A stretch of DNA of 64,000 bases, taken from contig CM069154.1 in the NCBI GenBank assembly GCA_035221665.1, forward strand, positions 12,772,001 through 12,836,000, given 5' to 3'. The position numbers and the translations under genes are program-made. The notes below the pieces were generated by a model, which was not told where the DNA came from, made no database searches, and was given only the letters and a program-made list of their open reading frames with translations. The stretch is from Okamejei kenojei. Lineage: Eukaryota. This document shows, in pieces, positions 1-64,000 of the stretch. Every line of letters begins with the position of its first letter. Position 1 is the first letter of the stretch.

Positions 1-106
1 AACATGTAGATTTTTAGGTTAATTGGCTTCTGTAAATTGCCCCTAGTGTGTAGGATGTGAAGGTGGGCCGAAGGGCCCGTTTCCACACTGCATATATAAA
101 CTAAAC
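1..106 (+). mobile_element. 3' part of an HE1-like V-SINE with CR1-derived tail
   Basis: ggttaattggcttctgtaaattgcccctagtgtg...gtgggccgaagggcccgtttccacactg..taaactaaac; the same tail ends the CR1 copies in this window. Confidence 0.65.
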
Positions 107-1099
107 CAAATCCAAGAAAATATCTCAGGACATGTTGCATCAAGAATTCTTGATCTATAAAAATTATTGAAGACAGATGCAAATAAGTTTAAATTCCTCA
201 TGTGAAACAGGGCAAAAAGAATAAAGACCCGTGCCTGTATAAATCAAAAAGAAAATCATGGTGTTATTGCACTCCTCTTTCAGAATTAAAATTAATTAAA
301 AATGTCATATTTAAACTATTTTGTGGCAGAAAGGAAACATCCATTAAGTTGATGGAACTGGGAATGAGGTGAATAAAAATGTAGATGGACTGGTTTAGCA
401 AGTTAGGAGAGGACAGAAATTGGTGAAATACACACAATGACAAAAGGCTTTCAAAGGATACAGATCTGTAACACATATTAGCTGACAAATGGCAAATGGA
501 GTTCAATCTGGGTAAGTGAGAGGTTGCACTTTTGCAAAGCAAAGTACAGTTAGTTCTGCCACAATTTCTATATGATTTGAATATGAGAATTGACGAATTA
601 GGGAACAGTATTCGCATTATCTGGGCCGAATTGTTTACAACACTATTTTGAATGGGAACCAGAGGACCATGTGCTACTTTGTAAACTGACAAGCTGAAAA
701 AAGTCTGAGGGAACAAAGTCCAGGGGGAAAAAAGTTTCCATGTAATCTCACTACAGTAATCAGATACCATTGTCCATTAAGCAGTCTATCAGTTTCAGCA
801 CGAGAGGCCATTGAAATCAACAAGCATTTACTTCTATTGAGATATGCAATGTTACTATTAAACTCTGAAACATGCAGCCTTTAGTACTTGTAGTAACAAA
901 AATACTAAATGGTTTTGAAACCCCCGCCCCATTGTTTTTGAAAATTGTACAGGGAAAAACCTTATTGCGAGTTTATTAGTGCTACTGGGGAAAAACCTTC
1001 CCCCAGTAGCACTAATGTTCTTATAATCAACTTTAAAAAAAAATAAAAGCAAGGATTTTTAAGGAATGCACCTATCTTGTTTTAGCAGAACTATCTGCA

Positions 1100-1815
1100 G
1101 ACAGTTAATGGTAGGACCCTCATCAGCATGGATATGCAAAGGGATCTTGTGGCCCAAGTCCATAGCTTCCTGAACGTACACACAAGTAGATAATGGCAAA
1201 TGGCATGTTGCCTTAATCGGTCAGGCCATTAAGTCCAAGAGTCAGGAAGTCGTGTTGCAGCTTTATAAAACTTGTTTGGCCACATTTGGAGTATTGCATA
1301 CAACTTTGGTCTTCCCATAACAGGAAGAATGTGGAAGGGTGCAGCCTACATTAGAGGGTCTGAAGAAGGGTCTCGACCCGAAACGTCGCCTATCTCCTTC
1401 GCTCCTTAGATGCTGCTGCACCCGCTGAGTTTCTCCAGCTTTTTGTGTACCCTACATTAGAGGGTATTGGCTATAAGGAGAGTTTCGACAAACTTGAATT
1501 GTTTTCTCTGGAGCACTGGAGGCTGAGGGGAGACCCAATAGAAGTATGTAAAATTATGAGACACGTAGATCGGGTGGTTGGTCAGGGAAATGTCGCAGAC
1601 TAAAGTGCATAACTTTAAGGTGTGAGAGAGAAGGTTAAAGGAGATGTGTGGGGAAAATCTTTGTCACTTGGTGCCAGTGGTGATGGTGGAAGTAGTGCTT
1701 AAGAGACTTTTAGACAGATGTATTGGAGGGATAAGGATTATGTGCAGGAGGAAGGGACGAGCTTAATTTTGCATTACATTTGGCACAGGCGTCGTGCCCT
1801 TTTCTGTGTTCTATG
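1100..1815 (+). mobile_element. Decayed CR1 LINE 3' fragment, interrupted by a short insertion at 1360-1450
   Basis: Matches the RT C-terminus and 3' UTR of the younger CR1 at 38531-39769 (e.g. ggccacatttggagtattg); boundaries approximate. Confidence 0.75.
1360..1450 (+). mobile_element. Short Penelope-associated element with hammerhead-like core and 15-bp TSD
   Basis: Flanked by cctacattagagggt at 1345-1359 and 1451-1465; begins CTGAAGAAGGGTCTCGACCCGAAACGTC. Confidence 0.8.
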
Positions 1816-3504
1816 CTCAGTGAGGTAGGGGTTGGAAACTCAATAGAATCAGCACGATCAACATGAGGTCTGATAGCAGTATTCAAAACACTAAGGCGGT
1901 CTTTTAAGAATTCTCCAGTACCACTGCGACAGCAGTATTACAAGGTGCCAAGTGAAATACCTGGGCACAAAATAGCGTTTCCAGTATTTTCAGAGTACCA
2001 AACACAGTCTAAAGGAGTCAGTAATTACATTAAATTTCACTACCAAAAGAATATACGTTTGTGGAGCATCTGCTACAACAGTTTCATTCAAGGTATTCTG
2101 AAATAGAATTACCTGAAAAATGAAAGCAAACAGCAAAAGTAATTAAATATAGGATAAAGTAGACAGGCATAAAGACGAAACACCCATTCTGTGATACTAT
2201 CATTTTACAGAATTAAAAAAATCTTTGTTATGCCTTGGTTTAGTTAAAAATATTCAAAAATTACTATGACAGTATAATCTAAAGATGGTTTATTTTCCAT
2301 CTAGTTACTTGCCAACTTATGCCTCAAAATGCTTACTGCAATTTGCAACCACACGTGCAGCATTTCAGAAAGGCACATTTGGAAAAAAATGATTCTGGAC
2401 GGAACATTATGTGCCACTTATGAAAATAATTGAGGTTTTGGGTTTATTGATGTGTACATGACATGGCGGAAAATTTCAAAATGCCACTCAACAGATCTAT
2501 CCCTTCTCCCCCATTTCCAAAAGGGTGTGCTTCTGACTCCTTGGTTCATTTGTTCATCTCAGATTCAAATCCTTTGTGCCTTCACATCCACTACAGGAGA
2601 TGCTTTGCTCTGCACTTCTGCCTTCCCCTACGATCCACGAGATCCAAACATTCCTTCCAGGTGAAGCAACAATTTTCCATCTCATCTCCTGCCAGGGTAC
2701 ATTGTGGCCTTCAGAGTTCAATATGCAATTGAATAATTGTATTTTGTTTCAGAACTGACCAGTCTGGCTCCAAGACGATAAATTTTAAAATACTTTTTTT
2801 CCCTTTTCTCCGGACCCTGATGTGCTGGGTATTCCACAGCATTTTACTTTTGGTGTCAGCAATGTCCTACCTGCATTTCACAGCTTCAAAACATGTAATT
2901 TTGCTTTCTCACTCCAGCTGCCCTCATTAATCTACAAACGAGACCGTCATGTAAATACAAATCATCTGGGCATTCCAGGCTTCACCTCCTTCAGAAATAC
3001 TCTCCTGTCCCATTCTACTCTCCTTGCAAGTTAAAATTGGTCCCCTCACTGTTCAGATGAAGTAACTTCAAATGGATGTGTTAACCATTTCTTTGCATAA
3101 AAGGTGCTTGAGCCAAGTGTTTCCAACATTTTGTTTAAGTTAGATTTCAATTTGGTTTTGTAAGCCATTCAATCGAAACAATAAAACCTATCAGGTGCAT
3201 GGTTTGGAATGCTAGGCATTCCGTGAAGCAGGTATACTTTAACACACATCACCACCCATGTTCAACCACATCCCACTACCATGCTTTCCCTGTGACTGTT
3301 TATTTTTTTGCAGTCTTGCAGGAATAATTGAGGTGCAGGCCAGGCAGCCTTAGCTATCCAACGTGGCTGAGTACAAAATCATGCAACGATTTTCAGCAGA
3401 ATACACACCCAATCTAAATAGACAAACCTCTTGTAACCAAAAAATGCAAGGACAAATCATGCACTCAGATGATGTTTTGTAAATACAGTGCAAGTGAGGC
3501 TCAC

Positions 3505-3680
3505 CTGTAGTGGAAGAAAATTTCCTGATCATGTTGAGAAGTTTCGATGAAACCAAAGTTATCCTTCAATGCTGCAACATATCCTACAAGTCTCTTGGTA
3601 TTGGGGCTACGATTTAGAATTTTGATTGATACTGCACTCTGTAGACCAGTTCTTTTAACTTCACAAATGCTAAATTCAAT
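3505..3680 (-). CDS. CSDE1: CSDE1 coding exon (cold-shock domain); CDS continues left of the window
   Basis: IEFSICEVKRTGLQSAVSIKILNRSPNTKRLVGYVAALKDNFGFIETSQHDQEIFFHY(S); cag|...AG|gtgag; 176 nt. Confidence 0.95.
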
Positions 3681-5896
3681 CTGTATGAAAGATTAGAGAT
3701 TAGAAATGTTTTAAGCGAGAAACGGTTTCCTAAAATGACAATATATTCTCATTTAACAATGCGTTGACTAAAACTAGCTTGGTTATTGATGGAAATACAC
3801 ACAGGGTATAGTACTTGAACAGATCAACTATAGCTTCTTGCGGCTTTCTTCCATTGTAAATTCACCAGAAGTGATGCCATTGAACTGATACCAATATACT
3901 GGTTGTGAATGTAATGAGCTTGCAGAATGGTCACTAAAATATAGTACCATGCATTATAATTCAAAGGTAGTTTGTTTTATGTATATCTATCTATATCTAT
4001 ATCCATAATATCATAATATTCATTAAAAGTCTGATATTGTGTGTCTATGTGTATGTGGTTGTCTTTACATCTTCGCAAAAACACTACCCGGTAACAATTA
4101 CATATTCCGATTGGCATAGCTCCCCTCGAGGCCGGGATCACCTTATCTGAACATTTCATGCTTTATTTCTCGACTCATTACTGATTAAGTCTAAAAAAAT
4201 CAAAAGGCTTTGAAATTAAAACGACCAGCTTCAACTGATGGTGTCACAATGGCTCGAGTAGCAGAGATCAGCCTCACTGAAGATTTCATCCTATATTTGA
4301 CTTTATTCGCGATTAAAGCTTTAATCTACCTACTCTGATATTAACTAATGTGGTGAATTCTATGAAGTTCCTTTTCAAAAGGCATCTAAATCACGTACAG
4401 GGTATATTACATTTTTAGTTCCAAATAATTTCATGAATATTGTGCCCATTATGGTTTTACCCAAACTCATTTGCAGTGAATTGGATTTTTGGGACTACGT
4501 AATTTATCCCCAATTAATCCTGTTTTGAAGATTTTTTAAACTGAAGAAACTAAAATTCAGTTAGCTATTGCATTCTTAAGCAAGCAAAATAAAGGGTATG
4601 CAACAGTCATGATCAGCATACCAGATTATAAATAAGTGTGAAGCAAAATTTACTCTTCCCTATTACTGAAGAATAACTGCAATAAAGCAAAAATTATTTT
4701 CTTCAGTAATATTACAGGACTTACGGACCTGTAAACAGATATAAAATTGTTAACATTGCACATGTAATTTGCAACTTAAGACACTACCATTTCTACATGT
4801 ATTAATATATCCTGTTGCAAAACGTCAGTGAGAATACCCATTGGGAACATACTAGTTGCCTGTAGTAATTACACCTGTACACAACATAGCCAAGGTTCAA
4901 AATTATCATGCAACATTGGATTTTAAAAAAGGTAAATAACTCTGATGTCTCAACTGTGGCCACTTGGTGGCTCTGCACCGGCTTCTCAATTTAAAAGGAG
5001 CAGCTTATACCCAAGTATCATGGCAACATGATACCCCTTTGTGGGGAAATTTAAGTGAAAGGGATAATAGTTAATCACTTAAAAAAGGTATGCAGTGAAA
5101 TAATCAAAAGAGCCTCCTGCCATGCAATTATCAGTGTCCCCCATCATACAATCATGGGTGGGAAGTGAGAATTAAGGACAGAAAGAAACAAACACTCACT
5201 GACAGAAACACTGGAAACTGCAAAAAAAACATAAATCTGCCTGATTCTGCAAACCCTTTCTACCAACACAACTGAAATATGATGGAATACATTTAGCTCC
5301 AACAAATGCCGAATGCCATCTAAGAGAAAATACAATATCTAAACACTTGAATGACCTACTCAAACTCAGTGTGGACGTGTTCACCTCACTGACAGCAATT
5401 GCTCAGTGCTGGTAAAGTACAACTACACTGACAATTAGGGATCATCAGAAAATGAAAGGAAAATGTATCCGAGATCTTGTAAAAATAGTGAAAAAGATCA
5501 ACTTCTCACTGGTGCATTCATCATATTTTGTACTTGAGTTCCTGGTATCACACAAACATCCCACAGTACTCCAACCATCCTCAAACCTTATACTCCTTTT
5601 GGTCTCAAATCCTCACATGCAAATTCTTAGGTAGGATAATTAATTTCTTGAACAAAATAATTTCAGAAGGAAGAATTATTTTTTGTGGTTAGTATAACTT
5701 GCAGCAGAGAAATTCTAACTTTCTCTTGTACCCCAGAGTGAAGGCACCTTTAATTCGTCACAAGATCTAATAACAGAGCATTTTTTAAGACTCGCATTAC
5801 ATTTTGTATAGTTGTCATTAAAAATATGCTTAACAGCTGACATTTAACCCAAGTAACAAATGTAAAATTGAACTGGTAAATCCAAGCTTCACGTAC

Positions 5897-6004
5897 TTTG
5901 TCACCAAGCTGTGGAATTGGACACCCTTCCAGTTCTTTTATATGGTATGGTACAGTCATTTTTATTCCAGCTTCGTCATATGCAATTACTCCCTCTTCCG
6001 AATC
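5897..6004 (-). CDS. CSDE1: CSDE1 coding exon
   Basis: DSEEGVIAYDEAGIKMTVPYHIKELEGCPIPQLGDK; gttag|...AAA|gtacgt; 108 nt. Confidence 0.94.
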
Positions 6005-6229
6005 CTAACAAATGACAAAATAGGAAAGGTTCAACAATGGAGATCAGCTCACCAGCAACACATTAGCCAGACCAGAGTTAGGAAAACAGTCTTCATCATT
6101 GGATTTGTTCAATTCCTATCAAGTTTAAACCATTTCATTAAATGAGATGCCCAAAAATCCACTTTTTAAAAATGTAATGTTAACACTTAAAATATTAAAA
6201 GGTTACATTCTTTCATAGGAGAGGATGTG

Positions 6230-7330
6230 ACTTTTCTCTGAAGCCGAGGGAGCTGAGGAGATTACCTTAGTTTATAAAATCATACTGTGGATGGTCATTT
6301 TTTTACCCCCACTTGGATAGGGTAATTCCAAACTAAGATGAGAGGGGAAAGATTTAATAGGAACTAGAGTAGCAACCTTTTCCACACAGTGGGATTATGG
6401 ACAAACTGCCAGAAGTAGTCAGAGGCAGGTACAAATGCAAATGTTTAAAATATATTTACACAGGTAAATGGATAGCAAGGGTTTAGATGTATATGGCCAA
6501 ATGCAGGCAAGTGGGATATGCTCAGGGTGACATCTTCGCATGGACGGGTTGGGCTCATTGGCCCGTTTCCATGCTATATAATAAACGACTATGACACTAA
6601 AACTTTCACTTGTGAAAAGCACTACCATATCTAAATGGTATTCATCAAGAATTTCCTTAGCACCAGGAAAGAAACGTGTGGGAGGAAACAGCGAGAAAGA
6701 CATACACAAAATCGAATAGTAGGTGCAGGTAGAGCAAGGAATAAGGCTTTTATCGCCAAATTATTGAATACAAAAGAAAAAAAACTTTGTGCTCTGAATT
6801 TCCAGGGTCCTGTTGAAATTAAGTCTGAAATATTGCATACACAGATCTGGCCTCCCTTCCCCAAGGGGATATAAAGGTATTAGAGGGAATGAAGGAAGGG
6901 CTCATCATGTTAATTCCTGGGATTGCCAGACATGGTGGGTCATAGCATTTGTCATGCAAAGGAGTGCTTAAGCAGACTAGGATTGTACTCAGAATGAGGG
7001 GTGATCAATCGTACAAAGGTCTCACAGGGCATTAGAGGATAAATGCATGGAATTTGATCCACTTCAGGTGTCTGGAACAAGGGATCAGTTTTAAAATAAG
7101 CAGCCAACCATTTAAAGTAGAAATAAGAAATGTCTTCCTGCAGATCTTTGCAATTCTTTACCCTGAAGGACTGAGCTCATTCGAAAGAGACCTATTTATT
7201 TCTGCATAAAGGGAAATGGAGAATACTGGAGGAAAGCAGAGCTAAGGTAGTTATAATTAGTTATAATCACGATGAATCGCAGAGCAAATGCGAAAGGACC
7301 AGATGGGCTCCTTCTGTTCCTAATTATGTA
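6230..7330 (+). mobile_element. Old CR1 3' fragments (about 6230-6600 and 6870-7330)
   Basis: Degenerate matches to the CR1 3' UTR (gaaagatttaataggaac, ggcccgtttccatgct, tgactatgac tail). Confidence 0.55.
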
Positions 7331-8009
7331 AACTAATTAGGGTGGGAGAAACTCCAAGCACAAACAATGAAACTGCCACTAAAACTCTTCAGACCCTTGC
7401 CTCAAGTTCCTCAATAATCTTCCTGCTATTAAGTTTGGAGTGTGAATAGTTGAGGATTATATCATGCTTAGCTGAACTATCAACTCGTGTCATAATATGT
7501 CCTTGCTCACTTGGACATCATTCAAGCCTGGTCTGATTATTTGGCATAATCTGCTGGCCATGACCATCTGCCACAAGAAACAAAAATTGAATCTTTATCC
7601 CCAAATTTCAATAGCCTAACCATTTAAAGTTAACTGGACCAATCCTACAAATTCTAGGTGCTGTGGTAGCAATCAACCGTGCAAGGCAGGGAGTATTCAG
7701 TCGTAACTAATTCAGTCCCAATTCAAATCTGCTTTTCATCTACAATGTACTTTGAGAGCAATGGGTGTCTAGAGTATTTTATACTCGCCTAGTAAATTGA
7801 GTTGTAAAGTTGGCCATATTTACATCAAACGACAAAACTTAATTGCCACTCCTTGTTACCAGCACATTGTAAATACGCCTGCATCAAGATTGATTGCAAC
7901 AACACCACAGCTTCTCAGAGGTCAGTCAAATCTCCCAATGCCAAAGTCTATGCATTTGAATGACTGTTCTGCCCAGTGTATTGAGCTTAACATTCATGAT
8001 CCTCTCACT

Positions 8010-8565
8010 TTTGTTTTGTGTAACCAGTGGTTTGCATCTTGCAGTGTAGCCTCTGTATTTCTGTTCATGAATTCTTCTGCGCGTGACAGCGGTGTTCAAA
8101 GTCTTAGTGGTAATTGACAAATCTACACCTGAAGAGTGCTTGTGATCTGTCAGACAGGTGTTTGGGGTTTTTCTTTATTATAGAGAGAATTCTTCTGTCA
8201 TCAGCTGCGGAGGTCTTCCTTGCCTTCTAGTACCTTTGCAATTAGTAAGCTCACCAGTGCTCTCTTTCTTCTTAACGATGCTCCAAACAGTTGATTTTGG
8301 TAAGCCTAAGGTTTGGCTGATGTCTCTAACAGTTTTATTCTTGTTTCTCAGTCTCATAATGGCTTATTTAACTTTCATTGGCACAACTTTGGTCCTCATG
8401 TTGATAAACACCAATAAAAGTTTCCAAAGGAGATGAAAAGACTGGAGGAAAGACTGGGTGCTGATAGCTCCCTTATAGCTGCATTAAGGAGGCAATTAAA
8501 CACACCTGAGCAATTACAAACACCTGTGAAGCCATGCGTCCCAAACATTATGGTGCCCTGAAATG
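8010..8565 (-). mobile_element. Tc1/mariner transposon fragment (5' region and disrupted transposase DNA-binding domain)
   Basis: From the ATG at 8399: MRTKVVPMKVK*AIMRLRNKNKTVRDISQTLGLPKSTVWSIVKKKESTGEL..., later RRRIHEQKYRGYTARCKPL; typical Tc1 paired HTH domains. Confidence 0.85.
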
Positions 8566-9128
8566 ATTCAATTAGCGTCACCACAAATATTAATTGTACT
8601 GTGACTAAACCATGCTAAAATTTAATTCCATTGAAACAGCCTAAATATTCTCCATTCAGAAAAAGCAGCACGTATTAATGGAATACAAACAAGGTTTGCA
8701 AGGATTCTCCCATTTTTCCTGAACAAAAGGTGTCACACAATAAAAATGAGTTTAGTAATTCTCCTTTAGCTGAAAGGAAGAGGGCAAATAGGAAAAGGGA
8801 AAAAAATGATTAAGCGCGAAAATGACTTGCAGCTTCTTTTTCCACTGATAACGTCAACATAACATTTCAGTTCCATTACTTCCCAAGACATCACTACCAT
8901 AGAAATATATGTTGAGGATAGTATGATTGCAATCATATGGATATTGCTGGATCATCAAAAAAATTGGTACAATAGATTGATGATGATCCGTCCAGATTAT
9001 GCAGTCATTGAAATTTGTTTTGAGTTCCGAGAGAAAGCTTAAGTGGTTAAAAAGCAATGTTAGTCTGTAGGGGTCTTACCTTCAACACGCCACTCCCCGA
9101 GACAATAAAGAAACCATTGAACATTGAA

Positions 9129-9272
9129 TGTTTAGGAAAGAACTGCAGATGCAGGTATACACCCAAGATATAAACAACATGCTGGAGTAACTCAGTGGGA
9201 CAGGCAGCATCTCTGGAGAGAAGGAATGAGTGATGTTTCTGGTCAAGACCCTTCTTCAAACGCTGTTCAAAC
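9129..9272 (-). mobile_element. Longer variant of the Penelope-associated short element
   Basis: gaactgcagatgc...gctggagtaactcag...gacccttcttcaaa, flanked by ttgaacattgaa at 9117-9128 and 9273-9284. Confidence 0.7.
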
Positions 9273-10406
9273 TTGAACATTGAAAGCTTACAAGAATAGT
9301 TTATTCACACCAACATAACATCTGTGACATTAGCCAAAATTGTATTCTAAGGATGAATCACAGACTTCAAAGTTAGAAAATGAAGCAGCAAGGTAGAAAC
9401 ATCGTTGTCTTCTAAAGACCCTAAACCGGTTTGAAGCTTGGTTTATGGAGATCATTTTTTAGCAAAATCTTTTTCTGCCGTAATAAATTGCTCAGTTTAA
9501 GTTGCTGTAGCATTTGATGGGAGATCTCGCCTGAATTTTATGGCTAGATTAGAACAGTCATTTATTTTGTGGTGAAGCTTTCCTCATGCAGATAGAGGGA
9601 AAAAAAATTTAAAAATTAAACTCTAACCTGGCATTGTGCCTTATATTATAAGTTGAACAACTATTCTGTAACCAAATGCGCTGAACAATTAACAAAACGT
9701 TCATTAATCATTAATAACCATACTTCCATTAAAAAAATGGAACACCTTATAATCTATTAGGGGATATGTTTGGATGCGATTGTACAAGATGAGAAAATTA
9801 ACCGACACTAGCTCCAGCAGCTATATAAAAATCATGCATTGAGATCCAGCCCAGAATCAATACGATTCTTTCACAGCCAGATGCCTGCAATACAGTGAAC
9901 GGCCATTCCACCCACGTACTGAAAGAGCAGACATTTGGTTCCGTACCCTTTTTTTTGCAACTCTAAACTCATGTTCAAGTCCACAATCTTTTTAAAATGA
10001 CTTACTGAACCAACTTCCATCACTTTTCAGATACCACGCAGTTCCAGATAATTAGGTGAAAATATCTCTCATTTATCATTGATCTTTTCCAACTGGTTTT
10101 AAACCAATGACGTTGACCTCTTATTGACCCACAATTGAAGTGAAGAAAATCAAGTCTACATTAAAAGCCCCCACTTTGATGAACATAGTTCACTTTCAGC
10201 TTCATCATTCTACGATCAGAATAACTACAGATATCTAACAGCTTTGATTTATATTTCTACAGCAGGTATAACATTCACATTGTAATCAGTTTTGGTCTAG
10301 AAATAATTGATGCCTTTGAAGAATCCAAGAGAACATCTTAAAATTTCTACAGAATCGACATCTTAAAGCAGCCAGAATCCAATCCTGTACATTAACAATT
10401 CTTTAC

Positions 10407-10571
10407 CTTTTCTTTACTTTTAGCCGGGCTGGTGGACTTGGATATTGAACCAGCAGCTTCTTTCTCCACTACTCCAAAGTAACGTTGCTCAGATTGGGTG
10501 TGAAACGACACTGTCCCTTTTGGAAGCTTTTTAATTCGAATTGCATGGTTCCTTTGAGCTGAAAGGACATC
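10407..10571 (-). CDS. CSDE1: CSDE1 coding exon
   Basis: [55 protein letters not shown]; ctaag|...AAG|gtaaag; 165 nt. Confidence 0.95.
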
Positions 10572-11079
10572 CTTAGAAAAAACAAACTTTAATTACAGAT
10601 TTTCACAGATAAGGCTAATACCCAATAGATTATTGCTAAGGAATGATTTTACCATGTGTAATCCATAGAGAAATAGACCAAATGTTTAATATTTCTGTAA
10701 AATATCTGAATTAATAATCTGTTCTGATTAGAAGTGTAAAAAATGGAAGCGCCTTCATTCTTCTCCAGCACCATTCTCAACCAGACAGACTTAGTTTACT
10801 TTTATAGGACTGTCTCCCCCTGCCCTCTACATTTACAATAATCTCTGACTGAATTACTACCTGCTGCATTAAAGTCCGATATGGGGATTAAATGACAGAA
10901 CAGAAATAACCATTCTGTTCCAGCATAACATTAAAAAAAAAAAATTACGGTAATCTTAATTTTATATCTGACATGGGCACCCTCTCTCCCTGAACTCTGC
11001 TCAGAGCAGAACCCAGCGTACTCGAGAGTGTTTAACTGCCATGTGCATTGGGAACAGAGCAATTAAATGTTTACTTGCT

Positions 11080-12310
11080 GCAGATTTTACTAGTCAATTC
11101 ATGTAATAACACAAATTAAATATATAATAATCAATGTACAATAAATTAAATCAGTAATGCTAGGTAACCAGACTATGAGAGTGCCGAATTAAAATAAGTG
11201 GTGCAGCCAAAGACAGTCCATTGATTAGAGTTGCTGAAGTAGGGATGTAGTTAGGGCTATGCACTGTGCAACAGCCTGATGGTTGATGGGAAGCTTTTCT
11301 TGAACCAGGAGATCACAGTTCTTCCCGATGGGAGCAGCAAGATGAGAGTGTGGCCGGGAATTGTGTGAATCACTGATGGCATTGGCTACCTTTGAGGCAG
11401 CTCTTCCCGCAGATCCTTTTGATGGTAGGGAGGCAAATACTCTGGGTGGACCTGGCAGTGGTTTCCACCTTATGCAGTCTCTTTCGTTCCTGGACATTCA
11501 AGTTACTGAACCAGGCCACGATGTAACCAGTCAGTTACATCGTGAACTTCACGATGGTGAACATTCAGCTACATGGCTACAGAGAGCCTCTCTACTGTAC
11601 ACCCGAAGAGAGGCTCTCGAGTACCCAATCAACTCCCTGATCTTGGCAACGATGAGCAAGAATGCTACTCTGACAGCTTTTAGATTATCAATCTCCCTCC
11701 CATACTGTGACTTATCGTTGCCCATTATTCGCTCGGAGATGGTATTGTTGATGAATTTAAAGATGGCAAAGAGCTGCAACATGGGCATAGAGAGTAGAGC
11801 AGGGGTTGACCACAGCCTTAAGGTGTTCCTGTGCTGATGGTTAGACGAGGAATTGTTGCCGCCAATCATACTGATTGAGGTCTCTTAATGAGGCAATCGA
11901 GGATCCAATTGCATCACGACTCATGTCAGACTTTAATGACTAGTTTAGAGGGTATGTGTCGAGCACCAAGAGTCAATGAACAACAGCCTGAAATACATTT
12001 TTATTGTCTAAGTGATCCAGTGAGAGGGGAGAGCCAGTGTGATCGCATCCACTGCTGATCTGTTAAGGTACATGAATGGAGGGGGGGGGGGAGAAAATCC
12101 AGGTCCTTAAGGCAGGAGTTGATGTCATAACCAACCTCTCAAGATAACTCATCACAACAGACGTGATGGTAGTTATTGAGGCAGGGCACCATGCTTTTCT
12201 TGGACACCTGTATTATGGATATCCTTTCAAAACAGATGGGGACCTCAGACCTTAGTAGGGAAGGGTGGAATATGTCCACAAAGAACTCCAGCCGGTTGAT
12301 CCACCCAGAA
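11080..12310 (-). mobile_element. Decayed L2/Rex-Babar-like LINE RT fragment
   Basis: Translation remnants FKF..TISERIMGNDKSQYGREIDNL...AKIRELI resemble this RT class; boundaries approximate. Confidence 0.6.
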
Positions 12311-13570
12311 ATCAGTTAGCTCATCACCACCACAGGGTTAATCCAGCAATAATTCGATGGGACACGGTGACCACCTGGGTCGTCCTTCCTTAAATGCCAA
12401 CTATGTCCGAGTGAGTCACCTCCCAATTTCTATCTAATGGCTGATCTGATCAACTGTCCCTAGTATCAATGACATAACATTTGGCCATTTGGCAGGATTT
12501 TAGCTTAAATTATCATCTATAATTACAGTTTTCTCTTAGATCTTGCACTGAAGTAGTGCACTTCCCCAGAATTTGGGCTTTGATCGTTAGTCTTATGAAG
12601 TTCCTAGTGATCTAGGTAATCAAAATCCACAGGAATTGGATGCGGTTAATTTTAATTAAGATATTTCTCACATGGAGGTCTTTGTCTCTCAAGGCTTGCG
12701 GGGAAACTGAATATTAAATGCTGGTGAACATTCAGCTACATGGCTTTACTGTACACAGTCCCACAAATGGAATTGGGCACTTTTCCTGTTTTTCAACTAT
12801 ACTTTGGGTGGAGCCCAGGTATAATGAAAACCAGTTTCCAATCCTGAATCTGCCTTCTCTTGTTCTAAGAGTTCATCTTCCCACAGAACATCAAGAGTTC
12901 ATAAAAAAAACAAAAAAAATGTGTGGATTAGGCACACAATGCAAGGTCACAAAACTTCACATTTTTAAACACACCTTGGTGTGCATGCAAGAATCCTGGC
13001 ATTATGCCAATACTTGACTGTAGGCCATTGAGACGTTGACAATTCTTATATTTATATCAAAGTAAAAAACTTGCACTGAGTTTGAAACAATGGGTGTTTA
13101 ACACAAGTTGTAAATGTAGTGGGCAAGCAGACATTACTCCTACACAAAACTCAAAGTCTGCCTCTAATAACTCGTCATTAGAGATTTCAAACTTTAATTT
13201 ACTCAATTATTCCCTTCTCCCCCCCCCCCCCCCCCCCCCGTTTTCTTCCTTTGTAAAGGACTTGATATATGTTCCATGAGATACCATTCCTTTCTTAAGT
13301 AGCATTTCATATTTACCAGAATAGTATTCCTCCAATTGGAACCAAAGATAAACAGTATTATACATTAATTACCAATTTGGAATGTCATAATACACAGGCA
13401 GTTTGCTTACAATGTCATCAAGCTAACTTCAGACGTGAAATATAGACAATGTCGTTTATACAGAGCGAGTAACAAGCCAGGACCTGAAGGCGAAGGTTCT
13501 GATCCATTATTAGCTTGAACACATCTGTGTTTAGATTTTAGTAAAAGCACTCAATAATTAAAGCACTTAC

Positions 13571-13711
13571 GGGGACAACTGTGAATTCAACCTCATCCGA
13601 GATGTGGAGCTGCAGACTATCCATGATCTCACTAAAGTGGAAGAACATTCGAGCATCGCGATCTACACATTTAATGAAACCAAATCCATCCCTCATAGCT
13701 GCAATCACACC
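13571..13711 (-). CDS. CSDE1: CSDE1 coding exon (cold-shock domain)
   Basis: [47 protein letters not shown]; tatag|...CCC|gtaagt; 141 nt. Confidence 0.96.
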
Positions 13712-14001
13712 CTATAGAAACAAGAGAACCTGTAACTCTTCAGGGAAGGAGAATACACAACTTTGGAAATTTTAATGTGGAAGTATCTCCATTGATATTT
13801 AACTCTCCTTAGCATAGTCTTTAGTCACAGCAGAAAATCTAAATAGTGATCTTAACTTGTGCTCCCAACTGTTATCTCACTATCTGCTACTTTGCTTCCC
13901 CTTATAAAACCATAGTGACTGTTAAAGTCACTAATATCTTGTAGTATCCTAACAGTACATTGGATATATTAAGAGGAGCGGTTTAAAATATAAAAACCTA
14001 C

Positions 14002-14214
14002 CAGTTCTCTGGATTCTTCAGTTACGTCAAAAGAATCAGTCAGGATTTCAATGTTTGTAGCACGCTCTAATTTGTCACGTCGATCAGTGGAGATATTAAA
14101 CCTGACATGGTCACCTTCTAATAAAGTCACTTTAGATCTGGTGTCCTTATCTCCAAAGGGAAGTTCTTTGGAAATGGCGAAGTTTACTTTGATACGTCCT
14201 GGCAAAGGATCAGT
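14002..14214 (-). CDS. CSDE1: CSDE1 coding exon
   Basis: TDPLPGRIKVNFAISKELPFGDKDTRSKVTLLEGDHVRFNISTDRRDKLERATNIEILTDSFDVTEESREL; tttag|...CTG|gtaggt; 213 nt. Confidence 0.96.
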
Positions 14215-15092
14215 CTAAAAAAAGTAACAACTATTTCAGTAGGTAAAGTAATAGCATGCAAAGATTAATAATTCAGAAAAATATTGTTGAAACAGTAAAC
14301 CCAAATTAAAAATAAATGCATTTTGTAATTTTTTCAGAAACATTTTTGTAGGGAAGAATCTTATCACAGTGGCTAGTATTGTTTATGGATTAATAAACTG
14401 TAAAATGATTACATGTAATGGAATAGAGTGCATTTATTGCTCATTTGCTTGAACTGGTTTGGTCAATTTTCAAAGATGTTGACATTTACTGTCACATTAG
14501 CGGACAAACCATACAGGTCAAACCACTCGTGGTATTTAGCATTGAAATCACTTGTGTCCAGTGAAAATGCTTTATTGTAACCCCTGCCTCACTGCTATCA
14601 CTGACAATAGACATTTCTTGATTAGAACGGGTGTTAAGGGTTATGGGGAGAAGGCAGGAAAATGGAATTAGGAGGCAGAGATCAGACATGATTGAATAAC
14701 AGAACAGACGAGATGGGCTGAATGGCCTATTTCTACTATAACTTGTGACATTAATTCACAATGAATTCTATGTCTCAGTCATAAATGTATGTGGCTTGAT
14801 ATGTGGACGATTATTCTTTTTAAAAAGAGTGGCAGGTGCCTGGAACACGCTGCAAAAAAAAGCAGATACAAAAGTTTTTGTTTAAGAGACATTTAGACAG
14901 GGAATGCAGGGAAGTGCATCACATGCAGGCAGACGGGATTAAATTTGGCATCATGTTTGGTACAGATATTGTGGATTGAGGGACCTGTTTCTGTGCTGTA
15001 CTGCTCTGTGTTCTATGACTTGCATTTGGGCATTATGCATGTGTACTTAAAATTATCTCTTATATGTTCCTGTCTTTCCCATTTGTATTTTT

Positions 15093-17901
15093 AGAAACAT
15101 AGACATAGAAACATAGAAAATAGGTGCAGGAGGAGGCCATTCGGCCCTTTGAGCCAGCACCACCATTCATTGTGATCATGGCTGATCGACCCCTATCAAT
15201 AACCCGTGCCTGCCTTCTCCACCAGCCCCTAGAGCTCTATCTAACCCTCTCTTAAATCCATTCAGTGACTTGGCCTCCACTGCCGTCTGTGGCAGGGAAT
15301 TCCATAAATTCACAACTCTCTGGGTGAAAACATTTTTTCTCACCTCAGTCCTAAATGACCTCGCCCCTTATTCTAAGACTGTGGCTGCTGGTTCTGTACT
15401 TGTCCAACATTGGGAACATTTTTCCTGCATCTAGCTTGTCCAGTCCTTTTATAATTTTATGTTTCTATAAGATCCCCCCTCATCCTAACTCCAGTGAATA
15501 CAAGCATAGTCTTTTCAATCTTTTCTCATATGACAGTCCCTCCATCCCAGGGATCAATCTCGTGAACCTATGCTACACTGCCTCAATCACAAGGATGTCC
15601 TTCTCAAATTAGGAGGCCAAAACTGTACACAATATTCCAGATGTGGTCTCACCAGAGCCCTATACAACTGCGGAAGAATCTCTTTACTCCTATACTGAAA
15701 TCCTCTTGTTATGAAGGCCAACATTCCATTAGCTTTCTTCACTGCCTGCTGTGCCTGTAAGCCAATTTTCAGCCCTTTGAGGTCTCGCTGCACCTCCCCC
15801 TTACCTAACCTAACCCCATTGAGATAATAATCTGCTTCCTTGTTTTTGCCGCCAAAGTGGATAACCTCACATTTATCTATATTATACTGCATCTGTCCAC
15901 TCACTCAACCTGTCCAGGTCACCTTGCAACCTCCTAACATCCTCTTCACAGTTCACTCTGCCACCCAGCTTTGTGTCATCCGCAAACTTGCTGGTGTTGC
16001 TCCTAATTCCCTCTTCCAAATCATTAATATATATATATATATGGTAAATAGTTGCCGCCCCGAGCCTTGCGGCATTCCACTCGCCACTGCCTGCCATTCT
16101 GAAAAGGACCCGTTCACTCCTACTCTTTGCTTCCGGTCTGCCAATCAATTTTCTATCCATGTCAACACCCTACCCCCAATACCATGTGCTCTAATTTTAG
16201 TCACCAGTCTCCTGTGCAGGACCTTATCAAAGGCTTTCTGAAAGTCTAGATACACTACATCCACTGGCACCCCTTCATCCATTTTACTTGTCACATCCTC
16301 AAAAAATTCCAGAAGATTAGTCAAGCATGATTTTCATAAATCCATGTTGACTTGGACTAATCCTTTTAATGCTATCCAAATGCCCTATTATTACCTCTTT
16401 AATAATTGACTCCAGCATCTTTCCCACCACCGAAGTCAGGCTAACTGGTCTGTAATTCCCAGTTCACTCTCGCTCCTTTCTTGAAAAGTGGGATAACATT
16501 AGCTATCCTCCAATCCACAGGATCTGATCCTGAATCTATTGAACATTGGAAAATGATCACCAATGCGTCCACTATTTCTAAAGCCACCTCCCTGAGGACC
16601 CTGGGATGCAGACCATCAGGCCCAGGGGATTTATCATCCTTCAGTCCCATTAGCCTACGCAATACTATTTCTGGCCTAATGAAAATTTCAGTTCCTCTAC
16701 CCCCTTAGATCCTCTGTCCTCCAGTACATCTGGGCGATTGTTTGTGTCTTCCTTAGTGAAGACAGATCCGAAGTACCTATTCAACTCTTCTGCCATTTCC
16801 TTGTTGCCCATAATAATTTCACCCGTGTCTGCCTTCAAGGGACCCACATTTGACTTTGCTACTCTTTTTCCCTTAACATATCTAAAGAAGCTTTTACTGT
16901 CCTTCTTTATATTCCTGGCCAGCTTCCCTTCGTACTTCATCTTTACAGCCCGTGTTGCCCGTTTTGTTTCCTTCTGTTGTCCCATGAAAGTTTCCCAATC
17001 CTCTGGCTTCCGGCTACTCATTGTTGTGTTATACATCTTTTCTTTTAGTTTTATTCTATCCCTAACTTCTCTTGTCAGCCACGGTTGCCTCCTATTCCCC
17101 TTAGAATCTTTCTTCCTTTTTGGAATGAAATTATCCTGCGTCTTCCAGCTTATGCCCAGAAATTCCTGCCATTGCTGTTCCACCGTCATTCCTGCTCGGA
17201 TCCCTTTCCAGTCTACCTTGGCCAGCTCCCCTCTCATGCCTTCATAGACCCCTTTGTTCAACTGCATCACTGACACTTCCGATTTAACGTTCTCCTTCTC
17301 AAATTGCAGATTAAAACTAATATTATGATCATTACCTCCAAGCGGTTCCTTTACTTCGAGTTCTCTTATCATACATGGTTCATCTGGTCGGCTCCATTAC
17401 AAGCTGCTCTAAGAATCCATCTCGAAGGCATTCTACAAACAATGTTTCTTGGGGTCCTGAATCAACCTGATTTTCCCAGTCTACCTGCATATTGAAATCC
17501 CCCATCACCATAGTGGCATTATCTTTGTTACATGCCAGTTTTAACTCCTGCTGCAACATACACCCTACATCCGGGCTACTATTTGGGGGTCTGTAGATAA
17601 CACCAATTAGTGTCTTTTGCCTTTACAATTCCTCAACACAATCCACAGTGACTCTACCTCGTCAGTCCCTATGTTTTCCCTCGCAAGGGACTGAATTCCA
17701 TCCCTCACCAGCAGATCTACCCCACCCCTCCTCTGCCCACACGCCTGTCCTTTCTATAGGATGTATAACCCTAAATATTAAGTTTCCCCTAGGCCCGATC
17801 CTCCTGCAGCCACGTCTCAGTAATCCCCACAATGTCAAATCTACGAACCTCTAACTAAGCCTCAAGCTCATCTACTTTACTTCTTATACTATGCGCATTC
17901 A
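15093..17901 (-). mobile_element. Young 5'-truncated CR1-clade LINE (~2.8 kb, frameshifted ORF2)
   Basis: ORF pieces KSPGPDGLHPRVL, SKFADDTKLGG, LYRALVRPHLEYCVQFW; (AGAAACAT)n 3' microsatellite tail at 15093-15118. Confidence 0.93.
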
Positions 17902-18154
17902 TTTTGATTTGAGATTCTTCTCGCAGCCTTTTTGAAGCAACAGTTAATGCCATTTTTTTGTTAGAATGTTTAAACATAAAATTGTTTGCCCAATTACCAA
18001 TATTTGAAGAGTTACCAAAAAATGGTGATAGAATTATTGGACATAATATTTTCTAGAGAACACTTGTTACCTGTAACAAGTGTTCTCTGTTCTCTTCAAT
18101 CCTGTACTTAACAACTTGTATCTTCTAAAAAGAGCAAACGTGTACTACATTTAC

Positions 18155-18280
18155 CTGGGTTTTACTGGATACTTTTGGAATAATTTTTGTGACAGTTCCA
18201 TCAAACTGTTCAATACTAACATCCTCAAATATAACAGTTCCTTGGGGTAACAGTTTCACTTCAGTGGCAACTTCTTTTCC
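18155..18280 (-). CDS. CSDE1: CSDE1 coding exon
   Basis: GKEVATEVKLLPQGTVIFEDVSIEQFDGTVTKIIPKVSSKTQ; ctag|...CAG|gtaaat; 126 nt. Confidence 0.96.
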
Positions 18281-18964
18281 CTAGATAAAAACAAAAACCA
18301 GATGTGTTTTTACTAAGGTTATTTCAAATAATTATTATTTTGAGAGCATTTCAAATGTTTTTCTGAATAAGTTTTAAATCTGGGCATGTACAAAATGAGC
18401 AAAATAGTTTTGGAAAGTTTCTAACAACGAAGAGTTAGGATTAGCTTCCCACTTGCAGAAATGTACTGTGAATTTTTATATATTTCTAGATATTTACTAA
18501 AGAATTGCACATCTTAGAATCATAACACATCCCACCCCATTAAGATGGCTGTAACAGTTAGATACCTGATGTAAAGAAATCTTTCATAATTTTACAATGT
18601 GGAATCCTCATAGTTCTGAGATTAAGTACAAATTCAGTCACATCACATCTATCTGCAGTTTCACATCATGGCAGATTCAAATGTTGTACCATTGTTATAA
18701 CAATACCAAATCACTTCACGTGCTAGCAGTTAATGGAAGCATCATTTCAGGTAGGAAAGCAGATGTACTGCTCTCACCTTATTTCAGAAGGAAACAACAT
18801 GTGTTATTATAAGGGGGAGTCATGAATGTGGCCAAAATTATAATTCCAAGGATTCTGACATTGACCACCTCAATTTGGCAGAATTAGTTAACAAATCTTG
18901 AATACACAGATTGGTCACATCACCCGAGCCTTAAAAACGGAACACTACCCCAATCATTTCCCAC

Positions 18965-19054
18965 AAAAGACAAAATGTAACTCAGTGGGTCAGCGTCTCT
19001 GGAATTTTGGGTCGGGACCCTTCTTAACACAAATTCAAAAGATTGAAAAGAGAT

Positions 19055-19088
<34 letters not shown>

Positions 19089-19440
19089 GACAAGTGATGT
19101 GGATACAGGTGAGGGGGAATTTTGTCGGCAGATGGGTGGATAAAGACCAGAAATGAAAAGTCAAGGCTGTAAGGAGACAAGCGGCGTCAATTGTGAAGCT
19201 AGAGGAAGGGATATAGGTGGAATGGGACAGGGGAATAAATGGGTGTGCATCTGGCTGGTTCACAGGGAAGAGGGACAAAAAGGGGGACGGATTGTTACCT
19301 TTTGGTTGGAGATTTCAATGTAAGCTACCCAAGGGGAATGATGCCCAGCAGGCCTAGGTATACCTAAAACGTCACCTATCCATGCACTCCCTTGAAGCTT
19401 CTTGATCCGCACAGCTACTCCATACTTTGTACCTTTTTGT
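18965..19440. repeat. Degenerate Penelope-associated repeat cluster with a G30 tract
   Basis: gtaactcagtgggtcagc..gggtcgggacccttctt on one side, cctaaaacgtcacctatccatg in the opposite orientation; poly-G at 19057-19086. Confidence 0.5.
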
Positions 19441-20606
19441 TAAGCATAGGCTTAGATTGTAATTGAAAACCTCAGCTATATAGTTCAACATGACGTGTAT
19501 AAATGTAAAGATTTGAGAAAATTAGCCACAAATTGCACACATGCATTTCCAGAATTTTATAATGTCTGGAATTCACATTCAAATAAAATGAACATCCACA
19601 GTATGTCTAAAGGATGACACTTTTCATCCTCACACTAGATGTCATTATTCCCAAAAACAGATTCCTAATCCTCATGGATTATATCACCATAGGCCAATCC
19701 TTTGAGGGAGAAAAAAAGCCACCCATGGAAATTTAACATGTTCTTTGCAAATGTTTTGTAAAGATAGGTTTTATCAGCTCAGCTGGCTTCTGCCTGTGTA
19801 TATGGATCGACATACACCTTTGTACATTTCATCTTAGCCCATACATGTCAGTGTTCCTTCAGAAGAAATGTTCTCATTCAGATGTTGAAGCTATGGATTT
19901 TCCTGTCTGATAACATTGGCATTTAACTGTATATTTTTAAGGAATGGAGCTTTCTAGACAACAAAGGAGTCTTTCAAGAAAGCAGGAATATGAGATAAAG
20001 GGTAGTAATTGTACTGTATGGCAGAACAGGCTTGAGTGCAGGACAAAGAAAAGCCAAAATAGTATTGTTTCTTATAAAGGATAATGTGTGTATTAAATCC
20101 TGGTAGCCAAGCACGCACCTAGTTAATTTAACTTTGCTTGCACTTTACTCATTTGTTTCCAGAACCAGTACCTTAAAACCAGGGCCACTGACTGTGCCGA
20201 TCCTCACTGTATCCCCAGCCACTGGCAGGCCCGGGTCATCGACACGGCCCGGGCCAGTTCCAGGCCGGCAACAGCTCCAACTGCTTCATCTTGATTGACC
20301 CTCCTGGCACCTATTGTTCCGCTAGATGCCTTCAAACCGTTGACAACACCGACACTGCTGTGTCCTGCTGCCCTCTCACATCCCCATGCTAACCATGAGA
20401 CTTCTACTCCTCGCCACTCCATCCTCTGATCTGAGCCCCCATCCTCTCTCCACTTCAGAGCCTGGGTCTATCTCCAGCCCCAACCACTGTCGGTGTTTCA
20501 CCAGCCCGCCCACGTGCAACGCTGTCCTCAGCAGTTGCTTTAGTTTTTAACCCGTACGCCCGCACTTCAAATATGCCCACATTAGTTATTCTTCAACAAT
20601 GCTTAC

Positions 20607-20735
20607 ATTTCTTTCTTTGATCGTAAATTCCACATCATCGCCAGGTTGCAATGTGTCAAGATTTCCTTTGAATTCGCTATAATGGAAGAAGATCTCTTTC
20701 ACAAGGTCACCTCTTTCAATGAATCCAAATGCTTC
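20607..20735 (-). CDS. CSDE1: CSDE1 coding exon (cold-shock domain)
   Basis: EAFGFIERGDLVKEIFFHYSEFKGNLDTLQPGDDVEFTIKERN; cacag|...AAT|gtaagc; 129 nt. Confidence 0.96.
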
Positions 20736-20924
20736 CTGTGAATTTCAGTAAAGAATTAGTGTTGACACAATGTTCTTAAATTACATCCATGCATACAAGA
20801 TCCTCATGGATTAAACTTTTCTGATAAAAGTTCAGTTAAGTGCATGTTGGCTTAAAATATGCAACTATTTTGCTTCCCCAACAAAAGTACACTTGCACTG
20901 GTATAATCATTTCCCTGCTGTATT

Positions 20925-21087
20925 AAAACTTGAAAGACATTTGGACAGGTACATGATAGGAAAGGTTTAGTGGGATACGAGCAAAACTTGACTAACTTAG
21001 TCAAACAAAATGGCAACGGGCCCTTTGGCCTAACTTGATCAGCATGGACGAGCTGGGCTGAAGGGCCCATTTCCATGCTGTATGGTC
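20925..21087 (+). mobile_element. CR1 3' end fragment
   Basis: gacatttggacaggtacatgataggaaaggtttag...gggctgaagggcccatttccatgctgtat. Confidence 0.65.
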
Positions 21088-21750
21088 TAAATATTGGACG
21101 CAATGCAGAAAAGTACTCAAACCATATTAAGATACACATTTGCTTGGCCCTTTTGAAACACACCACTATATTTCCTCAGTCATGAGCAAAAAGATCGTGA
21201 TGAGTTAAAAGATAGTTTTCTGATATTAAATTTACAAACTTTTTGTCCTAAATTCCAAAGAAACTACTGCAACCAACAAAAAAGGTGATTTTTAAACATT
21301 TTAAAAGGCACCTTCAATCAAATTCTGAAAATCAGTAGCACTTTCAGGAAATCAGAGGGCATGGCAACTGAGCATGAACCATGGATTGTCGCTATGGTAA
21401 GCAATGATCCACTTCAATGGTCAGAGGCTTGAAGGGCAAAAAAAAGCCATTCCTGCTTCCTTTTCTCACAACCCAACAATTCATCTTAATTTAAACCAGC
21501 ATCTGCAGTTCCTTCTTACAAAATTCATCATGTGCATCTTTTGAAAATCTAAATCACAGATGAATCAAGCAAATGATAATTAAAAATCCATATTGTTATT
21601 TAACAGCGTAACATACCAGTAGGTTACAGTGGGAATGTGACATTTTATCTAGCCAAACCAAAAAGTGTGATTAAAAGGAAACAAAAAGACACAAATCGTA
21701 GGATATTTAAAAAAACCAGCAGAATTGTTAATATACATTTCTGTATTTGT

Positions 21751-21785
<35 letters not shown>

Positions 21786-22193
21786 ACACACACACCTCAG
21801 GGACTCAGAGCATTGAGACTGGGCAATAACAAAAAAAAAGGGACTCAAGGTACACAATCAATTATATAGATGAATGGGAGAACAGGTTTCAGCAGACAAA
21901 ATAATCCACTCCTATTTCTTATAACCAAAACCTAGAACTGTCATATTCAGGACATACAAAAGGTGCACGATATAAAACAGTAAGAATATTAAACCAATTC
22001 AATTATTTTGGCAGATTTTGTTTAAGGTTCAACTGCCCTTGAATTTTCAAATTTCTTCACTGTTTTGTCCCTGTACGTTTCGGCTTTACAAACAAATCTG
22101 TTATCTTCCTGTGAACAGAAATTTTACCAGCTTTCCATACATCAACATTATCCATCCCTTCCATGATAACAAGTGTCTAAATAGGAAACATAC

Positions 22194-22275
22194 CTTCATG
22201 GCACAAACTACACCTTGACATCGGCCCTGTTTCTTCTTCACCAGTACAATGTTGTGAGCGTTTACAGCACCAGTA
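22194..22275 (-). CDS. CSDE1: CSDE1 coding exon
   Basis: TGAVNAHNIVLVKKKQGRCQGVVCAMK; ggcag|...AAG|gtatgt; 82 nt; not in the ORF track. Confidence 0.95.
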
Positions 22276-22531
22276 CTGCCAAATACAAGATTTTGTAATT
22301 AGAGAACTCATATAAGTAATTTGAACAATTAGATTTGGCAAGAAACTGGATGGCCTACTGCTTTGCCTCACACATTCACATATAATAATATATTAACCTA
22401 AAAATTACTTCATGTACAATAAACAAATCCACAATTAACCTGCACAAATGCCAATTAAAATACAGTAAAAGCTCAGTTTTCTGGCACTTCAATGGGTAGC
22501 AGCTGAGCCAACAAAGCATCATCTGGTCAGA

Positions 22532-22629
22532 GGGTTACACAAAATGCTGGAGAAACTCAGCGGGTGCAGCAGCATCTAAGGAGCGAAGGAGATAGGCGAC
22601 GTTTCGGGTCGAGACCCTTCTTCAGACAC
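22532..22629 (-). mobile_element. Short Penelope-associated element with hammerhead-like core and 12-bp TSD
   Basis: Flanked by catctggtcaga at 22520-22531 and 22630-22641; near-identical to 1360-1450. Confidence 0.8.
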
Positions 22630-23559
22630 CATCTGGTCAGACACTGGTTTAGCCAGCTCGTCAAGTCCGCAACATAGCAAATAAGAAACAGTCTACCATG
22701 AGAAGTGAAAATTTCATAAAATCCCATTTGTCGAATTATAGTTATGCACTCAAGGTATATTAAAATTACCATACGCTTCTCAGAATGCAGTTAAAACATC
22801 ACAAAAAGCTCAGATAAGCATTCCAATAATGAAGTTACCTCACTAATTCTCTGCAGAGCAGAGCAACCCATAAAGGCATGCAAAGCAACCCAAAGTTCGT
22901 CAGCGCTTCCTGACCACTCGGTGTGAAACAATCTAACCCAGTGACTGCCAATATGCTCGAGGTTGGGTGGGGAGTCGGAGACTAATAATAGTTATAATTT
23001 AGTTATAAAGGCTTACAAGTAAAAATATACTCAGCATGTTAGCCGAGTCAGACATATGGCTCTAGCAGCACTGGGACAACACCAATTCCCTGAAGGAACT
23101 GGTCTGGAACGTCATCTGGAATTTGTTGGCAGTGGTGATGGGGGCTGGGGAGAAGTGGAATGGGTTGCATGTTGCCAAGTGCAAATAAGCAGAGTATGTT
23201 AGAAATTTTGGATACCCTGGGCAACACATACAAGGTAGTTCACACGAAAGAGCTACTTCTAGCATCAAATGAAACTGCCTACACAAGCATAATCTTCGGT
23301 TTGTTAACTAGAATGCAAATTTTGCAAAAGTACCAGCATCTGTCAGGGAATTATAAATATCTGATTAATGAAATGGTTACATTAAATCCAACTGTCAAAT
23401 GATGAGCAAGAGGATGTCTACGGAAAGAGGGACAAAAGGGCAAATATGTGTGTTGCCAGGGTATGTTGGCAGGTCCTAAATGAATATTCCTCTAAGATAT
23501 TCATCAAGGACAACTTTGGGATGATGCACCCCTCCGGGAGGAATAGGTAGATAGACTGG

Positions 23560-24780
23560 AGCAAGTCAATATTAAGTTTTAAGATGTCTTTGAACACACA
23601 GGAATGGTGATGAGATCTAATCCAGAGCCTAATGAGATCTAACCCAGACTGTTATGAAAATGCAAGAGGAGATTGCTGGGGTCCTGAATGATTTGTGCAT
23701 CTTAGTTAGACAAGGAGAGGTAACCAATTGGATCCAGAATTACCATGGAGAAGGCAGAGGGTCGTGGTGGTAGGAGAGTTATATAATTGGAATTTTGAGA
23801 ATAGTGGTGTATCATAAGATGCTAGGATCTTTGGTGTTTGTGAAATACATTAAAACTTGGACGTGAACTTGAGGTATGGATGACAGGAAAATGGGTGGTA
23901 GTTTAAAGCTACGGCAGGATAGATCAGAGAGAAGGTTGGGCAGAGCAGTGACAAATTAAAAATTTAATGTCAGCGAGTTAAAAAAAAGTGATGTTTTGAT
24001 ACAATTTAACAAAAGCCTGGTTTGGTCAAACTTTGTATTATATGTAGTTCTGGTTGCCACACCATAGGAAGAAGTAGTTGCATTAGCAGTGTGCAAAGAT
24101 TCATATGGATGTTGTCTAGATTGGAGAACTTTAGTTTTGAGAATGGATAATCTGTGGCCATTTTACCTGCAGTAAAGGAGGTCAATAGGCGAACTGACAG
24201 AAGCATGAGAGTAACTGGTAGGGTAGGCAGTCAAAATCTATGACTAGATTTTCCTAGAATCTATGACTTAGGCTCACAAAGTTTGCGCCGAACATGATGC
24301 CAAGTTAAACTATTCTCACCTGCCTTTACATGATTCATATCCCTCTAATCCCTGCACTTTCAAATGCCAATCCAAACACCTCTTGAACACCACTATCCTA
24401 TCTGCCTCGACCACCACCCAAGGCAATGTATTCCAGGCTCCCACCACTAAAAAAAACTTGCCCTACACATCTCCAATAAAGTTTCCCTCGCCTTATGGCC
24501 ATGCCCTCTAGAGTTGATCATTTCCAACCCTGGGAAAAAGGTTCTGACCGACTACCCAATCTATGCCTCATAATTTTATTTACTTCTATCGCCTTCCCTC
24601 AACCTCTACCGTTCCAGAGAAAATAATTCAAATCTATACAACCTCATCCTGTAGCTGAAACCCTCCAATCCAAACAGTATTTTGGTAAACCTTCTCTGCA
24701 CCTGCTCCAAAGATTCCACATTTTGTTTGTGTAATGGGGCAACCAGAGCTACACACAAGACTACAAATTCTTAAAAATCA
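23560..24780. mobile_element. Two old CR1 fragments in opposite orientation (+ about 23560-24240, - about 24270-24780)
   Basis: Degenerate CR1 RT and 3' UTR sequence on both strands. Confidence 0.6.
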
Positions 24781-25704
24781 CAGGTTTTTGAGTTGCAATA
24801 TGACATTACAAATAATAGTTGGGTTTTAATGGCTGGGTTATTTGTTTCCCTGAGAAAATGAAAGGAATTAAAATTGTTCACTTGGAGGTAGGATAGTTCA
24901 CCTGAAGCTGAACAGTTTCAATTTCATCAGCTCAGAAATTTAAGCAAATCTGGAATACAAAGCTAGTATCAATATTGATGACCATAGATGTGGTTGACTC
25001 TTAACTGCCCTCAACTAGCCCAACAGGTTACCAGCGCAGACAAAAAAGTGTGGATGCAAATCGTACCAGTAATGCCATAGTCCTGTGAATGAACAATGAA
25101 AACTAACCAGATCTTAGACAACAGCATGCATCACATGGCCAATCTTGGTATTCACCCAACCACAGATATCCCTTTATTCTTTTTACCTATTCTCCCTCAC
25201 TGCTACACACACTCACAGCTCAAAATAATTCTCACTTATAAGTTTGACGACAACTCAACCTGAATTGCTAAATCCGGTTCTCTCGAAAATACGTTGCTTT
25301 ATCTCCTGCGTACCTCCAGGATGTTGTGTTAATGCTTGATAAGTAGAAACAATGTGTTTAAAATTAAAGCCAGTTTGAAAGAACAAATGTCGTGGTGTGG
25401 TACAGAAAACAGGTATTTTATGTTCACAATAGAGCAAGGGAGGTTTACACAAAATCATTTTGAACATTCAATCCGTTATATGGCGGACCTTTCAATGTGA
25501 TAGTGAATCTTGTTGAGATGCTATTGGAAAGCGACACTGTTTAACAGCAAAATATCATTTAAGAGGAAGCAAGCATGTTTATGAAAACTACACACGCCAT
25601 CTGATCAGGACATTAGTTTCAGAATATAGGGCTGCAGTTTGAATTTATCAAGCAAGGGAGCCTCATTATATACAAATTCAGGAAATGAAGGAGACCATAC
25701 GTAC

Positions 25705-25802
25705 TGTTTATTGGTTTCCATGGAGAAAGAAACTTTATCTCCTGTTTCAAGTTGGACATTTCCATCAACATCTTCAGATGTATATGTCAGATAAAACACT
25801 TC
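25705..25802 (-). CDS. CSDE1: CSDE1 coding exon
   Basis: EVFYLTYTSEDVDGNVQLETGDKVSFSMETNK(H); tttag|...CA|gtacgt; 98 nt. Confidence 0.95.
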
Positions 25803-28800
25803 CTAAACCAAAAAGTAATTAATTAGATCTGGTGGTTTAAATACAATCACAGGCCAAACCAATTAAAAAAAATAGCATATTAAAATGGTTGTGGTACAAT
25901 AGAAAAATGTCAGAAATATGACATTGCATATTTGTGAGACTGAATATTTTTCTTTAACAAGCAAGTGGAAAGTACACAGCTGATGCCAATCCATGTTTCC
26001 TTTCACGGCACCAACTGGCTCAGATATGTGATGCTCCACATTGATGTTTTCACTTGCTCTAATCACCACTTAATTTTTGTCAATTAGAATCAAATTTGCA
26101 ATGACCAATAATTACTAAACTGCAGTCAATCTTAACTAAATGCAGATAATCAATCAAATGTTATTCTACCTTCATCCAGATCTCTCACATGCTACTCTTG
26201 TTCAGCTGTCTCTGATCAGAAGGAACGCTGACCAATTGCCCCAAACCCAGAGCCACCAAGGTCAATGGTGTGCTGAAAACTAATGCAGCTTGGGAGAGAA
26301 AATCAAATTTAGCAGTTCTCTCATCTTGATAACTTGGCTATTCCACTGATGAAACACAGTTGGGAATGTTATTTTATTTTCTAAAGAGAGCGTTACATGG
26401 GGCACCATCACAATTACCTTACCATTAATTAATTCTCTCAACCCCCTCCCCCAGCCACCCGAACTGCTTTTTTAACAATGCTTGTCAAACGTTTTGGTTT
26501 GTAGATGAAGCTAGCAAGATGCTTGATTGACCTCTTTTTTTAATTCTTTCATCTTATGATATCCCCACCAAAGTCAAACAGTGGAGACCTAAGAAATTAA
26601 TTTGTGGAGATCGAGGGGCAAGAAAAGTGAACATTTTTAAATAATTTGCTTTCATGCAAATTAAAAAGTGGAAATGAGATGAGAGATCACTTAAAATATA
26701 AAAATCCAACTCGAGTACCTGAAGTCATTTGTAATTAGCAGAAAAGCATAAAATACAAAGTTCCCATTTTTCCCTCAAGTTACAGCACCGAAGAGAGCCA
26801 ACAAAGATACCAGGTCCACTAATCCTCTGGTAAAATGTTACACATTATTTAACACTCAAACAAATAAGCACATTTGATGAGGGTACACAGGTTTGACAGG
26901 ACCATAAGGCACATTCCCCCAACACTCTAGTGGGAAACCGATTGCTGTGTGAAAAAAAACATCACCCACATGCTCAACATATCACACACATATTGTAAAA
27001 TTCCTCATAGGTCAGTCTCCCATATACACTTGGGTTTAGTTTAGTTCTGAATGTGCCAATTATGAGTTTGCTTTTTGTATGCAATTGCTCCCCTTTTAAA
27101 TAACATGTTCCAAATGATTAACCCAATCTTGAGGGCAAATAACACAGTTAGCCAAGGAAAATGAGCAGGCGTTCTATAGAATTTAACTCCAGTAATAATT
27201 CCCTGCAAGGTAAGTTTTGCACTATATACATCTAAAGCTATTTATGCAAGAAACTACAACATAAACAAAATGGCAGGTAACAGTGGTTTAGGGTCTCAAG
27301 AAGCTGCACTTCTGATCTTTAGAAAGCTTTAGAAAAATAGTCATGTCCAGAGTAATTCGTGGATGACGGTTTTAACAGGATTGAATTTACAGGTGGTCTT
27401 GGTACTAGGTTACTTATCCACCCGATTGAAGAAATAGCACATGCATCTGATATAGGATATCAATGTCAAGTGGCAACATGCCTCTTTTCCCTCTATGTTC
27501 CAACCAAACAAGTACCGCTTCTTCGAAGGGCGTTAGGAGCCGCTACTGAAACAATCTGATGAATTCACCAACAGGGAAATTCAAGAATACAGCATTTCCT
27601 ACTAGGTAGTCAAAATCCAAGGCTAAAGGAAAAAAAAAGCATTTTGTTTTTTAATTTTCCTCTGCCTTCCTACCCTTGTTAGGAAGTGAATGAAAATAAG
27701 AGTTTAAACAGAGCAAGACTACTTTAACAGAACTCAGCATACCTGGAATTAAAGGCTCATGGTCTTCTTGCATGATGATCTGTAACACAATACTGAATCC
27801 TGCATACATGAAACACTGCAGCCTTGGCGGACAGCTTTATGTAACAGTTCATGATTGCAAGCCAGGTACCAACAAGCATGGACAACTTTTTTTTCCTCCC
27901 CACACTCTATGACAGGTCTACTCCATTGTAAAGTAGGACCTTTCCAATTCCAAAATTTTCACCCACTACTTTAAGTTGGGAGATGACCTCAGTTGTTCCT
28001 TCATCACGATCACAGTGGTCTGATGAATGATTTTACATGGAGCTAAACAATACGATTTGCATCCTATTGGGACCGAATGGTTTGACAACATCAAAGAAAC
28101 TGAAAGGGAGAACTTAATTATCTTTGGCAAACCCCTAAACAGATAATTAGAGGATAGAAAAACAGCAAAAAGATTTAAGCAATGGTAATACTGGGTTCGA
28201 TTTTAAAGTAAAACCACGTCCAATTTTGCCTGTAATTAGACAACACTCCATTACAACTAGCTTGACAATATTTCTATACACCAATAGCTTCCAAATCAAA
28301 TTATTATAGCAGGCACGGAGTAAAAACCAGGAACTCCTTCATAGGAGCCAAAAAAAGATTCAGTTACCCATCTTCTTTCACATATTCTTCCCATTAGCAT
28401 TAAATAGAAATAATTCAAGCAAAATATATTACAGAAGGTCCTGGTCTACATGTGGGATTGAAATTTAAAAAAAGGTAATTAAACAATTTGCAGATTCCAA
28501 ATAAAAAGAAACCTCTGGAAATACTCAGGTCAGGCAGATCTGTGGCAGGGGAGAGGGAATAGGGGCAAAAAGAATTAACATTTTAATTTATTTGCAAAAA
28601 TGGTAGTTTAAAATTGCCTCGTGGCAGTAAGAATGGACAGGATGAAAAAGGGAGCAACTGTGAAAGGGCAAGACCAAGTCAAATGGGATAATAGGGATAG
28701 CTAGACGAAGATTGTGTTTTACCTGTATTGCATTGGTAATAGCCAGGCCCATCAATGGCCAATCACAAGGACATGATTGGCCACTGTTCCTGAATTGGTT

Positions 28801-28805
28801 ATATT

Positions 28806-29210
28806 GTGTAGGAAGGAACTGCAGATGCTAGTTTAAACCGAAGATAGACAAAAAATGCTGGAGTAACTAAGCAGGACAGGCAGCATCTCTGGAGAGAAGG
28901 AATGGGCGATGTTTCGGGTCGAGACCCTTCTTCAGACAGAGTCAGGGAAAAAGGAGACAAGAGATATAGATGGGGATGTAGAGATATATATAACAAATGA
29001 ATGAAAGATATGCAAAAAGAAATAAATAATGGAAATAGGCCATTGTTAGCAGTTTGCTAGGTGAGAGACCTCCTTCCTCAACTCTGTCCAGGGACCCCAG
29101 CAGTCCTTTCAGGTTAGGCAGAGATTCACTTGTACCTCTAACCTCATGTACTATATCAGTTGTTCAAGATGGACTCGTACATCGGCGAAGCTAAACATAG
29201 ACCGGGCAAT
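28806..29210. mobile_element. Penelope-like remnant: hammerhead-bearing terminal repeat (-) joined to a GIY-YIG fragment (+)
   Basis: 28806-28940 is the short element on the minus strand; 29085-29210 reads VQGPQQSFQVRQRFTCTSNLMYYISCSR..YIGE. Confidence 0.7.
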
Positions 29211-31945
29211 AGATAGATATGCTATTTATTAAATCCAAGTTGAAAATTAGATTTATGAGGACATTTTTAAATATATAAAAATGGAGTGGTAATGGTTGGA
29301 ACATGTTGCCTGGGGAAGTGGAAGAAGCAGATGTGATAGAGGGGGCTTAGATAGGCACATACATAGACAGGGAAATACATAAAGTGCAGGCAAATGGCAT
29401 AATGGCCAGCCCCGACACAACAAGTCAAAGGACCTGTTCCCATTCTGTATAGTTTTATGTTCTATAGAGCATTCCCAGTTCTGCAGTCATCAACCCAAGA
29501 GTTTTACACTGAGTATTTCCAGCATTTGCTTTTTATTATAAAACATTAAAAATGTCTTTAATGTATTCATATGAACTATATTAACTGCACTATTCTTTGA
29601 TAGAAGATTTTTCCAGAAAAATCTTCAAGAGTTTAGCCAAGTACAGACAAATGACTATGCGTGGACAATTTGAATCAATTACATAGTTCAGCAGTAACTG
29701 GGCATGGCAATCATCTCCCCACAAGGAACCATCTTTACCAACATATTGATGACTATGCTGCCTTGTCGGCACATGTAATGCAAAGCAATTTCCAGGTCAA
29801 ATGCATCAATCCAAAAATCTAACCAGTGCCTTCCCATCATGAAATTATACTTTTTTTTTTTTAATTGCCAAATCCAACACACTTTCCACAGTAAAACAAA
29901 TATGCAAAATCTGATCACAGATGACCAATTGTACCTACTGCCGGTGGTGACCTCTGTTTCTATGGCTTGCTTTAAAGCAGCAGGGATTAAATGGGGTCTC
30001 ACATTCACCAGACCCTCTTCAAATATTATTAATTGGGTTTTTAAGTCATCCCACCCACCCCATGTTACCATTGCCACCTCTCCACAACCCCTTAAACCCA
30101 ACAACACCCTCCCAGCTCCTGATGCACAGAAGGCATGTACAAAACATTGAAACTAGCAAACTAGCCTGAAAAAACAAATTCCACCAATTGTTATTTTTGT
30201 GAGCAGAATACAACATAAGAGGGCAGCAAGAACATTTAGTTATAAATTTGGAAACTGGTACTTGGCAAAGGAAAATTTCGCAAAATTCAAGGCAGAAAGT
30301 TAACTCAGTACAAGCAGATTGTCCATTTATAGCTTTCCATTGTTATCCTATACAGGTGCAATTATACTTTGTAGGAGTGTAGGGGGAATAAGCAATTTTA
30401 ATACCTTTAAGTGGATTTACTGGATTTGCTTTTCATGGTATGTAGAGGATAATGTAGAATGAACTAGGAACACACCAAAACATTCATGGAGAAAAACAAA
30501 TCAAGGGCAAATTTGTCCTTCTTCCAACTTAGTTCTAGCAGTTGAACAGATATTGAAGACTACTGGTTTCCCCACTTCTACCTTGTGACAACTGAGCAAG
30601 AATTTTTGAAAGCTCTGCTGATACCAAATCCTGAAGCAAAATCAGAAGCCTTTTGCATTGTGCAGGCTTCAATTAAAGAGCATGAAGTCAATACAATGGC
30701 TTCAAACCTCTGCATGTGGCCATTCATTGAAACATTTAAAGCATTTGCCTTAATGTATTGCAGTTGATGTTTTTGTTCAAGAGAATAACTCTTTGCTGAG
30801 AAACACACAACCAATACATTAAGCAAAGTATAGTTTAAATCATTCAAATCAACAAACTTAAACAAACTTTTAAATTATTCTGGCTGACTAAACTTTGAAC
30901 CTTTATTTGAAATAATCCACATTTAAATTACAACAAAGCAGCAAGAGAGAAGGATTCAAATTATACAGCTCAGTTTTATAGAAGCCACTACTCCCTTGGA
31001 ACTACAGACACATTTTTTAAGTATAATTATTTAAACATTTCCCACATTGGAAGCTCTTCCAAATGAACTGATAGCAAAGTCTCACACTTCAAAAAACTAA
31101 AGGGATTACCTAATTGACCTTGAAACCTTTCTATTACTCATGTAAAGTCAAAGCCTGCATTGTTTAGACAAGCTAGGGCCCAAAATCTCCGACCAAAAGC
31201 ACAAGACACAAAGTAGTCCATATAACTCATGGCAATCTTATCTCAGGCTGTCAAAACATGCAACTTCTGCAAGGGTCATTCATGTCCATCGCTCGTATAC
31301 CTAGAAATTCTCATGTCAGATGTGCTCCCCACTAATCCACTGCTTTATAAAAATATCAAACCAGGATAGGGTGGTATTTTGAAGCTTGCTAATGAGGCAC
31401 CATCTGCAGGTAAAATAGATGTTGACAATGCTCTGCAAAGGATCCAATGTTTGTCAGGGACTGAAACGAGCATTTGCATCAAATTTAGAAAGTGAAACAT
31501 CTACCAGTGTTTAAAAATAATGCACACCATTCACTGAAGGACTAAGCTTGGAGCCAAAATCCTGCAGCTGTAAAAATTGGTTATTAAATTTAAAGCTACA
31601 TTTGGACATTTTCATGCTTTTGCCAAACAAAATATTTTTGTTGCTTAATTCTGCACATTTCTATAGTTTAAACTCTAGTTTTGTAAAGACTCAACTAATT
31701 TTAGCTCTAACAGAATTTTTCCATGATCTTTGTTCAAATGCTACCCAAATGGTAAAAGCCAAAATTAGCACAGAACAAGGTTAATGGGGCGTGGAATTTG
31801 AGGCAAGAGGTTACCCATATTTATAGGAACCATCTAATTTAAAATCAATCTGGCTGACGTATGCATGCATGCCTAAACTCAAGTGCCTATATGGGCGACC
31901 TACCTGAAATCATTTATTACCTGGAAAGACAAAATCCAATCTTAC

Positions 31946-32044
31946 CCCATTGCGTTCATAGCACACACTGCCTGAAGTCTGACCAGGAGATGAAGGTTTC
32001 AGCCCAGATTTGTTCTCAAGGTTAAGGGGAGCAGCACAGACAAC
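31946..32044 (-). CDS. CSDE1: CSDE1 coding exon (orthologue of the mammalian cassette exon)
   Basis: VVCAAPLNLENKSGLKPSSPGQTSGSVCYERNG; ccag|...GGG|gtaag; 99 nt, symmetric phase 0. Confidence 0.94.
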
Positions 32045-35000
32045 CTGGACATACCATGACATAACAAAGAATAATGTCAGGAGGGTACATGAAGGCTTTC
32101 CAGGGGTTGAAAATGCCACTGGTCAAAGGCCCCAGGTATGTCTAGTTTTTGGGTTTAGACCAGCAGAAAATATTCCTCCAATGTCTTACGAATTGGTAGA
32201 AAAACTTGACTTATTATAGTACCAGATTTCTGCCACTAGCTATTCTATTCACATTACAGCACATATCTAGCAGCAGTAATTCGGTACTCAAACTAATCAG
32301 ACCTGCAATGGCCTGACAAACTGATTAAAATTCCAGTGTCTGTTTCCAAACCACTACATCTAACTTTTCAACCCCTGATTTCCAGATGATTTTTTTGGCA
32401 AAAACAGTTCTCTTACAAAGTCAGAAACTTGTAGACAACAATAGTCAAAACATATGATGACACTGTTCCATTAGAGAAAGGTAACTTGCACACCAATAAG
32501 TATAGTTTCATTCAAACATGAAGATATTATCCTCCACATACCATGGGGGAGAAAGAAAATCATGATTCAATGGGGAAACCACTGTTCATCTGTCCCTTTA
32601 AGAGATTTGCCCTTGAGCATCCCCAAATTTAGCCCTTCTGCCATTGGTGGTTATGCTTTTAATAACTCGCCCCCTTTCCTTCAAAACAAAAATCTACTTT
32701 TAACAAGATTTTGGTCATCCAACCTAATTCCTCCTTATGAGGCTGGGAGTCACAATTTAAAAATATATATTTTGCTGTAAAAGTGTTTTTGACGTTGTCA
32801 AATGAAAAAATGTATACTGGGTTGCTGTTGATTATCGAATTCCTTTTCCAAGTTACATGCAGAAAACCTCTTCAAATCCACTACAAAGTTTATTAATTTT
32901 GAGAAGAGTACTTACATTAAGAAAGCCAGAGCAGGTCAGACTGCGCTCCCTAGAACTAGGAACAAAGTACAACAAAATGGAAAGCTATATCCAAGAACCC
33001 GATTATTAAAGCAAGGCCCAGGACCGGAGAAGAGTGGCGAGTAAAAGACCAGTACGTTGACTTACTTCAACACAAAATGGAAGTTGAGTTTTTTTTTTTC
33101 ATTACCCTCCACACACCATGTACATCTCCACAGTAGAATCTCAAATAATAAGCAGAAAGACTATATTCTGCCAGGCTAAGCATCCAATAAAATATCCACC
33201 AATTAGCATCAAATCATGGTATTGTAAAATAAGTAAATAATGGATTAAATTAAGTAATAACAGTAGAATGTTGTTAAACCTAGAATTTAGTTACCACATG
33301 AAATAAAGTGTTACCACAAGAAAACTGCCCTAATCTCAAAACAAAACAGCACTGAGAAATACTGTGGGTCTTTTTTTGTAAACCAGCATCTGCAGTACTT
33401 GTGTTTACTGAGAAGTAGTTGTTCACTCACCCTGCTGGCTGATGTTCAAGACACAATGACACCTTCCCACATTTGATATCGTCTAAGCTAATTAATAAAC
33501 ACATCCATACCAAACTCACACTATTGCCCTCCCCTTCATAATTTTAGTAACACAGATTACCCATTCAGCCTCACTAATGGAGGACAGAATGCAGTTTATA
33601 ATTCTTGTGCATCACAATGGAAGTGTTCTACACCTTTTTATATACACATTACAGACCACAAGGCATTACAAACTGCACACAAAGCAAGCTCATGCTACCA
33701 AGAATGGGAGATCATTCCTCTTCCCCACCTTCCCCACTGGTTGCTGTATTTAAAACCAAATACCTGTAACCGTGGCCCATAGTTAAACTGTTAATTTCCG
33801 TTATCAGAGAAAGGAATTAATGCAAATGCTTTTCCTTGTTCAAAAAGCTAAGTGTCCAGTAAGTAAAATTCAAGGACATACTGGAATTAACCCAATTCCC
33901 TTCCCCTCTACCTTGTTCAAATAAAAATACATTAAATTAGAACTCATTCTCTCAAAATAAATTGCCATCTGATGATTCAGTATTGGTTGGAACCCGTCTC
34001 CCTTCGGGGCTTCAGGGTTTTACCCCCCTGGCATAATGGAGATTTTGGAGTCTTTATGAGACTACTCTTTCGTAGCTCGAGTTGTCTAAATTTAATTGCC
34101 AGTACTGATACACAATCTCAAATACCCCAAGAAGTAACCCCTCAGTTTAACAAAATTCAACTATAATAATAATAATAATATGCACACAGGGCCAATAATA
34201 ATGTGTCCAAGTTAGTGATTATGATTTCACTGCATCCAAAACACCACCATGATTGATTTTCCTGGCATGTATAGTTTGCATTGGGGTCTGGATTCCTTCC
34301 TCAGACCAATCCCCATTTTCACAAACTAGCTACTCATTATAGGTGAATGTCACTTTCTCATGCCCACTTTTTGGTGTAGGAATCAAAGTCAACATAAAGG
34401 GAATGAGAAGGCTATTGGGAAATGCATAATGCAATCTGCATGTACAAGATTGCCATGTTTGTCATGCAATTATCCTCTTTCTTCTCAAACAATTGGCAGA
34501 TCTTATTACTGTTCTGGTCCTTTGTGACAATTCTACCATTGTTAAATATGCTGACTCATAGATCATCCTCGATTTAATTATAGTTTGAGGAAAGAAAATG
34601 AGAGTCACTAATTAAAAAGTTAGTCTCAAAATAAGGGCAACTGCATTGAGAAGGTTCATTTATTTTATTCCCCGACCAAAACAGATGAGCTCAAATGCTA
34701 TAGCCACACACAACTGCATTCTATATATTTGCAGATTAGAGTAAGGCAGGGTCTCTAATGCTCCACCTAAATGGGGCATAAGTGTAAGCAACTTCAAAGT
34801 GTAAGTAACTCAATTCTGTTTAAAAAAAAATACAAATAATGGTTTAAGTGCTCAACACTGGTAATGAAGCCTATATGTAAACCCAAGAACACCACCACCA
34901 AATATTAGCATGGTTAAATCATGATAACCATATCCATAAATGTAGCAGGTATACTCCAACAATATATTGCAAGCTACTGTGTGCCCAGGTCATCCATCCA

Positions 35001-36824
35001 GAGTTTCACTTCTCTTCTTGACCTACCCACATTTACCGTACAAATTAAATGTGCATGGACCAGGAATACTTGGCTCAACAATTAAGGAATTATCATCCAA
35101 TTTGACAATGACAATTGCACAAACATACCTTTCCTCAGCACAATCAGCACTTGATCAGTGAAAGTACAATTAGAGTTGTTTTCTTGAAGGCATCTGAATT
35201 TGCTTGATTTGATATTCACAAGTCTAAATGTAATGTTTTAGATTGGAATTCAAAAAGAGAATTTGAACCATTCCTCGTGAATTTGTAAAGTTTTATATGT
35301 TTTGAAACCTAATTTTTTTAAAGTTTACAAATCTAGTTGAATGGCCATGGCTTTTTGAGCAGGGTCCCCGAGATCAAAATAAATAGTTAGTGGTAATTAA
35401 GCAGTACTGTAGACTGGCTTCGCTCACCCGCCAAAAACGATTACACCAGATACACGTTGGGGCTGTGATGCCAGGAAGTAAAGAAACAGAAATCAGCATA
35501 ATGAGTTTTAATCTCAAAATAATGCTGGTAGAGGTGCTTGGTAATATAAATAACCCTTTTAATACAAGGAACAAAAGTGGATATTCCAGAGATCGAAAAA
35601 GGTGCACACTTCATGGATGAAAACAATATCGCCTAAATACCAAAGAACTTCTACAAATATGAAAGTAATACTTAAAATTCCTGGCACTCATTTGCCCATT
35701 TTTCCTCAAAATATTACTTAACGTGAAGAGAACAGCTTCTTGCATCCAGTTTGGAGAATGCAATTGAACTTTTAATTTTAACCAGACAACACAAGAGAAA
35801 AATGTGTGAACAGATGTAGGATCGTGGAACCAAAGTGCTTGCGAATCGAGTCATTGTTGTGCCTGAAGGATAAACTCAAGATTTTACCAAAAGTTGCTTG
35901 CATTGGAAGAACACACAAATCGGATTGTGATTAAAGATCATTTGCATGGAGCAGCCAAAGATGGTGGGGAAATAAACAATCTTTCCTGAGAAGCACGTAA
36001 TGGAAGGTTCAGAAAGCCAGCACATAGTCAATTCTGACTGTTCCATCGATTAAGAGATTCGCACTACAACTGTGGCTCATTATAAATAGTTAATGTATGT
36101 TCAATTAGGGCTCCAATAACAGAAAAGCTGAAAATCAATAAGCATCACTCTTTCATGTTGCTCACACACAAGTTCCATCCAGATGAAGGCTATGAAATTT
36201 CAAACTTGAATCCTCAAGTCTAAGCCTAACAGATGACAATTACTTTCAATACCACCAGGTGGGAGATGCAGACAAGGTACTCTCTCAAAGGAGCAGGAAT
36301 TCAATCATCAGCTTTCCATTGGATTTATTGATTTATGGGAACTACATATGGTATGTGGAGAACAAAGAATTTAACGTACTGACCTTCCTTCACCCACTAC
36401 CCATCCCCATCCCAAGCATTAATATTTTAGGATTTGAAAAAGATCAGGCTTCCTGCATGTTGTTATAAAAAAAGACTCAATTTGAAGTTGGTAAGACAGT
36501 TGTTCCATAAGATATCTACTTCAATCCATATTAAATGCAATTAGATTGCTGTCAGAGAAGATAATGCATTGTAAATTTAGCTTTGGAACTGTAACTTTAC
36601 AGAATAGTAAATACTTATTGTTTACAGTGGGTAAGTTCTAAGAGCCAGAATTATACAGCATGGACACAGGCCCATTGGCCCACCAAGTCTGCACTGACTT
36701 TCAAACACCCATTCGCACTAACCCAGTTTTATATTCCCACATTCCCATCAACTCTTTCCAATAGTGTTAATGATGTTGGCAAGATATCTCCCTGATCTCA
36801 ATGCAGCAACGTAATTATCTTTAC

Positions 36825-36934
36825 CTGACCAGTGATCCTTTCTTCAGGCAAAATTTCAGGCTTTACTTTCAGCAGTTTAACAGCAATAGGTTTTCCAGTC
36901 CGTCTGTCAGAGGACACTTCGAATTCCACATCAT
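36825..36934 (-). CDS. CSDE1: CSDE1 coding exon
   Basis: (D)DVEFEVSSDRRTGKPIAVKLLKVKPEILPEERITGQ; ctgcag|...CAG|gtaaag; 110 nt. Confidence 0.96.
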
Positions 36935-37739
36935 CTGCAGATGATTCAGATGGGTTATCATGGAGCTCTTACAATGCCACAACATGAAATTGTCAATTTT
37001 GTACATACAATATTTTAAACAAAAGTGCAATACTTCCATTAACAATCTGAATGCAAGATGAGGTAACAAGAAGACATTACATCTCAAGCTTTGAGGTAGC
37101 AAGAAGACATTACATCTCAATGACACCTATTTTGTTGAATACAATGGGTGCACTCCAAGTGCGTACTTCCCTCAGGTTGTGGCAAGTGTGAAATTGTTTT
37201 AGAGCAACTCAGCGAGATCTGCATTCTGGGGAATATTAGTTATACCAGTTGATATATTTGCATGATTATCTACTCAGGTTTCAGAACAAAATATTAGTTT
37301 CATTCCATGGTACAGTTTCTGCTCAGGGGACAATCCACCTGCACTCGCTAATCTACCAACCCAGCATGGTCCGCTTCCATCTCACCTGGGCTAGCCAAGC
37401 CCCATGTAGGGACCCCAGTCATGTATTAGAGAAAATTGGTTTTAAACTGAAACAGGGCTCCAAATTTCTTACAAAAAAAAAAAAATAGAATTGGGCAGAC
37501 ATCCCAAGGAAAATTAGTTTCTTAAAAGCGGCAAATAAACATGACCAGTAGAAAGGCAGAGGATCCAAAAGAATACCCTGGAGGTTGCAGCTGCAGGATT
37601 GTCTAACCTCCCAGCACCAGTACTGTCCACCTGGAAGGCCAGTAAAGGATACCCGAGGTCAGGGAGCACGTTGGCACAACCCAATGTCCAGAACAAGGGT
37701 GCAGATCCTACTCTAAACACAGCAGTACTGCATTAGCAG

Positions 37740-38380
37740 ATGGGTGTGACACTATAGCAGTGGTACAGGCCTGAAACCTGTTCCTGTGACTATGGTGTGC
37801 CTCAGGGATCAGTGCTGGGTCCATTGCCATTTGTGGTTTAAAGCAATGATTTGGATGAGGCATGATTATTAGCTAGTATGCAGATGACACCAAAGTGGGC
37901 AGCATCGTAGATAGCAAAGATGGTTATCAAAAATGACAGTAAGTCACCCTGCTGTAGGAAGTATGTTGTTAAGCTGGAAAAGGTGTAGAGAAGATATACG
38001 AGGCTGTCGCCAGGACTTCAGAACGCGAGCTATAAGGAACGACTGGGACTTTTTTCCTTGGAGTGCAAGAGGGTGAATACACACAGCCTTTGACCCAGCG
38101 TAGGGGAAATCAAGAACCAGAGAAAATAGGTTTAGGTGAGAAGAAAGATTTAATAGGAACCTAAGGGGCAATGTTTTCCACACAGAGGGTGGTGGGTATA
38201 CAGAACAAGTTGCCAAAATAAAGGTACTAAAACAACCTTTAAGACATTTGAACAGGTACACGGATAGGAAAGGTTTAGAGGATATGGTCCAAACACCGGC
38301 AGGTGGGACTAATAGATATGGGGCATCTTGGTTGGCATGGGTAAGTTGGGTCCAAAGGCCTGTTTCCGTGCTATACGACT
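37740..38380 (+). mobile_element. Deleted CR1 RT/3' fragment
   Basis: ggtgtgcctcagggatcagtgctgggtcc (GVPQGSVLGP), gcagatgacaccaaa (ADDTK) and a CR1 3' tail. Confidence 0.8.
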
Positions 38381-38530
38381 AATATTGGAAAACAGTACTG
38401 AAGCACAAATCCATCACTGCATAAAACAGGAACACAAAATTAGTGGGTATATCCTTTAAAGATTGACACAGGCATAATTTAAATACATTTGAAGTCAGTT
38501 ACCTACTTGGCAAGAGTATATACCAAGGAC

Positions 38531-39769
38531 ATTTTTTGAAGATGTAACTAGGAAAATGGACGAGGGAGAGCCAGTGGATGGAGTGTACCTGGATTTTCAG
38601 AAAGCATTTGATAAGGTCCCACATAGGAGATTAGTGGGCAAAATTAGGGCACATGGTATTGGGGGTAGAGTGCTGACATGGATAGAGAAGTGGTTGGCAG
38701 ACAGGAAACAAAGAGTAGGGATTAACGGGTCCCTTTCAGAATGGCAGGCAGTGACTAGTGGGATACCGAAAGGCTCGGTGCTGGGACCGCAGCTATTTAC
38801 AATGTACATCAATGATGAAGAGATTCAAAGTAACATTAGCAAATTTGCAGATGACACAAAGCTGGGTGGCAGTGTGAAAACTGTGAGGAGGATGCTATGA
38901 GAATGCAGGGTGACTTGGACAGGGTGGGGGAGTGGGCAGATTCATGGCAGATTAAGTTTAATGCAGATAAATGTGAGGTTATCCACTTTGGTTACAAATA
39001 CAGGAAGGCAGATTACTATCTAAATGGCATCAAGTTGGGAAAAGGGGAAGTGCAACGGGATCTGGGGGTCCTTGTACGTCAACCTATGAAAGTAAGCATG
39101 CAGGTACAGCAGGCAGTGAAGAAAGCAAATGGCATGTTGGCCTTTATAACAAGAGGAATCGAATATAGGAGCAAAGAGGTCCTTCTGCAGTTGCACAGAG
39201 CCCTAGTGAGACCACACCTGGAGTATTGTGTGCAGTTTTGGTCCCCTAATTTGAGGAAGGACATTCTTGCTATTGAGGGAGTGCAGCGTAGGTTTACAAG
39301 GTTAATTCCCGGGATGGCGGAACTGTCATATGCTGAGAGAATGGAGCGGCTGGGCTTGTACACTCTGGAGTTTAGAAGGATGAGAGAGAATCTCATTGAA
39401 ACATATAAGATTGTTAAGGGCTTGGACACACTAGAGGCAGTAAACATGTTCCCAATGTTGGGGGAGTCCAGAACCAGGAACCTCAGTTTAAGAATAAGGA
39501 GTAAGCCATTTAGAACGAGACGAGGAAACACTTTTTCTCACAGAGAGTGGTGAGCCTGTGGAATTCTCTGCATCAGGGCAGTGGAGGCAGGATCTCTGGA
39601 TGCTTTCAAGAGAGAGCTAGATAGGGCTCTTAAAAATAGCGAGTCAGGGGATATGGGGAGAAGGCAGGAACGGGGTACTGATTGGGGATGATCAGCCATG
39701 ATCACATTGAATGGTGGTGCTGGCTCGAAGGGCCAAATGTCCTCCTCCTGCACCTATTGTCTATTGTCT
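38531..39769 (+). mobile_element. Young 5'-truncated CR1-clade LINE (RT and 3' UTR)
   Basis: YLDFQKAFDKVPH, GSVLGPQLF, SKFADDTKLGG, LVRPHLEYCVQFW; (CTATTGT)n tail. Confidence 0.93.
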
Positions 39770-41582
39770 TGGCATTTACTCTTAAGACCTGGTAAGTAGT
39801 CTACCAACTTTTTTAAAAGATATGTGCATCGGGCTTAAGGGATTCCCAGAGTAGACACTGCACTGTATTTATGAATAAGGTTGGAAAGGAAATGTGTACA
39901 GTTTCTTGACTTCCAAGTGGGAAATGCTTGCTTCACAGAAACAACTAAGTTGTATCAACGGCTAGATTTAAACCTTTTCGGGTCTGGATCATCCTTGCCA
40001 AATTATCTGGAGCATTGCCTTGAGAACTCACAAAATGTAGGAGATGTTGAAGAGATAAATTCTGCAGAAGGTGCAGAAGGTGCAGAAGAGCAAAACTGAA
40101 GAGATAGGTCAAAAAGGACTAACCATTCTAAATTTTCTGGCAGAGCGATGGGCCATGGTCAAAACCCGATCCTCAAATCCCACCACTTTCCCAGATATCT
40201 CAAGCTCCCAAACCCTTTCCTACAGGGGTTTTGCACATCCGAGAAAATACCTTGCAGCTGAAAGTGAGAAACTCTTGACACCTCTCTCCACCTGCCCTTA
40301 GACTTGAAGGCATGGCAAAGGAGGGACTTGGTTTTGCCAATCCATCAAAATGGCATTATATCCAAATCTTAATACTCCACACTGATTGACAAAATTTGTT
40401 TATTTTGCACAAGCCTTATCAATTTTCTCCACTCATCCCTATCCCCAACTTTATTTTGAATACAGCTGTTAAATCATTGCAATAGGTCATTGTGTCAATG
40501 CCAATAAAATGGTTTCATATGAGAGAAAGCCATCCCATAGGAATACATTTGTGCTTATTACAAGAGATACAATGGGACAAAGGGGGATTGCTTTACACAA
40601 AATAAAATCACAATACGGATGGTGTTGCAATATTGCTATAGTGAGGGAGGGCCTATATTTCCAAGGAGTAAAAAAAACAAGGAGTGATCTCAGGATAGCA
40701 GTTGAGTGCCTGGCTTGAAAGTTTTTTCCCTGAACAAGAAAATTAACGTGCCATGTACAGAATTTTTTTACCTTTATCTTAAACGTTTAATGTTGCACAC
40801 CCTCAGGAAGGAAAGATAAATGTGGATGGGGTTGTACCAGGCACAAAAGGAATATGGCCATGGCTTTTTAACAGCCAGTCAGTATCGAGGTATTCAGCTG
40901 CATCATCAATAGTGTTCCTTTCATCATTTGGCCACAAAGTAGGCTACCCATAGATGGCAAAGTTCAGATCTATTTGAAATTCTTCATAATGAAAAAAATC
41001 ATGACTGTTGCCAGTAAGACTTGGATATTGTCCAAGCTCAAACCGATGTAGTCTAAACCTATGTCCTGATAGTCAATGACCAAGTCCATAAGAATATAAC
41101 CATCTCTAAATACTTTCATTAGTATTACCACTTTCAAATCACTCAGTGGCCTTAGGATCATCTAAAATTGAAATGGCTCAACCACAAAAACCACAGCATG
41201 TCAAAGATAACATATTCTGTGGCAAGTGACTCCAAAATACCTACAAGTCACAGCATGAGTATGTGGCATTTGTGTCCATTTAGCTCGATGAAGCCGATAC
41301 CTATACATACAGCTAAACAGCATCAAAACATTTTAAATCACTACCTTTGTGAATTCTTAACAAGGTGAATGACAATCTTAAGCATTTTAAGTAGATTTTA
41401 AACAACATAATTTAAAGACCTTTGCAGAGGTTCAGAGTAAAATTTGTCTTGCAAAATGCAAAGCTGGTTCTATCTGCCCAAGACTAAAACCACTGAAAGT
41501 GGCAGCCACCTTAACTTCAAGACTAGACGAATACAGAAGCTGAGCCAACCACCCAAGAAAGTAAAGTATACTCAGTGACTAA

Positions 41583-41818
41583 AGGGCCTGTCCCACTTGG
41601 CGATTTTTTTTCAGCGACTGCCAGCATCATTGACTGACGTATCAGGTCACTGAAAAAGTCGCAGCGTGATGACGTATTGACGAGCGGTGTTCCCTCAGGT
41701 GTCGCAACATTTTTGTCGCTGCTGGATTTTGAAATGTTCAAAATCTTTCGGCAACCCCGATATGTCAGTTAATGATGCTGGCAGTCACCGAAAAAAATCG
41801 TCAAGTGGGACAGGCCCT
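41583..41818. mobile_element. MITE, PIF/Harbinger-like
   Basis: Terminal inverted repeats AGGGCCTGTCCCACTTG...CAAGTGGGACAGGCCCT extend imperfectly for ~60 bp; TAA/TTA flanks. Confidence 0.8.
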
Positions 41819-42532
41819 TTAGATATTTTACTTGTAGCAAATGAAAGAAAGGTTTGGAATAGTCCTCTGATTCATTCTTCTGACTGACTTTGCATGTCTT
41901 GGTAACCATGATTTAACTATAACAAAATAATTTTGATATTCTTTCATGCAATTTCCACTTCAATGTTTTGTTATCCTTTTCAATGAGCTTCATTGTTATG
42001 CCTTTGTCAACGGTCTACAGTGGGTCAACTCTGCCACTTTTTAAAAACAAATATATTCATCTATTTATGTATTGCCCTACATTTAGGCGGAATTCCAAGT
42101 TATGCCTGCACAAAACTGCCAAAACAAACTACCCAAGTTCATTTGTGAAATACAGATTTACTCTGAAAGAGACGCACCAATCCCTGTTCTATAGCCAGGC
42201 AATCCTATTACAGAACATTGTGGATGGGGAGCTAGGCATTGATGTCTCAGCAGTTTTAATTGAAAAACATTTGTGCTCTCATTCACTTGAATATACTGCC
42301 CATGTCAGAAATGCGAAATGTAGAATATAATGGTGTGCATTTAAAAAGCTTTAAACATAAGCACGGCACATATTTTACACAAAAGTGTTAATTAACAATT
42401 TGAATTGAAATAAGGAATTTCAAAATAAATCAGTGCCCTACTTAATGTTATTCCACTTCATACAGGGCAATGAAGTGCCCATAAAATGGACAATTGGAAC
42501 ATTACACATATCAAGCAGTGACAATTTCTCAC

Positions 42533-42731
42533 CTCCCACTTTCAGATCTTGGAGATTACCACTGTATTGTGAGCAATGGAAGAATAGTCTGGCTTGACGT
42601 TCAGTGCACTGGATAAAACCATATGATGCCAGCAGCTTCTCAATAACGCCAGTTTCGCGCAGGGCTCCCGAGGTACCGTTAGCAAAACCAGAGTGGCCAT
42701 TGTTATGCAAGAGGTTTGGATCAAAGCTCAT
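42533..42731 (-). CDS. CSDE1: CSDE1 coding exon with canonical start (CSD1)
   Basis: cag|ATG; MSFDPNLLHNNGHSGFANGTSGALRETGVIEKLLASYGFIQCTERQARLFFHCSQYSGNLQDLKVG; G|gtgag; 199 nt. Confidence 0.97.
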
Positions 42732-44711
42732 CTGCGACAAGGATATATAAAAAGAGATATTCATGAATTTAACTGAAAGAACACCCCAATTCACTACAAA
42801 CCAAAACAGGCTGCAACCAGATAACATTGATAACAAATGCAGACAAAATAAAACTACCTATGTAACTGAAATTCAAACAAAAAATTAGTAATAGTTTCTA
42901 TAAGAAATCTCACCAAGCCATTCACAAAATAGAATACACAGACAATTAAATTGCAGAATGAGAAGGCAATATTTGAGTAGGATGAGAAAGGGGAGGAACG
43001 GCAGAACACCACCAAGCAGACTCACTGACATTCTTCAATTACTCACCACATACTGCAGATTGAGGTTGGTTGCTTTTGTTACTAATATGCAGGAACTGTT
43101 GCTTCATAATACCAGTATTGGAACATTTATAAATTAAATAATTACCACTATATTTCTACGTCAAATATCTTAGCAAGGAGGGGAAAAAAAATCTTTAAAG
43201 ATAATGCTTTCAGAGGATTAAAACAATTACTCCAGGGTTGTAAATTTCAGCATTAACATACTGTGTACATTTTGTTTGAAAGCATGAAGATAATTTATAA
43301 TTAATATTCACAACATAATTTAACATGACAAAGTACAGGTAATTCTGCTATAACGCAATAGTTGTGCTAAGAAACCTGGTATGATTTTCAAACATAGGTC
43401 TTTTGAACAAGTTCATTTTTGTTGCTGCATGTTAAAAATATTAAGATACTCTAAAATCATTTAAGAGTTTTTCATTGCACAAGTGTCAATAGGACAATTG
43501 GTTGTCAATTTATATGACCACCAGTGGATATAATAGTAGCTCTGTTCTTGAGACAATGGGAAACTTTTTTCCCTATACTATATAAATCCAAGACAGCTTC
43601 GTCGGCTTTACAATTCACAAAGTAACTTAACTGCTTCTCTAATTCCCAATCAAAATCTCATTACCAATAATTTGGCTTCCAAAATGTAAATTGCATTTCC
43701 AATTTTAACAATCATCTTATATCCAATTCACATTAAGGAATTATAGCAGAACTACCACCATGTTGTTTTATCCAAGCAACGTTCTAAAGTGAAGATTAAA
43801 ATTCAGACTGGTCCATTATTTGCAACTAACTGATTTAGAAACAGGTGCAGAAAAAAAGGACAATAAAATCACTGGGTGCAAGTTTGGTGTTTGTTAGTTT
43901 GAATTCAACATGCATCTACATTAATCATCGTTTAATTAGCAATACAAACCAGCTTTGAGCATTAGGATCCAAAAAGCTGATGCTGACAAATTACTATCAA
44001 AAGACCCAAGTTGCTCCTACCATGACAAATTTTCTTTGGAACTATTACGGTAGTTCTTTAATAGTCAAGACAGCCAAAAGAAAACAGGATACAAAGATTG
44101 GGTAGTGACTTTTGTTTGAATATTGGGGATTATTTCCATTTCCTCATGCTAAATGGGACTCAGAACTTAAAGTAAAACCTGCTGTAATTAACAAGATCAG
44201 CTTTTTAACCCAGATTTTTACAGTAGTCCAACTCATTTAAACTCTGAAAATGATATACCAGAAACATTAGCCAGTCTATTTTCCCCATATCTGATGACCG
44301 ATTGTAGTGAGGTCATTGCTTTCTACAATCTTTAGGATGTTAAGTAGTTTTACACGTGGTGCTCATGTAAGGATGTAAACTATACCAGGTGTTTTAGACT
44401 TGCTCCCAGAAAGATCTTAGAAGCCAGTAACATCAAGCACGCTGTCACCAAATAGCCATGTGCTCCAAATATTGCCATGCCTCAATTTAAATTTGGTTTA
44501 CAAGATTATGACAGAAGTGGCTGATAGATCAATTTATATTACCAACTACAAAATTAACAATGCTCTAACCCCCTCAAAAGTTAAAAGCTTAGGGTGTAAA
44601 TAAAAAGCAATGTCCATGCAAGTGGGCTGCTATCCCAAGTTCAAACTAATGCTGTTACTACATGCTGTTAGCACAAGTACGAGATTAAATTCTCAATTCT
44701 TCCTCACTTAC

Positions 44712-44846
44712 TGATCTCTGATAAAGTGGAATTCTCTTCTGTTTTTTAGCACTGATTGAGGCAGAACGTGTTGAAAGAGGGTGACAGGGAGTACTGGAAG
44801 TTGAAGGATTATGATGCTCTGAAGACGCCGAGTAGAGATTCTCCAT
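44712..44846 (-). CDS. CSDE1: CSDE1 alternative exon encoding a 45-aa N-terminal extension (exon about 44712-44853)
   Basis: MENLYSASSEHHNPSTSSTPCHPLSTRSASISAKKQKRIPLYQRS, then donor TCA|gtaagt in phase 0, in frame with the ATG at 42731. Acceptor ctttcgcactccag|CTATAAAATG. Resembles the human long-isoform N-terminus (MENV...KKQKRTPTYQRS, from recall). Confidence 0.85.
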
Positions 44847-45984
44847 TTTATAGCTGGAGTGCGAAAGTAAAGCATCATAGAACAAATCTATGAAAACCCA
44901 GTTGCATTTTGTAAACAACATCCATATGAAAAGGACATTCCATATGAAAAGGACATTAAATTCACTACATAAATATTAATTTTCAGTATGTGCCATAATA
45001 TATGGGCATTGAAGACAACCCTTACAAAAATGGCTTAGGCCTCAATTTAGCAAGCAGACTAATGCAAACTAGGAAAATTCAGGCTTCAATCTTTAGTCCA
45101 CTGGCGATCTCAGCAGAAGTGGTAATAAGAACATTACTGTTCATGGCAAGGTCATTTAAAAATCCTTTTAATGCTCACACCCACCCGGGCCAAGCTCAGC
45201 TGAATTTCATCCAAGCTTGAGGTTTGCAAAGGACAAATGTGTGGCACACTGCAGTTAGAACAGGAGTGAAGACTGGGGTGGGGGGGGGGGGGGGGGGGGG
45301 GGGAAGGGAAATGAGAGGGGAAGAATGCCAAGCATACATGGAAAACTATTCCAAACACTTCTGACACTCAATATCCTTGTTTAAAATGACGAATGCCGTC
45401 ATTTGTACCAGTCACCATGAATGCAATTTTGCTATTCAGTGTTCATAGCACCATAAATCCCAATTGGCGAGGGATACAAATCAATTATGATCATTCTAAA
45501 ATAAAATTTAGTTACAGACAGAACCATACCCAATGCAACTCTGCTGAAAGGATATCATACTAGTCAACCTACCTTGGATCTTAGTTAATCATGCTTTCAA
45601 CCAAGTTTTAATCCTCATTTTCAAATCCCTTCACAGAACCTTTTTTCCCTGTTGCCAGCCGGGCAACCTCGGCAGCTTTTTAGGCTGCCAAATGACAGTT
45701 TAGGCGGTCATTTAAGACGGCTTGCATGACGCGTGCAATAATGTGCTCGGACGAAGTGCGTAGTTACCAGTCGGAATTATGGTCAATGCATTCACATATT
45801 ATTTCTGCTTCAAATAAAGTCACAAACTAAACATATTCACCAATCAAGACATGATATATACCACAATGACATGCAGCAAAATTACAATACAGTATTTCAT
45901 CTCTTTTTACACATTGCAATGAATGCAATTTCTATTATCTTTCCACTTCCAAACAAAAATATGGTTATTCAACGTATGATCAAC

Positions 45985-46432
45985 CTCGGTGAGACCAAGC
46001 GCAGGCTTGGCAATCGCTTCGCATAACACCTCCACTCATGTCGCAATAACCAACCTGATCCCCCGGTGGCTCAGCACTTCAACTCCCCCTCCCATTCAGA
46101 ATCCGACCTTTCTGTCCTGGGCCTGCTCCATGGACGGAGTAAGGCCCACCGCAAATTGGAGGAACAGCACCTCATATTTTGCTTGGGTAGTTTACACCCC
46201 AGCGGTATGAACATTGGCTTCTCCAATTTCAGGTAGTCCTTGCTTTCTCCCTCCTTCCCCTCCCATTCCCAGCTCTCCCACAGCCTACTGTCTCCGCCTC
46301 TTCATTTCTTTTTCCAGCCCCTCACCCCTCCCGACATCAGTCTGAAGAAGGGCCTCGACCCAAAATGTCGCCCATTTCCTTCGCTCCATAGATGCTGCCT
46401 CACCTGCTGAGTGTCTCCAGCATTTTTGTCCA
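45985..46432 (+). mobile_element. Penelope-like element 3' end: GIY-YIG C-terminus plus terminal repeat with hammerhead-like motif
   Basis: GETKRRLGNRFA..H..PVAQHFNSPSHSESDLSVLGLLH..RKLEEQHLIFCLGSLHPSGMNIGFSNFR*, then catcagtCTGAAGAAGGGCCTCGACCCAAAATGTC. Confidence 0.8.
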
Positions 46433-46917
46433 CCCATTCACTTAAACTATTCCTGTTACACCATTTCAATTGTTCAACAGTGCTTTTGAAATTGTGTAAC
46501 AGGAATAGTTTAAGTGAATGAAAGAGTGCTTTACAAACAGTACAGAGTACATTACTTGAGCTGAGAGAGGACACTGCATATCATTCTTGCTCCCACCAAC
46601 AACCATTCAAGTGTTTTAAGATACAAGATCATAGATGTCTAGGGAAAATGTGCTGACAAAGTGGAACATACAGGCTGCACAGAAAACATTAAAGCCTGGT
46701 CTTTAAAATAATAAATAAATGTTAATGTAATAATTCACTTGAAATGGCTTGGAATACAATAAAAGGCAAGCTGTTAAAGCAGCAACAAGCAACTCTGACT
46801 GGATCATCGGTGCTTCAGATGGACTGATCCATCTTCAGGGATTGCAGCTGCTGCAGGTTTGAATAGACTCAATAACACTAAGCAAATTGTGAAATGCAGA
46901 TTACAGACACTGGTTCC

Positions 46918-47053
46918 TGGGGTGGAAGACTGCAACCTTCACGTGGTCCGCCCTGCTTCGACGAATGCAATCAACCCGGCGTGCAATCAAAGAGAACAAG
47001 TTGTCCTACAACTTTAGGCTGTGCACGCCATATGCAATAAGAAGAAGACGACA
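46918..47053 (+). mobile_element. Short non-LTR retroelement insertion with (AAG)n tail
   Basis: 11-bp TSD acactggttcc at 46907-46917 and 47054-47064; ends aataagaagaagac. Confidence 0.7.
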
Positions 47054-47091
47054 ACACTGGTTCCCATCTAAAGAATCATGTTACCACACAA

Positions 47092-47310
47092 AGACACAAA
47101 ATATTAAAGTAACTCAGCAGATCAGGCGACATCTTCTGTGAAGATGGATGGGTGACGTATCAGATCGGGACCCTTCTTCTGGGAAGAAGGTTCTTAACCT
47201 AAAATATCACCAACTTACGTTCTCCACAGATGCTGCCTGACCTGCTGAGTTACTCCAGCATTGTCTCTATTTAAAAAAAATATATAAACCAGCATCTGCA
47301 CTTCCTTATA
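47092..47310. repeat. Head-to-head inverted pair of the Penelope-associated short element
   Basis: Centre ccttcttc-tgg-gaagaagg (47172-47190); arms gtaactcagcagatcaggc / gcctgacctgctgagttac. Confidence 0.7.
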
Positions 47311-47654
47311 TCCACATACTACCATACATCCAGTTGTCAAACATTACAAAAAACATTTTTATATTGCTGCTCCTCTCCACCAAGGCAAAATCTCACAGCA
47401 GGCAAAAGTGTACCTTTTATCAACAGTGGGTTATGGTAGTACTGCTAATCTTTACAACTGCACTTAAGTTTCACCCATTCTTCATCCATTTTTCAATGTC
47501 ATCATAACGAGAAATCCAGAGTTAATTCTATTGCACTCTTAACAAACTGCAGAGACAAACTCAGCCAAGAATTAATACTTTGGAATAAAAACACTGATCC
47601 AACTCAAAATAAACAATTCCTATAAAAACAAAATGGGCAAATGGCTTTCAAAAA

Positions 47655-48075
47655 GATTATTGCGTCATTTGAATACTATTATACCATATCCTTACTGGAT
47701 GCATCACGGTCTGGTTCGGCAATGCAGATGCCCAGGAATGGAGATTACAAAAAGTGGTGACTCCAGTGAACACTGCCCAGTCCATCGGTCCACCATCAAA
47801 GGGATTTATCAGAGACACTGCCACAAAAAGGCAGCCAACTTTACTAGGGACCCACACCACTCTGGCCACACTCTCAATACACTCCTGCCATTGGGATTAC
47901 GACAGATGCCTGAAAACTAATATCCAAGTTCAGGAATAGCTTCTTCCCAACAGCCATCAGACTATTAAACATGAACTACTCCTACTAAACCCCAAAGTAC
48001 AAACTGCATTGCCTGCACTAGGCATTTTATTGTTCTATTTCAGAACATATGACAATAAAACACTCTTGACTCGAT
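47655..48075 (+). mobile_element. L2/Rex-like LINE 3' fragment
   Basis: gatgcatcacggtctggttcggcaa...ttcaggaatagcttcttcccaacagccatcagactattaaac...gacaataaaacactcttgactc. Confidence 0.65.
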
Positions 48076-48679
48076 TGCGAGTTATAGTATCACCTACGAC
48101 TCAAGACTTTATAAACCTTCAAAAGTGTGAATTGTATTTTTTTTAAACCTAGAATTCTGCATTATACGTGGAATCTTCTGCACAGGATAGGGAAGTTTAC
48201 TAAACACAGCTCGTCTCCTCAAATGGCCCAAATTTCAAGAAGCACTTCCCTCTCGTGGGTCCCCAGAGTTGGAGATAGCAGAAGAGGTCAAAGGAGTCTT
48301 CAAAAGAAATATAGGATCCATGCATGTGGTACCATCCTTTTATAACAATTAGTCCTCAAGAACATGGAAGTAATCTTCACAGGGATGATTTCCAATAATT
48401 TTAAATGAAAAATATTACTTATTGTGCACTATTGTATGTTAACTCCATTCATCTAAAATAACAGCTGAAAAAATACCAAATATTGAAAATGCAGGTGTTG
48501 TTAGAAATGCATGTTTTGAAATACAATCCATTTTGAAAAGCAGACTAAAGTCAGGATGAACTTTTCTCAGTAACTGAAAAGCTGAAAATGTAAAACTTCC
48601 ACCCGCTCCTATTCTAAAAAAAATAAAAACTCCAAATTGGTGAATTCTAGTGCATGGTACAACAATTTTAAAAGTACAC

Positions 48680-49290
48680 CATCTGCAGACCCGTTGGGCC
48701 CATCCCCTAACGCAATATACCATCACTGACCCCGTAGCCCCCAACTGCGCAGGCGCAGCTGACAGGTTCCCGGGGTGATGCCATAGATCCCCGTTGTGAT
48801 GCAAGTTATGGCACCCCTCTCCCAACTGTGCAAGTGCGGGCGGCAAGTGGGAGCAGACTGTGACGTTTTTAAAGTTCAAAATGGCAATAATTCGTAAAAT
48901 ATCAGATCAATGTGTCTCACTCTCCCTCTTCAATCCCCCACTGCCCTCCTCTCCCCCCCCACTCCTACCCTCCTCACCACCCCACTTTCCCCTCCCTCCC
49001 ACCCTACCCTCTCCCTCAATCCCCTTCCTGCCCCCACTCTCTCCCCCCTCATCCCCCAATTTTCTTCTCCCTACCCCCCTCCTCTCCCTTGATCCCCCTT
49101 CTCCCCCACTCCACTGTATCCCACCCATCACCACAATGAAAATCGCGAAATATAACATCAATCTGAACGAAACTTTGATAAAACGCACCACAGGACAATT
49201 GTGAGTAAGGTGGTCCAAAATTTTGTAGCCTTATGGTGTACCGTTTTGGCGTAGTCCACAAGCGGGGTTACAGAATCACAAACGAGATTC
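48680..49290. repeat. Interspersed repeat with internal C-rich low-complexity tract (possibly a non-autonomous Helitron-like element), truncated by the gap
   Basis: CpG-richer than its flanks; terminal hairpin-like gacccgttgggcc; pyrimidine tract at 48915-49120; class assignment is tentative. Confidence 0.35.
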
Positions 49291-49831
49291 NNNNNNNNNN
49301 NNNNNNNNNNNNNNNNNNNNNNNNNNNNNNNNNNNNNNNNNNNNNNNNNNNNNNNNNNNNNNNNNNNNNNNNNNNNNNNNNNNNNNNNNNNNNNNNNNNN
49401 NNNNNNNNNNNNNNNNNNNNNNNNNNNNNNNNNNNNNNNNNNNNNNNNNNNNNNNNNNNNNNNNNNNNNNNNNNNNNNNNNNNNNNNNNNNNNNNNNNNN
49501 NNNNNNNNNNNNNNNNNNNNNNNNNNNNNNNNNNNNNNNNNNNNNNNNNNNNNNNNNNNNNNNNNNNNNNNNNNNNNNNNNNNNNNNNNNNNNNNNNNNN
49601 NNNNNNNNNNNNNNNNNNNNNNNNNNNNNNNNNNNNNNNNNNNNNNNNNNNNNNNNNNNNNNNNNNNNNNNNNNNNNNNNNNNNNNNNNNNNNNNNNNNN
49701 NNNNNNNNNNNNNNNNNNNNNNNNNNNNNNNNNNNNNNNNNNNNNNNNNNNNNNNNNNNNNNNNNNNNNNNNNNNNNNNNNNNNNNNNNNNNNNNNNNNN
49801 NNNNNNNNNNNNNNNNNNNNNNNNNNNNNNN
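49291..49831. other. Assembly gap (541 N)
   Basis: Run of n. Confidence 1.
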
Positions 49832-49957
49832 TTGTTGTCTTGACTGATCAAGCGGTCATCCCTGCTTCTTTCTGAAGCAAAAAAATCTATGCTTTTCCCA
49901 ATAATGCCACCATCAACTTTCATTGATACTGAAAGTTGGAGTATCTTTCAATGCTCC

Positions 49958-52456
49958 AATAGCCCATGGGCCTCCCCGCTGCACATGGTGCCAAAGGTGT
50001 CCAGCGGTTGGAGGCCGTGCAGGGACTAACACCACCTTAACAAGGCCACAACCGCTGACCCTATTCCCCACATACCGGACTTCACAGCACATCTGGCCGG
50101 GGCTAGGTTCTTCTCTAAGATCGACCTAGTCCGAGGATATCACCAGATCCCCGTGTGACAGGAGGTTGTCCCCAAGACAGCAATTATCACCCCGTTCGGG
50201 TTGTTCGAGTTCCTGTGAATGCCCTTCGGCCTCAAGAATGCGGCGCAGGCCTTTCAGCGCCTGATGGACACCATGGTACGCGGGCTCGACTTCCTGTTCG
50301 TCTACTTGGACGACATCCTCGTGGCAAGTCGCTCGTGTGAGGAACACTGCGCCCACCTGCGTCTACTCTTCCAGCGCTTCAGTGACCATGGCCTCGTAAT
50401 TAACCCTGGCAGGTGCCAATTGGGCACAGAGCAGTGCCTCTGCTGGACAGGTACGTGGCCTCCGGGTGTTCGTAAGGATGGTCACATTTTACCACTGGTT
50501 CGTTCCGGCGGCTGCCGAACTTTAACAGCCGCTTTTTCAGTTGCTGATGGGCAAGCAGCGGCAGATAGTGGGATGCTGTCGCTATGGCGGCGTTTGAAAG
50601 GGCAAAGGAGGCCCTGGCTCGGGGCGACTATGCTCGTGCATCCGACGGCCTACGCCCCCATAGCCTTTACCATGGATGCCTCGGACTCTGCGGTTGGCGC
50701 CGTTTTGAAATAGTCCATTAACAGCCTTTGGTGGCCTTTCGCCTTCTTTAGCCGGCACCTGAGGGATGTGGAGCAGCGCTTTCGACCGGGGTTGTTCGCC
50801 TTACACCTCGCAGTGCTGCACTTCCGGTACTTCCTCGAGGGCCGTTCTTTCGTAGCCTTCACGGACCATTAGCCACTCACATTTGCATTTGCGAAGGTTT
50901 CGGATCCTTGGTCCGCCCGTCAGCACCGCCGGCTATTACGACGTATACAATGGACGTCCAGCACATAGCTGGGAAATGCAACCTCGTGGCGGATGCGGTG
51001 TCCCGTCCGGCAATTGCAGCCGTGCTTAACCCGGCCTCGGCCCAGCTGGCGGACGATGAGATGCCGGCATACCGCACCGCAGTCTCTGGCCTGGTGCTTG
51101 AGGACGTGCCGTTGGGTTCCATCCTCTGTGACGTATCCACGGGTCAGCCGAAGCCTATCGTTCTGGCGGCCTGGCGCCATCGCGTGTTTGAGGTGATCCA
51201 TGGGCTGGCCCACCCATCCGGGCCACGGTCACTCTGGTGGCCGCAAGGTTTATGTGGCACAGACTTCGGAGGCAGGTTGCTCGCTGGGCCCGGCCGTGCA
51301 TCCCGTGCCAGACATCAAAGGTGCATTGACACGTCCGGGCGCCCGTTCAAGAATTTGCAGTGCCACGCCGGTGGTTCGATCACATACACGTGGATATCGT
51401 GGGGCCGCTGCCTCAGTCCCAAGGGGTTTCACACCTGCTTACGGTGGTCGACCGTTTCACACAGTGGCCGGAGGCCATCCAGCTCACGGACACTTTGACG
51501 GAGTCGTGTGCTTGTGCCCTGGATTGCCCGCTTTGGGGTTCCTCTGCACATCCAAACGGGGCGCCCGGTTTACATCTGAACTGTGGTCCCGCCTGTTGGG
51601 GACGCAGCTCCACCACACGACAGCGTACTATCCCCAATCAAATGGGTTGGTGGAGCGGTTCCACTGCTGTCTGAAGGCTCGTCTCAAAGGCCCTGGGTGG
51701 ATGGACGAGTTGCCATGGGTCCTGTTGGAGGTTCGGACGGCCCCAAGGAGGATCTGTCAACGTCCTCCGCGGAGTTGGTATATGGTGCTCCGCTCACTGT
51801 CCCCGGGGATTTTGCTGCTGATGGGTCCCAGGAACCCCTATCATCAGTGCTGATCGGCTTGCGGGAGAGGGTCGGCGCCCAATCTGCCATCCCAACATCG
51901 CGCCATGGAGTGGCCCCTTCCCATGAGCCACTGCCACTGATGGGCTGCCGTACATTTTTCTTCGCCGTGACTCCCAGTCTCCTGACTCCTCGCAGCGCCC
52001 GTATGAAGGTCCCTTTCGTGTGCGGCACGGGCCTACTACATTCGATTTGGATATGGGAGGCCGGCGTGAAACAGTGTCTGTGACTCATTTGAAACCAGCC
52101 CACCTGGACCTGAGCGAGCAGCTCCCGGGGCGTGGGATTGTATCTACCCATTCGGGCTGCCTCGTGCAACGTCCTGTGCGGTTCGGTGCCTCTGGTTGTG
52201 TGGGGGGGGGGGGGGTAGGTCATGTGGCGGCACCTGATAGCATCCCAAGGCCACGACGAACCATCGGCTGTAGAGGGCGGCGTCTTGGTGGGGAGGCGCA
52301 GGTCACGGGGTCGGTATCCAAGTTGTTATTTAAGGCCGGGCAATGCCCATGTCAGCTGAGGTGTAGGGGGCTGTATGCAGAAGAATAAACACGCCTAGAG
52401 CACACAACTTGTGTCCGACTAGTCTTTTGGCTGGACTCCTACCAGTCCCCGCCACA
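49958..52456 (+). mobile_element. Decayed Gypsy/Ty3 LTR retrotransposon (RT-RNase H-integrase, polypurine tract, 3' LTR)
   Basis: SPWASPLHMVPK, MPFGLKNAAQAFQRLMD, VYLDDILVAS, DASDSAVGAVL, HIHVDIVGPLP, HHTTAYYPQSNGLVERFH; G-rich polypurine tract before the LTR; stops and frameshifts. Confidence 0.93.
52223..52456 (+). repeat. 3' LTR (234 bp)
   Basis: Termini TGTGGCGG...CCGCCACA; TATTTAA and AATAAA inside. Confidence 0.88.
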
Positions 52457-53524
52457 CTTGCATCTAAAATTGTAATTATTTTTTGAATTTCATATTAATG
52501 CTTTATTGACACAATCTCTTCAGAAGGACCTAGCTTTATAAAGCTAGCCAAAAGCACTAGGTGGTTTTAAGAACAAGAAATTATTTTGATTTTAACTCTG
52601 TACAATTTAATAGAGGTTCTTGTTTAATTTCATCTTTTAAATTTAATAAAGCACAGCAGTCACCAAATAAGCACTCCAGCAACTCAGTCTGTCACCACAC
52701 CAAGTTATAATTTAATTAAACATTATATTGCATATTAATTAGTGACTACATTTCATAACTTTGTGGCAGACGAATAAGTTCAGTCTGATATTGAAATTTT
52801 TCTATTGTCATGGCAAATTTCTATGCTGTGATTGAACTAAATTTGGAATGTAATTTTGCCTTGCATTAGCAGAACAAAGTTAAAAATGCTAACCAAATGA
52901 TTTCACTGCACAGTACCTCAACTGGTTAATGTTGTGAGCCTCCGTGAATCTCTCCTCAGTAATGTACATCAAATTATTTTCAGGAAGAATGTGCTTCTCA
53001 TGTGCTGGTTAGCTCTTAACCTGGAGCAACCTCTGCTAAAACTTTTGAAAACAACTAGACAGTGAGAGAGAGACAGGGAAATTAGCCTTAAAAAGGTTTA
53101 TAAAACCCCAAATCTCTCCATACCATTCCAGTTATCTTTCATCTTTGAAAACTGCTCAACTCGGCCACGCCAAGGGAAAATTACATTATCTGTCCAATTG
53201 GGCAACTTTCTTTTATGCTAACTTCTAATGACAGGAGGGAGTAATTACACTACGCAGTTTCTAATTACATATAGAAACTACAGAGAATACACAATCCACA
53301 TGTTTTCCACCTGCAAATCATAATTTGATCATCTCAATCTTTAATCCTGCTTCCTAAAACGAGAATAATGCAAATACCGCTAGGACAGACGAACTAACAA
53401 ACGAAAAAGCTGTTAAATAGTAAATGCTTCCGAACAAAGTCATATATGATTCACACTGAATTTTTTGGGAGTACATCCAATAATCTTTCATAGCATCCAA
53501 GTTAAGATACGCATATCCAAAAAT

Positions 53525-53682
53525 AAACTACACACCTGCACTTTTTGGGGTGAAAGAGGAAAACCACGATGTTACGGGGAGAACGTGCAAACTCTACATA
53601 GACAGCATCTGAGGTCAGAACTAAACCCAGGTGTCTGGCACTGTGGTGCAGCAGCTCTACCAGCAGCACCACTGTGCCACCC
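53525..53682 (-). mobile_element. tRNA-derived V-SINE (HE1-like) 5' part
   Basis: Minus strand ggtggcacagtggtgctgctggtagagctgctg...ctgggtttagttctgacc (A/B-box-like), then the V-domain-like tgtagagtttgcacgttctccccgt. Confidence 0.75.
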
Positions 53683-54830
53683 ACTGCAGGTTGAAATTTT
53701 ACACAAGCAGTAAATCTCTTCACTTATAATACCCATCATTATTTTACCAATGAATCAGAAAAATAAGAGTGATTGCGAACACACGTCAAGACAACTGTGT
53801 AAAAGGTAACTTTCCGACAGGAAAGAAATTACTGATTGTCAGATACATGCACCAGTCAATTGTATGATCTACAAGAGTGCACAACATTTTAGGGTTGAGG
53901 ACCAAATCATCAATACAAATCACTTGCAATAAATATATGTACCTTGTTGCGTGTTTTTAAAACAAAAAAAAAATCACATTTTTGAAGACAGATACCAGAG
54001 GAGAATAAAGACCTAGTTTGTTCATATGGTTGTGGAACTTTTCAGTGAAGATTGAAGGAGATTGATTGGGTCTATGGTCATGGAGAAAATGAAGGGCACG
54101 TGTTTTCCATACTTTGAGGACTGATATGCTTAAAATTTATTGAATTTAAACAGAAAAGATTGATATGTGCAACAAAAATCAAATTGAAGGAACTCAGTAG
54201 AGTAAGCAGTATCTGTAGAGAGTTGGTGGGAGGGTTGGAAGGACTGTTCCATAGAGACATAAATACAGGCATAGCACTCATGGTTCTACATTTGATGTGT
54301 ACAAATTGTGAAGAATGGAAAGTCAAGCTGTTCAGAGTAATACATTCTCCCTGGCAGTTAGGTGTCCATAGAGAGGAACTTATTAGGTCTTTGTTTCAGA
54401 AAACAGAGGGCCCCCAAACCCTTCCTGATTGTGAGAGAGGTGTATAAAGATGATGTCCACGATGAAAATTAAGTGTTAGAGCCAGGGAATTGGAAGCTGT
54501 CAAAACACAAGTGGTGTGCTGAATGTAGCTGGGAAGGCACCGAACAAGGCAAAACAGGATAGAGTTGAGACAAGTACAGTCGCATAAGAGCAGCCAGACG
54601 TAAGAGGTCCTATCTGTGGAGTAGATTTAAGTTAAGAGAATGAAGGATTAGAAAATTATGAAAGTCTCACTCAATTGTAAAGGGGCATGGGAGTGAGAAA
54701 TTTGGTGCCCATGGGTGGAGTAGGCAGAAATAACCACCATATTAAAAAAAAAACCTAGATGAAGACTTAATGAATCATAGCCTATGGGGGCATAACCCCA
54801 AGCTCATTTTAGCCAGCATTAATGTGGGCT

Positions 54831-54924
54831 GGTAGACAAAATTGCTGGAGAAACTCAGCGGGTGCGGCAGCATCTATGGAGCGAAGGAAATAGGCAACGT
54901 TTTGGGCCGAAACCTTTCTTCAGA
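54831..54924 (-). mobile_element. Further copy of the ~90-bp Penelope-associated element
   Basis: gctggagaaactcagcgggtgcggcagcatctatggagcgaaggaaataggcaacgttttgggccgaaacctttcttcaga. Confidence 0.75.
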
Positions 54925-55580
54925 TCCTCAGCTAGTGCAAGCTGGCTGATGAAAATCTTCACCAATTACAAGGTTTGCGTCCATTTCATTGAAGGTTGTT
55001 ACACTTCTTAAAAAGAACGGTTGCACTTTAAACAGCTTTAAGCATTAAAATACATTTCAACATCCACATGAAAGAACTGGAATGACCTCCCATCTAATGC
55101 ACTTTACCTGGTAACTGTGGTGTGGGTCAGAAAGATAGAGCCCTAAAGTTTCTACCTAATCCAATCTCAAATTATCTCTGTATACTTTATGTGCATTACT
55201 TTAGAGTCAAACCTTTCAAGCATTTCTGGTCTACCATCAAGCTCCCTTTATAAACTAATTGTTGTTCCAGCCTGAATTGTTGGGATGCGTTCTATGAAAA
55301 AGACTTAATTCCAAATCTACAAGCCCCAATGAAATCATGGATAATTTGTGACTATTCTGTCTGCTCACCTTTGCCCCATCAAAGCCGCAATTTTTATCTA
55401 AATGAGCAGTTATTAAAGGAATGAAAAAATAGCAAGATTGAATGGTTCCAGATTAAAGATAGGTTTCTCTATAATGTAAATTAATTTAACAATATTTTTT
55501 TCCAAGTGATAAAAGCATTTCAATAAACACCTCAGGTAAAATTTGTTTACTCTCAGATAATATCCAAGTGAATCACATAC

Positions 55581-55933
55581 CTTGAAGTGATGTTGAATAT
55601 TGCACTTGCACTGCTGTCTGATCTGTTTAGCACACGTTTGTTTACAAATGCAGGGTGGACAGAGAGAGAAGGATCTATCAAGCTAGCAGAGAATTCCTAT
55701 TCTTGCTGCACTAGTGAGCATCCCAGGACAGCAACAAGAAGTGTAGAAGGTCTAGCAGCGTTGGGAAGTGCTCTTTGTAGGCTGTTGAGTAGGCACAAAC
55801 TTCTGTTCCGGATCAAGTTTTCAGCTGTAGTTTGCTCTTTGGTTGTTGTTCAGCGTTATTTTCTATTTCTCAACGTGATCCGAACTTGAAGCAGCAGTTT
55901 CAGATGGTAAATTCAGTTATATTTCACTTCATA
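55581..55933 (-). promoter_or_regulatory. CSDE1: CSDE1 non-coding 5' UTR exon (UNR IRES-like region)
   Basis: Acceptor tctattgtctttccag|TATGAAGTG and donor CACTTCAAG|gtatgt. Blocks GAAACTGCTGCTTCAAGTTC, AGAAGTTTGTGCCTACTCAACAGC and AAAGAGCACTTCCCAACGCTGCTAG match my recollection of the human CSDE1 5' UTR. Confidence 0.88.
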
Positions 55934-56649
55934 CTGGAAAGACAATAGAATCAATGTTAAAATTGGAAGTGCTGGAAGCACTGACAGTTAAACAGCATTG
56001 GAAAGAATCAGATCCAGCATTTCGGGTCAAGGAATCTGTACATAACCATTTGATAACTTTGCTCCACTTAAAAGTGATTGAAATGCAAGTCTTTAAACAC
56101 TTTTAAAAGTTAAGGAAACCCCACAGCAAGTTGAGCTGCTCCAATAAAAATGGAGCCATTAAGAGCTCAAAATTGGAACCGCCTGCACAATAGAGAAAAA
56201 TACAAGATGTAAACATTTATTGTAAGTAAATTAGGGGTTGTTGATTTATTGTAACCTTTATCATCCCTTACTTGCAGTTTCTATATCTCAATTGAATCTG
56301 CTCTCAGAACATCCATGATATCCTCGCTCCAGCAAGTATGGATTTCCCCATCAGTCGCAGATGGAACCCTAATCCATATCTCCTCTGTTACCCAGTTTTG
56401 CTCTTTCCCCCACCTCCCTGACAGAACAGGGGTTGACTTACCCTGCTACCTCCATTCACCCCATCAGTTTCCATATCCAAACCCTCATTCTTTGCCATTT
56501 CTACCACCTTCAATGTAATCCCACCACCAGTCCCACCTTCACATCTCTACCCCCATCTGCGTTTTTGCACTCTTCATGATTCATTTATTTGCTCATCTGA
56601 ACCACAGGTGGTTCAACATCTGTCCCTACACATCCTCTCATCTCCATTT

Positions 56650-59345
56650 ACAGAGACAAAATTGGGAGCAGCTGACATTAGACAAGTTCACACATCATTC
56701 ACGTGGGAGTCGTTTAAAGACTAACTACTTAAAGGACGGACAGCATGTTCCAGTAATGAGAGGGAATAAGGATGGCAGGTAAGGGAACCCTGGATGAAGA
56801 GGATGTCTGTGAATTTGGTTAATAAGGAAGCATGTGTAATGTTTAAAAATACAGATTCTTTGAGGTTGAGAACACAAGAAGGGAATTTGAAAGGCCAAAA
56901 GGACCCATGAAATGTAATTGGCAAGTCTGATTAAAGAAAACCCCTAGGCATTTTATAACATACATTAAAAACAAGAGGGTTACACTGGGGGAAGGCAAGA
57001 CCACTCAAGGTTAACTTAGAGAATGTATGCTTAAAATAAGAGGATGTAGGAAAGGTACAAAGTGAGCATGTTTCATCTGTATTCATCATGGAGAAGGACA
57101 CAAGGACAGCGAGATCAGTGTGGGGAATATTAATATGCTAGGGCAGTTTGAAATCAAGAAGGTGGTGGTGTTAGATCTCTTAAAAGCACTAAATTAAGAT
57201 TGATAAATCCCAGGGGCCTGGTAGAATTTAGCCCAGGTTATGGAAAGAGGCAAGAAAAGAGATTGCAGGGGTCTTAACGAAGATCTTTACGTTTTCCATT
57301 GCCACAGGCAAGATAGCGGAGGACTGGAGAGCAGCCAATATTGCATCCATGTTTAAGAAACCATAGATAAACCATGAAATAATAGGCTGGCAAGCCTCGT
57401 GTCAATGGTTGGGAAGCAAATAGGGAGGATTCTTCAGAATGGAATTTGCTTGCATTTTGAAGAGAATGGGTTAATTAGGGAAAGTTAGCACGGTTTTGTC
57501 CGCAGAAAGTCTTTTTGAAAAGGTGATTGTTGAGAGTAAAGCAGTGGATTTTGTCTACATGGATTGTAGAAAGGCAAAAGATTGAGGCTTTTAGATAGGC
57601 ACATGGATATGGATCACATGCAAGAGGACATTAGTTTAACATGGCAGCATGTTCTGCACTGACAATGTGGACCACAGTCTGTTCATGTGCAGTACTGTTC
57701 TAGGTTTCCTTCCATCCACCGCCACTCCTTGTTTTAGAAGAGTACACACAGGAACAGGTCCCTCGGACCACAGTGTCAATGCCAAACATGTTGCTGAGAC
57801 CAATTCCTATCTGCCTACACATAATCCATATCCCTCCATATCCATGTGCCTAACTAAAAGTCTCTTAAATTACACAATTGCATCTGCTTCCACTACCACC
57901 ACTGGCAGCACACCACCATTTATGTGAAAAACATGCCCCGCACATCTCCTTTAAAGTTTGCCCCTTTCACCTTAAAGCTATGCTCTTTAGTATTTGATAT
58001 TTCAATCCTGGCAAAAAGATTCTGACCGTCTTCCCTGTCAATGCCTCTTAATTTTATACACTTCTATCAGGTCTCCCCTCAACCTCTGGCATTGTAGGGA
58101 AAACAATCCAAGTCAGTCCAACATCTAGATCATTAAATACCTCTAGATCATTCTAATAAATCTTCTTTACACCATCTCCAAAACCACCACATCCTTACTG
58201 TAATGGATGAGCAGAACTGCAAGCAATACTCAAATGCAGCCTAACCAAAGTCCTATAAAGCTGCATCATGCCTTCCTGACTCTTATACTCAATGCCCGAT
58301 CTATGAAAGCAAGAATACCATATGCCTTCTTTTCCACCTTATCAACTTGTTTTGCCACTTTCAGGTAGTTATGAACTTGGATCCTAAGATCCCTCTGTAC
58401 ATCAATGCTGGTAAGGGTCGTGACATTAATTGCATATTTTCCCCATTCAATTGACCTCCCAAAGTGCAACACCTCACACTTGCCCAGATTAAACGTTACC
58501 TGGCATTGCTGGAGCTGATCTATATCCAGTGTGTACTTTAATAGCCTTCCTCACAGACAGTGACTGCAAAAATGTTGGTGACATCTACAACACATCTGCA
58601 TTTAGGTATATTACAAGCAACATAGATCCCCGCAGAACTCCATTGGTCAGACCTCCAGTCTGAAGATTATTCTCTCACCACAACCTTTGGTTTTCTACCA
58701 GTAAGCCAGTAATGAATCCATGTGAACAAGTCACAGTTACTCCCATGCATCTTCATTTTCAGGATCAGCTAACCATGGGAGACTTTATCAAATGCTTTAC
58801 TAAAATGTATCCATCGCCCTACCGTTATCAATCACCACCACCTCCTCAAAAAACAAAGTTAGTAAGACACGACCTGCCAAGCACAAAGCTTTGCCGACTG
58901 CCCTCAACTAACTTATTCTTTTCCAATGAAAATAAAACATATCCTGGAGATTTTTCTCTCAATAGCTTCCCTGAGGCTCATCAGTATATAATTTTATCAA
59001 ATCTCTCTACTTACCTTCTTAAACAAAGGAACAACTTTGGCTACTCTCCAGTGCTCCAGGACCTTTCCTATGACGAGAGAAGACAAAGATCTTTGTCAAA
59101 TCTCCTGCAATCTTTATTACCCTCTCAATAACCTAGGATGGATTCCATCAGGCTCTGATAATTTATCCACCTTACTACTCCTCAAGAGCCCCAACACCAC
59201 TTCCTTTATCTCAAACTGCCCCTGCATATTCATATTCTTCACAATGATCTCATCCTCCACATCCTTCTCCTTGGTGCAAACAGATGCAAAGTATATGTTT
59301 AGTACTTTGCCAACATCCCTTGACTCGAATCACAAATTTCCTCCC
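56650..59345. mobile_element. Two old CR1 elements tail-to-tail (+ about 56650-57680, - about 57735-59345)
   Basis: gataaatccccagggcct (DKSPGP)-like sequence on +; MLHFGRS..DVQRDLRIQVH..KAYGILAFI on -. Confidence 0.7.
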
Positions 59346-59551
59346 TTGTCTCCATTTCACATTACAAATCTCCTATTCGGTCTTTATCAGACTCCATATC
59401 TGTACTTTCCAATCAACTTCACCTCCATCCGTTGTTACTATCTCCCTCATCTGCCAACTATCCCTTCCTCATCAGAATCCACCTATCATTTCCCATTTTT
59501 GCCCCATCCCTTCCCCTCAACCCTCTTTACGAGCATCTTCTCCTCTACTCC

Positions 59552-59670
59552 ATCAGTTTGAAGAAAGGTCCCAATCCAAAACACCACCTGTGCATTTCAC
59601 TCTACAGATGTCTGACCTGCGGAGTTCCTCCAGCACTATTTCTGCTCAACATCCAGCATCAGGAGTCTCT
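59552..59670 (+). repeat. Old copy of the Penelope-associated terminal repeat
   Basis: catcagtttgaagaaaggtcccaatccaaaacaccacc...gacctgcggagttcctccagcac. Confidence 0.55.
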
Positions 59671-60104
59671 TGTGTCACCATTAATCACAGCAATAGCTTC
59701 ATAATAGTTTATCATTCATGGAATAGTATTTTAAAAGTGCGATGTACAAATAGCAATTACCAACACAAACTAATAATAAAACAAAACGTTCAGGCAACCG
59801 AAACAGTAGCCAGTGTAAAGAATAAAAGCATGCTATAGACAAACTGGACTGTGCGTATCTTTCAGTATTAAAGCACCACATACACTTAACACCTATTGAT
59901 TGTTCCAATTGCTTGCAATTCCCTACAGGGTTACATGGTGACAAAATAAAATCACACAGACCACCGGGTAGAGTGTTTGATTTCTCCTCATATAAATTAC
60001 CTTATCTTGCTAGATATGAGAATATAACCCATGCTATGAAGGAATGGAGAAACGTTTTGTTTTTGATCAGTGACTCCACATCAGTGACTCCAAAGAATAA
60101 AACA

Positions 60105-60261
60105 TTATAGTTTAAACCATAATATTTTTTTCTTAATGTTTTAATGTTGTGTTTTATTCTTAATTGTTTACTGTATGTCGTGTTGTTACTTGCTAGCGGA
60201 GCACCAATGCAAATTCCTTGTATGTGTACATACTTGGCCAATAAACGTATTCATTCATTCA
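60105..60261 (+). mobile_element. LINE (L2-like) 3' tail
   Basis: gcaaattccttgtatgtgtacatacttggccaataaacg followed by (ATTC)n. Confidence 0.55.
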
Positions 60262-60381
60262 CATTGCATCCTCAAATAGTGTTACACTTGCAAATTAGGT
60301 TTCAATACAATTCATTCTCCCCAATACTAAATTAACAATTTAAGATTATTTTGAAAAACAGTTGCTGGAATAAAATATGAG

Positions 60382-60513
60382 TGTGTAAGAAGGAACTGCA
60401 GATGCTTGTTTAAATGAAGATAGACACAAAAAGCTGGAGCAAGGCAGTGGGTCAGGCAGCATCTCTGGAGAAAAGGAATTGGTGACATTTCAGATGGTGA
60501 CCCTTCTTTAGAC
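60382..60513 (-). mobile_element. Longer variant of the Penelope-associated short element
   Basis: tgtaagaaggaactgcagatgc...ggtcaggcagcatctctggaga...gacccttctttagac. Confidence 0.7.
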
Positions 60514-61018
60514 GAGTGGGCAGTTAATGGAGGGCAACTATCATGCTCCAGTCATACAATAAAAAGATAAAACAATTCAAGGATACATAGGAGTAAAATA
60601 CTATAGCGTTATTGTCCTAAAATGAATTCAGCTCCGTGGTAAAACATACAAGCCCAAGTAAAGCAATCTAACACAAAAAAAAAACAAAAGTTAATTGTTC
60701 CACTTTAATACTGTGATGAAACTTTTCCAAAATCTGTTCTCGAATAAAATGTCATCTTGCCCAAAATCTGCCCACTCTATTAACCTACATCCAACATTTT
60801 TCAACTTATAATGAATTATCATGTAGTCTGTCACACAATCTAATCACTAGCATACATCAGATGTGACTTACCCAGCACCAATCCTATGGAATAAAGATAC
60901 TTCTCTTAACGTCTGGGGGTGGGGGGGGCTAAAATTTTCACTGGAGACCCTGTTTTCTGCCAAGCTTTGTGATTTGCCTCTTCCTCCCTAGTTATTTTCT
61001 AAGATGCATAATACTAAT

Positions 61019-61232
61019 TGTAGATGATATGTATACACCTTTAATTGATAGTGACGATGTCCATGCTAACCACCCCCTCACCAGTTAGTATAATTGTAAC
61101 CACACTCCCCTAGCTCTCTCTCTGGTGATTGTGACAGACCACGTACAGCTAGGGCTATATGATGTATGATTAATAAAGTAGTGAAGACCTTAAGGTGTGT
61201 GTACCTTCTCTACATGGTGTCAGAAGTGGGAT
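61019..61232 (+). repeat. Gypsy LTR (61019-61214) plus tRNA-Leu primer-binding site (61215-61232)
   Basis: Termini TGTAGA...TCTACA with AATAAA inside; TGGTGTCAGAAGTGGGAT is complementary to the 3' end of a tRNA-Leu (...ATCCCACTTCTGACACCA). Confidence 0.88.
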
Positions 61233-63440
61233 AGGCAGCAACGTTCCAACAATCCTTTAGCACTGCGGACCGCGCGCTCGGCCAGTCTGTTGCTCTGCGG
61301 GTATTACGGGCTGCTGGTGTAATGACGAAAGCTCCATCGTTCGGCAAAAGCGCAGAACTTGTCACTGGTGAACTGGCTGCCGTTGTCCGACTGCAGGCTG
61401 GCTGGTGACCCGAAGGTGGCAAAGTGGCAGCGCAACTTCTCGATGACCGCGGAGGAAGAGAGGGAGTGGAGTTGGTCGACTTCAAACCAGCTGGAGTAAG
61501 AGTCGACAAGCACCAGGAAGTACTTGCCGTGCCACTCGAAGATGTCGGTTGCTAGCGCAGACCAGGGCAGGTTAGCATCTCCGGCTCGTGAACGAGCCTC
61601 TCCCTCCCCGGAGGCTCCGTATGCCCCCGCGCTGCCACTGTCGCGGCCCTTTCCTCTGGGGTCACCCCCCTCGTCCTCCTCCTGTCCGCCTCCCGGCTGC
61701 GGTCCCGCTTCCTCCGGCTTCCTCGCCCTTCTCTTCGCCGCCCCCCCCCCCCGATGCCTTCGTCGCCCAGGGGTTCTCCTGTCCGTAGCCCCCACCATGC
61801 CCCGGCATCGTCCCCGCTTGTTTCCGTCGGGGAAGGAGGTGATGGCGAGGTGCGGACCCGGACTGGTCGCCTGGTCAGGCCGCCGTGTACTTGGCCAGGG
61901 ACTTCAACTGACTGGAGGGCACGAAATTAACGTTTAGGACTATCAGATCGGATGCCTCGTATGGATGTCGGGTTGCGGATGAGAGAGGCACCCGAGACAG
62001 CGTGTCAGCAACAAACATGTCCTTGCCCTTGCAATAAACCACTGTGAAAGTGAAGCGTTGTAGCTGGAGCATCATGCGCTGGAGCCGGGAGGAGGCCATG
62101 TGTATCGCCTTGTTGAGGATGGTGACCAGAGGCTGGTGGTCCGTCTCGACAGTGAAGCAGTTGCCCAGAATATAGTCCTTGAATTTGGAGCAGGCAAAGA
62201 TAACAGCCAGCAGCTCCTTTTCAATCTGGGCATAGTGTTGTTCAGCGGTCGTCATTGTGCGGGATGCATAGGACACGGGCAGTTGCACCCTGTCATGGAT
62301 CTGCAGGCAGGCGGCCCCGAGGCCAAACTTAGATGCATCACATGTGAGGACGATGGGGTGCTGGAGGTCCAAGTACTTCAGCGTTGGCATGCTGATCAGC
62401 TTAGATTTGAGGGTGTCAAATGCTTTCTGGTGTTGCGGGAACCAGGCCCAGGCAGAGTCCTTTTTCACCAGATCCCGCAGAGGGGCACTCAGTTCACTCA
62501 GGTCAGGGATGAACTTTCCCAGGTAGTCGACCATGCCCAAGAAGCGCTGTAGGCCAGGCACGTCCGCAGGTTCAGGCATCTCGGATATTGCGGCCGTCTT
62601 CTGCGGGTCAGGCTTCAGCCCCGATGCAGTGAAGACATGCCCCACGTAGGTGACCTCAGGGACCCGGAATCGGCACTTCTTCGGGTTGAGCTTCGGGCCC
62701 GCTGCAGCACCTGGCGAAGGTGGTGGTCGTGCTCAGCGACATTCTTCCCATAAACCAGGATGTCGTCGACAATGATTGCACACGGAAGTCCAGCAAACAG
62801 TTGTTCCATGGTCCCTTGGAACACCTCGCTGGCAGAGTTGATCCCAAACGGCATGCGGAGGAAGCGATACCTGCCGAAGGGCGTGCTGAAGGTCGTCAGG
62901 TGCGAGGATCGCTCATCTAGAGGTATCTGCCAGAACGAACTCTTGGCATCAAGAACCGAGAACACGGTGGCAGGGCCGACCTGTGCAGCAACATCCTCCA
63001 CCGTCCGCATGGGATAGTGCAGGCGCCTGATGGCCAAGTTCAAGTCCTTAGGGTTGATGCAGATCCGTATTTCGCTCGTCTTTCTTCGCAGCGACAACCA
63101 TAGTGGAGACCCACTGGGTGGAGTCCGTGACTGGCTTCAGGATGCCCGTGGCCACCATCTTGCGAAGAGCAGACTCGACCTTGCCCCTCATGGGAAAGGA
63201 CACACGGTGCGGGGGACAGATGACCGGCGTGATGTCGGGATTGAGGGCAATCTTGTAGCTGCAGGGCAACTTCCCTAGCTTCGAGTCAAACCGGTCAGGG
63301 AATTCGACCAGCGGATTCAGGGGTGCCTCTACCAGGTGGACATCGCTGTGGAAGCTCACCAATCCGAGGTCCTGGCAGGCCTCCACGCCGAGCAGGGGGT
63401 CACATTTACCGTCTAGCAGGAAGAAAGAGAGGGGCCGATT
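61233..63440 (-). mobile_element. Rearranged Gypsy pol remnant (protease end, RT, RNase H, integrase core; one segment on +)
   Basis: LDAKSSFWQI, RMPFGINSASEVFQ, IIVDDILVYG, CDASKFGLGA, YAQIEKELLAV, ETDHQPL, LVLVDSYS, SDNGSQF. Confidence 0.92.
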
Positions 63441-64000
63441 CAACCATTCCCAATCCAATGAATGGTTGAATTGAAACTACCAGTTTTTTCACCACACATC
63501 ACCTGCCCTGATGATTACCACAACTCAGTTTTACTTGATTTCCAGCATCTACAATATATTGTCTCAATGAATCTATTAAGCTAGAACATAGTAACATTTC
63601 CTGAAGAATTTGTGATGAAAGGATGCATGCTTTCAACATTACAGGAGGATTGTGCAATTATTGCTGGAAGAAGAAATATCACTTTCTGGCTTTTGGCCCA
63701 GAGAGCATATTTCTGAAAATAGTAATCGACAAGACGGACAAATTAACCTGGTTCATTTTCAGCACATTATTGAGAAGTAAGGGCTTTATAGACAATCGCA
63801 AGGTAAACAGGTTTCACTTGCCTGCGAGCTAGAAAAAATTTTGCGATATCATGTCCAATAGAATTTGTGCTGTTCCTAGTTACATACTAAACATTCCCGA
63901 CACTACTGGATAATCAGTTTTTATCAATGTTGTTTTTTCCACGAACGAAACCAACTGTCCCATGTGCATTTTGGTGAAGAGTCTCCTAATGGAAATCATA

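Follow-up and report, generated by a model that had tools for sequence, protein, structure and literature searches.

How does a 91-nt insert carrying a hammerhead-ribozyme motif come to lie between perfect target-site duplications (TSDs) in a window of Okamejei kenojei DNA (the whole 64-kb stretch analysed here), and what does the motif do there? The preliminary description saw a young, abundant, non-autonomous family that places potential self-cleavage motifs throughout introns. Our analysis points to another origin. The insert is almost certainly a piece of an autonomous Penelope-like element (PLE), and we consider it likely that it arose when reverse transcription started internally on an uncut, probably capped PLE RNA and ran off its 5' end.

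The insert, its hammerhead motif and its relatives in the window

A comparison of the flanks bore out the insert (window positions 1360-1450, between the two TSD copies) and the duplication as they had been described: the TSD match is perfect over 15 bp and cannot be extended. Because the final GT of the TSD (1358-1359) equals the element's own letters at -2 and -1, the 5' junction displays a 2-nt microhomology, and the element measures 93 nt when counted from the shared GT (1358..1450). Offsets throughout take the C of CUGAAGA, window position 1360, as 0. This leader-only copy, or stub, has the short 3' end, with the optional tail of the family absent. Translations of both flanks agree with the earlier placement inside an old LINE, the flank peptides (1200..1570) being presumably a CR1-type ORF2 C-terminus. 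Two features elsewhere in the window are recorded in passing: positions 1-105 hold the 3' end of a SINE, which we take to be V-SINE/HE1-like, and positions 50001-52000 have 60% GC next to an N block and are possibly a promoter CpG island.

Table 1. Positions of the insert, its host repeat and related copies within the 64-kb window
Feature	Position	Strand	Remarks
Left TSD	1345..1359	+	15 bp, identical to 1451-1465; final 2 nt are shared with the start of the element
Right TSD	1451..1465	+	identical to 1345..1359
Leader-only stub of a 3.95-kb PLE	1358..1450	+	reaches from -2 to about +90, counted from the CUGA box
Minimal type I hammerhead motif	1358..1389	+	from sequence, descriptor scan and features listed in excerpts of PMC4209133
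Old LINE remnant hosting the insertion	1200..1570	+	translations of both flanks
Old stub with tail	9130..9261	-	
Second young stub	22533..22627	-	98% identical, intact core
Older-subfamily copy with tail	28809..28947	-	core present, palindrome lost
Longer 5'-truncated copy, older subfamily	45979..46435	+	endonuclease C-terminus, 3' UTR, hammerhead leader
Two old leader copies, head to head	47094..47309		47094-47181 minus, 47180-47309 plus
Further stub	54831..54925	-	core broken
Old diverged copy	59552..59674	+	
Old stub with tail	60383..60517	-	

The minimal hammerhead core reported at the start of the insert is exact to the letter. It comprises CUGAAGA (1360-1366), an extra A (1367), the stem II hairpin (1368-1379), GAAA (1380-1383), the palindromic ACGU (1383-1386) and the GUC triplet (1385-1387), with the predicted cut after 1387. 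A scan of the window with a core descriptor agrees, returning three sites against none in 300 shuffled windows; the palindrome is present in two of the three, at 1360 (+) and 22625 (-). The assignment to the minimal type I hammerheads of the PLE kind likewise stands on the marks given in the excerpted text of PMC4209133: CUGANGA, GAAA, NUH, an extra base before 10.1, a G10.1-C11.1 pair and palindromic 15.2-16.2 are all found. Helix I departs from that pattern, with 2 bp only (1358-1359 with 1388-1389) instead of 4-5 bp; among 15 aligned copies, it varies between U-G (seven) and U-A (six). A scan against Rfam gave no match to a hammerhead family, either at the gathering score or at E<=10.

The "at least eight" related copies first counted in the window became 10, this one included, in a single-sequence nhmmer search (E<=1e-3), and 12 with a profile. 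The core is broken in most of them, and only two have the full core plus palindrome. The second young stub has its own 12-bp TSD and two extra letters at its 5' junction. In the longer copy, a leader with a broken core (46338-46435) directly follows a GIY-YIG-type endonuclease frame (C-terminus at 45979-46236, one stop), which raised the suspicion of a PLE origin; a Pfam scan of the 69-aa fragment from the window gave no match. An inverted repeat of ~85 nt (46436-46520) lies directly behind this copy.

An autonomous 3.95-kb element with the same leader

Tracing long copies upstream to reverse transcriptase (RT) and endonuclease (EN) frames, followed by a protein search, led to the open reading frame (ORF) of a 3.95-kb unit—consisting of a leader, an ATG at +162, an ORF of 1185 aa and a 234-nt 3' UTR, after which the next leader begins. 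The hammerhead spans 0 to +27 of the leader. The window stub is identical at 93/93 positions to the leader in one unit from the same genome (L150) and to both leaders in another (L151).

Several features place this unit among the EN+ PLEs. Its single ORF has an RT followed by a GIY-YIG endonuclease; in the Pfam scan of the 1185-aa ORF of L151, RVT_1 (669-839, E 4.5e-6) and GIY-YIG (1089-1122, E 0.004) both scored under the curated cut-off. Among 7992 scored proteins, 1043 are relatives at E<=1e-20, carrying the same domains and including a bamboo-shark protein with 70% identity. Hammerhead leaders stand 3.95 kb apart around the ORF at five loci (L149, L150, L151, L156 and L166), the tandem or partial-tandem arrangement of a hammerhead-bearing pLTR. 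An optional tail of 30-40 nt and an inverted, 5'-truncated partner complete the picture: each was found in 35/100 copies of the anchor census described below, the partner within 260 nt. Between YIDD (832) and the EN (1091), a CxxxxCxxC motif at residue 1052 may be a Zn-finger that, judged by sequence, fits the Neptune or Nematis type; the available text of 10.1101/2021.04.23.441226 gives such a motif in the RT-EN linker as common to both. The protein also contains a Pro-rich low-complexity region (~300 aa ahead of the RT; L151:2658-6215, minus) and, at 1185 aa, is longer than most relatives, nearly all of which have 650-1130 aa among those listed.

Counted as exact-pattern matches in the same genome, a 34-mer from the 3' half of the insert, within the leader, occurs 45,915 times and a 48-mer of the insert 19,392 times, with no match for the reversed controls of either; a 34-mer reaching to -27 matches 16,123 times and one behind the tail 488 times. 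These counts confirm the abundance claimed at the outset. The views that the insert is young and that Penelope machinery mobilised it are supported as well. The absence of a tRNA head, also noted earlier, holds too: none was seen, and the insert is PLE leader throughout.

A sharp 5' edge, an extra G and the route by which stubs may be made

To describe where copies begin, we took as a census the first 100 matches of the leader-34-mer anchor on one contig (C1), picked blind to their 5' ends. Twenty-seven start in the ORF, 2 in the 3' UTR, 51 at -7 to +2, 16 at +3 to +24, 3 at +29 to +31 and 1 at +44; the 2 in the 3' UTR are the only starts in the 228 nt upstream of the pile-up. The distribution is thus bimodal, with a long class of scattered truncations and a short class piled at -7 to +2. 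Among 30 post-tail loci, eight run >1.4 kb into the ORF from its 5' side, and four of these eight start at -3 to +15, so that the 5' edge is common to stubs and to some full-length copies. The remaining four retain at least 160 nt of upstream pLTR, as do 6/6 full-length units inspected, which implies that some transcripts begin further upstream or are tandem, or that the template is at times switched by a jump. Four loci (L274, L275, L278 and L280) hold 185-570 nt of the unit followed by a second leader, as by a template jump, with an extra G at the jump in two of them. Around the edge itself, CAGT is kept across subfamilies with differing upstream sequence, and CCAGTCT at -5 to +1 fits what we take to be the initiator consensus.

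An untemplated G accompanies this edge. A TSD pinned down the junction in 89 of 401 distinct young copies; four of these 89, starting beyond +24, were left out of the comparison. Extra letters ending in G were found at 13/43 junctions in the class at -7 to -2, a class largely retrieved by start-specific patterns, vs 1/42 elsewhere (p 7e-4); the comparison junctions divide into 1/29 at long truncations and 0/13 at -1 to +24. Omitting loci selected for a purine at -5 left 11/39 vs 1/42 (p 1e-3). Hand counts give further figures: of the first 100 purine matches listed, 70 have G in front of CAGT; before GTCT, G occurs 47 times vs 24 for C among the matches listed, a ratio to which A-to-G changes may contribute; and before AGT the raw letters per 100, again among the matches listed, are 36 G, 42 A and 22 T, where 8 of the first 11 A stem from two recurrent composites. 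Full-length L1 insertions are described in the accessible part of PMC11702581 as carrying an extra G copied from the cap. By analogy of sequence, the extra G here likely marks a capped RNA start at -4 to -2; it might equally stem from a C that the RT appends on reaching the end of a template, whether or not that end has a cap. RNA contigs from 4/24 runs cover the element, contigs of a kind that reveal neither starts, strand nor transcription.

Taken together, these features suggest the following route. Transcription would start at the CAGU that immediately precedes the CUGA box, and each transcript would hold the leader twice. An RT start in the 3' leader would produce the long truncated insertions; a start inside the 5' leader of an uncut, probably capped RNA would run off the 5' end and yield a stub of ~90 nt, the extra G being a copy of the cap. 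The hammerhead would then be a passenger in stubs—kept in the masters, left uncut in the RNA that is copied and predicted not to fold alone. The sections of PMC11167929 on the anole PLE describe a pair of internal RT start sites by which the tail is delimited, unprocessed RNA as the template, and a need for RNA extending beyond the RT start site. Since the sequence downstream of the RT start is missing from stubs, they would likely be dead ends. A start ~120 nt ahead of the hammerhead, as the excerpts of PMC2377424 and PMC4209133 together indicate for D. virilis Penelope, means that the geometry proposed here would differ.

The idea that the copies stand ready to cleave themselves found no support. 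With a helix I of 2 bp, structure prediction puts the hammerhead fold of the monomer 5-8 kcal/mol above the predicted minimum, and the pairing probability of stem II is near 0 in the predicted ensemble. Stub and full leader fold no better than shuffled sequences (z 0.38 and -0.11). When the tail is present, base-pairing is predicted between it and two stretches, the CUGAAGA region and an 8-bp partner that does not vary. This leader-tail helix (L150:5059-5120) is invariant across subfamily majorities and has a predicted probability of about 0.94; its tail strand is flanked by the two insertion 3' ends, and covariation was not seen in it. The hammerhead of a stub is probably idle. Its stems are nearly invariant, with a covariation score of 0.060 vs 0.066 in shuffles, 380/500 of which scored as high.

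Conservation is informative at one level only. In a comparison of five subfamily majorities, from copies filtered for likeness in both parts, three positions vary in the first 32 nt vs 34 in the next 96 (p 0.006), from which we infer that the masters keep the hammerhead; promoter or protein-binding constraints could equally keep these 32 nt invariant. Single copies have core substitutions at 6.4% vs 5.6% elsewhere, CpG excluded. Conservation of the core is therefore absent at the level of copies, which argues against selection after insertion and leaves the subfamily majorities as the informative set.

Traces of cleavage were sought among the starts. Exact-match starts at the cut site (+28) number 275 in the genome vs 266 at a control position (+25); among 30 loci each, true truncations were 18 at +28 vs 13 at +25, and a small class of cleavage-derived copies may exist. 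Sequence upstream of the cut site is retained in 96/100 census copies, and this, with no excess at +28, indicates that copies are made from uncut RNA. Such a reading agrees with the anole element, whose hammerhead, according to the passages available from PMC11167929, cuts only with protein, and whose hammerhead (HHR) mutants leave insertion unaffected.

A different role for the ribozyme is conceivable, and we hold it tentatively. The cap would sit 2-4 bases upstream of the core, and young insertions would for the most part be complete leader copies from cap to internal start, an integrating PLE counterpart of strong-stop DNA; the hammerhead near the cap, restrained by competing folds, would act as a decapping switch, triggered by protein or dimerisation, that withdraws cut RNAs from translation and copying. 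This would explain a motif kept in masters yet never found at insertion ends.

Other explanations of the edge leave the cap aside. Within the same element, the 5' pile-up might come from RNA processing or a stop and not from a transcription start, through a 5'-3' exonuclease halted by a protein-bound hammerhead, an AG splice acceptor or RT fall-off past structure. We find this unlikely. The sequence upstream is indeed pyrimidine-rich and ends in CAG at -4 to -2, and an intron of the D. virilis element ends at helix I in the excerpted account of PMC4209133; yet 22/100 copies start at -7 to -3 and so keep the C, A and G, which use of a splice acceptor would take away, stubs have no upstream exon in common, and GT..AG ends occur in none of the 15 RNA-contig joints listed out of 72. 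The scatter of starts over -7 to +18 and the upstream pLTR in several full-length copies would suit processing or a stop; against these, structure would be expected to halt an RT before it and not after, and the extra G fits a cap. As a separate observation, an acceptor-like AG just ahead of the core and a donor-like GT at the ATG (L150 about 5007-5011 and 5168-5178) bound a putative exon of ~165 nt containing the hammerhead, which finds support in none of the RNA-contig joints among the matches listed.

The non-autonomous family of the preliminary description—SINE- or retrozyme-like, its short copies themselves transcribed and then copied by PLE proteins—is very unlikely, and we regard it as largely refuted. 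Short copies make up about two thirds of the young ones, the promoter of a PLE can lie internally (PMC2377424, in the part available), and the text seen of 10.64898/2026.07.22.740005 proposes non-LTR retrozymes as pLTR derivatives. Moreover, stubs with the same flanks recur in two groups (L170/L173/L175 and L183/L185/L189/L197/L198, around 1500), which, from their sequence, may be composite elements of secondary origin or stubs that other repeats have carried along. Against such a family, the insert has no sequence of its own, 29/100 census copies continue upstream into the 3' UTR or ORF, and the variant spectrum is shared: four variable features have the same frequency in 259 short and 127 long young copies (p 0.15-0.72), so that no lineage distinct from the autonomous partner emerges, as it would for a SINE-like family. 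Starts are heterogeneous, and short and long classes share both 3' ends, near +90 or, with a tail of ~34 nt, near +125; stubs also want the sequence downstream of the RT start that the anole PLE needed in the excerpts of PMC11167929.

That stubs derive from hammerhead-cleaved or circular RNA, like retrozymes, is highly improbable. In its favour, the motif is conserved across subfamily majorities, 3/100 copies start at +29 to +31 and head-to-tail leader repeats exist; against it stand the sequence retained upstream of the cut, the near-equal counts at cut site and control, tandem joints at varied places and not at the cut site, and the anole HHR mutants without effect on insertion (PMC11167929, as excerpted).

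Significance and comparison with known systems

The literature already describes PLEs together with their minimal hammerheads, their tails, their inverted partners and motifs dispersed singly, and the insert itself is ordinary. Among the papers listed by our literature searches, there was no account of leader-only PLE copies with a sharp edge and a cap-like G; a search with the 11-letter motif gave unrelated primers in the 20 matches listed of 23. On a large natural scale, the copies document the copying of a vertebrate PLE: the internal starts are fixed, the edge at the hammerhead is sharp, an extra G resembles a cap, and cleaved templates have left no trace. If the edge is a transcription start, what PLE hammerheads do becomes directly testable, and cutting would remove the cap plus about 30 nt instead of releasing unit-length RNA. 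Annotators of such genomes should take warning, since apparent "ribozyme SINEs", in the tens of thousands, are stubs of a single autonomous family.

Compared with known systems, the element resembles the EN+ PLEs of Neptune or Nematis type, as characterised in the excerpts of 10.1101/2021.04.23.441226 and PMC3846280, in its RT plus C-terminal GIY-YIG ORF, its linker Cys motif, its hammerhead pLTR with an optional 30-40-nt tail and partial tandems, its head-to-head inverted copies and heavy 5' truncation, and its TSD of variable length (median here 13 bp). It differs from them in its very many leader-only copies, with their sharp 5' edge and extra G, and in the long Pro-rich N-terminus of its 1185-aa protein. 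The motif shares with the minimal hammerheads of metazoan PLEs (Cervera and De la Pena 2014, PMC4209133, in the text available) the core boxes, the extra nucleotide between 9 and 10.1, the G10.1-C11.1 pair, the palindromic 15.2-16.2 and an occurrence chiefly as lone dispersed motifs, thought there to be truncated PLEs; shark or skate terms are absent from the one supplement file of that paper that was searched. Its helix I, like that of the D. virilis variant, is 2 bp long, against 4-5 bp in Schistosoma, and its helix II measures 4-5 bp vs 7-8 in Schistosoma (same source).

Non-LTR retrozymes, in the portions seen of PMC7229834 and 10.64898/2026.07.22.740005, likewise have a type I hammerhead and kinship with pLTRs. 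They form tandem units of ~300 bp with mostly canonical hammerheads and circular RNA, unlike the solo, TSD-flanked piece found here, which is identical to an autonomous element and forms no tandem delimited by the cleavage site, with no excess of ends at the cut. A further parallel lies in Poseidon PAc of Anolis (Frangieh et al. 2024; PMC11167929, as excerpted), where insertions likewise end at one of two 3' positions, with a tail between them on the downstream side of the hammerhead, and where uncut RNA is the template; the excerpts treat neither leader-only products nor a capped start. In that element, the ORF begins within the hammerhead and the RT starts at +111 to +118 of the ORF, whereas in the skate both 3' ends lie upstream of the ATG (+162), within a leader that is not translated.
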